From contig NW_027590151.1 in the NCBI RefSeq assembly GCF_964213995.1, positions 620,001-684,000 of the forward strand: a stretch of 64,000 bases of DNA, given 5' to 3'. The translations under genes were made by a program, and so were the position numbers. Under the pieces are notes generated by a model that saw only the letters and a program-made list of their open reading frames with translations, was not told the origin of the DNA and ran no database searches. Numbering within the stretch: the stretch's first letter is position 1; the number at the start of each line of letters is the position of its first letter. The stretch comes from Mustelus asterias. Its lineage: Eukaryota. Positions 1 to 64,000 of the stretch are shown piece after piece.

Positions 1-95
1 CCGACCCCCTCCCCCTCGCATTGAAGGAACTGCCTGACAGAATATAGTGTGTGGTAATGATGTGTAACACAGACTTGAGCAACTTGTGAAATTAC

Positions 96-147
96 CGGTT
101 AACAGAGCTGCCGCTGTGAGGAATAAATACCGAGTAACAGGAGACAT
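96..147 (-). CDS. TCR alpha/delta V leader exon (V1); V exon lies left of the window
   Basis: Minus strand reads ATG...MSPVTRYLFLTAAALLT+G, followed by a GT donor at 95-94. It is a close paralog of the leader at 23721-23772, and the upstream promoter with its CCAAT box is also homologous. Confidence 0.85.
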
Positions 148-1462
148 GTTTGCAGAGAGCTCGCGGCGGATCTGACCAGAGCGGGTGGGAGATGTCATTG
201 TTTCAGTTAAGAGTTGAAAGAGGCGGAGTCATATCCAGGCCCCTGTGGATTGGTTCACTGCTGGAAACATCATCAGATGACATCCAATCGGCTTCAAGCT
301 CCTTTGTTCTTCAGTTCACCCAATGATCTCACAGCTCCTTTATCTCCAATTCACCCCATAGGCGGAGAGACGGAAGGAACAAAGTGAAGTTGGCCATCCC
401 ACGGCAGGGGATTATTTTCCTCTTCAACAGTTATTTCATGAACCGACCGGTCCCCTGAGTGTTGATGGGTCTGTTCTGACATGGAGAATGACAATGTTCA
501 TCCCTACAGCAACATGTCAAGCAGTTTGTTATCGATCATGTTTGGGACAGCAGCTACAGTGCGGGGGAGGATGAATTTTTAGTTGAAACATGTACTTCAC
601 AAGAAGTGGTAGAATAATGAAGAGTCTGTGATATTTCCATACGATCTTCCCTCAATTTGTAACTTTGCCGCCTGTGAAATCCTCTTTCAGAGTGGAAGTA
701 TAGCTTGCCACGCCATTGGACTGCTGATCCAATCGGTGCCAAACAGGGAAAAGCAGCAAAGGTCAATATCTACAATAAAATCTCTAATAAAACAACACAG
801 ATGAGGCAGGTCAAAGTGAGAACCACACAGGAAAGCTGTGGGTGTGGCTGCCATAGGCAGTGTGGTGAGATGTAGAATTTATCTGCAAGGAATTGAACTC
901 AATAACACTATCACATTGGAAATCATATAAATTTGCCTGTCTGTAGGAGCGGCAGCTGAATGTTCATTCCATACCGCGGACCAACAGTCTCGCACCAGGA
1001 AGGTCAGGGTTAGTAAATGATCCAATACAAAGCGGGATCTTCATCAGTGATGTAGATGGAAAGTGGGACCGAATAGCTGAGTAGCTGGATTGGAGAGGTT
1101 CTCAATGAATGTACGAGGTAACAGAAAAAGCTTTAAATGTTTACGTTAAAGGTTGGGGAAGGGAAAGGGACACAATTTCCATAAATCAGCAGACAAGGAC
1201 AGTCTGGGACAAATAGGCAGGGAAAGGCATCGAAAACCAAAGAGAAGGCGTTGATGTATCTCAGATCGATTTGTCAATCTTAATTCAATTGCACATGTCA
1301 GTTACGATCATTGACAAATATAGCTGCAATGGGACCACACCAGTTGCTGTTTTTGAGTGTTGTCATTTGTTGCAATGTTAAGAGTTTTCGACACTCTGTG
1401 GAAACTGTATTACCTGCGATAATGTGTGAGCGCACCCTGCTGGGCACTAACTGGAAGTCTGG

Positions 1463-1502
1463 GGTTTTTGCACGGCATTCACTATATCTCTGCAGCAGTG
1501 TG
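1463..1502 (-). other. Recombination signal sequence of V2 (CACACTG, 24-nt spacer, GCAAAAACC)
   Basis: Heptamer at 1502-1496 abuts the coding end; nonamer at 1471-1463; the spacer is 24 nt (23+1). Confidence 0.85.
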
Positions 1503-1806
1503 GGCTTCGTGGCACAGAAGTACACGGCGCTGTCGTAGATCAGTGTGTTACTGATCGTTAGTTCGGTAATCGTGTTCTTTTTATTAAATTTGGAAGAAAA
1601 CCGATCATTGAGGTCGGTGTTCCTTTGCACGTTCTCACCTATAAGCTGAAACATGTACACTGGAGCTTTCCCGGGCTGCTGACTGTACCAGTACACATGA
1701 GGGCTGGAATCGCTTGTTTTCAAGGTACAGGTTAGTGTGACATTACTTTCCTCTTTAACCGATATTTCAGGATCCATTTGTTCCACTTTGTCTTGGAGGG
1801 TCCATT
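1503..1806 (-). CDS. TCR alpha/delta V exon (V2), open frame; functionality doubtful because of its leader
   Basis: Polypyrimidine tract and AG acceptor at 1808-1807. Ig V-set motifs: VTLTC, VYWYSQQPGKAP, DSAVYFCATKP. An RSS follows directly. Confidence 0.9.
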
Positions 1807-1923
1807 CTAACAGAAACAACAGCAATAATGACAATCAGAGTCAGCCTCATATTACCGATTGCAAGCGTTTATGTCGCTGATGTAAATCACCATTTAAAGT
1901 CAACAAGGCTGGATGTAATTGTT

Positions 1924-2055
1924 GAGCTCTGATGAAGGGTCATCCAGACTCGAAATGTCGGCTCTATTGTCTCCACAGATGCTGTCAGACCGGCTGAGAT
2001 CCCAGCATTTTCTGTTTTGTTTCAGATTCCAGCAGCCGCAGTCATTTGCTTTATC
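1924..2055 (+). mobile_element. Penelope-like terminal repeat fragment with a minimal hammerhead ribozyme motif (1924-1964)
   Basis: GAGCT-CTGATGA-A-GGGTC(ATCCA)GACTC-GAAA-T-GTC-GGCTC. The same repeat recurs near 11930, 22920, 31160, 37815, 45135 and 55820. Confidence 0.7.
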
Positions 2056-2369
2056 TTAAGAGATTGTTCCTCAACTTGAAATTGACAAAATAAATTGATA
2101 CGATTGGCTGATTCAAACATCCAAATGGAATGTTTAAGGGAACAATCACATGGTCAGAACAAAAAGAAACTAACAACTAACAGTCAGGTGGTTCCTCAGC
2201 GTCAAAAACTATTTATTTTGCACAACAATACTTCTACTTGAATTTGGGTTAATTTAGGAAAAAAAGTCAGGGAAAATTTAGTGAGTTATTTTTAGGTTAT
2301 GAAAGACTATCCAAAACTAAGATGGTCTTGATAATGCCTGAAATCAAACATGATTATAATATATGAAAT

Positions 2370-2650
2370 ATGATATGGGGTAGGCCATTTAGGAGTGAGA
2401 TGAGGAGAAATATCTTTATGCAGAGAGTGGTGAACTTGTGGAATTCACCAGCACAGAAGGCTGTGGAAGCCAAAACATTAGAAATATATCTATTTCCTTC
2501 TGAGATATATTCAGACTCTGAAAGCATCAAGGAGTTTGGGGAGATCAGTGGAGAATGGTGTTGAGATAAGGGATCAGGCATGATCATATTGAACAGCAGA
2601 GCAGGCTCAAAGGGCCAAATGACCTACTCCTGCTTCTATTTTCTATGTTT
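2370..2650 (+). mobile_element. CR1 LINE 3' end fragment
   Basis: FRSEMRRNIFMQRVVNLWNSP, the CR1 ORF2 C-terminus, followed by a typical 3' UTR ending ttctatgtttct. Confidence 0.8.
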
Positions 2651-2710
2651 CTGGAAGTCAACAAAACAAGATTCTCATCAGGACTGTTGTTAAAGAGGGA
2701 AACATCTCAC

Positions 2711-2757
2711 TGCAGTGAATTGGAATGCAAACAAACTGAATGATGACCGTATAACAT
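2711..2757 (-). pseudogene. Candidate leader exon of V2 with a +1 frameshift
   Basis: ATG...A followed by a GTGAGA donor. It is 47 nt versus 46 nt for the paralogous V3 leader; removing one base gives a hydrophobic MLYGIIQFVCIPIHC. Confidence 0.45.
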
Positions 2758-3072
2758 TTCCAATCTCTCGGGCGTGGATAGAGAGGTGAAATAGCTTTTG
2801 GTTTTCCAGTACCTCTTCTGGGTGCTCTAATTTAAATCGCTACTCTATAATGGTGAGAATTCCCTGCAGTCGATAGCGGCGGACATTGGGTCCTCAGCGA
2901 TTGGAAAAGACCAGAATGGGAAATAGATAAACAACACATTGTAAATGAACTAAATGGTGAGGGAAAGCGGATTGTCTATTTGATGGATTTGAGCAGAATG
3001 GGGATGTGTGTTCAGCCCACGGACTCGGTGATCATGAGTTGATAATTAGAAATTAGATTATTTATTTTTAAA

Positions 3073-3357
3073 AGTTGAAGTTTATCTATTAGTGAAAAGT
3101 AAGGCTTACATTAACGCTGCAATGAAGTTACTGTGAAATTCCCCTAGTCGCCACACTCTGGCGCCTGTTCTGTTCAATGCACCAAACCAACACATCTTTC
3201 AGTCTGTGGGAGGAAACCGGGGCACCAGGAAGAAATCCACGTCGACAAGGGGAGAACGTGCAAACTTCACACAGACAGTGACCCAAAACGGGAATCGAAC
3301 ACAGGTCCGTGGCGCTGTGAGGCAGCAATGCTAACCACTGTGCCACTACCGCCCACG
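3073..3357 (-). mobile_element. tRNA-derived V-SINE, second shark family
   Basis: Head GGCACAGTGGTTAGCA..., V-domain core, and tail ...CACAGTAACTTCATTGCAG...AATAAACTT. Other copies at about 4196-4500(+), 29428-29710(-), 40009-40253(+), 49132-49433(+), 49757-50010(-) and 51607-51904(+). Confidence 0.85.
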
Positions 3358-3939
3358 GTAATAACAATGTTCCCCTCCTATCATCACTTCCATAAGGATT
3401 GGGGAGGTGAAGATTCTGGATGCAGTCAAAGGGAAGAGAAATAAAGAGATAATGGAGAAAGAAATGGATGAAAATTCTGAGTGAGTGATATGAAGTGAGG
3501 ACGTCCTCTGGGATGTAAAACCAACAGAGATCAATTTTGTGAAAAGGTTTATTTTAAGAATGTCGATATCCGCGTTAAATGTACTCAATGACCTACCATT
3601 TACAGCACTCTGGGATACAGAATTCCACAGATTATCAACCTTTTAAGAAAATAATTTTATCTTCATCTGTTCTAAATCTGCTGTCCCTTTAGCCATGACT
3701 TCTCGTTCTAGATTGCCCCACACGTGGAAATATCCTCTCGATGTCCACTCTGTCAATCCCCGTTAGCATCTTACATTCCGCAATGAGATCACCCACCATT
3801 CTTCTAAACGCATTCTTCTTGTCATGGCATCATGCTCGAATTGCTGGAAATAGTGGAGGATTATTCAGTGAATGCAGACGCTGGTGATGTGAAAAGTGGG
3901 GACAAGAGTAACCTTATAATCATTCTGGAAGGAAGAGAA

Positions 3940-4810
3940 TGAGATTGAATGCAAGAATAGGGATGTTATGATGAAGCAAAATAAAACACTTCTGAGGCCA
4001 CAGATGGATTACTGTGTGCAGTTCTGGACGTAACACAATAGGATGGACGTGATTGCACTACAGAAGGTGCAGAGGAACTTCACCAGGATGCTGCCTGGCC
4101 TGGATCGTTTCGGCCATGAAGAGAGGTTGCATAGGCTGGAGTTATTTTCATTACAGCAGAAAAGCCTGGGGGGGGGCGGGGGGGAACCTGATTGGAGGTA
4201 CAATGGCACAGTGGTTAGTACTGATGCCTCACAGCGCCAGGGACACAGGTTGGATTGCTAGCTTGGGTCACTGTTTGTGTGGAGTCTGCACGTTTTCCCC
4301 ATGTCTGTTTGAGTTTCCTCCGGGTGCTCTGGTTTCCGAACACAGTCCGAAAGACAAGCTGGTTAGGTGCTTTGACCATGCTAAATTATCCCTCAGTTTA
4401 GCGACAGGCGTCGGAGTATGGCGACTAGGGGATTTTCACAACAACTTAATTGCAGCATTAATACATGCTATGTTCTTTGTGACAACATTAAACAAATAAA
4501 TGTCTTCGATTGGAGTGTATAAAATTATGAATGGCACAAATAGGGCGGAGAGGAAGAACTTTCCCCCTTAGCAGGTGGATCAATAACCAAGGGGCATGAA
4601 TTGATTTTAAGGGGCATGAGTTTTAGAGCAGATGTTAGGAAAACATTTTCATCCTGAAGGTGGTGGAAATTTGGAACTCACTGCCTGATAGGGAGATAGA
4701 GATGGGAACCATCACATCATTTAAGAAGTATTTAGATGAGCACTTGAAATGCCATAATATACAAGACTACGGGTCAAGTGCTAGAAAATGGAATTAGAAT
4801 ACATAGATGC
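3940..4810 (+). mobile_element. CR1 LINE 3' fragment split by a V-SINE (about 4196-4500)
   Basis: DVIALQKVQRNFTRMLPGL...; the CR1 sequence resumes after 4510. Confidence 0.8.
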
Positions 4811-5300
4811 TTGAATCGAACCCAGAAAAGTGTCCTCATCCACTCTGATTCATTCCTAATCCAATCCACAGCGTTCACTATTGGGGATGGGTGTGGCGCT
4901 GAAGGCTGTTGGTGGTGGTGGTGGGGGGGGGGCGGTGCGGGGTGGTGCTGTGGGTGGGAGTGGGGGTGGGATGGTGCAGGTGATAATGCCGATGGGCTGA
5001 GGGTAGGGCTGTGCTTGAAGGATGGAATGACAGCTCTTTTAATGGGGGGGGGGGAGGAGGTATGTTGCAGCTGAAGGAAAATGCTGCAGTCAATAACATC
5101 CCTCCCAGGTAAAAAGGAGGACACTCTACACTGGAGTTCAATGTGCCCAGCTCATGATACATCAGAACATTTAAATGGTTCAAATCCGGAGTAATTCATC
5201 AGGTGCCAAATAATTTCATTTTTACTATTTCTCTAATTCCTGTTCATCACTTAATCTGTGCAGACCCCAGACAAACATGCTGTGATGGTGGAATATCTGC

Positions 5301-6765
5301 TCACTCTTTAATTAACTTCACAATCCGAGTAAATGGAAATTTCACCAGCTTCTTCAGATCCTTTCTGAATTGTGTCTGGGTCACTGCATAAATGCATGTG
5401 TTGGTGCAGCAACTCAGGAGTTGAAGCATAAATCCCAGTTCGATTACACACCCAGGTATGTAGAAAATGATTACACGTAAATCATACAATCGTAGACAAA
5501 AAGAACTGAACAGGTACACTGACCATAACAGGATAAAATTTGCAGATAGAGAAAACAGTAAGATGATAGATTTCCTTCGCTTCTCTATCTCTGGGTCAGT
5601 TGCAATCTCGCCACTCGTGGGGCTCCGAAATCTCTTGCGGATTTTGCTCGACATTAGAATATGTTTAACGGTTAAAACATTGAGCAGCAGAATCAACAAG
5701 AAAGGAACAAACGGTGTTAAAATATAATGTAGATTTTCAACTGCTCCCCATATTGGTGAATTCCTGACATCTGAAAGTACAGAACAAAAATAAGGAGAAT
5801 TTGCAAACAAATATGTATCCTCACACATGAAGTACCAGAAAGTGTTCTTTACACTGAACAGCACACTCACTGTTCCGAGAACCACAGCTGCCGTTTTCTC
5901 GGTGCAGTATTTTATTTTCAGCTTCTGCCAGGTAATGGCCACGAATCGATCAAAGGTGAACGTGACAGTAAACCAAACAGAACAATCAGTGACAGCATAA
6001 AGCAGGACGGCATGGATATTACACACTTTAATATTATAGACGAATAGAAATTGATCACTAAAAATGATAGGAATTTGCCTCAACATGAGATCAATGATGA
6101 CGACCAGCAGATCTGCCGCTGACATGGAGATTAGGTAACGTGTGACACATTTGGAAAGTCCACATCTTCCTCGAGACAGTATAAGAATCGTTATTAAGTT
6201 CACTGTAAGGAAGAGAGACACAATTAACTCACATTTCAGACTGAAAACAGGAGCAGTGGTCTGTCAGGATTCTATGGAACAGCTGCAGCATTTTTACAGA
6301 ATCAGCCGAAGAATAAAATTGATTTATCTGTTCTGCTGAGACAGGGTGTACAGTCATAAAGCACTGCACTGATGTAGCAAGAAACCAGATTCACCAACAG
6401 ATCTGATCTCCAAGGCAGCAAAGAAGCCGGCAGAGATGGGGAACGAATGGGGTGATCAAGGAGATGGGGTGGGGGGGATGTTGGCAGAGAGGGGGAAGGG
6501 AAGGAAATAGAGTGCAACCACCAGGCGCGAGTAGGGAGAATGGCTGCCGGGAGGAGAGAGAAATCTTCCAACTGCATTAGCACATAAGGAACATAACGTT
6601 TGCAAATAATAATATTATTAAGTGCTTTTCATGGACACGGGCAATAACCGGAGTGAAATTAGACTCACCAGTCACACCAACTGCAGCGAGGAGTGGGTAG
6701 TAAGTCCTTTGGATATCGCGAAGTACCCAAATTATACGAAGCTCAAGTGGAACAACCCAGAACAT
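5301..6765 (-). CDS. Class A orphan GPCR, GPR139-like, two exons (6765-6669 and 6202-5301), 332 aa
   Basis: Exon 1 MFWVVP...YYPLLAAVGVT ends G/GTGAG. Exon 2 follows a cttacAG acceptor and continues VNLITILILSRGRCGLSKC. It has hydrophobic TM segments, ADLLV (TM2), FTFDRF (TM3) and NTCIY (TM7). Splice phases match and the frame is intact (999 nt). Confidence 0.88.
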
Positions 6766-8454
6766 AGTTTACCGACTCTGAGCTTCAATGATCTCTGGTT
6801 GTGCTGGAGGCCACTCTCATTTTTAACAGTGGTGTGCACGATAAAAACATTGCCTATTTATAGACCAAGGAAAGTCCCCGGTGAAACAATTAAACTCTGT
6901 ACCTACTGACATTAATCACAATCGCTGAACAAACAACATGAATTCAGCTTTTATTGCAAATTACATGTTTCTTGAAAGCCTTTTGCAATCACAGTAAATT
7001 ATCTGATTGAAGACAAACACATTGGTCCAAGGAGTGGTGAAAGCTGGGATTATTGGTTAACACTATGTTACTGAACTGAAGTGAATTAAAACAGTTAGGA
7101 ATATTTCTATCACATAATGTCATCTAGAATTTCAGAATTTCAATGAAGTTGTCATCGTGAAATAGCTGCAGATTCGGGGAATAATGTTGATCCTTCCGCT
7201 GATACAAGTGAGATGCCAGAAGTAGGATGATTGGAAATATTGCACTGCTGGTATTCAGCAAGAAACAGGTCTTAATCCGATAAAAATAATCATTTACCCT
7301 GGTATTGTTCACAAATATTATTTTATGGAGATTAATCGGAGGGAGAGGCAAATGACGTGTCCAACCTGCTTTCCGAAACACACGTAACATTTCCTGTATT
7401 ACTGGTGATAAGTGAGGATGTGTCCTGTGTCCCTCACTCAAACTTACATCTTCTTCCTCACGACTTGCTCCTTTCAGCCTGTGTGGAAGCAATTCCTTCG
7501 ATTTGTATGTGCTGCCTTCTCAAAATATATTGCACTTTCAATTCACTCTACCTGGTAATATTTAATTCCTTCTGTTATTTTTGGTCGGAGTTAAAACAAT
7601 CATCAGTCCAGCCTATTTGTAAACCTGACAAAAAATGACATATTTAACCTGAATTATACCCAATATTATTTAGACATACCCATTCAGTTGCACAAAACTC
7701 TGGTGATATACAGAAGAATAGAAAAGTAATGGTACAGAAACGGGCCATTCAGCCCATCATGCATCTCCGGATACAACAGAGACAAATGGAATTAGTGGCT
7801 CCGTCTAATCCCACATTCTATCAACTGCTCCGTGGCCTTGCATGTTCAAAACCTTCAGATGGTGAGCCCATATTAGAAATAATGTGTATACCTTTGGCTA
7901 TCGATATAAAAAGGGAAATGTAAATGTCTTTGAGACAGTCCAGAGAAGGTTTACTAAACGATTTCCAGTAATGAGCGGGTTGTCTCATGGAGATGGTTGG
8001 ACAGAGTAGACATGTACACACTGGAAGTGTGAATAGTAAGAGGCGACTTAATGGAAGAGTTTAAAATCTTGAGGGATGTTGACATTGTGGATGTGCACAG
8101 AATGTTTCCACTTCGGCGAGAATCTAAAGTAAGGGGCCGCTCATTAAAGACAATGATGAGCAAAGTTTTGCCTCTCAGATCGTCGTATGAACAGTCAAAA
8201 GAGGAGGATACATAGGCGATTAAGCCCATGGAGCCCGCTCCTCCGTTTCAAAACTTAATTCTAACATCAAATTTGCACTCCACCTACACCTGATCACCAA
8301 TCACGTATGACACAGCAAAAACATCCACATCTACCTTTAAAATAATGAACTCTCTGCTGCCACTGCTTATTGAGAAAGAGAGTTCCAAAACATGAGGCCG
8401 TAAGGAATAAGGACAAGGGCAGGCCATTCAGCCTTTCAAGCCTCTTCATCCATT

Positions 8455-11400
8455 ACTGCAATTGTATCGGATGTTGGTGAGACCACATCGGGAGTATTGT
8501 GTGCAGTTTTGGTATCATTATCTTTGGAAGGATTTCATTGCCCTGCAGGGAGTACAGCGAAAGTTTACCAGGCTTATATCTGGGATGGCAGGTCTGTCGT
8601 ATGAGGAGGTCAGTTAGCATGCCATTCACTCTAATTTAGAAGACTCAGGGAGGACTCATAGCAACTGACAAAATTCTAACAGGCTGAGACAGGGTAGTTT
8701 CAGAAAGAATGTTCCGAATGATGAGGGAGACCAGAAGTGGGCTCGCATATCTCAGCACGTCTGAGGGCATTTTTGCAGAGAGACCATCAGAAGGACATGG
8801 ATGTTCCGGAAATTAGGGAAATAAATAATGTTTTGAGGAGTTTACATATTACAGAGAACAGGTGCTGGAAGTCTTAAAGCGTATCCCGTTGGATAAATCC
8901 CCGGGACCTGCTGCAGTGTATCCTAGGACGTTGTAGGAGGCTGGAGAGAAAATTGCAGGTCCCCTAGCAGAGATAGTTGAATCATCGATAGTCACAGGTG
9001 AGGTGCCCGAAGACTGGAGGGTGGCAAATGTTGTGCCTTTGTTTGAAAAGGGCTGCACGGAAAAGCCTGGGAATTACGGGCCAGTGAGCTCACACCTGTA
9101 GATTTTACATGCGTTTGTGGGACATGGGTGTCACTGGCTGGCCAGCATTTATTGCCGATCCCCAGTTGCCCAAAGGTCGTTGAGAGGAAAACACATTGCT
9201 GTGGTTCTGATGTCACATATAGGCCAGACTGTGCGATGGAGCAGATTTCCTTCCCTAAAGAACATTAGTGAACCAGATAGGTTTTCCTAACAGTCAACAG
9301 TGGTTTCATGGTCATCGGTAGGTTATTAATTCAAAATATTTTTTTATTGAATTCAAATTCCACCATCTGCCATGGTGGAATTTGAACCCCGGTCCCCAAA
9401 AAGTAGCTGAATTTCTAGATGAATAGTTAAAGGATGAGACCACGAGGCCATCGCCTCTGCTAACTAAGTTGCTCAAATGTATTCTGAGAGACAGGGTCTA
9501 AGGGCTTTTGGAGTGGCAAGGACTGATTAGGGACAGTCAGCATCGCTTTGTGAGTGGAAATTCATGTCTCACAAATTTGATTGAGTTTTTTGAAGGGGTA
9601 ACCAAGAAGGTAGATGAGGGCAGTGCAGTCGATGTTGTCTACATGAACTTTAGCAAGGCCTTTGACAACGTACCGCATGGTAAGTTGTTGCATGAGATTA
9701 AAACTCACGGGATCCAGGGTGAAGTAGTCAAATGGATACAAAATTGCCTTGATGCAGAACACGGAGGGTGCTGGTAGAGGGTTGGTTTTCAAGCCTGTGA
9801 GCAGCAGTGTGCTTCAGGGATCGCAGTTGGGTCCATTTTCATTTGTCATTTGTGTTAATGATTTGGATGAAAATTTCGGAGGCATGGTTAGTAACTTTAC
9901 AGATGACACCAAGATTGGTGGCACAGTGGAAAGTGTAGAAGGTTATCTCGGATTGCAGCGGGATCCTGATCAATTCAGACAGTGGGCTGGCGAATGGCAG
10001 ATGGAGTTTAATTTAACGAAATGCGAAATGATGCATTCTGGTAGATCGATCAAGTGCAGGACTTACTCAGTTAATGGTAGAGCATTGGCGAGAGTTAAAG
10101 AACAAAGGGATCTCGGGGTACATGTTCATAGCTCATTGAAAGTGGAGTCACAGGTGGACAGGGAGATGAAAAGGCATTCGGAATGCTTGGTTTCATTGGT
10201 CATAACATTGAATACAAGAATTGGGACGTCTTGGTGAAGTTGTAAAAGACATTGGTAAGGACACACTTGGAATACTGTGTACAGTTCTGGCCACCCTATT
10301 ATAGAGTCATAGCGTCAGAGACGTTTACAGCATGGAAACAGGCCCTTCGGCCCAACTTGTCCATGCCGCCGTTTTTTTAAAAACCCTTATGCTAATCCCA
10401 ATTTCTCACATTTGGCCCATATCCTTCTATACCGATCGTACCCCATGTAACTTTCTAAATGCTTTTCAAAAGACGAAGTTGTACCCGCCTCTACTATTAC
10501 CTCTGGCAGCTTGTTCCAGACTCTCACCACCCTCTGTGTGAAAAAATTGTCCCTCTGGGCACTTTTGTACCTCTTCCCTCTCACCTTAAACCTATGCCCT
10601 CTAGTTTTAGACTCCCCTAACTTTGGGAAAAGATATTGACTATCTACCTTGTATGTGCCCCTCACTAGTTTGGAGTCTATAAGGTCACCACTCAGCCTCC
10701 TACACTCCAGAGAGAAAAATCCCAGACTATTCAGCCTCTCCTTATAACTCAATCCATCAAGTTCTGGTAACTTCCTAGTAAATCTTGTCTGCACGCTTTC
10801 TAGTTTAATAATATCCTTTCTATAATATGGTGACCAGAATTGCACACAGTATTCTAAGTGTGGCCTTACCAATGTCTTATATAACTTCAACAAGACGTCC
10901 CGATGCCTGTAATCAATGTTCTGACCGATGAAACCAAGCATGCCGAATGCCTTCTTCACCACTTTGTCCACCTGTGACTGCACTTTCAAGGAGCTATGAA
11001 CATCTACCCCTAAATCTCTTTGTTCTGTAACTCTCACCAACGCCCCACCATTAACTGAGTAAGTCCTGCTCTGGTTCAATCTACCAAAGTGCATCACTTC
11101 ACATTTGTCGAAATTAAAGTCCATCTGCCATTCGTCAGTCCATTGGCCCAATTGATCAAGATCCCATTGCAATTGGAGATAATTTCTTCACTGTCCACTA
11201 TGCCACCAATCTTGGTGCCATCTGCAAACTTACTTACCATGCCCCCTATATTCTCATCCAAATCATTAATATAAATGACAAGTAACAGTGGGCCCAGCTC
11301 TGATCCCTGAGGCACACGGCTGGTCACAGGCCTCCAGTTTGAAAAACAAATCTCCACAACCACCCTCTGACTTCTGTCAAGAAGCCAATTTTGAATCCAT

Positions 11401-11925
11401 TCAGATACCTCACCCTGGATCCCGTGAGATTATAGAAAGGATATTATTAAACTAGAAAGAGTGTAGAAAAGATTCACTCGGATGCTACCAGGACTTGATA
11501 GTTTGAGTTACAAGGAGAGCTTGGATAGACTGGGACTTTTGCTCTGGCGAGTAGGAGGCTTAGGGACGATCTTATAGAGATCTATGAAATAACGAGGGAC
11601 ATAGATCAGCTAGATAGTCAATATATTTTCACAGTGGTAGGGGAGGCTAAAACTGGAAGGCATAGGTTTAAAGTGAGAGGGGAGAGACATAAAAGGATCC
11701 AGAGGAGCAGTTTTTTTCACACAGAGGGTGGTGAGTGTCTGGAACAAGCTGCCAGATGTAGTCGTAGTGGCAGGTACAATTTTGTCTTTTAAAATGCATT
11801 TAGAGAGTTCCATGAGTAAGATGGCTATCGAGGAATATGGGCTAAACGCGGGCAATTGGAACTAGCTTGGTCGTTAAAAAAGGCCTGATTCAATGCTGTA
11901 AATCTGTGTGACTCTTTGACTCTAT
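8455..11925. mobile_element. Nested CR1 LINE cluster: plus-strand CR1 interrupted by a DeuSINE (about 9105-9460, minus) and an antisense CR1 (10306-11428)
   Basis: RT motifs DVVYMNFSKAFD, QGS and FTDDTK/FADGTK. An 8-bp TSD ATTATAGA lies at 10298-10305 and 11429-11436. Confidence 0.9.
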
Positions 11926-13089
11926 GGGATTGGAGCCAATGTTTCGAAATCACCTTGTCGGAGGTTCAGAGCTCTGACGGTGGGCCATCAGGACTCGAAA
12001 CCTTGTCCCTATTCTCTTTCATCTGATGCTATAAGAACTGTTGAGACTATCCAGCGTTTTCTGTTTTTGTTTCAGATTCTAGCATCAGCAATAATTTGTG
12101 TTAATAAGCAAAGGAGAGCGATAGGCTGCTAAGCACGGAGATGGTGTTCCAAAGCATATTTGGGTGGTAATGGGTCGGACTTTATCTTTTACACTGACAC
12201 AAATATCGCCCAGATCTCGGTCCAAATCTCAGGATAAGTGATAATCTTCGCACTGAATTTACTCAGTCCCATGAGGTCATAAGAGCTGAACACAAGTGAA
12301 GAAGGTGGATATAGCTGCAATTGTTTGTAGGATGATAGAATTGCCGTGAAGGCAGCAGCAGTGGGGATGAAAAGGAAACAATTATATAAAGTTACAGCAC
12401 AGGAAGAGGTTATTCATCCTGGTGCACTGCTTTGAAACAACAGTTGTGATTAGTTGATCAGGAATAAGAAAGAGACAATTTTTTTCATCCGAAATTGTAT
12501 TTTCACAATTTGTCACCTGTCATTGAGCCTGGGCTCTGGCGATGAAAACGGTGACTCTGAACCATGAGACCATCCGGCCTCCAGCATCGCCTGCTCAATG
12601 TTGCCTTGTCTATCATTCCTTGTGTCAGTTAACCTTTCTTGCCGTGCTCTCTACCACAGACCTTCACTTACCGAGTGACTGCTGACTTTGCAATCAAAAA
12701 ATTCTGGAAATACTCAGCATATCTGTTGACATTTCGCAAAAACACAAATTATGAAACGTTTCCCTGACTCTGTACTGAAAAGCATTTGGAAATATTGCTG
12801 TCCGGTTTCGAATTGTCGGAAAGAATGTAATAATTGAATGGCGTGTTTGTTGTATGTTACCAATGGCTGAACATACTGGTGTTGAAGCAGATGATGTCAT
12901 TTTTCAGGAGAAACCTTTTGGGGTGAATGTGCTTTTAGTGAGGTTAAAAATAACAAAAGGAGCGTGGATGAAGCCAATTGTAAAACATGCTGTAACCTGC
13001 TGGTCTGGTGGATAGTGTTTGACACTTTCACTGCTGTTTTGATTACAGTTCAGGATATGAAGATTTTTTGCTCGTGTCCAAACCGTGAA

Positions 13090-13149
13090 ACAAATTTCAG
13101 TTATTTCCCTGCAGAGTACACAAATTTCAGTTATTTCCCTGCAGAGTAC
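13090..13149 (+). repeat. Exact 30-bp tandem duplication
   Basis: ACAAATTTCAGTTATTTCCCTGCAGAGTAC occurs twice. Confidence 0.95.
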
Positions 13150-13467
13150 AGAAATCCTGGTCTCGCCTCATGTCCTGCCCTTATTGAAGTGAAGACCCTG
13201 ACCAAATTCAACAGGAAGTTTTATTGTCATTTCTGGCGGGAGATTAGGAACCAGACGAGGTTAAGGACAGTTTAAATCTTACCGGTCCTTCACTGAAGCT
13301 CATTGAGTTTCTGATTGGAGAACATTTCTCTTTGTTGCATAGTTAACTTCTCTGATTAATTGACGGAACGGACCCGAAGTACCCAATGGCCACACCAAAT
13401 TCTTTGCCTCTGAGCTATTTAAGTAGCAATACCGATAAAATACCTGATTATAATTTGCACTTCTGGT

Positions 13468-13549
13468 GGTTGCGGGGCCGAGTGGTCTAAGCTGTGGGAT
13501 TTAGGTTCCAGTCTCTGGGGAGGCGTGAGCTCCAATCCAAACGCTGCTA
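13468..13549 (+). tRNA. tRNA-Leu(TAG) pseudogene
   Basis: 82 nt colinear with vertebrate tRNA-Leu: GGCCGAGTGGTCTAAG, GATTTAGG, long variable arm. The T-loop is mutated (GCTCCAATCC) and there are stem mismatches. A TTTT run lies at 13557-13560. Confidence 0.8.
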
Positions 13550-14029
13550 CTGGTGGTTTTAATTCTGGACACGGCGCTGGAGATTTTCAGCTGTGAAAAG
13601 GGACGGAATACCTCGGGGCTGATTTCGCCTGAGCAGAGAATGCTGAGAGCCGACATGATTGAGTGTTCAAGATTTTGAGGGACATGGATTGGCAGATAGG
13701 AGTAGTCGTTTCCCCATAGTAGAAGGATGAACAACCAGGCGGCAGAGATTTAAGGTATGAAGAAAGATATTAAGAGAGGGTCAGAGAGTGATGGCAATCT
13801 GGAAACCACTGCCTGAAAAGTTGTTAGAGGCGGGAACACCAACATTAAGAACACGGAAGAACGATTTAGAAAAGCACTTTAAGTGCCTTGATATCACAGG
13901 CAGTCACATTCGCCACACCTCTGGAGCACATCTCTTTTGTCCATGTGTGAACAAAGGCTGACGGGAGAAGATTTCTATTTGTTGCATCGTTCAGACATCT
14001 CTGATTAACTGTTAGCTGGTTACTGCGAA

Positions 14030-14265
14030 GTCAATGTTTATTGAAACCATGTCTGTTGACCCCTTCTGTCACATTCGTGATGACCGAGAGCAAACTGGTG
14101 GTAATTGGTTTGGCTTGATTTGCCGGTTGCCAGGTGGAAGCCAGTGATGCAGTTGTACTGAAACTGCTTGGCTCGGAGCGCGGCAAGTTCTAAAGCGCAA
14201 CGTTTCAGTAAAAGTGCTGAAAGATTGCCAGTACCGGGAGCCTTCGTTGTTTCCAATGTCTCCAC
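14030..14265 (-). mobile_element. Non-LTR retrotransposon RT fragment
   Basis: KAPGTGNLSALLLKRCALELAA resembles the KAxGPDxI...LKxCAxELA motif at the start of LINE RT domains. Confidence 0.6.
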
Positions 14266-14610
14266 GGACATCTTTGTCTTGTAATCAATGCTGTCAGTGT
14301 GAGTGATTGTGGAATAGTGGGCGGCGCGGTTGCTTCACAGCGCCAGGGACCTGGCTTCAATTCCAGCCTTCAGTCATTGTGCGGCATTTGCACATTGTCC
14401 CCGTGTGCGTGTGAGTTTCCGCCGGGTGTCCAGTTTCCTCCCACAGTGTCCAGGTGTGCATGTTCGGTGGATTGCCACGTATTTGCTGTAATTGCTTATA
14501 AGATGATAGAATAACCGTGTGACTATCTGGCAAAGTTTAGACAATGACCTGAAATGCGGCCATGGGAAAAGCGATGATTATGGTCTAATTGCAAATCTCT
14601 CTTATGAGCT

Positions 14611-14672
14611 CTTCTGGAGGTCTAGTGGTCAGGATTCGGCCCCGTGCCCGGGATTGATTCCCACTCACGGGG
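14611..14672 (+). tRNA. tRNA-Glu-derived pseudogene lacking the anticodon loop
   Basis: CTGGAGGTCTAGTGGTCAGGATTCGGC...GCCCGGGATTGATTCCC matches tRNA-Glu with about 10 nt deleted at the anticodon. Confidence 0.65.
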
Positions 14673-15009
14673 TGAACATTTTGTTTGTTTAATTCTTCAT
14701 TAAATGAAATTAGGCCTCACATCATCTGTGAAGGGAGAAACAAGGTTAATCTTCAAGCTGGATGAATTTTATCAGAGGTGGAAAAGTCAGAGATGTAACA
14801 ACAAATATAAACTCAGAAAAAGAATATTTAACGGCAGGCACACGGCAAACATTGATCGTTTGAAGTAACTGGCACATGTCAAATTCGGTCCCTTACAAGC
14901 CACATATTTTAACTCCCTGCTCTCCCGCTCAGACATATCTATTTCCATCTGAAAATGTAGTCTGTTCCAGGATTATTATACATTTATTGCAACGCAATTG
15001 CTAAAGATT

Positions 15010-15032
15010 GGCTCCATAGCTCAGTGGTTAGA
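15010..15032 (+). tRNA. 5' fragment of tRNA-Thr(TGT)
   Basis: GGCTCCATAGCTCAGTGGTTAGA matches the first 23 nt of vertebrate tRNA-Thr(TGT); the rest is absent. Confidence 0.55.
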
Positions 15033-15059
15033 CTCAGTTAGACTTACACTCAGTCTGTC

Positions 15060-16085
15060 TACAAGGATGGTCTCTTTCCGAATGTTCATAATTAAAAGGC
15101 AGCTTTCCCCAGGAGATGGCTGACATTTAAGGGGACAGTAAATGAATATAGGACAGAGATATGTCTCGTGTTATTATATGGTACACAGATTAGTTACATT
15201 ATTTATGTTTCTGTAATAAAATATATTTATTATTATTTCTTGCATTGTAATATAATGCAGCAGCGATGTTATACATTTCCAGTCATAAAGTTGTTACAGC
15301 ACAGAAGGAATCCATTCGGTAACTCGAGTCCATGCCCACTCTCTGTATAACATTCCAGTCCCATTCCCACTCTATATCCCATTCTCCTGAAAGTTTATTT
15401 CCATCAAGTGCCCATCCACTTTCATTTTTAAATAGAATCCATAGATATGGATGGAGATTTACAACTTTTTGGGAATGAAATAGGAAAGAATGTTCCAGAG
15501 AAACTAGAATTGTCTGCTCTGAATTTCTATCCTATACTGACTGTGATGACTTTTGCAAACTCATTTCACAGGATTTTGAACGAGGAATCACAGGCAAAAA
15601 TCTCAACCGTCACGTCTAGACAGAGTCATATTCCTTGGGATCTGAATATCTTGTAATATGGAACTGTAGCTACGTTATATATTTCCAGACATCTCTTTCC
15701 TCAGAGGGTTGTGAGTCTTTTGGATTTCTCTTCCAAAGGGACCAGTGGAGGCTGAGGATCATTGAATATATTCCAGTTAGACAGATCTTTGACTGACAAG
15801 GGTGTCAAGGATTATGGGGAACAGACAAGGATGTGGTAAAGCTTTGGAATTCTCAACCCCTGAGGACAGTGAAACCTCAGTCATCAACTATTTTCAAGAG
15901 GGCGATTGATTGGTTTCTAGATATTGAGGATATCAAGGGATATGGGTTCAGTGTGGGGAGAATAATGCTGAGGTAGATGAACGAATTATCTCCCTGAATA
16001 GTTTAAAAGGCTCGATGGGCCAAATGGCCGACTGCAGCTCCTATTTGTTATGGTCTCTGTGTCCAGGACAGGAAGCAGTGAGCAA
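15060..16085 (+). pseudogene. Relic of a C2H2-ZNF gene 5' region, with no finger array
   Basis: Paralogous to about 59620-59980 and 60480-60950. It contains the ZNF acceptor module (cacAG/GATTTTGAA at 15571) and a truncated copy of the conserved GACAGGAAGCAGTGAGCA exon. Confidence 0.75.
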
Positions 16086-16269
16086 TAGATAACGCAAAAC
16101 TGTTTCAATCAGTAGAATATTCGCTAATCCAAATACGCCAGTCTAAGAGAAGGAAAGGCATTGAATGATCGTGTTCACTTGTTGCACTGCCAGTTGTTCA
16201 AAGCTGGAAACACACTGCCTAAAATGGTGGCAGAATATTAAACATAAATATTTAGAAGGAAATTGTATG

Positions 16270-18820
16270 TAACAGACCACCCAACAGCTCACGGGAAGTG
16301 GAGGAAAGGATATGTCAGGAGATTCTGGATAGGTGCAGAAAACATAGGGCTGTTGTAGTGGGGGACTTTAATTTCCCTGGCACAGACTGGAAAGTGCTTA
16401 GAGCTGGGGGACCGGACGGGGAGGAATTTGTAAAATGCGTACTGGAAGGTTCTTTGGAACAGTATGTAGATAGCCCGACTAGAGAGGGGGCTATACTGGA
16501 CCTAGTTCTGGGAAATGAGCCCGGTCAGGTCGTCAAAGTTTCGGTAGGGGAACATGTGGCAAATAGTGACCACAACTCTATTAACTTTAGGATAGTAATG
16601 GACAAGGATGAGTGCTGTCCTACGGGCAGGGTGCTAAATTGGGGGAAGGCTGACTATAGCCGGATTAGGCAGGAATTGGTGGATGTTGATTGGGAGAGGA
16701 TGTTCGAGGGTAAGTCCGCGTCTGGCATGTGGGAGTCTTTTAAGGAACTATTGATAAGGCTGCAGGATAGGCATGTGCCTGTAAAAAGGAAAGATAGGAA
16801 AGGTAGGATTCGAGAGCCGTGGATAACCAGGGAAATTGAGGATCTGATTAAAATGAAAAGGGCGGCGGACGTCAAGTCCAGGCAACTGAAAACAGATGGA
16901 GCTCTGGAGGAATACAGAGAGAGTAGGAAAGATCTCAAACGGGGAGTTAGAAGGGCAAAAAGAGGTCACGAGATGTTCTTGGCAGGCAGGATTAAGGAGA
17001 ATCCTAAGGCATTCTATTCATACGTTAGGAACAAAAGAGTTGTCAGGGAGAAAATCGGACCTCTCAGGGACAAAGGAGGGGAATTATGTTTAGAACCCAA
17101 GGGAATAGGGGAGATCCTAAATGAATACTTTGCATCGGTATTCACGAAGGAGAGGGGCGTGTTAACCGGGAGTGTCTCGGAGGGAGGTGTTGACCCGTTA
17201 GAGAAAATCTCCATTACAAGAGAGGAAGTGTTAGGTTTTTTAGGGAACATTAAAACTGACAAAGCCCCAGGGCCTGATGGCACCTATCCTCGACTGCTCA
17301 GGGAGACGAGAGGTGAAATTGCTGGGCCTCTGACGGAAATCTTTGTCACTTCTTTGGACACGGGTGAGGTCCCTGAGGATTGGAGGATAGTGAATGTGGT
17401 CCCGTTGTTTAAGAAGGGTAGCAGGGATAACCCAGGAAATTATAGGCCGGTGAGCTTGACATCCGTGGTAGGAAAGTTGTTGGAGAGGATTCTTAGAGAC
17501 AGGATGTATGTGCATTTAGAACGGAACAATCTCATTAGTGACAGACAGCATGGTTTTGTAAGAGGGAGGTCGTGCCTTACAAATTTGGTGGAGTTTTTTG
17601 AGGAAGTGACAAAAACGGTTGATGAAGGAAGGGCCGTGGATGTCGTCTATATGGATTTCAGTAAGGCATTTGACAAAGTCCCACATGGCAGGTTGGTTAA
17701 GAAGGTTAAGGCTCATGGGGTACAAGGAGAAGTGGCTAGATGGGTGGAGAACTGGCTTGGCCATAGGAGACAGAGGGTAGTGGTTGAAGGGTCTTTTTCC
17801 GGCTGGAGGTCTGTGACCAGTGGTGTTCCGCAGGGCTCTGTACTGGGACCTCTGCTATTTGTGATATATATAAATGATTTGGAAGAAGGTGTAACTGGTG
17901 TAATCAGCAAGTTTGCGGATGACACGAAGATGGCTGGAATTGCGGATAGCGAAGAGCATTGTCGGGCAATACAGCAGGATATAGATAGGCTGGAAAATTG
18001 GGCGGAGAGGTGGCAGATGGAATTTAATCCGGATAAATGCGAAGTGATGCATTTTGGAAGAAATAATGTAGGGAGGAGTTATACAATAAATGGCAGAGTC
18101 ATCAGGAGTATAGAAACACAGAGGGACCTAGGTGTGCAAGTCCACAAATCCTTGAACGTGGCAACACAGGTGGAGAAGGTGGTGAAGAAGGCATATGGTA
18201 TGCTTGCCTCTATAGGACGGGGTATAGAGTATAAAAGCTGGAGTCTGATGATGCAGCTGTATAGAACGCTGGTTAGGCCACATTTGGAGTACTGCGTCCA
18301 GTTCTGGTCGCCGCACTACCAGAAGGACGTGGAGGCATTGGAGAGAGTGCAGAGAAGGTTTACCAGGATGTTGCCTGGTATGGAGGGTCTTAGCTATGAG
18401 GAGAGATTGGGTAGACTGGGGTTGTTCTCCTTGGAAAGACGGAGAATGAGGGGAGATTTAATAGAGGTATACAAGATTATGAAGGGTATAGATAGGGTGA
18501 ACAGTGGGAAGCTTTTTCCCAGGTCGGAGGTGACGATCACGAGGGGTCACGGGCTCAAGCTGAGAGGGGCGAAGTATAACTCAGACATCAGACGGACGTT
18601 TTTTACACAGAGGGTGGTGGGGGCCTGGAATGCGCTGCCAAGTAGGGTGGTGGAGGCAGGCACGCTGACATCGTTTAAGACTTACCTGGATAGTCACATG
18701 AGCAGCCTGGGAATGGAGGGATACAAACGATTGGTCTAGTTGGACCAAGGAGCGGCACAGGTTTGGAGGGCCGAAGGGCCTGTTTCCTGTGCTGTACTGT
18801 TCTTTGTTCTTTGTTCTTTG
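16270..18820 (+). mobile_element. Young 5'-truncated CR1 LINE with an uninterrupted ORF2 remnant (16298-18739, 813 aa; partial APE plus RT)
   Basis: APE motifs GDFN and SDHN; RT motifs YMDFSKAFD, GVPQGS and FADD; (TTCTTTG)n tail. Confidence 0.95.
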
Positions 18821-19247
18821 AACAAAGAATCCTGTCACTTGCAGGGATGAATGATGATTTGGAGAACTCTTCCAAAGAGACATAGATAGGACGAATGGCC
18901 TCATTCGCTGCTCAAAAATTCTATGATTCTCGTTGCTTCATGTCCCAGTCGCTCTATTTATTGTTAGAGACTTGAACAGTGAGCAGGTGCAGAATGGTCA
19001 GAGACTTCTGTAGATTTAACCATCGCTATTTCCGCTCCATTCGCTCCGAGTGCAGCTGAGAGTCATCGCACACTTCACTCCGTATCCGCGCCCGTTTGCT
19101 GCTCTCACTCTGACCCGATTGTGTGATTGGGCAGATTGCTGCACTCCTCTCATTGGTTGGATGAGCAATGTAGTGGGACGGGCAACTGTATTTCTGTCTC
19201 TGACAGAGGATTTCTTTCACTGCAGAGTTACAGACTCAGGAAGGATC

Positions 19248-19993
19248 ATGGTGAACTATCTCATTCCGATCCTCATCATTATCCCACTGCTCAGTAAGTA
19301 GCTCTTGGCGCAAAGGGGATCAAAGGATATGGGGCAAATGGGATCCGGTTATTGAATTGTATGATCAAACATTGATCAAAATGAATGGCTGGGCAGGATC
19401 CAAGGGCTGAATGGACTACTCCTGCTCCTATCTTCGACGTGTTTATGTATTTCCTTTCCGCAAAACCAAATGTTATTGCTGACAAATAATAATGATCGTT
19501 CTGATGACGATTTTGTTGAGGAATATTCGGCTCGTACTGATTAGAACCATAGAAAATTACAGCTCAGAAACAGGCCTTTTGGTCCTTCTTGTCTGTGCCG
19601 AACCATTTTATGCCTAGTCCCACTGGGACTAGGCATAAAATTACTTTTATTTAAACATTACTTTTATGTTTGCCCTTATTTTATGTTAGAATGGTGTCAC
19701 CAAGACACGGTGCAGCAGTCGGATGCCAAAATAACAACTGAAGAGGAAAGTAATGTCACAGTTACCTGCAACATGAAGACGAGCACTTCTAACCCTTATG
19801 TGTACTGGTTATAGTCAGAGCCCCGGGCAGCCTCCACACGACATGCTTCGTATTATGGGAGGGAAACTGTACAAACACACCGACATCAGCGACCGCTTCC
19901 AGCTTCATTAAATAAAACTGTCAAGATTACCGAGTTAATGATCGGCAACACGCTGATGACTGACCGTGAGGTATATTTATGTGACTTAAACCC
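19248..19993 (+). pseudogene. TCR alpha/delta V pseudogene (V3), paralog of V2; leader 19248-19293, V exon 19690-19993
   Basis: Leader MVNYLIPILIIIPLL ends A/GTAAGT. The V exon reads WCHQDTVQQSDAKITTEEESNVTVTC...PYVYW, then has two frameshifts and ends DREVYLCDLNP. Confidence 0.88.
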
Positions 19994-20025
19994 CACACTG
20001 CGATAGCGGATCTGATACAAAAGCC
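19994..20025 (+). other. Defective RSS of V3 (CACACTG, 16-nt spacer, ACAAAAGCC)
   Basis: The spacer at 20001-20016 is neither 12 nor 23 nt. Confidence 0.8.
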
Positions 20026-20686
20026 CCAGAGTAAGTGTTCCAGTTAGTGCTCAGCAGAGGGCGCTCTCACGCCGTGAGACGGTGACAATAAAGGCAAAGT
20101 CGCCATAGCCGCAGAGGCTGGAGGCGATTTAACCTGAGGATCGCACATCGCCTCAGGAGAGCGGTCGAGGTTGAGATGGCGGCAGCTTCATGAATGACCT
20201 CACCGGGTACAGATATTGATGCTTTGCATCACTAACCAGATATCCAGCAACTGAGCTGAACGACAATATTCTCATTGCTTGTTGTACCTGTAAGAGAACA
20301 TTTGTGATTCACGCACGAGGACAGGCAAATCCCTTTGAATCTCAGACTTCTGCAATCTCGCACCTTTTATTTAATACGCTTCTTTCCTGCCAAAATGCAT
20401 CACATCACATTCGCTATTTTTGACTTTCTTCTTTGCATTGCTTCCGGATTTTTTGAGCTCTTTACGTATTCTTACTGCACTTTTTCGCTTTGTCTTTCTT
20501 TCATTCGGATTTGCATGTAACCTCTTCCATTTTCTTTGAATACATTCCCAACTCTCTTCATTTTAAGCTTTTTAAAATTTTCTGATTCAAGAAATGTTTT
20601 GCTCTCACCCCCCTTACCATTGGAATTTAATACCGCGCTTGTTGAAACACTGATATTTCTGCGGAGCGGTTTTTGAAAACGGTGCA

Positions 20687-20725
20687 GGTTTTGGTACGGG
20701 ACCTCCCTGTGTTTATTACAGTGTG
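20687..20725 (-). other. 23-RSS of V4 (CACACTG, 23-nt spacer, ACCAAAACC)
   Basis: Heptamer at 20725-20719, nonamer at 20695-20687. Confidence 0.88.
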
Positions 20726-21175
20726 CCTCATGGTGCAGAAATAGGTGGCAGTGTCTGAAACCTGTACGTCTCTCACAGTCAGGATGCTGAGTTTGTTGCC
20801 TTCTCCGATCGAAGCAGTGATCCTCCCGTGTTGATCGGTTCCGCTTGTGGCCATCACCAGATGCTGGGGCGACTGATTCGGGAGCTGTTTATACCAACGC
20901 ACGATGTCAAACGTAATGGAAATAGTGCAGTTCATGGATATATTTCTCGCTTCACTGATAACCATCCGTGGAGGGAGCTGCAGCAACTCAGCTTCTCCGG
21001 TCACCCCCGTGCAGATCAGAGTGAAAAACAACAAAACGTCGATGCAAATCCTGACCACTCTCAGTTCACACACAACACCGAGATCAGCTTTGAACCAGGA
21101 GATGAAAATTAACCCGGAACCAAGTATTTTCTTCGGGTTCAGTTCAGTGCCGTGTTTATGTTGAACTGACAACAT
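20726..21175 (-). pseudogene. TCR alpha/delta V (V4): intact V exon (21006-20726) with decayed leader and splice sites, in one continuous ORF from ATG 21175
   Basis: ISMNC...VRWYKQLPNQSPQHLV...DTATYFCTMR. The acceptor position reads GG (21008-21007) instead of AG, and the leader-like KKILGSGLIFISW has no ATG. Confidence 0.8.
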
Positions 21176-21698
21176 TAGGCGGGTTCTACTTTAGCCACTC
21201 ATACTGAGCGTTTCACACTGACACAGGCCCACACAGCCTCTGAGTACACACCTGACACGCTCAGATTAAATATTTCTCACGGGACACACTGCTCTCTACT
21301 GGTGAATACTGGTAATTCCAGGGTGCAATCCTTCACTTGGATCTTCGACAAGTTGCAGTTCACAAGATAGTTATGAATGAGAACAGCTGTTTCCTCCTTC
21401 TTGTTATAGCTCTTTTATTGCGGGAGAGCTTACAACTTTCCTTCTGTTCTACGATCCAACGATTGTAGTGCATTTTGCTCTCTCGTTCTTTCTGAAGTTT
21501 CATTCCACACTGTGACCAGTCCCGGTCTGACAAGAAGAAGGTCCTGATGTTAGTCCTAAAATATCGTTCGATAATTTGGGAACTTGTGCAATGGGAACTG
21601 GTCTAGCCATCGAATGTATGTTACATAACTACAGGAGTGGCAACATTGACAATTCATAAGAATATTTCAAAAAATAATAAGTTTGTTATCAGTGTTAA

Positions 21699-22592
21699 CA
21701 CTATGTTTCTGGATTTGTTCCTTCAATCAAAATTTCTTCAATAAAAACACGCGCTCCGATAATGAACTTAATGCAGTGCCTTTCTGCCCTCTCCTGGTGG
21801 AAAAAAGCACTCCAATATACAACTTGAAAACAACCTGTTTCATTTTTGGAATCAAGATTGATTCCAACAACTGCTGATCATACATTCTCCTCAGTATGAA
21901 GTATATTTTCAATTTCTCTTCTTTTTGATTGCGCCTGGTGGTATTAAATCCGATTTTCATTGTTGCAACTCATTGATCATCCGATGTTCCAACAATCCTT
22001 TTAGAGCGGATCATTGTGTCACTCCACCTCTATCTTCAGGAGTTCAGGTAGAAGTAGAATGGATGACATAAAATCTATTTCTAATACAAGATGGGGGTTG
22101 GGGGGAATAGTGGAAACTGGATCTAACATCATGAAACATAGCCAGTGTTAATTCTGACAAAATACCCGATTGATGGTGATGATCAAGCAGTTTGCCAAAA
22201 CCGATTTCTGCGCAACCCGACATTTTAAAAAAATCATTATGTTAACCAACTTTAGGCTGCAACTAAGCAAAGCTGCCGTTTAGTCCTGCGTCCAAATCTC
22301 AGTGTTGGAGACCAGTTGAACACTGGTGCAGGTACTTTCTCAGATGTGAATACCACCAGGCGCAATCAAAAAGAAGAGAAATTAAAAATATACTTCATAC
22401 TGAGGAGAATGATCAGCAGTTGTTGGAATCAATCTTGCTTCCAGAAATGAAACAGGTTGTTTTAAAGTTGCATATTGTAGTCCTTTTTTGCCACCAGGAG
22501 AGGACAGAAGGACATTGCATTAAGTTCATTATCGGAGCGCGTGTCTTTACTGAAGAAAATTTGATTGAAGGAACAAATGCAGAAACATAGTT
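21699..22592. repeat. Inverted repeat with arms of about 250 bp (21699-21950 and 22341-22592) and a spacer of about 390 bp
   Basis: The arms are near reverse complements, e.g. TTGATTGCGCCTGGTGGTATT versus AATACCACCAGGCGCAATCAA. Confidence 0.9.
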
Positions 22593-23720
22593 TGGACGAA
22601 CCACCCCTTTACCGTGAACACAATTTTTTTTGTATAAGTATGCTGCGAATATTGCAAGTGATCGAGATCCTAAGGTCAGGGTCTACATGCGGAGTCCACC
22701 CACTCTCATTCTGCGTAAATCTATTAAATAGCCAATTCTAGCCCTCCATTCATCCCATTTAAAAGATGCTGTTTGGCTATTTACCACATTGTTGTATTCA
22801 ATTCTCTCAGGACTCAGTGGCCTCTTGCATCAGCTATGGTGAGCTTTCACAGTTCGAGATCAGCTCTTTTAATTTGGGCTCCAGCTATGATTCAGGAACA
22901 ACATTAACTAATTTAAAATAAAAGCAAATTACTGCGGATGCTGAAACCAAAAGAAAAATGCTGGAATATCTCTGCTGCTTTGGCAGCACCTATAAGGAGA
23001 GAAAAGAGCTGACGTTTCGAGTCCGGATGACCCTTTGTCAAAGCTAAAATGCATAGAAAGTGGGAGATATTTATACTGTAGGGTGAGGGAATGAAATATG
23101 AGTCATAGCCACAAAAACAAAGGGAAAGGCTGCTAATTGCAGTCCATAGAGGAAATAGTAGGTGTGAATGGCCAGACGGCAGAGAAGCTGAAATCAGAGG
23201 GTAAGCTGTGACAGATGAAGATAAGGGGGGAGGAGGGATATTGGTGGGAGAGAGGTAAAATTGGTGGGAGAGAGGTGAAAACGGGGAGAAAGGGAAGCAA
23301 AGGAGGAGAAAAGATAAGGAAAGGGGAAAGAGTAGGAGGCGGATAAGAAAGACAATACAGGAATAAAAGGAAGAGAACAGTTAAAAAATTAATAAAATTA
23401 ACCGACTTCCTGTTCTCACTCCGCCTTACAGGTTGAAGCGATTAAATGGACAAGTTTGGGTCTCATCCCTTTCCAGGTCCCCGAGGGGGGAACAAACTCC
23501 TTAGTTTGTTTCTCCCCACGCTGAGAGCCAAGGGAGCCGTGCGCTGATTGGGTCATTTGAAGACAATGGAATTCTAAGGTTGGATGTCAATGAATGACGT
23601 TGTCAGGAATGAACCAATCAACAACGGCCCGGATGTAACTCAACTTCTCACCAGCTCTTGACAATTAAAATGTTAACTTCAACCCTCTCGGCTCACATCC
23701 CCCTCGACCTCTCTGCAAAC

Positions 23721-24602
23721 ATGTCTCCTGTGACTCTGAGCTTATTCCTCACAGCTGCAGCTCTACTAACCGGTAGGTTCACAAGTTACAAACTCTGCGT
23801 TTCACATATTTACCATTCACTGCATTCAATTGAGCAGTTCGATTAACGCACTGATAAAAATATATACTGATTCTAATATCAATTAGAATCATCTTTGTCT
23901 CACCAAGAGAGGAGGCAAAATACCTCAGCTGAATGAGAGTGAAGAGTTAAGGTGGGATTGCAGGCCCCACCGGAGCCGCTGAGGGACTTTGACAAACTTG
24001 ATAAAATCTGGATGAAAGCGTTGACAAACCCGAGATCTAAAACCCACGGACAGTTTAGTTTCCCCATCAAATAACGTGAAACGAAGGCGAGGATCTGATC
24101 TCCTTAGAAGGTGTTCATTTAACGGAGTGTCATTTAACCGCGACAAACACGTTCCCGTTGCAACCTGCGTGTTGCGGGATTTATATTCCTGTTTAGATGC
24201 TGTGATTCGTTTTTCAGATTATTGGCCAGGGTGACGGGCCGAATCCGGCCATTAAACAAAGTGAACTGACATCGTTTAATTTAGCATGACTCTTGGCTCT
24301 TACAGGACAATGTGGAGGAGATCCAGTTTCACAGATACCGGCTGCAGTCACAGTGAGTGAAGGAGATGATGTTCAGTTATTCTGTAATTATACAACTCCA
24401 AGCACTGACAATTATTACCTATTCTGGTACCCAGCGGATCCATGGAGTACCTGCTGAGGAGAAGCAAATATACCGGGAACAAAGAGAGATTCCCAGGGGA
24501 CCGTTTATCAGCAGAGCTCAATGATACAACCCGTACCGTCCCGCTGAAAATGTCTAAAACAGAGCTGGCAGACGCCGGGGTTTATTACTGCGCACTGAGA
24601 CC
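23721..24602 (+). pseudogene. TCR alpha/delta V pseudogene (V5); leader 23721-23772, V exon 24306-24602
   Basis: Leader MSPVTLSLFLTAAALLT ends G/GT. The V exon reads QCGGDPVSQIPAAVTVSEGDDVQLFCNY...LFWY, has a frameshifting deletion in FR2, then resumes ...DAGVYYCALRP. Confidence 0.9.
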
Positions 24603-24641
24603 CACAGAGACACAGAGCTGGGCTGAACCTGTACAAAAACT
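24603..24641 (+). other. 23-RSS of V5 (CACAGAG, 23-nt spacer, ACAAAAACT)
   Basis: It abuts the coding end and has an exact 23-nt spacer. Confidence 0.88.
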
Positions 24642-24680
24642 CTCAAAACCTCACTCAACATGAACAGGATAAACAGGAGT

Positions 24681-25005
24681 CCCAAGATGCACTGCTGCTT
24701 CACAGCTCCAGGGACCTGGGTTTGATTCCCGGCTTGGGTCACTGTCTGTGTGGAGTTTGCACATTTTCCTCGTGTCTGCGTAGGTTTCCTGCGGGTGCTC
24801 CGGTTTCCTCCCACAGTCCAAAGATGTGCGGGTTAGGTTGATTGGTCATACTAAAAATTGCCCCTTAGTGTCCTGAGATGTCTAGGTTAGAGGGATTAGT
24901 GGGTAAATATGTGGGGGTAGGGCCTGGGTGGGATTGTGGTCGGTGCAGACTCGATGGGCCGAATGGTCTCTTTCTGCACTGTAGGGTTTCTATGATTTCT
25001 ATGAA
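24681..25005 (+). mobile_element. HE1-type V-SINE with 13-bp TSD GATAAACAGGAGT
   Basis: tRNA-like head, V core and CR1-like tail (tttctatga)n. TSD at 24668-24680 and 25006-25018. Further copies at about 35207-35553(-), 41087-41416(+), 41930-42238(+), 43963-44262(+), 57460-57810(+) and 59163-59494(-). Confidence 0.88.
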
Positions 25006-25035
25006 GATAAACAGGAGTTGGGACGATGAGAATCG

Positions 25036-25107
25036 TGGTTCCACCGAGATTCGGACTCAGACTGCTGGACTGAAAGTCCAACGTGCTCACCGTTACATCA
25101 TGAAACC
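25036..25107 (-). tRNA. tRNA-Gln-derived pseudogene with a TTC anticodon
   Basis: 72 nt reading GGTTTCATGATGTAACGGTGAGCAC...TCTCGGTGGAACC. The anticodon loop is CTTTCAG and the T-loop TCCGAAT is mutated. Confidence 0.78.
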
Positions 25108-25410
25108 AACAGGCGCCGGTATAAGGCAGGAGGTCTTTCACTCAGATCTCACACATACACATTCTTGGTCGGTGAGGGTTGTTGCTGTTTGACACCAACT
25201 GCTCCTTTCTATCGACAGAGCGTTAAAGAGGAGCGAAAATGAAAAAGAGAAACACTGATGTTGCAGGCATCTGTCGACAGAGGCCCAGCAATGTGCATTG
25301 TAATAGCAGTGGAATAGGCTGGCAAATTGTCCTCTCGATTCGCACTTGGTGAAAACTTTAAGCGGAATGTCCTTCAGCAAAGTAATCATCGGCATTGACA
25401 AAGAAAAGCA

Positions 25411-25482
25411 AGGTGCTGCGGAGATTTGAACTCAGATCGCTGGATTCAAAGTCAAGAGTAATACCCATTACACCACAGAACC
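25411..25482 (-). tRNA. tRNA-Gln(TTG), probable pseudogene
   Basis: 72 nt reading GGTTCTGTGGTGTAATGG...CTTTGAATCCAGCGATCTGAGTTCAAATC. There is one mismatch each in the acceptor, anticodon and T stems, and a TTTT run downstream. Confidence 0.8.
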
Positions 25483-25682
25483 CAGAAAATCGCAAACAGA
25501 TGCAAATGACTTATGAAACACGACTACTTCTGCTGATATCTCCCGGTACGGCTTGCGAAGGAAATGATTTGCTTAGATTTGGAGGGCTGTGTTGTTCACT
25601 GGATTTACTACAATAAAGTTTATAAAATGTCTATCTCTTTGATGACGCACAGGCGACAAACTGTCAGGACTGCTCCTCTATA

Positions 25683-25721
25683 GGTTTTTGTACGACTCGT
25701 ATTGATCTTTACAACACTGTG
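25683..25721 (-). other. Consensus 23-RSS of V6 (CACAGTG, 23-nt spacer, ACAAAAACC)
   Basis: Perfect heptamer at 25721-25715 and nonamer at 25691-25683. Confidence 0.95.
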
Positions 25722-26240
25722 CCTCGACTGCACAGAAATAGGTAGCAGTGTCTGTCACCCGAGTGCCACCAACATTCAGAACGCTTCGTTTCTCTGCAAC
25801 AATGTTCCGAGCCCTGATCCTGCCCTGATCGCTGGTACCGCTCACCAGGTGCTGCACGGTTCGGTCCGGGTATTGTCTGTACCATTGTAGGACCAGTCCA
25901 GCTGCTGTAGTGGAACAGTTCAACGATGCCAGGTCTATCTCAGTAACCACCACAGACTCTGGAGACTGTGATACCTCTTCACTACCAGCGGCATCTGGGA
26001 AGGATATGTAGATACGCAATAATATCATAAAATTAAAATCTCATAGTGCAATACAATGTTGCACAATGAAGTACAATTGAATGCATAATACAAGATAACA
26101 CAACAAAACAGAATACTATTTAACAGAACGTAGCATTGCTAATGTGTGAAATATCGCTGTCAGAAATAGCGACCACACTTACACTGAGGGAAGAGTAAGA
26201 AATCCAGGGAGATGATCACTGAAGCGAAGCTGAGCTTCAT
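25722..26240 (-). CDS. TRAV: Intact TCR alpha/delta V gene segment (V6); leader 26240-26183, V exon 25994-25722
   Basis: Leader MKLSFASVIISLDFLLFPQ ends T/GTAAGT, followed by a 188-nt intron and cccAG acceptor. The V exon has ASLNC, LQWYRQYP and DTATYFCAVE, and a perfect RSS. Alpha versus delta usage cannot be decided from sequence. Confidence 0.9.
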
Positions 26241-26470
26241 GTCGGAACCTATCGACACTTGTAAAACAGTTGTAGGAAGATCTCAGGACAGGAAAAGCTC
26301 CTGGGAAAGCAAAGCTATTGGACATGAATCTGAGCCCAACACCAGTTATACTCTCGCGACCAGGGCTGGATCTCTGGGACTTTTGATCAGGGAGTGAAAT
26401 AGTGAGGGAGCTCCAGCATCGATAGGGTGTGGGGGAGGAGCGTGCGCAAGAGTCAGAACATCCCGCATTG

Positions 26471-26568
26471 TGACGTCAGAGCAACAGACATTGTGACATC
26501 AGAGTATCCGGCACTGTGACGTCAGAATGCGGGCATGTGCGGCGTCACCATGCAGCCCTTTGACGTCA
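26471..26568. promoter_or_regulatory. CRE cluster 230-330 bp upstream of V6
   Basis: TGACGTCA at 26471, 26517 and 26561; TGACATCA at 26494; CGGCGTCA at 26540. The first four have a 23-bp period. Confidence 0.6.
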
Positions 26569-26850
26569 GTGGGTCTGGTCTGAGGGACAGAAACATCTCT
26601 CCCGGAGCTGATCTGAATATCCAGCCCTGAGTTTGTGGGAATTTACAACTGATCAGAAACTGGTTTAACCTGTAAACTGATTTGATGACGGATCTGCCGG
26701 TCTGATCGGAATCTGCAGTTAATTTTCTCGGTCATGACTGGAAAAAAAATGGGTGAATGTTTAGTCCGAGGTTAATGTGTTTTCCGCTGGGTGTGTGTTT
26801 TTTGATGCGGCTGAGAACAGCACTGCGCACAGTGGCTGTATCTATCCAGA

Positions 26851-27350
26851 TTCTATCCTTTGTCTAACATCAAGTGTAATTTGCTAACCCTGCACTTGAT
26901 AGAAATCAATAAGGTTACATCGAGGTTTCTTTTGAATCAATTTTTGAAAAATGCCATCTGGGCCTTTTGCTAAGATGAAGCTCAGGTCAAGCGCTGGAAG
27001 GAATATAATACCTGCTCCAATCAGCTAGGATGTTGTTAATCAAGCCCAAGACTGGAGGAATGGGCCCTGTGTTGTCGGCTTCGATCTGCAACGTCTCTCT
27101 TGCAGCGACTTTTGAGTGGACCAATTCGGTTTTTGATTGGATATAACTAAAACAAAAAGCCGGCATCTCGGTCTTTGGACTCGGATCAAGCATCAAATGG
27201 AGCCCAAGATCAGGTGCGATGCTCTTTCATGTCAGCCTGGATCTTTTGCGAGGACCATGAATTAGATTCAATTTGAATTGGTTTTGGGGGCGATTAGGAG
27301 ATGGATTCTGGCTTGGCCAGTCCGCTCTGCGCATTGGCTTTGCAACGTTA
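26851..27350 (+). ncRNA. Degenerate U2 snRNA-like fragments (pseudogenes)
   Basis: 26951-26980 matches U2 nt 1-31 at 25/31; 27163-27190 matches nt 4-31 at 22/28; 26851-26880 includes ATCAAGTGTA. 27206-27350 loosely follows the U2 body (GGAGATGGA...GCTTG...GTCC...GCAT). Compared with U2 from memory. Confidence 0.55.
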
Positions 27351-27586
27351 AGCAATTACTATTTTACAATGCGACGGACAGGAGCTCCCGAAGACAATGC
27401 AAAGTGCGGGGTTGGATTGGTTTCCATCATAAATTCCGTCAGTGAGTCCTTATTCTGATCAACTGTTCAGAGTCCAATTTCTCCAGCTGGAGATGGAGAG
27501 AGGTTTGGCTGCCTGACCGGTGCTGTTGTTTGTTTCACGATTGGCTGCAAACATGAGTAAGACTTCCTGCGAGCGCAGTTCAATAT

Positions 27587-29297
27587 CATCCACATTGGAT
27601 TTGGTACTGGGAAATGAACTGGACCAAGTGTTAGATTTGGTTGTGGGAGAGCACTTTGGAGATAGTGACCACAATTTGGTGTCTTTCTTTATTGCAATGG
27701 AGAGGGATAGGGCTGTACGGCAGGGCAAGGTTTATAATTGGGGGAGGGGTAATTATGATGGGATTAGGCAAGAATTAGGGAGCATAAGACGGGAACAGAA
27801 ACTGTCAGGGAAAGGCACAAATGAAAAATGGAGCTTGTTCAAGGAACAAATACTGCATGTCCTTGATAGGTATGTCCCTGTCAGGCAGGGAGGAAATGGC
27901 CGAGTGAGGGAACCATGGTTCACAAAAGAGGTTGAATGTCTTGTCAAGAGGAAGAAGGAAGCGTATGTAAGGATGAGAAAGCAAGGTTCAGTTGGGTCCA
28001 TTGAGGGTTACAAGTTAGCAAGGAATGAGCTGAAAAAAGGGCTCAGGAGAGCTAGGAGGGAGCATGAGAAGTCCTTGTGGGTCGGATCAAGGAAAACCCC
28101 AAGGCTTTTTACTCTTATGTGAGGAATAAAAGAATGACCAGGGTGAGGTTAGGGCCGGTCAAGGACAGTAGTGGGAACTTGTGCATGGAGTCAGAAGAGA
28201 TAGGAGAGGCGATGAATGAATACTTTTCTTCAGTGTTCACCAAGGAGAAGGGCCATGTTTTTGAGGATGAGAGTGTGATACAGGCTGATAGGCTGGAGGA
28301 GGCAGATGTTCTGAGGGAAGATGTATTAGCAATTTTGAAAAACCTGAAGGTCGATAAATCCCCTGGGCCAGATGAGATATTTCCTAGGATTCTTTGGGAG
28401 GCAAGGGATGAGATTGCAGAGCCTTTGGCTTTGAACTTTGGGTCCTCACTGTCCACGGGGATAGTGCCAGAGAACTGGAGAGTGGCGAATGTTCAAGAAA
28501 GGAAATAGGAATGACCCTGGTAATTATAGACCGGTTTGTCTTACTTCGGTGGTTGGTAAGTTAATGGAAAAGGTCCTGAGGGATAGGATTTACGACCATT
28601 TAGAAAGATGCAGCTTAATCCGGGATAGTCAACACGGATTCGTGAAGGGTAAGTCTTGCCTCACAAATTTGATTGAATTTTTTGAGGAGGTAACTAAGTG
28701 TGTCAATGAAGGTGGAGCAGTTGATGTCATATACATGGATTTTAGTAAGGCGTTTGATAAGGTCCCCCATGGTCAGCTCATGAAGAAAGTAAGGAGGTGT
28801 GGGATAGAGGGAAATTTGGCACTGGAAAGAGTGCAAAGGAAATTTACCAGGATGCTGCCTGGTTTGGAGGGTAGGTCTTATGAGGAAAGGTTGAGGGAGC
28901 TAGGGCTTTTCTCTTTAGAGTGGAGGAGATTGAGAGGCGACTTCATGGAGCTTTATAAGATGATGAGGGGGAGAGATAGAGTGGATGTTCAGAGACTATT
29001 TCCTCGGGTGGATGTAGCTGTTACTAAGAGGCATAACTATAAGGTTCATGGTGGGAGATATAGGAGGGATGTATGAGGTAGGTTCTTTACTCAGAGAGTG
29101 GTTGGGGTGTGGAATGGACTGCCTGCTGTGATAGTGGAGTCAGACACTTTAGGAACATTTAAGTGGTTATTGGATAGGCACATGGAGCACACCAGGATGA
29201 TAGGGAGTGGGATAGCTTGATTTTGGTTTCGGAAAAGGTTTGGCACAACATCGTGGGCTGAAGGGCCTGTTCTGTGCTGTACTGTTCTATGTTCTAT
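27587..29297 (+). mobile_element. CR1 LINE, 5'-truncated, frameshifted and internally deleted near 28820
   Basis: LDLVLGNE, SDHN and YMDFSKAFD motifs; (TTCTATG)n tail. Confidence 0.9.
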
Positions 29298-31790
29298 CTC
29301 ATGTACAGATAGTTGCACCCATCATGATGCTTTCCAAAACTCCTTACCTACCATCCTTGGGCTTTCTTTGTACTGAGATTCCCTTCGTTTGAAAAGGGGT
29401 GGATTAAAAGTTCTCAAAATTAGTTTTTTTTAAAGTTTATTTATTTGTCACAAGTAAGGCTTGCATTAACGCTGCAATGAAGCTACTGTGAAATTCCCCC
29501 AGTTGCCACACTCCGGTGCCTGTTCAGGTCAATGCACCCTAACCAGCACGTCTTTCAGACTGAGAGAGGAAACCAGAGCAGCCGAAGGAAACCCAAGCAG
29601 ACACGGGGAGAATATGCAAACTCCACACAGACAGAGACCCAAGCCGGGAATCGAACCCGGGTCCCTGGCGCTGTGACGCAGCAGTGCTAAAAACTGTGCC
29701 ACCATGCCGTCACTGTCACTGTGCCACCATGGAGGTCAGCGCCCTTTCTTTGTTTTAATCTAATGACCACATGGTCTGGGAATCATTTCTATTTCATAAT
29801 TTCTCCTTTTCAACACTTTCCTTCAGTATCCAATTCCAGAATTTTCCTTTTCATTGTGTTAATTGCGTCAGGAATAAATCTTTGGATCCGACAGGAAGTT
29901 TAACTCAAGATCAATCCAACACAGGATTGGTCAGAATCATTTCACATGTCCCAAATTTTAAATAACCATTACAAATTAAAATTCTCATTCTCACGTGTGA
30001 ATTGTATCTGGATTGAAATTCCTGCATGTTTAGTAAACTATCCTGGAATCCTGTCTCTGGCCAGTAAATATGGTTCCAGGTTCATAACTTATGAAAAAAA
30101 GCTTTATTAATCACACTTACTTTTTTAAAATCTGTTTGATTTAAATCACAGACAGAAAGCCTCAAAGCTTGAAGCATTGAATCCATAAATATCATCCATA
30201 CACAAGCAGAGAAACTTAGCATGTGCTTTACAACAACAATAACCAGAATGAATTTCTTAAGCGTTCTTGTGGTTCTGCTTTTAAACTTCCAGAAATGCCT
30301 TTAATCAAAGACTCAAGATAAGGTTAATTTCCCAGAAAGATAAACCTTAACAAATGTAGCCCAAAACAATGATAAAACGCATCTACAAACATCCATAAAA
30401 CAAATGAAACATGCAGGTTCTCACAGCTTGTAAATTTCAAGCAATGAATCATCAGCATTCTCTCTCTCTCAGCTATAGCTTCTTAAAGCGACAGAGCACT
30501 ACAAGCTCACAACTCCTTGAATAAGATACAAGATCCTTCATTCTAACCGTTTTTAGCCAACTTCCAAGACCTGATTCATAGGCAAAATCGCAAACAAGTT
30601 GCCACCGGAAAAATCTTTGTTCTTTACCTGGGGTTGAGGTGACAACACGATAAAATTCTCAGTTATTCCAAATTCCTCCAGGCTATGCGTAAATTTCCAC
30701 ATTTAACTGGATCCCATAAATCCTCAATTATAAACTAAAATAGACAGATGAGTTTCTGAGTGATTTAAAAACAAATCAAATGTCTGCTGAAAGGATTCAC
30801 TTTTCTACAGAACCTAAAGGGGTGGGGAGTGAGCGGGAAAAACTTGGCACACAATTACGTCACTTTGTACAAGTTTAAAAAACTTCTCTATCAACCAAAC
30901 AAACTTGATTTTAAGCTTCATCTATTAATTTTTTGTTATTTTCCTCAACATAATTATTTTCATTTGATCAGTTTTTGTTAGGGATGGGTAACTTCTGTTC
31001 TTTATAAACTGGTTCACTCATTTTGTTTATTCTACATGGGCTCGGAGAATCAGAACCCAGACTTTATCATCCTGACCATTTTAGTCCTTTTGCCACCACT
31101 CCCACTGTTTTGCAGGAGGGTTGGGGGAATTCCAATCAGAACTAATCATTTTATCATAAAAGTTAAATACTGCAGACGCTGAAACAAAAACACAAAATGC
31201 TGGGAAATCTCAGCAGATCTGACAGCACCTGTGGAGAGAGAATAGAGCCAATGTTTCAAGACTGGATGACCCTTCATATGAGCTGTGATGAAGTATTATC
31301 CAGACTTGAAACGTTGGCTCTATTCCCTAATCACTTTATCAATAAATTTCTTGTTCTTAGTTTCCAAATGGCAGGTAAGAGACCGGTCCGCACTCGAGTT
31401 CTGATTTTTCACTGGCCATGCTTGGGTAAGATTATAACCATTAGTATCTACTCTGATGTCTGCTTTTCAGTCCAGTGCTACTTGGAGTATTCCATCACTT
31501 CGCTGACTATTGGATCACAAGTTCCTCACAGTTCTCATCACAAATTTATGATAAAATAATTTAAACAATGCCTGCGAACACTTCTTAGCTTCTTAACCAA
31601 CTGCTTATCACTGTTTGTAGATTTGTCAGGCCCCATTTTTACAGATTCAAGTATCTCAGCCATAGAACACCAGCTGTTGCTGGAAGAAGTTTAATTCTAA
31701 CTCATTCTGAGTAAATATTCTTACCAGGTCCTCTGTCAGGGCCCTGCTAAGCAGCTTTAATGGTCCGTGATTGCAGAAACTGAGCAGTCA

Positions 31791-34600
31791 AGAACAAAGA
31801 ACAGTACAGCACAGGAAACAGGCCCTTCGGCCCTCCAAGCCTGTGCCGCTCCTTGGTCCAACTAGACCAATCGTTTGTATCCCTCCATTCCCAGGCTGCT
31901 CATGTGACTATCCAGGTAAGTCTTAAACGATGTCAGCGTGCCTGCCTCCACCACCTTACTTGGCAGCGCATTCCAGGCCCCCACCACCCTCTGTGTAAAA
32001 AACGTCCCTCTGATGTCTGAGTTATACTTCGCCCCTCTCAGCTTGAGCCCGTGACCCCTCGTGATCGTCACCTCCGACCTGGGAAAAAGCTTCCCACTGT
32101 TCACCCTATCTATACCCTTCATAATCTTGTATACCTCTATTAGATCTCCCCTCATTCTCCGTCTTTCCAAGGAGAAGAACCCCAGTCTACCCAATCTCTC
32201 CTCATAGCTAAGACCCTCCATACCAGGCAACATCCTGGTAAACCTTCTCTGCACTCTCTCCAATGCCTCCACGTCCTTCTGGTAGTGCGGCGACCAGAAC
32301 TGGACGCAGTACTCCAAATGTGGCCTAACCAGCGTTCTATACAGCTGCATCATCAGACTCCAGCTTTTATACTCTATACCCCGTCCTATAAAGACAAGCA
32401 TACCATATGCCTTCTTCACCACCTTCTCCACCTGTGTTGCCACCTTCAAGGATTTGTGGACTTGCACACCTAGGTCCCTCTGTGTTTCTATACTCCCGAT
32501 GACTCTGCCATTTATTGTATAACTCCTCCCGACATTATTTCTTCCAAAATGCATCACTTCGCATTTATCCGGATTAAATTCCATCTGCCACCTCTCCGCC
32601 CAATTTTCCAGCCTATCTATATCCTGCTGTATTGCCCGACAATGCTCTTCGCTATCCGCAATTCCAGCCATCTTCGTGTCATCCGCAAACTTGCTGATTA
32701 CACCAGTTACACCTTCTTCCAAATCATTTATATATATCACAAATAGCAGAGGTCCCAGTACAGAGCCCTGCGGAATACCACTGGTCACAGACCTCCAGCC
32801 GGAAAAAGACCCTTCGACCACTACCCTCTGTCTCCTACTCAGTACATGACCCCTCTAAGTTGTCTACCCTCTGCACCGCGGTAATATGCTCCTTAACTAA
32901 TATCGCTACTCCCCCACCTTTTTTAGCCCCTCCTCTGTCTCGCCTAAAACACTTATACCCCGGAATATTCAGTTGCCAGTCCTGTCCTTCTTTTAACCAA
33001 GTTTCCGTCACCGCAACCACATCCAAATTCCGCACAAGCATTAAGGCCCTAAGTTCGTCTGTTTTACCCGTTACACTCCTCGCATTGAAGCAGATGCACT
33101 CCAGACCTCCAGGCCCAGTCAGGTCCTCCTCCTCCAGAGTGCTCCTCTTCTTAGCTAGCCTTGCCCTGGCCCCCAGCTCGACCCCAGCCTCAGTATTTAC
33201 TGACCTCCTGTTTTGTTCCCCACCCCCCTGCCACACTAGTTTAAATCCTGCCGAAACACTCTAGCAAAACTCCCAGCCAGGATATTTGCTCCCTTCCAGT
33301 TAAGGTGTAACCCATCCTTTCTGTACAGTTGCCATCCTGACTTGAAGATTTCGCAGTTATCTATGAATTTAAAACCCTCCCTCTTGCACCAGTCCTTTAG
33401 CCACGTGTTCAACTGTAGAATCTCCCTGTTCCGAGCCTCACTTGCACTCGGCACCGGGAGCAGTCCAGAGATTGCTACCCTGGAGGCCTTACTTTTTAGC
33501 CTAGCACCCAACTCCCTGAATTTCTCTCGTATGACCCCGCTGCTCTTCCTACCTACATCATTTCCCCCAATGTGTACAATCACATCCGTTTGACTCCCTT
33601 CCTTTTTAAATATGCTTCCTACCCTCTCGGAGACATCCAGTACCCCAGCACCAGGGAGGCAGACTACCATCCTGGATTCTCGTTCAGTCCCACAGAAGCG
33701 CCTGTCCATGCCTCTAACCATTGCGTCCCCCACAACTATCGCTCTCCTAAAACCCTTCTTTCCCTTCTGGACCCCTGAGCCTGTCTCCGTGGAGGCGATC
33801 TGGTCCTCGTGGCTTACCCCTGGAGGGTCATCCCCCTCCACAGAATCCAAAACAATATACCTATTTTGGAGGGGGACAACCACAGGGGATCCCTCCACAG
33901 ACTGCTTACTCCCTTCCCTTCTCCCATCTGTTGCCCATTCCTTTCTTTTATGGGAGACTGCCACTGGGGTACTTTCTGGCACATCACCCTTCTGACTATT
34001 ACCCCTCCTAACTGTGACCCACGTGTCTTCCTTCCGAGACCCTGGTGTCACTACCTGACTGTAACTTTTATCTATTACTCGCTCATTTTCCCTAACTAAA
34101 CTGAGTTTATCGAGCCTCAGCTCCAGCTCCCTTACACGATCCTTCAGGAGATGCAGTTCTACGCATCTGGCATAGATATGGACTTCCGGGAGGCAACTTG
34201 TCTCCAGGAACTCCCACATCCCACACCGAATGCAGTATACTGGCCTCCCACTCATATCAGCCATGTCCTTTTTAGTTTTGGGGATGAAACAAAAAGGGGG
34301 TGTAACCGAAGAAAAACAAACAAACAACCTTCCTCGCCTTCGCCGAAGCCCTGTGAGCCAAAGCCCTTTTAGCTCTCACTCTGTCCCCTGCTCACTCCGC
34401 TGCCCGCTAACGACGCTGCCCGCTCAAAGGTGCGGCCTACTTTTAAACCCTCCAAAACCTTCCCAGGCTGCTGCTGGGCCTATTTCCTGTTTAGAAAAAA
34501 AAACCTCCGATTTCTTTCACTAATTTAACTGAAAAAATAATTAAATAAATTCGTGCACACACAAGCTCCCTTACCCTCAGCCTGCTCCTGTGGAACAATG
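31791..34600 (-). mobile_element. CR1 LINE with 5' UTR, ORF1 and an internally deleted ORF2; TSD AGTCA
   Basis: TSD at 31786-31790 and 34601-34605. The empty site is present in the paralog at 55350-55354. The ORF2 APE N-terminus (33236-32835) is joined to the RT C-terminal part (32821-31862). Confidence 0.93.
33236..34264 (-). CDS. CR1 ORF1p: zinc-finger-like motif, coiled coil and SGNH esterase-like domain, 342 aa
   Basis: CxxC (YCIRCGMW), a leucine heptad, VVGDAMVRG, HIGGND and DGLHLN. Confidence 0.88.
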   Translation of the reverse strand: MADMSGRPVYCIRCGMWEFLETSCLPEVHIYARCVELHLLKDRVRELELRLDKLSLVRENERVIDKSYSQVVTPGSRKEDTWVTVRRGNSQKGDVPESTPVAVSHKRKEWATDGRREGSKQSVEGSPVVVPLQNRYIVLDSVEGDDPPGVSHEDQIASTETGSGVQKGKKGFRRAIVVGDAMVRGMDRRFCGTERESRMVVCLPGAGVLDVSERVGSIFKKEGSQTDVIVHIGGNDVGRKSSGVIREKFRELGARLKSKASRVAISGLLPVPSASEARNREILQLNTWLKDWCKREGFKFIDNCEIFKSGWQLYRKDGLHLNWKGANILAGSFARVFRQDLN

Positions 34601-35914
34601 AGTCACAGGAATGTGGTCAAGATAGTCCAGTCCCATAATGCCTCACATTCAATCTGCTGTCCTTCAATTATAACAGAATATGTGGCTGTATGTAGCTGCC
34701 TCGGCCGTGGTCAACCCCAACACTGCCTTCCTGAACTGCTACAATGCCTGAGGTGTAAGTACACCCACAGTGCTGTTAGGGAGGGATTTCCAGCTACACG
34801 TTCCAGTCTTTCACGAGACTGTAGGTGGATATCAGATTGATATATTCCATTCAACCACACCCAAGGTGAGTTATTCCAATTTCTTTATTGTCCAGGACAA
34901 TATATTCACAATATCTTTAAAACAGAAATTAAACATTCCCATTTGCTTTCAGACAGTAACATATTCTGTTAGTTTGTTCTTTATTGTTGATGTCAGGCTG
35001 GGGTTGTTCCCCTTGGAGCAAAGGAGGTTGAGGGGAGATTTGATAGAGGTGGACAAGATTCTGACAGGTTTAGATAAGGTGGATAAAGAAAAGCTGTTCC
35101 CATTAGCTGATGGGACAAGGATGAGGGGGGTGCAGATTTAAGGTTTTGGGTCAGAGATGCAGGGGGGTCGTGAGGAAGAATATTTTGGTGCAGCGAATGG
35201 TAATGATCATAGAAATCATAGAAACCATACAGTACAGAAAGAGGCCATTCGGCCCATCGAGTCTGCACTGACCACAATCCCACCCAGGCCCTACCCCCAT
35301 ATCCCTACATATTTTACCCGCTAATCCCTCTAATCTACCCATCCCAGGACACTAAGGGGCAATTTTAGCATGGCCAATCAACCTAACCTGCACATCTTTG
35401 GACTGTGGGAGGAAACCGGAGCACCCAGAGGAAACCCACGCAGACACGAGGAGAATGTGCAAACTCCGCACAGACAGTGACCCAAGCCAGGAATCGAATC
35501 CAGGTCCCTGGGGCTGTGAAGCAGCAGTGCAAACCACTGTGCTAACGTGCCGCCCATTCTGGATCTGGATCTCATCTGGAACTTGCTGCCTCCGAGGGTG
35601 GAGGAAGTGGAGACAATAAACAATTACAAAGGAAATTGGATGGGCACTGGGAGGTTTCAAACAGAAATGCTGACTAAATATCTCTGAACTTCCAAACACC
35701 CTGTCACTCTGTGATCCTTGTGAAATCTGAAACCAGGTATTCGGAACAAGACTCAAAGAACATCAGCCCACTGGAGACAAAGTCGTGAGACCGGCCAGTC
35801 CAGCAGAAAGAAACCCTCCGACCCTCCCCATTGACCAACTGTGAGAATGAACAAAATGCAGTCCTGGATGTAATTGAGAGCGGAAACAATAACAGCAGAA
35901 TCCAACCCCTGGAA

Positions 35915-36757
35915 TCACTCGTGAACTTGTTGGTGTCTCAGCAGCTGGGATGAAACTGTGAATCCCGTCCCACACTGAGAGCAGGTGAATGGCCTCTCCC
36001 CAGTGTGAACTCGCTGGTGTCTCAGCAGGACGGATGACCAAGTGAACCTCTTCCCACACTGAGAGCAGGTGAACGGTCTCTCTCCAGTGTGAACGCGCTT
36101 ATGTGCCCGCAGGTTGGATGACCGAGTGAATCCCTTCCCACACTGAGAGCAGGTGAATGGCCTCATCCCAGTGTGAACTCGCTGGTGTGTGCGCAGATTG
36201 GATGAATGACTGAATCCCTTCTCACACTGAGAGCAGGTGAATGGCCTCTCACCGGAGTGAAGTCGCTGGTGTGTCTGAAGGTTGGATAACCGACTGAACC
36301 CCTTCCCACACTGAGAGCAGGTGAATGGTCTCTCCCCTGTGTGAACTCGCTGGTGCGTCTGCAGGTGACATAACTGACTGAAACCCTTCCCACACTGAGA
36401 GCAGGTGAACGGCCTCTCACCAGCGTGAAGTCGTCGGTGTGTCTGAAGATTGGATAACCGACTGAAACCCTTCCCACACTGAGAGCAGGTGAAGGGCCTC
36501 TCCCCAGTGTGAACTCGCTGGTGTGTCTGCAGGGTGCATGACTGAGTGAATCCCTTCCCACACTGAGAGCAGGTGAAGGGCCTCTCCCCTGTGTGAACAC
36601 GCTGGTGTATCTGCAGCTGGAATAACCGAGTGAATCCCTTCCCACACTGAGAGCAGGTGAATGGTCTCTCCCCAGTGTGACTGCGCCGATGAGCTTCCAG
36701 CTCTGATGGGGATCTGTATCTCTTCCCACAGTCCCCACATTTCCATGGTTTCTCCAT
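35915..36757 (-). CDS. C2H2 zinc-finger protein ZNF-1, 10 fingers, 280 aa, no effector domain
   Basis: The first real ATG (GCACCATGG) gives MEKPWKC, followed by TGERPF-linked C-x2-C-x12-H-x3-H repeats. The exon acceptor is at 37110-37109. Confidence 0.88.
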
Positions 36758-37229
36758 GGTGCAGGTGTCCTTGCCTCTTTCTTGAGTGGACAATCAGTTG
36801 AAGCCTTGCCCACACACAGAACACGGGTACCGTCTCTCCCCGCTGTGAATGTTGTGATATTTATTCAGGCTGTGTAACTGGTTAAAGCTCTTCAGTCAGT
36901 GCACTGGAACACCCTCACTCGAGTGTGGCCGTGTGTTGGTGCTTTTCCAGTCACACTGACACTTGAAATCTTTTCAAATTGACAAACTGGACAACAATTT
37001 CTCCTTCTAGATTCAATGGCCGATGATATTCAGCTCCCAAGGAATATGACTCTGTCAGATCTAGATGGGACGTTTGAGATTTCGGCCTGTGATTCCTCTT
37101 TCAGTATCCTGTAAAACAAGTTTACAAAAGTCATCAGTGTCAGTACAGGATAGAAATTCAGAACACACAATTCTAGTTTCTATGGAACATTCTTTCCTCT
37201 CTCCAGACTCGAAACATTGGCTCTATTCT

Positions 37230-37710
37230 CTCTCTATCTTGGGGATAGCGTGGGAAATGATGCTGCAGTCGATCAGCCAATTCTCAATGAATGGTTGAGG
37301 CAGTTCGATGGGCTGAATGGCCAACTGCAGCTCCTGTTTCTTATGATTTGTGTGTGGTGGACAGGAAGCAGTGAGCATGGATCTGTCAATCAGCCTCAAT
37401 CAGCACCTTCAGGAGAATTGGGAGGGTGAATATTAGATACAGCAGAGTGAGAATGGAGGGAGAGTGTGTGGAATGAAGATTCACAGCTTTTGGGGAACGA
37501 GAGAGGAAAGAATGTTCATTAGAATCATAGAATTCTTACATCTTATCAACCGTCTCTGAGCCTTCACAATGAATCTCTCTTCTCAAGACACTCTTATCTC
37601 TGACTTGTCTGTGCTGCTCGCAGTCTCACAAAGCAGCTGCCTGTGTGTTGGTACAAGGGGCCCTGCTCGGCAAGTTTAATGCTCCATGACTGTGTCTTTA
37701 ATGACTGAAT
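37230..37710 (+). pseudogene. Orphan copy of the ZNF 5' module, paralog of 60820-61280, opposite in orientation to ZNF-1
   Basis: Contains the invariant 113-nt block at 37359-37471; no finger array follows. Confidence 0.8.
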
Positions 37711-38599
37711 AACTATAGGAATATGGTCAAGTCAGCTAAATCCAGGATGCTTTATATTTCGGTTAGTAACTGTCCATTTTGTTAACACAGCACATTTGGA
37801 TACATAAATACATATAAAAGCAAAATATTGCGGATGCTGGAATCTGAAACAAAAACAGAAAGTGCTGGAAAATGTCAGCAGGTCTGACAGCATCTGTGGA
37901 GAGAGAATGGAGCCAACATTTAAAGTCTGGATGACCCTTCATCAGAGTTCTGACAAAGGGTCATCCAGACTCGAAATGTTAGTCTATTCTCACTCTATAA
38001 ATATATATACGACAGCTGCCTCAGCCTTGGCCCACTCTAATACATGCACGAAGCAGGGCTGACTATGTGGAAATGCTCAGATTAAAGTTTCCTGCCTTCT
38101 CTTTAACAGCGAGTGAAAATGTTTATCGGCTTGCAGACCTTCAAAGGAGTCAGTGTCTGCTATTTCAGCATGAACAGGCTAATCTTCACCTACGTAGGCC
38201 CCAGAACATTCTGCTTTTCGGCCTTCACCAGAGGGTGAGCAAGACCAGATTTCTCCATAACAAATACCAAAGGTGAGATATGGGGATATGCTATGCAAAT
38301 AAAAGATTTGCAGAAATTAATTTTGAATGCGAAAGGGTGAAAAGCGAGGATTTAATTGGCGAATATGTCCGTCAATGAAGGATTAGAAACATTCCTGGTT
38401 TCTGATTTGCTGTAATTGACTATTATTGCCAAGTTATTTTTCTGTAACATCAGAACCACTTGCGGGACAGCTGCACAGGGTTTCCCCTTGTGCACAAGTC
38501 ATTAAAGGCCCCACATTGGATTGTGCGTGGTGTCCAGTGCTGTTTGTACTCAAGTCGACTAAGAATGCCTAAAGGTACTGGTACCCAGGATCTCTGACA

Positions 38600-39722
38600 A
38601 CTCTCCCTAACCGGACCTTGACTATCCAAAGGTTGGCCAGAATCCTCTCCAGTAACTTACCTGCCACTGGTGTCAGGCTCACCGGCCTGTAATTACCAGG
38701 CTTCTCTTTGCAGCCCTTCTTAAACAATGGAACAACATTAGCCACACTCTAGTCTTCCAGAACTTCACCAGTGGAAAGGGATGAAGCAAATATCTCTGCA
38801 AGGCCCTCTGCAATTTCATCCCCAAGTTCCCCAAACTCCCACAAGATCCAAGGATGCACTTGATTTGATTTATTATTGTCATGTGTACTAGTATACAGTG
38901 AAAAGAATTGTTTCTTGCACACTATCAAGACAAAGCATACAGTTCATAGAGAAGGAAAGGAGAGGGTGCAGGATGTAGTGTTACAGTCATAGCTCAGGTG
39001 GACAGAAAGATCAACTTAGTGCGAGGTAGGTCCACTCAAAAGTCTGACGGCAACAGGGAAGAAGCTGTTCTTGAGTTGGTTGGTATGTGAGCTCAGACTT
39101 TTGTTTCATTTCCCCAATGGAAAAAGGTGGAAGTGTGAATGTCCGGGGTGTGCGGGTTGATTATGCTGGCTGCTTTTCCGAAGCAGCCGGATGTGTAAAG
39201 AGTCAATGGATGGGAGGCAGGTTTGCGCAATGGACTGGGCTTCATTCACAATCCTTTGAGAAATCCGTTGTTGAGAAAAGCATGGATGTTAGGGAACTTG
39301 GGGAAATGAATAGTGATGTCTTGAGGAGTGCACATGTAACCAGAGAAGGAGGTGCTGGAAATCGTCAAGTGCATCAAGGGAGATAATTCCCTGGGACCAG
39401 ATGAAGTGTATCCCAGGACATTGTGGAAGGCTAGGGTGGAAATCGTGGGTCCCCCAGCAGAGATATTTGAATCATCGATAGTCACAGGTGAGGTGCCTGA
39501 AGATTGGAGGGTGGCAAATGTTGTGCCTTTGTTTAAGAAGGGCTGCAGGGAAAAGCCTGGGAACTACAGGCCGGTGGGTGAGCCTCACATCTGCAGTGGC
39601 TAAGTTGCTCGAAGGTATTTTGAGAGACAGGATCTACAGGCATTTAGAGACGCAAGGACTGATTAGGGACAGCATAGCTTTGTGAGTGGAAAATCATGTC
39701 TCACAAATTTGATTGAGTTTTT
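38600..39722. mobile_element. LINE fragments: CR1 (-) 38600-38860, probable Rex1/Babar 3' end (-) 38860-39250, CR1 (+) 39255-39722
   Basis: VPEDWRVANVVPLFKKG in the CR1 part; the middle element has an (ATCAA)n-type tail. Confidence 0.7.
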
Positions 39723-40379
39723 TAGAACATAGAGTTTCAGGTCATTACCATTCGCTGCATCAGAATATTAGTATTGTTTCTGAAAATTTCATGCATTCCC
39801 TCCTGACTTGACCGGACAACCTCATCTATTCATTACCAACTTGAGTTTCGCTAAATCCCTGTCTCAGCTGATGTTTCTAGAACTTTCATTCATTCCTTTA
39901 TTTTCTTTAGACTTGACTGTCAGCGTCCCTCATTTAACCCATGAAAAACTTTGCTGTATATAAACCCCTGTCCTCTGCATCAAGTCCCACACACTCACCC
40001 ATCACCATGGGGCTGCAGTGGTTAGCACTGCTGCCTCACAGTGGGTTCAATTCATGGCTTGGGTGACTGTGTGTATGGAGTCTGCACGTTCTCCCCATGT
40101 CTGCATGGGTTTCCTCCCACAGTCAGAAAGGCTTGCTGGTTAGGTGCATTGACCCGAACAAGTGGTGGAGTGTGACAACTAGGGGAATTTTACAGCAACT
40201 TGCAGTGTTAATGTAGGCTAAGCCTACTTGTGATACTAATAAATAAACTTTAAAACACTGACCCACACAGGCTCCCGGTTAAACAACTCAATTTAAAACA
40301 TTGCATCTTTTTTTGCAAATCCTTCCATGACATTATTGTTTCCTATTTCCAGCCACACAGATGTTTGAATCTTTTTCTA

Positions 40380-40950
40380 CAGACACACTTACAATCAGGT
40401 TCTGATGAATGGAGTGACTCTGGCAGGTTTTGGTCTGATGTCTGGTTTAAGTTTCCCTTCTAATTTTGTCGTCAAATTTCCTGTAAAAAAAGATCATCAC
40501 TGTCAGTCAAGAATAGAAATTAAGTGAGAAACATTTCTCTTGGGTTGCGTTTTCTGTGTGTAAATCCTCCCCTTCTAACTCCCTGTAAATGGAGTTTCCA
40601 AAGTCCATCCCTGTCAGTCCAGGATAGAAATTCACAACATTCTCTCCTCCTGCTGACAGGGAGCACCGCGCATGCGCACTATTGCCCATCGCCCCGACAA
40701 AGATGGCCTCCGTCAACTCGGGGCCTCCAAATCAGGCATCTGCGGTCGCGGCCCCGAATGGTACGAACGCGACACCGAGCAGTTATTATTCGGGTTTTCC
40801 TGTCTCCACTGGGTGCTTATGAAGCCTCTCCACCCACCCCGCCGCCTCCATTACCCTCCAGAATAATCCGTTTCCCTGGAAACCCGGAGCCGATATAACC
40901 CCCTTGCTGCTACTGCGGCAGCAACATCCACTGCGCATGCGCAAAGTCTA
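40380..40950. promoter_or_regulatory. CpG-rich promoter with two NRF1 motifs next to a minus-strand ZNF acceptor-exon relic
   Basis: CGCGCATGCGCA at 40667-40678 and TGCGCATGCGCA at 40932-40943; AAGATGGC is YY1-like. The relic reads AG/G-ELEGEDLHTEN. Confidence 0.6.
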
Positions 40951-41468
40951 TTGAGCGGCTGGATCATATTCTGATTCACTGTGAATGCTGGGTAAGATAG
41001 CCACCATTGATGTATGTTATTGCATTAAAAAAAATCATGTTTTGTGATTCAATTACGAGTGAAGCCAAAGCACCAAGGTATAAAATGGTGCAGTAGTTAG
41101 CACTGCTGCTTCACAGCTCCAGGGTCCCGGGTTCGATTCCCGGCTCGGGTCACTGTCTGTGTGGAGTTTGCACATTCTCCTCGTGTCTGCGTGAGTTTCC
41201 TCCGGGCGCTCCGGTTTCCTCCCACAGTCCAAAGATGTGCAGGTTAGCTTGATTGGCCAGGTTAAAAATTGCCCCTTAGAATCCTGGGATGCGTAGGTTG
41301 GAGGGATTAGTGGGTAAATATGTGGGGGTAGGGCCTGGGTGGGATTGTGGTCAGTGCAGACTCGATGGGCCGAATGGCCTCCTTCTGCACTGTGGGGTTT
41401 CTATGATTTCTATGATGAAAATGAAAATAACTAATATAGCAGCCAGCTCCGTCCTGAATTTAATTAAT

Positions 41469-41600
41469 GTAAGAAGTCTCACAACACCAGGTTAAAGTCC
41501 AACAGGTTTATTTGGTAGCAAATAAACCTGTTGGACTTTAACCTGGTGTTGTGAGACTTCTTACGGTGCTTATCCCAGTCCAACGCCGGCATCTCCACAT
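41469..41600. mobile_element. Inverted Penelope-like terminal repeat forming a perfect 46-bp hairpin
   Basis: Arms at 41469-41514 and 41519-41564 with loop GTAG. Imperfect 15-bp TSD at 41454-41468 and 41601-41615. Confidence 0.85.
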
Positions 41601-42549
41601 CTGAGTTTAATTGATAGCAGAACAAACATCTACACCTGAAGATGAACTCCTTGGAGTGTCAGCTGGTGTAACAAGCTGATGATTTACCATCCACCCCCTC
41701 TCCACACACACACACATACATGGACTTGACAATCAGAATGAACTCATGATTGATCAAATCCTTTGAACTTTTAAATATGTTAACAGAATGGGAAATTGAA
41801 TAAATCCATTTGCACACATAACATATCTGAATGGTCTCTTTCTGGTGTGGCTGTGCTGCTGTCAATAGGATAACTGACCACTTACATTCCAGAACTGACA
41901 TTCTGCCCTGTTTCCAAGACCAACATTGAGGGGCAGCACAGTGGTTAGCACTGCTGTCTCACAGTGCCTGGGAACCGGGTTCTATTCCCAGCTTGGGTCA
42001 CGATCTGTGTGGAGTTTGCACGTTCTCCCTGTGTCTGCGTGGGTGTCCTCTGGGTGCTCTGGTTTCCTCCCACAGTCCAAAGATATGCGGGTTAAGTGGA
42101 TTGGCCATGCTAAAAATTGTCAAGGGGACTAGCTAGGATTAATGCATGGGGATATGGGGATAGGGCGTGGGTGGGATTGTGGTCGGTCCAGACTCGATGG
42201 GCTGAATGGCCTTCTTCTGCACTGTAGGATTTTATGTTCCTTGAAAAGGTACAAAATCGACTGCATGACTGCAAATAGTTTTATTTCCAAAACTGTATGA
42301 GAATTCCCACCTGACTCTTCATGTTATTGAGTCAAAGAAACTTTGTTAATTTAAAAAATGACCATGAATACTGCAGAGGCTTCTGCAACTCTTCCGATGT
42401 TGTTTTTTGTTAACTCAGATTTTTCATAAAGAGAATTGAGCAATCATTTGAAAGGAGAAATAATGCATGTTTTTATGAAGGGGAATGATATTAGGACTAA
42501 TTGTACAACTGTTTGAAAATAAGCTAGCACAGACATGATGTGTCTGTGG

Positions 42550-42825
42550 GTAGAGATGTGTATTGTCTCCAGACAGGACAGCCACATCTCTTTAACCTGT
42601 GCTTAATGCTCCTTCCACCCACATTGTCTGTATCTTTAAGACCTGGTTGGCTGTAGGGATTCGCATTCTAATCAGTATTCTGTAACTTGATTTTGTGTCT
42701 CTGTGCCCTGTTTGAGAGCACATTTCCACTCCATCTGATGAAGGAGCAGCGCTCCGAAAGCTAATGGTATTTGCTACCAAATAAACCTGTTGGACTTTAA
42801 CCTGGTGTTGTTAAAACTCTTACTG
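42550..42825 (+). mobile_element. Penelope-like pseudo-LTR with an intact minimal hammerhead motif (42731-42767)
   Basis: CCAT-CTGATGA-A-GGAGC(AGC)GCTCC-GAAA-G-CTA-ATGG. It is homologous to the 3' end of the GIY-YIG element at 50410-51020. Confidence 0.8.
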
Positions 42826-43179
42826 GGTTCAGTTCTCCAGCTCCTGTCTGCAGACTGACAATAAAACCAATGGACCTGATTGGTGGTGTTGGAGCCTCCA
42901 GCGGGTGTTTGTGAATCCTCCCCGCCCACCTCCCAGGGTTTCCTTCCTTCCCAGAGATCAGAATCCTCATTGATTTGAGGCCAAAGTGTAACCTCTTATT
43001 TATTGTCCCCCTCCCCCATCCTCTGATGTGAACCATCCTCCAGTGGCTGAGCCAGGATGGGGCCGTTAACCTGGGCCTGTTCCCGGGAGGGAGGGAGGGA
43101 GAAGCCCCGCAGCTGCAAACCAGGGAGCTGACAATGATTCTGAAGGGTTTGCGGATCCACAAAGTGTTTCCAAATCCTC

Positions 43180-43640
43180 CCAGCCACCGCCTAACGCTGA
43201 CTCCGCTTCTCCGGGACAAACAAGCGCCAAGGACAGCAATGACAGTGCGCATGCTCCACATCACAATGCCCGGGAACTGATTGACGGCAGCTCCGGACCA
43301 ATAGGAGGAGGGGGCGGGGCTGGAGGACCGAGCGGGAGCGGCTGGTCCTCCAAGCAATCGGAGTGAATGAGGGGCGGGACCTGAAGCATGCGCAGTGCGG
43401 GTAATGGCGACGGATGGCCGGTTTTATCTTGGAAGCGAGATCAATACGAGGTAGAGGGCGGCGCGCGGGGAATGATAAATGTGGCGGGTGGGTGGAGAGG
43501 CTTTGTAAACATGTTGTTCAAACCCAAACCCCGGAAATGAACTTCCCGGTTCCCCCGCTTTGTACCAAATGGAGCGGCAGCTTGTAGTGTTAGACCCGGG
43601 CTGACTGCCGCCATTGAGGCTGCATGTGGGAGGCCGGCAG
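43180..43640. promoter_or_regulatory. CpG-rich, probably bidirectional, ZNF promoter
   Basis: NRF1-like motifs at 43246 and 43385, CCAAT, GC boxes (GGGGCGGGG), an ETS core (CCGGAA) and GCCGCCAT. It lies between the divergent ZNF-1 and ZNF-2. Confidence 0.65.
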
Positions 43641-43665
43641 GGATTGTGATCGGAGAGTGAAGCCC

Positions 43666-43916
43666 TGACGTCACAATGGAATGGGTGAGAGTGTGACGTC
43701 ACAATGGAATGGGTGGGAGTGTGACGTCACAATGGAATGGGTGAGAGTGTGACATCACAATGGAATGGGTGAGGGTGTGATGTCACAATGGAATGGGTGA
43801 GGGTGTGACGTCACAATGGAATGGGTGAGAGTGTGACGTCACAATGGAATGGGTGAGGGTGTGATGTCACAATGGAATGGGTGAGGGTGTGATGTCACAA
43901 TGGAATGGGTGAGGGT
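43666..43916 (+). repeat. Minisatellite, 9 x 28 bp, each unit starting with a CRE or CRE variant
   Basis: Unit TGACGTCACAATGGAATGGGTGAGAGTG: five TGACGTCA, three TGATGTCA and one TGACATCA. Confidence 0.95.
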
Positions 43917-44399
43917 TCCAGATGAGCTGAGACTGGGCTGGAGTCGGGCGATGGCACTGACATGTGGCCCGGTGGCACAGTGGTTAGTGCAGCTGCCTAA
44001 CAGCGCCAGGGACCCGGGTTCAATTCCAGCCTCAGGTCGCTGTCTGTGCAGAGTTTCTACATTCTCCCCGTGTCTGTGTGGGTTTCCTCCGGGTGTTCCG
44101 GTTTCCTTCCACAGTCCAAAGATGTGCCGGTTAGACAGATTGGCCATGATAAATTGTCACTTGGTATCAGGGGGATTAACAGGTAAATATGTGGATAGGG
44201 CCTGGATGGGATTGTTGTCGGTGCAGGCTCGATGGGCTGAATGGCCTCCTCCTACACTGTATTTTATTATTCATTATTATTAATTAATTGCAATTCTGAT
44301 TTCCAGCTGTTTCTGAGTTTTAACTGTATCCTCTATTGTGAACACCGAGGCAAAATACTTGTTCAATTCATCTCCCAGCTCCTTATTTTTCATTATCAA

Positions 44400-45135
44400 T
44401 TCCTGGACTCACTTTCTATTAGACAGTTAAGAAATGAGGTGGAGCAAGTGACTGAAGTGTCAGTATTGGGAGCACCAATAGTTTCAAAATAGTTCTTGAA
44501 AAAGATAGGACAGGTCCACAGGTCAAGGCCCTAAACTGGAGCAGGGCCACTTTTGTGGGCATTAGGCAGGATCTAGCAGATGTCGATTAGGTGAATTTGT
44601 TTGAAGGGAAAGGAATGACTGGCAAATGGGAGGTTTTAAAAGTGTGATATCAAGAGTCCAGGGGCAGTATATTCCTGTTAAGATGCAGGGAAAGAATGGT
44701 AAATTTAGGGATCTCTGGCAGACAAGGGACATTGAGGCTCTGGTCAGGTAAAAGAAGGAAGCATACATTGGGTTTAGGAATCGGGGACAAATGAATCACT
44801 CTGACTATAAAAAGTATAAGAAAATACTGAAGAGGGAAATCTGGAGGACAAAATGAGGGTATGATATGGATCTGGCAGGTAAGATTAAAGAAAATTCCAA
44901 GATGTTCTATAGCTATATTAAGAGTAAAAGGGTGGCCAGAGAGAGAATAGATCCCCTTAAAAATCAGTATGGCCATCTGTGTGTGGAGCCACAGGAGATG
45001 GGTGAGATTTTTAATGAATACTTCTCCTCTGTGTTTACTGCGGAGAGCACCATGGGTGCTAAGGAAATAAGGGAAACAAGTGGTGATGTCTTGGGCACAC
45101 GCATGTTACTTGGGAGGAGGTATCTGCAGCCTTAT
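44400..45135 (+). mobile_element. CR1 LINE internal fragment
   Basis: LAGKIKENSKMFYSYIKSKRV...NEYFSSVFT. Confidence 0.85.
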
Positions 45136-45807
45136 AAAAGCAAATTACTGCGGATGCTGGAATCTGAAACCAAGAGAGAAAATGCTGGAAAATCTCAGCA
45201 GGTCTGGCAGCATCTGTAAGGAGAGAAAAGAGCTGATGTTTCTTGTCTAGATGACCCTTTGTCAAAGCTCTGAAACATCAGTTCTTTTCTCTCCATACAG
45301 CTGCTGCCAGACCTGCTGAGAATGGGGAGAGAGTGTGTGGGATGGAGATTTACAGCTTTTGGGGAATGAGAGAGGAAAGAATGTTCCATAGAAATTGTCT
45401 GTTCTGAATTTCTATCCTGTACTGACACTGATGACTTTTGGAAACTCATTTTACAGGATATTGAAAAAGGAATCACAGGCTGAAATCTCAAACGTCACGT
45501 CTCGATCTGACAGAGTCATATTCCTTGGGACCTCAATATCATCGGACTTTGAATCCAGAAGGAGAAATGATTGTCCAGTCTGTCGATTTGAAAAGATTTG
45601 AAATGTCAGTGTGAGTGAAAAAGCATCGACACACTGTCACACTTGAGTGAGAGTGTTCCAATGCACTGACTAAAGAGCTTTAACCAGTTACACAGTCTGA
45701 ATAAATATCACACCATTCACAGCGGGTAGAGACTGTAATCTTGTTCTGTGTGTGGACGAAGTTTCAACTAATTGTCCACCCAAGAGAGAGGCAAGGACAC
45801 CTGCACC

Positions 45808-46734
45808 ATGGAGAAACCATGGAAATGTGTGGACTGTGGAAAGGGATACAGAGCCCCATCAGAGCTGGAAGCTCATCGGCGCATCCACACCAGGGAGAGA
45901 CCATTCACCTGCTCTCAATGTGGGAAGGGATTCATTCAGTTATCCGACCTGCAGTCACACCAGCGAGTTCACACTGGGGAGAGACCATTCACCTGCTCTC
46001 AATGTGGGAAGGGATTCATTCAGTTATCCGACCTGCAGAGACACCAGCGAGTTCATACTGGGGAGAAACCATTTATCTGCTCTCACTGTGGGAAGGGGTT
46101 CACTCAGTTATCCAACCTGCAGAGACACCAGCGAGTTCACACTGGAGAGAGGTCATTCACCTGCTCTCAGTGTGGGAAGGGATTCACTCGGTTATCCCTT
46201 CTGCAGACACACCAGCAAGTTCACACTGGGGAAAGACCATTCACCTGCTCTCAGTGTGGGAAGGGATTCCCTCGGTTATCCCTCCTACAGACACACCAGC
46301 AAGTTCACACTGGGGAGAGACCATTCACCTGCTCTCAGTGTGGGAAGGGATTCACTCGGGTATCCAACCTGCGGGCACACCAGCGAGTTCACACTGGGGA
46401 GAGGCCATTCACCTGCTCCCAGTGTGGGAAGGGATTCACTCAGTTATCCAGCCTGCTGACACACCAGCGAGTTCACACTGGGGAGTGGCCATTCACCTGC
46501 TCTCAGTGTGAGAAGGGATTCACTCAGTTATCCAACTTGCAGACACACCAGCGAATTCACACTGTAGAGAAACCATTCACCTGCTCTCAGTGTGGAAAGG
46601 GATTCACTCGGTCATCCGACCTGCGGAGACACCAACGCATTCACACTGGGGAGAGGCCATTCACCTGCTCTGTGTGTGGGAAGGGTTTCAGCGTTTCATC
46701 CCGGCTGCTGAGACATCAACAAGTTCACGAGTGA
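45808..46734 (+). CDS. C2H2 zinc-finger protein ZNF-2, 11 fingers, 308 aa, no effector domain
   Basis: ATG in GCACCATGG giving MEKPWKC; exon acceptor ttacAG at 45455-45456; 3' UTR homologous to ZNF-1 and ZNF-3. Confidence 0.88.
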
Positions 46735-46974
46735 TGACAGTGGTTGGATTCTGCTGTTATTGTTTCTGCTGTCAGTTGCATCCAGGACTGCATTTTGTTC
46801 ATTCTCACAGTTGGTCAATGGGAAGGGTCAGAGGGTTTCTTTGTGCTGGACTGGCTGGTCTCAGCCTCCAGTGGGCTGATGCTATTTGTGTCTTTTTGCG
46901 AATACCTGATTTCAAATGTCACAAGGATCACAGAGTGACAGTGTGTTAGGACGTTTAGAGATATTTAGTCAGAA

Positions 46975-47440
46975 GAAAACAGAGGTTGGCAGTGCAAAGG
47001 TACATTTCTGAATGGAGGGCTGTGACAAGTGACATTCCTCAGGGATCAGTGCTGGGACTTTTGCTGTTTGTAATATATATAAATGATTTGGAGGAAAATG
47101 TAACTGGTTTGATTGGTAAGTTTGTGGATGACACAAAGGTTGGTGGAATTGCGGATAGCGATGGGGACTGGCAAAGGATACAGCAGGATATAGATCAGTT
47201 GGAGACTTGGGCGGAGAGATGGCAGATGAAGTTTAATCTGGACAAATGTGAGGTAATGCATTTTGGAAGGTCTAATACAGATGGGAAATATACAGTAAAT
47301 GGAGAACCCTTCAGAGTATTCATAGGCAGAGGGATCTGGGTGTACAGGTGCACAGGTTATTGAAAGTGGCAATGAGGTGGAGAAGATAATCAAGAAGGCA
47401 TACGGCATGCTTGCCTTCATCGGCCGGGGCATTGAGTTTT
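46975..47440 (+). mobile_element. CR1 RT fragment
   Basis: PQGSVLG...FVDDTK. Confidence 0.85.
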
Positions 47441-48130
47441 TGGAAGTTTACAAACAGGATCACAAGAATGCTTAAGTAATTAATTTTGGTTACTGTTATT
47501 GTAAAGCACATGCTAAGTTTCTCTGTTTGTGTATGGATGATATTTGTGTGTTGAATGCTTCAAGCTTTGAGGTTTTCTGTCTGTGATTTAAATCAAACAG
47601 ATTTTTAACAAAGGAAGTGTGATCAATAAAACTTTTTTTGTTCTGAAGTTGTGAACCTGGAGCCATATTTACTGGCCAGAGACAGGATTCCAGGATATTT
47701 TACTAAACATGTGGGAATTTTAATCCGGATAAAACTCACTCATGAGAGAATGAGAGTTTTAATTTGTAATGGTTATTTAAAATTTGACACATGTGAAATG
47801 ATTCTGACCAATCCTGTGTTGGATTGATCTTGGGTTAAACTTCCTGTCAGGTCCAAAGATTTATTCCTGACGCAAATAACACAAAGAAAGGGAAAATTCT
47901 GGAATTGGATACTGAAGAAAAGAGTTTAAAAAGAGAGAGTGTTAAATAGAAATGTTCCCAGACCATGTGGTCATTAGATTAAAACAAAGGAAGGGTGCTG
48001 ACGTCCATTTGAGAACTTTTAATCCACCCCATTTCTAACTAAGGGAGTCTATGTACAAAGAAAGCCCAAGAAAGACCCCACCAAGGGGGGTCTGGAAAGC
48101 ATCATGATGGGGGCACCTGTCCATGAGATG
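47440..48130. repeat. Inverted paralog of about 29300-30290 (SINE-free version)
   Basis: Colinear reverse-complement similarity, e.g. ATTCTGACCAATCCTGTGTTGGATTGATCTTG. Confidence 0.88.
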
Positions 48131-48429
48131 ATCACAAAGCCCCATAATGCCCAGATACTAATTTTATTGAACCTATAATGTCTGTAATCTATCGCCATTC
48201 TGATGCGCTGAGTAACTGGATAAGAATTGATGATATTCTGTGTTGGGTGGAGTTGCACATGGTCAGCCCCTGTGGCTTCTCCCCGCTGGCGTAACTCAAT
48301 AAATTGTTTGTCGATTGAATCAGGCACAACACACTGGGTACATTCCCACTTCATCCTTAGGAGTGGCCTGATAGGCCGTGGTCCAGACTCAATGTGGCCT
48401 TTGAGGGGTCGTTGTAAATGTGCATTGAT

Positions 48430-48700
48430 AATGGTTGGAAGCACAGATCACCAGGAAATGGTTCCAGCTTTGCCAGTTGACTCTGCTGTGGGAGTGGAAG
48501 AGGAATGTTCATGTACAGATTCTCAAACTACCTCTTCACCTCCCATTCCAGAAACACCATTACAAGATTTACCAGTGGTATTGTACAGGTTGCAATGCAA
48601 CCACAAAGCTCCTGACAGACTTCCGTATTGTTAAAGACATTACTTTGTTGTATTTCTGTCCTGATGGGGGATTGAAATTTAAGGAGAGGAGAAGTGTTCC
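48430..48700 (+). mobile_element. Possible Gypsy LTR-retrotransposon 3' relic (integrase tail, PPT, LTR start)
   Basis: VLYRLQCNHKAPDRLPY resembles the LRRSxRxRKxPDRL integrase terminus. A purine tract at 48681-48694 is followed by TG. Confidence 0.4.
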
Positions 48701-50409
48701 AGAGTGTTCTTCACAACCTCTCTCCCTTCTGAGCACGTGCGGGCTTTGGGCGGGGTTTCAGTCTGCAAGTCCAGGCTGGTTCCAATGCTCCTGTTTCCTT
48801 TTGTTTGCCAATGATTTTTAAACGTTGTTATTTATTTATATAAAGAACATCCTGCTTTTAACAACACATTTGACTACCTTATTTGTGGAATGAAGTTCCC
48901 ACAATTGTAAAGCAGGAGATTAGTTAAATGGACAGCCTGAATTGTGTGACAATTGAAGAATAAATGATTCATTAATACAGTTGTTAGGCTCGAAATGTAA
49001 ATTTGAACACAAAAGTTTATAACGTTTAGAATTATAAAGATATAAAGAATGTTTAAAATTCTGTGGGAATTATAAAATGTTACCTTCTGGCAGCAACAGA
49101 ATAGAAAAAAACAGATAACAAGACTTGTTAGCGTGGCGCGGTGCCACAGTGGTTAGCACTGCTGCGTCACAGTGCCAGTGACCTGGACTCGATTCCCGGC
49201 TTGGGTGACTATGAGGAGTCTGCACGTTCTCCCCCGTGTCTGCGTGGGTTTCCTCCGGGTGCTCCAGTTTCCTCCCACAGTCCGAAAGACGTGCTGGTTA
49301 GGTACATTAGCCGTGTTAAATTCTCAATCAGTGTAACCGATCAGACGCCAGAGTGCGGCAACTAAGGGATTTTCACAGTAACTTCATTGCAGTGTTAACG
49401 TAAGCCTACTGGTGACACTAATAAATAAACTTTAATACTTTGTTAACCTTGACTGGAGGGAATGAATCAGTTCCTGTTCAAGATGTCTCAACATTGAATG
49501 ACTGATGTCAACCAATTATTGGTCAACACTCAGGCTACCCCAAGCTAAGAGATATCGTTTGAGAGAAAGAATTGTCTTAAAATTCAGACAATGTGTGTAA
49601 CTCACTAAAAACTAAACCAGTTTCATTATTGACAAGTTATCGACCAATTGGCTAATTCCCAACAATTGGCTGAGCTGGGCTTTCTACATTTTGAAAGTAT
49701 AAAAAAGGGGATTCAAGAAACCAATTTGGTTGAAGTTTTTAAAAGTTCATGGTTTTTTAAAGTTTATTTATTCGTGTCACACATTCACACTGCAATGAAG
49801 TTACTCTGAAAATCCCCCAGTCACCACACTCTGGCGCCTGTTAGGGTAAACTGAGGGAGAATTCAGCATGCTCAATGTACCTAACCAGCAAGTCCTTCGG
49901 TCTGTGGGAGAAAACCCACACAGACTGGGGGAGAATATGCAGACTCTGCACAGACAGTGACCCAAGCCGGGTCCCTGGCGCTGTGAGGCAGCAGTGCTAA
50001 CCACTGTGCCCGACAGAGAGGTGTTGAAAGCTGTTGATTTTACAAGTTATCCATGTTTTTGGAGCGGTCACTTTTTGCCCTGGTCTGAGAAGGATGGAGA
50101 GAAGTTTGTTCAATTGTTTAAGTTAAGCTTTCTCCTTTTACTGGTAATAGATTCTTTGCTTTTTTCATCCTTCTCTCTTGTTAAATTTTTAATCATTAAT
50201 AAACTTTCTGAATTCACCATTTAAAGCGTTCTTTCTTGCCATTTGGTTAAGTCACTGGAACCTGGTGTGATTTACGATTAGGGAGGTTATTGTAAACAAG
50301 TGAACCCTATAAATCTTCATTTAAATAAATCAAAGTTTTTACAAATGGAATGCTGTCCTTTATTACGAGGGAAATTGAACATAGGAAAGAGGATGTTATG
50401 CTTCAGTTA

Positions 50410-51020
50410 TGATGTGGAGATGCTGACGTTGGACTGGGGTAAACACAGTAAGAAGTCTCAGAACACCAGGTTAAAGTCCAATAGGTTTATTTGGTAGCAC
50501 AAGCCACTAGCTTTCAGAGCGCTGTCCTTTAATCAGGTGAATGGGAGTTCTGTTCACAAACAGGGCATATTAATCAAGACACAAACTCAATTTACAAAAT
50601 AATGGTTGGAATGCGAGTCTTTACAGGTAATCAAGTCTTAAAGGTACAGACAATGTGAGTGGAGAGAGGGCCAAGCACAGGTTAAAGAGATGTGTATTGT
50701 CTCCAGCCAGGACAGTTAGTGAGATTTTGCAAGCCCAGGCAAGTCGTGGGGGTTACAGATAGTGTGACATGAACCCAAGATCCCGGTTGAGGTCATCCTC
50801 ATGTGTGTGGAACTTGGCTATCAGTTTCTGCTCAGCGATTCTGCGTTGTTATGTGTCATGAAGGCCGCCTTGGAGAACGCTTACCCGAAGATCAGAGGCT
50901 GAATGCCCGTGACTGCTGAAGTGTTTCTCAACTTAAGGGTACACTCCTGCCTGGTGATTGTCGAGCGGTGTTCATTCATTCGTTGTCGTAGCGTCTGCAT
51001 GGTCTCCCTAATGTATCTGC
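50410..51020 (-). mobile_element. Penelope-like element 3' end with a GIY-YIG endonuclease fragment
   Basis: YIRETMQTLRQRMNEH (YIGET-like), then after a frameshift RRIAEQKLIAKFHTH...LNRDLGFMSHY, followed by a pseudo-LTR. Confidence 0.85.
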
Positions 51021-51089
51021 CTCGGGACAGGAGCGGTGCCAGAGGACTGGAGGACAACTGATATGGTACCACTAGTCAAGAAGAGAAGT

Positions 51090-53090
51090 AGGGAAAAAAA
51101 CAACAAATTACTGGCCAGTGAGTCTAAATTCAGCAATAGGGAAACGATTGGAAAAAATTCTGGGGGACAGAATTAATTTCCACTTGGGGAGGTAAGGATT
51201 AATCAAGGATGGGCAGCATGGTTTTGGCAAAGAGAGATCATGCCTTACAAACCTGGTTGAATTTTTGAGGAGGTGACTCGGTGTGCAGATGAGGGGAGTT
51301 CAGTTGATGTCGTCAACATGGACTTCATTAAGGCTTTTGACATGGGAGGCTGACGAAGAAGGTAAAAGCCCATGGGATCCAGGGCAATTTGCCAAACTGG
51401 ACTCAAAATTGTGTTTGTGACAGGATGCCTGTGTTTAGTGATGTTCCGCAGGGATTGGTGCTGGGTTGTTTGTTACTTGTAGTGTACGTTAATGATCTGG
51501 AGGTGAATATAGGAGGTATGATAAGTAAGTTTGCAGATGACACAAAAATTGATGATGTGCTAAAAACCGAGGAGCAAAGCCTTAGATGACAGGATGATAT
51601 CGACAGGGTGGCACGGAGGCACTGCTGCCTCACAGTGCCCGGGACCCGAGTTTGATTCCCGGCTTGGGTCACCCTCTGTGTGGAGTCTGCACATTCTCCC
51701 CAAGTCTGCGTGGGTTTCCTCCGTGTGCTCCGGTTTCCTCCCACAGTCCAAAAGCCGTGTTGATTAGGTGCAGTGGTCATGCTAAATTCTCCCTCAGTGT
51801 ACCCAAACAGGCGCTGGAGTGTGGCGACTCAGGGATTTTCACAGTAACTTCACTGCAGTGTTAATGTAAGCCTACTTGTGACACTGGTAAATAAACCTTA
51901 AAACTTTAGTTAAATGGGCAGAATAGTGGCAAGTGGAATTCGACCCTGAAAAGTTTAGTTAATTTTTGGAGGACGAGCAAGGTAACGGAATGCACAATGA
52001 ATGGTCAGGTCCTAGGAAGTACAGAGGATCAGAGGGACCTTGGTGTGAATGTCCATAGATCTCTGAAGACAGTAGGACAGTTACATAAGGTGGTTCAGAA
52101 GGCACATGGAATACTTGCCTTTATTAACCGAGGCATTGAATATATGGCTGTAGAGATTCACATTCTAATCAGTATTCTGTAACTTGATTTTGTGCCTCTG
52201 TATGCCCTGTTTCCACTCCATCTGACGAAGGAGCAGCGTTCCAAAAGTTTATGGTATTTGCTACCAAATAAACCTGTTGGACTTTAACCTGGTGTTGTGA
52301 GACTTCTTACTGTGTTCACCCCAGTCCAACGCCGGCATCTCCACATCATGGCCCTGTTTGAGAGCAGATATCCACTCCATCTGACGAAGGAGCAGCACTC
52401 TGAAACTAATGGCATTGGCTACCAAATAAACCTGTTGTTGTTAAAACTCTTACTGTGTTCACCCAGTCCAACGCCGGCATCTCCACATCATTGAATATAA
52501 GGGCAGGGAGGTTATGATGGAGCTGTATAAAACACTGGATAGGCCACAGCTGGAGTACTGTGTGCAGTTCTGGTTGCCACACGAGAGGAAGGATGTAATT
52601 GCACTGGAGAAGGTGCAGAGGAAATTCCCCAGGGTGTTGGCTGGGCTGGAGTGTTTCAGCTATGAGGAGAGGCTGGATAGGCTGGCATTGCTTTTCTTGG
52701 AGCAGAGAAGGGTGAGGGGGACCTGATTGAGGTGTATAAAATTCTGAGGGGCACAGATAGGGGGCATAGGAAGGAACTTTTCTCTTTAGTCGAGGGGTCA
52801 ATAACCAGGGACTTGGATTTAATTTCAGGAGCAGGAGGTTTATAGGAGAAGTGAGGAGAAATCTTTTGACCCAGAGGGTGGTGGGAATCTGGAACTCAGT
52901 GCCTGAAAGAATAGTAGAGGTGGGAACCTTCACAACATATAAGAAGAATTTAGTTCAGCTTTTGAAATGCCATGGCATACAAGGTTACGCACAAAGAATG
53001 GAAAATGGGATTGGAATAGAACGGTCCTTGATGGCCGGCACAAACCCGATGGGCCGAAGGGCCTCTTTCCATGCTGTAAAACTCTATGAT
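51090..53090 (+). mobile_element. Old CR1 LINE with a V-SINE (51607-51904) and tandem Penelope pseudo-LTRs (52145-52488, TSD CATTGAATATA)
   Basis: RT motifs; 11-bp TSD at 52134-52144 and 52489-52499; two decayed hammerhead motifs. Confidence 0.85.
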
Positions 53091-53251
53091 CACCCACGTT
53101 GGCAGCAAGTTCAGTATCATCATCAGTCACAACCTCCCCTGTATCTTCACTAACTGAAACAATCCATTTAAAACATTTTTAGTCGAGGAATGTAGCCATA
53201 TTTCTGTTAGGCCGGCATCCTGCATGGAGATTTCCAGCTGTGTGTGTCCAG

Positions 53252-54429
53252 GACAGGAAGCAGTGAGCATGGATCTGTCAATCAGCCTCAATCAGCACCT
53301 TCAGGAGAATTGGGAGGGTGAATATTAGATACAGCAGAGTGAGAATGGAGGGAGAGTGTGTGGGATGGAGATTCACAGCTTTTGGGGAATGAGAGAGGAA
53401 AGAATGTTCCATAGAAACTAGAATTGTTCTGAATTTCTATCCTGTAATGACACTGATCACTTTTGTAAACTCCTTTTACAGGATATTGGAAGGGGAGGAT
53501 TTACAGACATAAATCTCAAACCTAATGTCACATCAACATCTGACATCCTCACTCAATTCATCGGGATCTGAATATATCGATCTTTGATTCTCAAAGGAGA
53601 AATGTTTCCCTGTTCTGTCTGCTTCAAAAACTTTAATCATTTGTGTGACTGGAAAAGCACCAAGGCACAGATACACCCGAGTGAGAGTGTTCCAATGCAC
53701 TGAGAGTGGTAAGAGCTTTAACCAGTTACACTGCCTGAAAATACATCGCAGCATTCACAGCGGGGAGAGATTGTACCCGTGTTCTGTGTGAGATTTAACT
53801 GATTGTTTAACCTGGAGAGTCACAAGGATACCCACACCATGTAGAAAGCGTGGAAATGTGGGGACTGTGGGAAGGGATTCATATCCCCATCTCAGCTGCA
53901 AGCTCATCGACGCAGTCACACTGGAGAGAGACCATTCACTTGCTGTGTCTGTGGCAAGGGATTCAGTCAGTTATCGAATCTGCGGACACACCAGCGAGTT
54001 CACACTGGGGAGAGGCCTTTCACCTGCTCTCACTGTGGGGAGGGATTCACTTGGTTATCCAGCCTGCAGACACATCAGCAAGTTCATTCTGGCGAGAGAC
54101 CGTTCACCTGCTCTCAGTGTGGGAAGAGATTCACTCAGACATCCCACTTGCAAACACACCAGCGAGTTCACACTGGGGAGAGACCGTTCACCTGCTCTGT
54201 GTGTGGGAAGGGATTCACTGACTTATCCAGCCTGCGAGGATACCAGCGAGTTCACACCGGGGAGAAACCATTCACCTCATCTCAGTGTGGGGAGGGATTC
54301 ACTCAGTCATCCGCCCTGCGGAGACACCAGCGAGTTCACACTGGGGAGAGACCGTTCACCTGCTCTCAGTGTGGGAAGAGTTTCAGAGCTTCATCCACCT
54401 TGCTGAGACACCAACCAATTCACAAGTGA
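53252..54429 (+). pseudogene. C2H2-ZNF pseudogene ZNF-3 (66-nt exon 53252-53317; array 53839-54429, 7 fingers)
   Basis: The ATG at 53839 is immediately followed by TAG. Finger 5 has His>Tyr and finger 6 has Cys>Ser. Confidence 0.85.
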
Positions 54430-56045
54430 TTCCAGGGGTTGGATTCTGCTGTCATTGTTTCTGCTCTCAATTACATCCAGGACTGCATTTAGTTCATTCT
54501 CACAGTTGGTCAATGGGGAGGGTCGGAGGGTTTCTTTCTGCTGGACTGGCTGGTCTCATGACTTTGCCTCCAGTGGCTGAGTCTTGTTGCGAATACCTGG
54601 TTTCAGAATTCACACGGATCACAGAGTGACAGAGTGTGAGGAAGTTCAGACATGTTCAGTCAGCATTTCTATTTGAAACTCCCCCAGATGCCAATCCAAT
54701 TTCCTTTGCAATAGTTTGTTGTCTCCACTTCCTCCACGCTCGAGTTCCAGAACATTACCATTCACTGCATCAAAATATTCTTCCTCACATCCCCCCCTGC
54801 ATCTCTGACCCAAAACCATAAATCTGTGTCTCCCTCGTCCTTGTCCCATCAGCTAATGGGAACAGCTTTCCTTTGTCCACCTTATCTCAACCTGTCAGAA
54901 TTTTGTCCACCTCTATCAAATCTCCCTCAACCTCCTTTGCTCCAAGGAGAATCCCAGTCTGACATTGACAATAAGGAACAAACTAACAGAATATGTTAAT
55001 ACCTGAAATCAAATGGGAATGTTTAATTTCTGATTTAAAGATATTGTGAATATATTGTCCTAGACAATAAAGGAATTTGAACAACTCACCTTGGGTGTGG
55101 TTGAATAGAATATATCAATCTGGTATCCACCTTCATTCTGGTGAAAGTATGGAATGTGTAGCTGGAAAACCCTCCCTAACAGCACTGTGGGTGTACTTAC
55201 ACCTCAGGCATTGAAGCAGTTCAAGAAGGCAGTGTTGGGGTTGACCATGGCCGAGGCAGCTACATACAGCCACATATTCTGTTATAATTGAAGGACTGCA
55301 GATTGAATGTGAGGTATTATGGGACTGGACTATCTTGACCACATTCCTGTGACTGCTCAGTTTCTGCAATCACGGACCATTAAAACTGCTTAGCAGGGCC
55401 CTGATAGAGGACATGGTGAAAATATTTTCTCAGAATGAGTTAGAACTAAACTTATTCCAGAACACCGGCTGGTGTTCAGCAGCTGATATACCCGAATTTG
55501 TAAAAAGAGGGTCTGACCAATCAACAAACCATGGTAGGTAGTCGATTAAGAAGTGAAGAAGCGTTCTCAGGCATTGTTTAAATTATTTTATCATAAATTT
55601 GTGATAAGAACTGTGAGGGACTTGTGACCCGATAGTCGGTGAAGTGACGGTATACTCCAAGTAGCACTGGACTGAAAAGTAGACCTCTGAGAGTAGATTC
55701 TAATGGTTATAATCCTCCCCAAGCATGTTCAGTGAAAAATCAGAGCTCAAGTGGGGACTGGACAGGTCTCTTACCTGCCATTTGGAAACTAAGAACAAGA
55801 AACATATCAATAAAATAATTAGAGAATAGAGCCAACGTTTCGAGTCTGAATGACACTTCGTAAGAGCTCTTATGAAGAGACATCTGGACTCAAAATATTG
55901 GCTCTATTCTCTCTCCACAGATGCTGTCAGACCCGCTGAGATTTTCCAGCATTTTCTGGGTTTTTTTCAGATTCCAGCATCCACAGTATTTCACTTTTAT
56001 GATAAAATGATTCGGTCTGATTGGAATCCCCACGACCCTCCCGCA
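54430..56045. repeat. Inverted paralog of 31110-35914, without the CR1 and HE1 insertions
   Basis: Colinear reverse-complement similarity through the 3' UTR, LINE remnants and the palindromic Penelope-type repeat. Confidence 0.9.
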
Positions 56046-56439
56046 TTGTTCTGACTCTACCAGCTGGGCTGTGGAATTAGTTGGATAGATCTTCCAGAGA
56101 GCCAGCAGAGACATAATGGGCCAAATGGTTTCTATTTATGCTGTTTCATTCTCTAAAAGAGTGAATATTCAGTATCAGGGACAGAGAGAAGAACCAGTGA
56201 CTGCGATTGAACCCAGCCAGAATCAGCACCATAAAGGGAGGAGTGAGAGGGAAACGATGTAAAAGCTTTGAAGTTATTGCATGGTCCTGCAGCAGAACTT
56301 TGAGAAATGGAGCACAGCAGATCACCAATTCTCAATATTTCATTAATTTACCTCAAATGCTAACAATGTTATTTTGAATTAACTGTATGAGGTTTCAATG
56401 GCGGTTATTACCCAGCATTCGCTGCGGGTGTGAAAGTGC

Positions 56440-56780
56440 CCTATTCATCCACAGGAGCCCAGTGCGCAGGCGCAGCGCTGTATCTGGCGCAGTGTCACTT
56501 TGCTCGGAGCCCTGCGGGAGACACTTTTTTCAACGGGTAAGAATCGGTGGGGCGCAAGGAGGAATGGAACCGGGAGCCGGGGTGGGGAGGGAACAGAGGT
56601 TTCATAAACATCTGCTGCAGGCCGCAAGGCCTGAATTAGAGCCTTCCGGTCCCGGGTTTGCAGCTCCGGGGATTTTATCCGGGATCAGGCCCAGTGCCGC
56701 AGCCGCCATTTTTGTTCAGCGGGGAGCAGAGCGCATGCGCGATCAGTGGGCGGAGCTTCAGGATTTGGGTGACCAGGAGA
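56440..56780. promoter_or_regulatory. CpG-rich promoter, probably of ZNF-4
   Basis: NRF1 motifs TGCGCAGGCGCA (56463) and GCGCATGCGC (56731); YY1 motif GCCGCCATTTT (56702); candidate first donor G/GTAAGA at about 56537. Confidence 0.65.
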
Positions 56781-58602
56781 GACAATGTTTGAGTCATTGA
56801 CTGACAGGCCGGGTTCATGGATGCTGCCTTTCCCGGGGGAAGGTGCTGCAGGGGGAATGTGCGGCCATTCGAATAACAGAATAAAAACATGATCAAAATT
56901 AGGAGCAGGAGGGGGCATCTAGACCCATCGAGGCTGCTCTGCCATTCAGTAAAGACATGGCTTAACTCAATTTTCCTCCAGCCCCAACCTCTCTATCTCA
57001 TCACTCCCTGGTCGGTAAAATTGTATATAACACAGCTTTGAATATACTCAATGAGCCGGCCTCTACTGTTCAATGAGGGAGAGAATTTCACAGCTTACTG
57101 AACCTCTGAGAGAAGCAATTTCTCCTCATCTCTGTCTTAGATCATTATTTTTAAGTTGTTCTCGCAGTTCCAGATTCCCTGTTGAGGGGTAAACCCTTTC
57201 AGCGTTGACTCTGTCAAGCACCTTCAGAATCTCATATGTTTCAGTAAGATCACATCTCATTTATTTAAAATCCAATGAGCATAGATGTACCCTGCCTAAC
57301 CTTTCCTCATAAAACAGACCCCTTCATGCCCAAAATCAGCGAGTGAACATTGTCTGAATTGCTTCCAATGTAAGTATATTCCATCTTAAGTAATCTTATG
57401 CTAGAAAACAGGAGGGGAGAATGTTATGGATTTATATTCGGGACTGACAAATGACTGTTGGGGGTGACACAGTGGTTAGCACTTCTGTCTCATAGCGCCA
57501 GAGACACGGTTCAATTCCAGCCTCGGGTGATTGTCTGTATGGAGTTTACACATTCTCCCTCTGTCCATGTGGGTTTCCTCTGGGTGCTCTGGTTTCCTCC
57601 CACACTCCAAAGATGTGCAGGTTAGGTTGATCGACAGTGCTAAATTGTGTCTTTGTGTCCCAAGATGAGGGGGAAGGAAAGGGGAGGATTAGTGATGTAC
57701 GTACATCAGGTTACAGGGATAGGGTCTGAGTAAAGGTGCTCTGTTAGAAACTTGGTGCAGACTAAATGGCCTAAAAGGCCTCCTTCTGCACTGCAGAGAT
57801 TCTGTGATTTTGGAATCTCCTTGGTTAGAAGAGGATTTTCAAGCAATCTCAAACCCCCAAAAAATGTTATCTCTTAATTTCAAGCCACAATTAACATGAC
57901 TCTTGTAATCTCCTTTTGCAGGGAGTTAGAATATTTGAAGATTGCAATTTTTCTCTGATTCCAGTGCTTCTGACATCTTTCCAGCCGCAGGTTTTAAATT
58001 AGAAAACAGTGAAATTGTTTCAGAAGTGAGTATTATTGAACATTTACCTATAATTTTGAGTTTTTGTGCTGTGCTCTGTTATCTGTGCTCTGGTTCCACG
58101 TCTCTGGGGCTGGTGTGACTCCGTTACTGTGGATCTGAATCCATGTCCATCCATTGCTTTGTTTCACCTCTGCCCTCCCTGATCACCTCTCTGTCATTGT
58201 CAGTTCAGAGAAGGATCTGCAGGCTGATACCTGGGATGAAGGCGTTGTTTTGTGAGATAAGTTTGGGCCTGTACTGACTGGAGTTTAGAGGTGATCATAG
58301 TATTGACATCAGATTGTGAGGTAGTGATTAGTATAGATGAAGAGAGGATGTTTCCAATGTTGGGGATTCTAGAATTAGTCGGCAGATTGTCAAAATAAAG
58401 GGTCCCCCATTTCAGATGGCGATGAGGAGAAATGTCTTCCCTCAGAGGGCCGTTAGTCTTTGCAATTCTCTTCCCCAGAGAGCAGTGAAGGCTGCATCAT
58501 TAAATATACTCAAAACACAGAGATTTTTGATTGAAAAGGGAGTCAAGGGTGACAGGAAGAAAAGTGGAGTTAAGATTACATCAAATCAGCCATGATCTTG
58601 AT

Positions 58603-59041
58603 GGGGAGACGATGGCCTTGTGGTATTATTGCTGGACTATTAATCAGAAACTCAGCTAATGTTCTGGGGACCCGGGTTTGAATCCTGCCATAGAATCATA
58701 GTAATCCTACAGTACAGAGGGAGGCCATTCAGCCCATCGAGTCTGCACCAACAACAATCCCACCCCATAGCAGCTGGTGGAATTTGAATTCAATAAAAAA
58801 TATCTGGAATTAAGAAATTACTGATGACCATGAAACCCTTTCGATTGTCGGAAAAACCTATCTGGTTCACTCATGTCCTTCAGGGAATGAAATCTGCCAT
58901 CCTTAATTGGTCTGGCCTACATGTGACTCCAAAGCCACAACAATGTGGTTGACTCTCAACTGCCCTCCAAGGGCTACTGGGGATGGGTAATAAATGCTGG
59001 CCAGCCAGCAACATCCATGTCCCATGAATGAATAAAAAAAA
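58603..59041 (+). mobile_element. DeuSINE (SacSINE1-like); further copies at 9105-9460(-) and 60023-60412(-)
   Basis: tRNA-like head plus Deu-like core CTGGTTCACT...GTCCTTCAGGGAA...GGTCTGGCCTACATGTGACTCCA and an A-rich tail. Confidence 0.75.
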
Positions 59042-61710
59042 TTCAATTGAACAGCTTGGTGGGCTGAATTTCTAACTATTTCTTATGATCTGTCAGGAAC
59101 ATGAAATGGTGAGTGTCGATCAGCATTAATTAGCACCTTCAGGAGAATTGGGTAGTTTATATTATAGAACTCATAGAGACCCTACAGTGCAGAAGGAGGC
59201 CATTCGGCCCATCGAGTCTGCACCGACCACAATCCCACCCAGGCCCTACCCCCACATATTTACCCGCTAATCCACGCATCTCAGAACTCTAAGGGGCAAT
59301 TTTTAACCTGGCCAATCAACCTAACCCGCACATCTTTGGACTGTGGGAGGAAACCGGAGCACCCGGAGGAAACCCACGCAGACACGAGGAGAATGTGCAA
59401 ACTCCACACAGGCAGTGACCCAAGCCGGGAATCGAACCCAGGTCCCTGGAGCTGTGAAGCAGCAGTGCTAACCACTGTGCTACTGTGCCGCCCCTAAAGT
59501 TTAAAGTTTATTTATTAGTCACAAGTAAGGCTTATATTAACACTGCAATTTCTCTTAAAGACATTGACATCCTTTGCTCCCCCAGCTTGACACATTGATT
59601 TCTGGCTAAAAAGTCCCTTTCCTAATGTTCACAATTAAAGGGCTGGTTTCCTGAGGAGATGGCTGACATTTAAAAGAACAATAAATTAATATAGGACAGA
59701 GATATGCTTAGTGTTGTTATATTGTAGATTTGATATATTATTTATGGTTCTGTAACAAAGTACATTTATTATTATTTCTCGTTTTGTAATCTAACACTGA
59801 AGCTATGTTATATATTTTCATTCATCGAGTCATTACAGTGCAGGAGGAGTCCATTCAGTAACTCGAATCCATGCTGACTCTCTGTAGAACAATCCAGTCA
59901 GTCCCATTCCCTTTCTATATTCCCTTTCCCCTGCAACTTTATTTCCTTCATGCGCCCATCTAATTTCTGAAATATATTAAAGGGGACAGTAAACTAATAT
60001 CGGACAGAGACGTGTCTGATGTTTTTTTAATTCATCCTTGGGACACGGGCATTGCCGGCTGGGCCAGCATTTATTGCCCATCCCTAATTCCCCTTGAACT
60101 GAATGGCTCGCTCGGCCATTTCGGAGGATGGTTGAGAGTCAACCACATTGCTGTGGCTCTGGAGTCACATGTAGGCCAGACTGGGTAAGGACGGCAGATT
60201 TCCTTCCCTAAAGCACATTAATGAACCAGATGGGTTTTTTGGTCAATCGACAATTGTTTCATGGTCATCAGTAGATTCTTAGTTCTAGATTTTGTTTTTA
60301 AATTCAAGTTCCACCATCTGCCGTGGCAGGATTCGAACCTGGGTCCCCAGAACATCAGCTAAATTTCTGGATTAATAGTCTAGCGATAATACCACGAGGC
60401 TATCAGCTCCCCTGTTATATGGTACAGATTAGATATATTATTTATAGCTCTGTAATAAAATACACTTATTATATCTGGCTGTGTAATTTTGGACTACAGC
60501 TGTATTATATATTTCCAACAATCTCTTCCCTCAGAGAATTGTTAGTATCAAGATTTCTCTTCCATAGGGACCAGTGGAGGGATTGAATATATTCAAGGAT
60601 GAGTTAGACAGTGTTTGAATGACAAGGGAGTCAATAATTATTGGGAACAGGCTGGAAAATGGAGAGAAAGCTCAGGTGAGGAAGGATTTCTTCACTCAAG
60701 GATGTGGTGATGTTTTGGATTCTCTACCACAGAGGACTATAGAGCCTCAGTCATCAAAAATTTTCAAGAGAGGGATTGATAGGTTTCTAGATATTGAAGA
60801 TATCGATGGATGTGGGGGACAGTGTGGGGAAAATAATGCAGAGGTAGATCAACCAATAATCTGAATGAATGGTTGAGCAGACTCGATGGGCCGAATGCTG
60901 ACTGCAGCTCCTATTTGTTCTGATTTCTGTGCTGGACAGGAAGCAGTGAGCATGGATCTGTCAATCAGCCTCAATCAGCACCTTCAGGAGAATTGGGAGG
61001 GTGAATATTAGATACAGCAGAGTGAGAATGGAGGGAGAGTGTGTGGGATGGAGGTTCACAGCTTTTGGGGAATGGGAGAGGAAAGAATGTTCATTAGAAT
61101 CATAGAATTGCTGCATCTTATCAACCGTCCCTGAGCTTTCACAATGAATCCCACTTCTGAGGACACCCTTATCTCTGACTTGTCCGTACTGCTGGCAGTC
61201 TCACAAAGCAGCTGCCTGTGTGCTGATACGGGAGGCCCTGCTCGGCTAGTTTAATGCTTCATGACTGTGTCTCTAATGAATGCTCCATAGAAACTAGAAA
61301 TGTAGATTTAAATTTGGATCGTATTCTGAATTGCGATGTTTTTTCTAAATTGGCTTACAGGATATTAGACAAGGAGAAATCAGACAGAAATCTCCAACAT
61401 CACATCGAGATCTGACAGAGTGACTCGACTTCTTGGGACCTGAATATCATCGGCCTTTGAATCTAGCAGGAGAAATGTTTGTTTGGCCTCTTGGCTTCAA
61501 AGGATTGTAAACATCGCTGTGACTAGAAATGCAGTGAGATACACACACCCGAGTGAGAGTGTTCCAGTGCACTGAGTGTGGAAAGAGCTTTAACCAGTTA
61601 CACAGCCTGAAAATACATTGCAGCATTCACAGCGGGGAGAGACTGTACCCGTGTTCTGTGTGAGATTTAACTGATTGTTTAACCTGGAGAGTCACAAGGA
61701 CACCCGCACC

Positions 61711-62568
61711 ATGGAGAAACCATGGAAATGTGGGGACTGTGGAAAGGGATTCAGATACCCATCTGCACTGGAAATTCATCAACGCAGTCACACTGGGGAG
61801 AGACCATTCACCTGCTCTGTGTGTGGGAAGGGATTCAGTCAGTTATCCAGCCTGCAGACACACAATCTCGCTCACACCAATGAGAGACCGTTTAAATGCT
61901 CTGACTGTGGGAGCGGATTCAAAAGCTCTCAGGTACTGATGATGCACCAGCGCATTCACACTGAGGAGAGACCGTTCAGCTGCTCTCACTGCTCAAAGAG
62001 GTTTAGAACATCATACAACCTGCGGAAACACCAGCGAGTTCACACCGGGGAGAGACCATTCATCTGCTCTGTGTGTGGGAAGGGATTCATTCAGTCATCC
62101 AGCCTGCGGGAACACAATCTCACTCATACCAATGAGAGACCCTTTAAGTGCTGTGACTGTGGAAGTGGTTTTAAAAGCTCTCAGGATCTGGTGTCCCACC
62201 AGCGCATTCACACTGAGGAGAGACCGTTCAGCTGCTCTCACTGCACAAAGTGGTTTAGAAAAGCATACAACCTGCGGATACACCAGCGAGTTCACAACGG
62301 GGAGAAACCGTTCACCTGCTCCAATTGTGGGAAAGGATTCAATCAGTCTTCCAACTTGCTGAAACACCAGCGAGTTCACACTGGGGAGAGACTGTTCACC
62401 TGTTCCAATTGTGGGAAGGGATTCACTCAGTCATCCCATCTGCTGACGCACCAGCGCGTTCACACTGGGGAGAGGCCGTTCACCTGCTCTGTGTGTGGGA
62501 AGAGATTCACTCATTCATCGAACCTGCGCAGGCACAATCTCACTCACACCAAAGAGAGACCGTTTTAA
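61711..62568 (+). CDS. C2H2 zinc-finger protein ZNF-4, 10 fingers, 285 aa, followed by about 7 decayed fingers to 63126
   Basis: GCACCATGG start giving MEKPWKC. The stop arises from an extra T (CCGTTTTAAATG), and the downstream fingers carry stops and frameshifts. Acceptor at 61359-61360. Confidence 0.85.
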
Positions 62569-63129
62569 ATGTTCTGTGGGAGCGGATTCAAAAGCTCTGG
62601 AGAACTGGTGTCCCACCAGCGAGTTCACACTGGGGAGAGACCGTTCACCTGCTCTGTGTGTGGGAAAGGATTCACTCAGTCATCCAGCCTGCAGAAACAC
62701 AAAGGCACTCACTCCAAGGAGACTCCCTTTAAATGCTCTGCCTGAGAGGCCGGCTTCAGAAGCTCTCAGGAACTGATGATCCCCGAGCACATTCACACCG
62801 GGGAGAGGCCGTTCAGCTGCTCTCACTGTTCAAGGAGGTTTAGAATATCATCAACACTGCTGAAACACCAGTGAGTTCACACCGGGGAGAAACCATTCAC
62901 CTGCTCGGTGTGTGCGAAAGGATTTACTCGGTTATCCAGCCTGCCCAGACACAACATCATCACACCCAGGAGAGACCCTTTAAATGTGGGCGTGGCTTCA
63001 AAAGCTCTCGGGAACGAATGTCCCACCAGTGAGTTCACACCAGGCAGAGGCTGGTCACCTGCTCTGACTGGGAAGGGATTCACTCAGTCAGCAAACTTGG
63101 TGAAACACCAGTGAGTTCACAAGTGATGA

Positions 63130-64000
63130 CAGTTCTGGGATTATTCTTGTGAATCTTTCTTGCCCCTTCTCCAGTGTCTCTATTTCCTTTTTCTAAATGG
63201 AGATCACAAATAGAACGTAGAACAGCATAGCACAGGAACAGACCCTTCAGCCCACCATGTTGTGTCGAACATGATGCCAAATTAAACTATTTCTTTCTGC
63301 CTGCCCTTAGTCCATATTCCTCTATTCCTTGCATATTCATGTGCTTATTTAAAACCCCCTTAATCGCCCCTATCGTATCTGCCTCCACCACCACTCCTAG
63401 CAGCGTGTTCCAGACACTTACCACTCTCTGTAAAAAAAACTTGCCCCTCACATCTCCTTTGAACTTTCTTGAATCCCAAGATCCCTCTGTACATTAACTG
63501 GATACTTATCCTTAATATTTGATCTTCCAAAGTGCAGCACCTCTCACTTGTCTGGATTAAAATCCATCTGCCATTTCTCCGCTCTATCTGCAGCTGATCT
63601 ACATCCCACTGTATCCTTTGACAACCTTCTACACTATCTACAACTCCATCTAGTTTTGTGTCGTCTGCAAGCTTACTAACCCACCCATCCACGTTTTCAT
63701 CCAAGTCATTGATATATATCACAAACAGCGCAGGTCCCAGTACAGATCCCTGCAGAACACCACTAGTCACGGACCTCTAGCCAGAAAAACACCCTCCATC
63801 ACTACTCTCTGACTTCTATGGGCAAGTCAATTCTGAATCCAAGCGGCCAAGTCACCGTGAATCCCATGCATCTTAATCTTCTGGATGAGCCGACCATGAG
63901 GGACCTTGTCGAAAGCCTCACTAAAATCCATGTTCACAACATCCACTGCTCTACCCTCATCGATCACCTTCATCACCTCCTCGATAAAATCGATCAAGTC
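63130..64000 (-). mobile_element. CR1 LINE fragment running off the window
   Basis: GVLQGSVLGP...LADDTK; 3' UTR at about 63210-63350. Confidence 0.88.

Follow-up and report, generated by a model that had tools for sequence, protein, structure and literature searches.

The window, the whole 64,000-nucleotide stretch of Mustelus asterias DNA analyzed here, contains four paralogous C2H2 zinc-finger genes. The first lies on the reverse strand, where a reading frame of 280 aa with 10 C2H2 fingers occupies positions 35915..36757. Its start codon falls at the glycine position of a finger linker and together with the lead finger (W-K-C-x-D-C...P..LE.H.R.H) spans 36674..36757 on the same strand, in a strong context (GCACC-ATG-G, with the ATG at 36757). 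Upstream lies a decayed leader (36758..37108, reverse strand), which is what is left of three fingers and, in front of them, a spacer of 43 codons, and is homologous to an open frame on another contig; its 351 nt contain broken fingers, seven stops in the frame of the ATG and not a single ATG. One of these stops, a shared TGA in the first dead finger (36951..36953, reverse strand), corresponds to Trp in intact relatives, and another, the in-frame TGA at the 13th codon before the ATG (36794..36796, reverse strand), is common to the family. A splice acceptor with a pyrimidine tract and a candidate branch A (37109..37135, reverse strand) makes 37108 the first exon base, and the leader is likely, as predicted, the 5' UTR part of the last exon. 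Further upstream on the reverse strand are a candidate 88-nt leader-derived mini-exon (40393..40480, AG...GTAAGT, splicing predicted) and a CpG island with NRF1-like motifs (40600..40950), within which the first exon of the gene is predicted at about 40930-40855. The labels NRF1, YY1, Kozak and branch point refer to general consensus motifs. A second strong-context ATG, out of frame and inside the Pro-Trp codons (36744-36746, reverse strand), follows 11 nt past the start; such an ATG occurs at this distance in 40 of 65 intact genes and opens 230 codons in the second gene of the window. The 25 best Pfam matches of gene 1 are all of zinc-finger type or weak small-domain matches, with no KRAB, SCAN or BTB among them. 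AlphaFold models fingers 1-2 as two ordinary fingers (pLDDT 84), the PDB relatives are generic finger arrays, and shark-annotated relatives share 80-93% identity across the first 40 residues.

The other three copies lie on the forward strand. Gene 2 (45457..46734) consists of a leader and a 308-aa frame with 11 fingers starting at 45808; gene 3 (53482..54426) is a pseudogene; gene 4 (61361..62568) has a leader and a 285-aa frame of 10 fingers from 61711. An earlier note on this DNA had described about 350 nt of decayed leader and a shared stop 13 codons before the ATG in all four paralogs, and this description is accurate: acceptor, leader and AAC-TGA/TAA-TTG are common to all four, the TAA variant being present only in gene 2. 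Its count of three open genes requires revision. Genes 1 and 2 are open, but the frame of gene 4 has a premature stop after finger 10, with broken fingers further on, and the copy at 53839 reads ATG-TAG and is dead. A predicted family-type bidirectional CpG-island promoter occupies 43100..43750. For gene 2, a candidate first exon with an upstream ATG runs as far as 43450; in the predicted mRNA this strong ATG opens a 63-codon frame that could reduce translation of gene 2. Adjoining the promoter, a tandem 28-nt repeat with CRE-like TGACGTCA motifs (43666-43916) is found in other copies too.

The zinc-finger cluster also adjoins two antigen-receptor V-like segments: immunoglobulin V-set frames on the reverse strand at 1298-1777 and 20627-21175, behind each of which a heptamer-like and a nonamer-like motif are spaced by about 23 nt. 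Between them lies a single-frame fragment of a rhodopsin-family GPCR (5301-6125, reverse strand). Long and still open frames of LINE-type reverse transcriptase and GDSL esterase are present at 16598-18739 (forward) and 31862-34264 (reverse).

Family size and the non-coding leader

The start motif, searched as an exact pattern, has 2,724 matches in the genome, and the combination of the -13 stop with the start has 1,577; a further 52 copies have a first base other than T at the -13 stop and five have TGG or TCG there, all reversed-pattern controls giving 0. Taken as pattern counts, in which allelic duplicates may be included, these matches outline a family of shark genes, with about 2,700 copies, whose frames contain zinc fingers alone. 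The earlier note had proposed such a count across chondrichthyan genomes; the count here is for this genome, and the wider comparison covers sharks. An unselected sample of 46 full cassettes, taken from 664 kb regardless of the ATG, retains the ATG in 40 and the stop in 42 cases; 27 cassettes are intact with six or more fingers and 19 are broken. All 27 intact genes have a purine at -3 and at least three in-frame leader stops, and their leaders contain 2.9 ATGs, against 4.2 in the 19 broken cassettes (p 0.02). Most cassettes are located close to a CpG island, often head to head, and near-identical blocks of 4.5-5.6 kb are common to other contigs. A transposon-borne cassette is not favored, since the copies retain introns and island promoters and about 91 of the first 100 copies listed reside on two contigs. 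In many paralogs (L064, L067, L069-L074) a second acceptor and leader start are seen some 0.8 kb in front of the main exon, which suggests 5' exons derived from the leader itself.

The claim of finger-only frames with variable helices is borne out in 65 non-redundant intact genes. Each has 6-19 fingers with canonical linkers in a tandem array within one exon; six residues precede the first Cys, usually one follows the last finger (47/65 genes), and non-finger residues, counted from the predicted start, make up about 2% across the 65 frames. Contact fingerprints are diverse, with 46-56 distinct ones per finger position.

Family members have a non-coding leader, with codon constraint setting in at the ATG. 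On trees of the 46 unselected cassettes the ratio of 0-fold to degenerate changes is 0.97 in the leader (p 0.27) and 0.67 in the ATG and finger 1 (p 0.004), or 0.77 (p 0.03) with the first six codons removed, and the leader accumulates substitutions at the intron rate. Multiples of three account for 40 of the 187 leader indels, in 68 sequences. Copies that lack the -13 stop encounter another in-frame stop within 72 codons, with no in-frame Met, in every case examined, namely 30 of the 52 copies with a changed first base and all five TGG/TCG copies. By comparison with a leader mean of 7.4 changes on the tree, the bases of the acceptor AG show 0 and 1. Read-through recoding of the shared TGA codons is rejected: the leader lacks a codon-position signal and contains many frameshifts, gene 2 carries TAA instead, and at 1, 5 and 4 changes per base the -13 stop is not clearly slower than the leader mean. 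The GA of the first shared stop is invariant in 68 sequences. The middle dead finger (about 36850-36930, reverse strand) evolves at about 5.6 changes per site, compared with 8 elsewhere in the leader, and has no significant codon signal. Contigs of three presumed RNA runs and of a fourth run, all fragmentary and cluttered by repeats and paralogs, were compared with the locus apart from its candidate first exons and gave no interpretable splice joint among 15 joints listed out of 347.

Relatives with an intact leader

At the position of the first shared stop the genome has TGA in 834 matches and TGG, encoding Trp, in 16. Six stop-free matches are found among 150 listed, and the four examined comprise two intact genes and two that are broken further on. 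One intact relative (L200/L217) is a lone copy on its contig, at about 169,139,900-169,142,820 of G000:C1 on the reverse strand. Its spacer, three leader fingers and nine further fingers form one open frame of 384 codons, with Gly in place of the family's Met. At 1.75 kb upstream, an island of the family type offers a candidate ATG and a GTGAGG donor of matching phase, and the predicted protein of 389 aa would have 56 residues before its first Cys: a first exon of 13 residues and an acidic spacer of 43, leading into the three fingers. The other intact relative (L246; G000:C857, from 4,340, forward strand) likewise has an open leader frame and Gly at the Met position; a search for its first exon located none, and an N-terminal domain may exist there. 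The earlier note's placement of the ATG at a linker Gly position is thereby confirmed.

In the two relatives, which lie outside the family, the ancestral leader is still coding and under purifying selection: pN/pS is 0.24 between them over the three leader fingers, and 0.50 between the C1 leader and the family majority (p 0.003). Both are split from all 46 cassettes at 99/98 support in an unrooted tree, in which the C857 gene has a deviant base composition. With intact relatives outside the family tree, the simplest reading is a single loss of the N-terminus before the expansion, in agreement with the earlier proposal that an ancestral N-terminus had turned into 5' UTR by the time the family expanded. 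The same proposal held that the family has no effector domain, and judged from the C1 gene, what disappeared was three fingers preceded by an acidic spacer and a short peptide, with no recognizable effector domain. No domain match was found in the 66 frames scanned of 227 listed near the C1 gene; the spacer had no Atlas match, a weak search for longer proteins containing it found none, and exact look-ups of five frames returned nothing. The first three fingers of the C1 and C857 genes are strongly conserved between the two, which may be old, single-copy genes that recognize an unchanging target. They also represent the before-state of a rare, datable founding of a gene family through N-terminal loss and start-codon recruitment.

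Start-codon recruitment is apparently not confined to the linker Met. Of 99 copies with Gly in the linker, 30 were examined, and in 18 of these a Met precedes the site by exactly 37 codons. They constitute a sister subfamily, in which the last leader finger is kept and the two preceding ones are absent, and Scyliorhinus and Cetorhinus genes are annotated with the same start 37 codons upstream. Since the sister subfamily uses a different Met, new start codons were apparently recruited twice. RefSeq or UniRef models terminate exactly at the first stop in Pristiophorus and Heterodontus and, in one case from Carcharodon, at the second; read from such protein models, and with these sharks taken to represent the two main groups of sharks, this suggests that both stops are older than the divergence of those groups.

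The lead finger and competing explanations

The lead finger combines near-invariant and rapidly changing sites. By parsimony over the 65 non-redundant intact genes, the D between the cysteines shows 1 change, P(+1) 0, E(+5) 2 and the R before the last His 2, all under the 1st percentile of 314 non-coding triplets (mean 11; 1st-99th percentile 3-25). The contact positions -1, +3 and +6 show 25, 34 and 22 changes, above the 97th percentile of the same triplets. The constancy of M, E, K, W and the first Cys is set by the search pattern and uninformative. P(+1) occurs together with E(+5) in only 1 of 555 internal fingers; in the sister subfamily, where this finger stands second, P(+1) is kept in 13/13 genes and E(+5) in 9/13, and a search of longer proteins found the strict motif in 4/8 shark proteins and 0/112 others. 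The conserved first finger of the earlier note is thus real as a motif of four non-contact residues, but its contact residues diversify. From fixed non-contact sites combined with fast contact sites we conclude that finger 1 has probably kept its ability to read DNA and bears an unchanging surface. That this surface binds a partner is about as likely as not; the constancy of D, P, E and R could also be explained by folding or docking to the DNA backbone. The downstream finger frames are under purifying selection: in nine close pairs pN/pS is 0.04 for the core, 0.45 for all sites and 1.04, which is not above 1, for the contacts, and the non-contact sites of finger 1, on few changes, are not under tighter constraint than their counterparts elsewhere in the array (p 0.78).

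On balance, we favor the reading in which the leader is a decayed N-terminal coding part that likely now serves as 5' UTR, and the genes encode finger-only DNA-binders with a fixed partner surface on the lead finger. Stops in the N-terminus would have come first and the expansion afterwards. Transcription from the CpG-island promoter would yield one or more short non-coding first exons, spliced to the acceptor about 350 nt upstream of the ATG; ribosomes would scan through the leader, depleted of ATGs in intact genes, and initiate at the linker Met to give a protein of 6-19 fingers. Finger-only translation from this Met is very probable as a prediction. Diversifying contacts would then provide member-specific targets, and the lead finger one common handle. 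By analogy, these targets are about as likely as not to be repeats or transposons.

A less probable account dispenses with the partner: the proteins would act by occlusion or competition on DNA, and the fixed residues would serve folding, N-terminal stability or backbone contact. The scarcity of residues outside the fingers and the absence of extra constraint on finger 1 in close pairs are compatible with it, as is human ZNF146/OZF, a finger-only LINE-1 binder whose loss was found not to activate LINE-1 (PMC8896011). However, the P(+1)/E(+5) signature also occurs in the fourth finger of the C857 gene and the second finger of the sister subfamily, and so cannot be explained by capping of the N-terminus; ordinary internal fingers do not need it to fold. 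We consider it quite unlikely that passive segmental amplification of a compact cassette produced copies that mostly do little. The 19 broken cassettes, the near-identical blocks and a contact pN/pS near 1 would fit such a process, but recent pairs retain strong core constraint, intact genes retain ATG, acceptor and -3 purine, and the lead-finger contacts change faster than neutral DNA.

Splicing of a concealed N-terminal domain onto the fingers, by way of an acceptor within the 36 nt between stop and ATG, is highly improbable. The CTGAT/CTAAT around the stop is branch-point-like, and two Heterodontus models (P0022, P0026) bypass the stop and fuse in-frame upstream sequence near it. Against this, the three AGs in the 36 nt have no pyrimidine tract and undergo 3-8 changes per base, compared with 0-1 at the true acceptor; in several copies the island is just 0.3-0.5 kb from the acceptor; 75 upstream frames of at least 55 aa from the four genes gave only reverse-transcriptase and sub-threshold Pfam matches, none of effector type; and the upstream-exon peptides in other sharks' models have no common domain. 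That the genes are transcribed and poorly translated, held back by repressive upstream frames that open at leader and first-exon ATGs, or that the RNA itself matters, is hardly credible: the predicted uORFs of gene 2, the frequent second ATG and the slower middle dead finger are outweighed by strong and recent coding constraint on the finger frames and by a gene 1 leader without any ATG.

Under the favored reading of finger-only DNA-binders, the shared start, leader and four fixed residues are practical handles, as one antisense or CRISPR design could reach most members, and a single lead finger is open to partner testing. The family thereby gives access to the question of how the tandem zinc-finger proteins of cartilaginous fish act.

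Comparison with known zinc-finger systems

A literature search, largely without subscription journals, found no description of the shark architecture, and the family is apparently undescribed in print. Cartilaginous fish lack KRAB genes and have tandem zinc-finger counts among the highest (PMC8455134, PMC10547256), with 475-3,586 ZNF ORFs in eight cartilaginous-fish rows of one table (PMC10547256). The KRAB-ZNF genes of lobe-finned fish and tetrapods have the same tandem C2H2 fingers in one last exon and TGEKP-type linkers (PMC10547256, PMC11603059, PMC8835667); their clustered birth-and-death evolution and variable contact residues are both found in the shark family. By contrast, no KRAB exon was found in the shark genes, their start codon lies inside the array, and the C1 relative is without KRAB too. 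In-frame stops, present in every leader examined, block any fusion at the main acceptor, and neither the upstream frames nor the listed protein matches contain KRAB. The genome-wide search with the KRAB profile PF01352 gave 0 matches, its control search being likewise silent.

ZNF146/OZF, with ten fingers, no other domain and LINE-1 binding, is a precedent for a finger-only transposon-binder (PMC8896011), and its fingers-only architecture is that of the shark frames from the predicted start. It is one conserved gene, whereas the shark family has thousands, and the passages of PMC8896011 considered mention no dead leader for it. MOK2 was dropped as a precedent, as the human protein has an acidic N-terminal domain (PMC2806284).

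The FiNZ-ZNF genes of cyprinids are likewise a lineage-specific expansion outside tetrapods, with many hundreds of copies (PMC10547256), and transposon repression has been shown for them (Wells et al. 2023, PMC10547256). FiNZ genes are described there with a dedicated N-terminal domain, whereas the six residues before the first finger of the shark proteins leave no room for one. We raise tentatively a broader reading, possible if doubtful, in which the largest tandem zinc-finger set of the shark genome goes back to an ordinary gene whose first three fingers fell to stop codons and which recruited starts twice; lacking an effector and carrying a built-in cofactor finger that continues to read DNA, the set would constitute a third independent form of transposon control beside KRAB and FiNZ.

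Follow-up and report, generated by a model that had tools for sequence, protein, structure and literature searches.

A short exon–intron patch kept nearly uniform across a large ZNF gene family, probably by directional gene conversion

In the window, a 64-kb stretch of Mustelus asterias DNA, one ZNF gene unit is represented by four C2H2 arrays and a number of fragments. In the unit numbering, +1 is the first base of a putative 66-nt exon and corresponds to window position 53252. The features, among them three copies of a block that spans this exon and the start of the following intron, are located as follows.

16054–16084, plus strand: fragment of the block, truncated at +18; a long RT-like ORF (16256–18736) lies downstream of it
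35918–37203, minus strand: ZNF gene with a 280-aa ORF; own block lost, homology to the family unit from +140
37359–37471, plus strand: block copy 1, exon-like 37360–37425 plus intron start; orphan, no AG
45317–46731, plus strand: ZNF gene with a 308-aa ORF; homology from +89, exon part of the block lost
53251–53363, plus strand: block copy 2, putative exon 53252–53317 flanked by AG/GT, uATG 53269–53271, intron 53318–53481
53333–53353, plus strand: least variable 21 nt (unit +82 to +102), intronic, purine-rich
53374–53408, plus strand: right shoulder (+123 to +157), a mosaic zone with alleles common to unrelated lineages
53482–54426, plus strand: ZNF exon of copy 2, a pseudogene in which the ATG of the usual MEKPWK start is followed at once by TAG
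59114–59152, plus strand: decayed copy whose older alleles are a CpG at +28/29, an A at +36, and a T at +42
60934–61046, plus strand: block copy 3, exon-like 60935–61000, no AG, repeat tail upstream
61711–62565, plus strand: ZNF ORF of copy 3, 285 aa from MEKPWK

As the initial annotation had claimed, the three block copies proved letter-identical by alignment over 113 nt, with the identity of the 53251/60934 pair extending to 120 nt; given the agreement of ~85% between the 37359 and 60934 copies beside the run, the chance of a 113-nt run is near 1e-8. The exon-like 66 nt (53252–53317) are followed by GT, and only the 53251 copy and the 16065 fragment carry AG at the exon start, also as annotated. 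The 21-nt motif of 53333–53353 recurs at 37441–37461 and 61016–61036, +123C is present in 3/3 copies, and the canonical exon 1 of the family adjoins none of them. Copy 1, correctly described as an orphan, belongs to an orphan subfamily (8/104 copies examined); it has no ZNF downstream on its strand, and is an inverted piece lying ~155 nt upstream of the minus-strand ZNF and pointing away from that gene at 37203. Further particulars of the annotation were likewise borne out: the ZNF of copy 2 is a pseudogene by virtue of the TAG after its ATG, the unit homology of the two ZNF genes said to have lost the block (35918–37203 and 45317–46731) begins only at +140 and +89, respectively, and the decayed copies placed near 16065 and 59095 correspond to the fragments at 16054–16084 and 59114–59152. 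The intron of copy 3 has an insertion of ~190 nt, and its acceptor is located at 61360. From the reported contrast between an identical block and differing flanks, the lower divergence of the block held, whereas the sharpness of its edges is partly an artefact, because upstream sequence has been inserted or replaced in all three window copies and the intron carries an insertion in two. As a separate observation, the region 35918–37707 has the form of a head-to-head fusion, in which the block-less ZNF faces the inverted 5′ piece of another subfamily, and this arrangement is itself duplicated (at least five copies in the sample).

The genome-wide search proposed in the initial annotation showed the words of the block (1,156–1,707 exact matches) to be far commoner than the adjacent ZNF-exon word: 31-mers gave 1,156 matches for the exon core, 1,518 for the intron core, 707 for +160 to +190, and 64 for the ZNF exon (+236 to +266), and the 21-mer at +82 to +102 gave 1,707, with 0 matches for reversed control words. 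Among the listed places, the matches cluster on several contigs. The analysed DNA amounted to 1.864 Mb including the window, picked non-randomly around listed matches and mostly in contiguous runs, and yielded 291 units, comprising 184 anchored at the ZNF acceptor, 134 with the full block, and 118 with both. An intact unit consists of a CpG-rich promoter-like region, with what we take to be CCAAT-, CRE-, and ETS-like words, and a donor near −183 that opens a short intron; then come the 66-nt exon, an intron of 168 nt, and the ZNF exon, in which the ORF starts from MEKPWK ~600 nt downstream. The block sits ~200–300 nt downstream of the canonical promoter-like region. Judging from the AG/GT borders and the conserved acceptor, the 66-nt exon is presumably spliced to the ZNF acceptor. 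AG is missing before the exon in 31/84 copies, and no exon-to-acceptor joint was seen in contigs of presumed RNA runs, which cover exon and intron alike and are weak evidence here, as such contigs cannot show absence.

Several different insertions, some with target-site duplications, are found at the left edge of the exon (unit −13 to +13, e.g., L046 and L099), and 17 junction classes fall in −25 to 0 against ~6 elsewhere, a modest excess in which several classes probably represent one event. In one unit (L019), the ZNF acceptor is itself the insertion point of an RT-like ORF, which extends a second frame of the block (frame 2) by 270 aa in silico. The units at C119:749–752 kb and C71:10.300–10.302 Mb are identical at all compared sites, through either very recent duplication or assembly redundancy.

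Divergence was measured in the 184 anchored units as the distance from the family majority, over homologous sequence only. It was 4.1% at −160 to −101, 10.1% at −100 to −41, and 7.5% at −40 to −1; within the block it was 4.7% (+1 to +17), 3.2% (+18 to +66), and 3.2% (+67 to +122), rising to 7.9% (+123 to +157), 8.7% (+158 to +200), and 13.3% (+201 to +234) on the right side and to 16–17% (+235 to +400), 6.2% (+441 to +480), and 13.7% (+481 to +600) on the side of the ZNF exon. Conservation therefore takes the form of a peak at about +13 to +122 with graded shoulders. Far from being no better kept than its flanks, the possibility raised against it at the outset, the block is 4–5 times less diverged than the distal flanks. 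Within the block, variability is lowest in a 21-nt trough (+82 to +102; p 0.001 against the remainder); a search for one decisive window, mutation of which would foretell decay, found none, all windows behaving alike. Two weaker islands were also noticed, at −160 to −101 (4%) in intron 1 and at +441 to +480 (6%; near window 53690–53730) among the degenerate fingers of the 5′ UTR, with few clade-fixed changes (0/299 and 5/222, respectively).

Most full copies (86/134) have at most two mismatches in +15 to +120, followed by a tail of decayed copies. The block stays at about 2% in pseudogene and orphan copies, and orphan copies 13–15% apart in their flanks differ at 1–5 of 110 block sites. The exon part is absent in 62/184 anchored units, many of which have long finger arrays, and what is left of their block is ~10% diverged. 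In four other organisms (D, E, F, and H, which may be close or distant relatives) the majority block is the same, without a majority difference in +1 to +122 and with one in organism D, at +128; high-depth contigs of these organisms run across the exon–intron junction with 0–1 differences. We do not take this identity across organisms to prove selection, since the majority letters of the flanks also largely match those of the present genome.

The alternative of gene conversion, which the initial annotation had offered beside nucleotide-level constraint, gained support from shared haplotypes, a chimera, and allele turnover across paralogues. In six clades of at least three copies, clade-derived majority changes numbered 1 in 726 clade-sites of the block versus 114 in 1,021 distal ones, and returns to the family majority numbered 10 at 8 sites in +123 to +157, 27 at 32 sites in −100 to −1, and 27 at 114 distal sites. 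The rare haplotype 138C/142A/144T is common to lineages 25% apart, three pairs of lineages have at least three rare alleles in common within +1 to +157, and a four-gamete conflict is present inside one young clade. One clean chimera (L148) switches parents within −1 to +158, the diagnostic sites dividing 18 vs 2 upstream, where it matches the orphan subfamily of the window, and 3 vs 15 downstream, where it matches another clade. In 17 independent young pairs, divergence was 4.0% distally, 1.4% (26/1863) in the block, and 6.7% in the right shoulder, the excess of the shoulder having a pooled p of 0.004 and a pair-wise Wilcoxon p of 0.19. Block divergence saturates, at 1.2–1.7% in young pairs and 3% in old ones. 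GC-biased transmission gave no signal, at low power, and a crossover hotspot at the block was discarded, with switches of 4/47 and 5/51 against 1/51 to 7/55 in control intervals.

The majority sequence of the patch itself appears to have turned over, a polarity that we infer from CpG decay and from the decayed copies. For this comparison, 13 lineages with at least nine block substitutions were taken, one per lineage; the set omits sister copies and copies with 7–8 substitutions, and the old alleles themselves slightly raise the count. These lineages share 38G (11/12), 36A (7/12), 29G (5/13), 70T (5/12), and 28T (4/13), each of which is found in at most 9% of 60 homogenised lineages (38G in 9%). 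At +28/29 the decayed lineages have CG, TG, or CA, like decaying CpGs of the flanks, and the homogenised lineages have CA in 54/60. No distal site has more than four carriers among the decayed lineages, which are scattered on the flank tree (FastTree; deep nodes poorly supported) and are not a clade. The word containing 38G has 92 copies genome-wide; 30 were examined, and the 23 of these with flanks fall into 19 lineages. While its distal divergence is the same, this independent sample is more diverged at +55 to +122 (95/1953 vs 55/1900, p 0.002). At the right edge, +123C is present in 51/129 full copies vs 4/34 truncated ones (p 0.002), its carriers are nearer the majority at +67 to +102 (0.29 vs 0.99, p 0.006), and 38G is rarer among them (4/51 vs 19/78), none of these three counts being lineage-corrected. 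Several young clades are also polymorphic for +123C. It has the look of the most recent allele, now spreading in copies that keep the block and only in those. An apparent chromosome restriction of +123C weakened with more data (C12, 0/7 and then 7/20).

On the whole, the block is the centre of a patch of ~110 nt found in >1,700 tandem C2H2 ZNF gene copies, and the uniformity of this patch is probably maintained by directional non-allelic gene conversion, with a dominant template that itself changes slowly as the donor. The family has radiated, with flanks drifting 13–17% from the majority while the patch stayed within about 1–3% in intact, pseudogene, and orphan copies alike. At the sequence level, paralogues exchange tracts in and beside the patch, and, with the polarity taken above, the patch majority has changed, copies that dropped out retaining older alleles and +123C spreading only among patch-keeping ones. 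The donors would have to be unequal, being one or a few templates or a constrained subset of the genes, because in a toy simulation of about 1,500 copies, conversion from equal donors fails to make them uniform. A copy that loses part of the patch would fall below the homology needed and escape. As a guess, the candidate triggers are breaks or R-loops in the promoter-proximal G-skewed stretch (on its sense strand, the intronic half of the block is 71% purine, with a G-skew of 0.79) or nicks made by retroelements at the left edge. The template may be held steady by selection on a cis-element, and in part it probably is.

The simulations comprised 1,500 copies, hand-set parameters, and 2–8 replicates. 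Master-donor models gave ~5 old-allele sites with a top share of ~0.9, as observed, whereas simulations of selection only, with or without weak conversion, matched the mean divergence and gave 0–1 shared old alleles with a top share of at most 0.38. The old-allele counts thus favour a dominant, partly constrained template, with an imperfect fit: the master models overshoot the divergence of young pairs (2.2–3.5% vs 1.4% observed) and clade fixation (0.004–0.014 vs 0.001 observed). No donor template was found, nor was a block-carrying mobile element among 104 copies, nine of which have no acceptor, eight of these being the orphans.

The rival that survives best, a possible though less persuasive reading, is that the block is a family-wide, orientation-independent cis-regulatory DNA element (a binding platform or enhancer) under purifying selection copy by copy, with conversion as a side effect of similarity. 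Its position downstream of the promoter-like region in intact copies, the 21-nt trough, which could be a binding site, the same majority sequence in four other organisms, and the inverted orphan block beside a ZNF without its own block all agree with such an element, and the selection-only simulation reproduces the mean divergence as well as the surplus of rare variants. Intact-looking genes are nearer the majority (0.71 mismatches, n=7, vs 2.66, n=35, p 0.03; 1.30 vs 2.33 for ORFs of at least five fingers), but the gap between intact and dead copies is absent in two other counts, one of them smaller. The minus strand of the block holds TGATTGACAG, presumably a PBX-TALE site, which speaks for the element; yet this decamer, like the ATG and the donor, is no less variable than its neighbours in 64 lineages. 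The many genes that have lost the exon part and the low divergence of pseudogene and orphan copies also count against it, and selection alone yields neither shared old alleles nor sweeps across lineages. Of the regulatory reading in the initial annotation there remains a possible contributor, in that selection on a cis-element may add to the conservation of the block; by itself, it does not explain the allele turnover.

Unbiased conversion, in which all copies are equal donors, has the observed exchange between paralogues in its favour and is nonetheless very improbable, because the equal-donor simulation, even with conversion set to 700 times the mutation rate, leaves the block 12–13% from the majority and with many intermediate-frequency variants, whereas the observed variants are mostly rare and the block genealogy in the sample is star-like. 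It is similarly hard to credit a local mutational cold spot, in which the lack of CpG or protection by chromatin slows change in a block that indeed contains no CpG: the contrast with the flanks persists without CpG sites (3% vs 12–16%) and for transversions, the same sequence is 10–20% diverged in decayed or truncated copies, which largely refutes a cold spot, and shared haplotypes and turnover would be left unexplained.

There is also very little to recommend the reading that the block is kept for a translated upstream ORF (uORF) or micropeptide (MDLSISLNQHLQENWEG...) or for its second frame, although several of the described features are real. The uATG has a strong Kozak context (A at −3, G at +4), it is present in 81/84 copies, and the frame is open for at least 17 codons in most; on in-silico splicing, the product is MDLSISLNQHLQENWEGY-stop with three window acceptors, ends in F-stop with a fifth, and is a 30-aa product with the acceptor belonging to the 53251 copy itself. 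The proposed constraint on this peptide was not borne out, the codon-position test being null, the ATG not below its neighbours, and the stop variable. In 72 copies, omega was 0.76 (p 0.53) for the uORF frame and 1.09 (p 0.89) for frame 2, with no codon periodicity; in 64 lineages, the ATG had undergone 4 events vs 3.9 expected, and the variability of ATG, Kozak context, and donor was not below the plateau rate. The stop is not conserved, the spliced uORF product ranges over 3–71 aa in 84 copies (a range independent of mis-spliced copies with intron insertions), and frame 2 always closes before the fingers in the same number of copies. Moreover, the intronic half is conserved at least as well as the exonic one and has the more exact matches, and the copies without AG, together with the missing spliced joint in presumed-RNA contigs (a weak point), do not suit a translated product. 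An effector-domain exon of the KRAB or FiNZ type was rejected, as the exon never joins the finger frame and shows no protein constraint, and a 41-aa frame on the acceptor side had no database protein match (a weak result). The suggestion of an RNA element found no support either: an Rfam search with the block returned no family (best E 1.1), and its predicted fold was not stable, being weaker than those of shuffles (z +1.1 to +1.7). At the start of the ZNF exon (53482–53850 and paralogues), a decayed frame (ILEGEDLQT...GEMF) followed by degenerate fingers was observed in phase with frame 2 of the block, which suggests an ancestral N-terminal coding region, broken in 84/84 copies.

Small conserved exons upstream of fingers are familiar from KRAB-ZNF genes, where they encode an in-frame domain. 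An expanded ZNF family of cyprinids, FiNZ-ZNF, likewise has a small conserved exon upstream of the finger-array exon, described in the accessible text of the source as encoding a domain in frame with the fingers (10.1101/2022.11.29.518450), unlike the block exon, which is without coding constraint; the word 'shark' is absent from the main text of that preprint. For the non-coding homology itself, the nearest parallel is the mouse V1R promoters, for whose homology peaks gene conversion homogenising the promoters is proposed, in the parts of the paper available (Stewart and Lane 2007, PMC1955453). Both are tandem gene families in which a continuous non-coding stretch close to the 5′ end is less diverged than its flanks; the V1R peaks are 500–1,000 bp, contain start sites, and are subfamily-specific in about 124 genes (PMC1955453), whereas the present patch is ~110 nt long, lies downstream of the presumed start, and is family-wide, with >1,700 copies on several contigs and sequential allele replacement.

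The NLR-B30.2 genes of zebrafish are, like the present family, a large clustered fish family in which conversion homogenises part of the gene and the rest escapes; in the available text it acts on coding domains within groups (10.1101/022061), and here on a short non-coding exon–intron patch without protein constraint. Non-allelic conversion between human duplicates similarly has short tracts and escape after divergence, and is described in the portions at hand as occurring in small families, GC-biased, and small in average effect (Harpak et al., 10.1101/135152; Fawcett and Innan, PMC3924837); here one island persists in a huge family, unequal donors are needed, and no GC bias is seen. Conversion between Alu elements or dispersed TE motifs shows a similarly partial, partly directional overwriting of dispersed homologues and has been proposed, again in the accessible text, as a route to change many binding sites together (PMC8230782, PMC6598467), although its substrate differs from the host genes affected here, among which no mobile element carrying the block was found. 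As to the involvement of PRDM9, a candidate factor, cartilaginous fish have PRDM9 orthologues with a weak or missing SSXRD, according to the available text (PMC5519329). A literature search, mainly of open-access main texts and including a term look-up in the text of PMC8455134, returned no description of the block element. SIGLEC11/16 may be a further related system.

The block is a real family-wide feature, and its concerted evolution is unusual in scale, narrowness, and visible sweeps. Conversion from duplicate to duplicate is normally small, transient, and confined to small families; a 110-nt island that stays uniform in >1,700 genes spread over several chromosomes, and in which successive sweeps can still be seen (+123 at about 40%, +38 nearly complete), would rank among the rare examples of molecular drive in progress. 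Two questions thereby become testable, namely how a ZNF family of this size, with no known effector domain, is co-regulated and on what donor dominance rests, and the island serves as a warning that near-invariance among paralogues, even with a strong-Kozak uORF inside, need not mean function. A more speculative extension, which we hold to be doubtful though conceivable, is that the ~2,000 ZNF genes carry a 'broadcast patch', a control element close to the promoter that a single master template keeps overwriting. In the same tentative proposal, the master would be either a dominant locus or the RNA of that locus, copied by the retroelements targeting these 5′ regions. If this were true, a single base change could sweep the whole family and re-tune all genes at once.

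Elsewhere in the window, an inverted pair of RT-like repeats (17764–18811 and 31790–32837) shows 98.9% identity over 1,048 nt. On the minus strand, an ORF at 1301–1834 resembles, by eye, what we take to be an antigen-receptor variable segment with a leader, and a 320-aa single-exon ORF at 5304–6263 is presumably, again by eye, like a rhodopsin-type GPCR.
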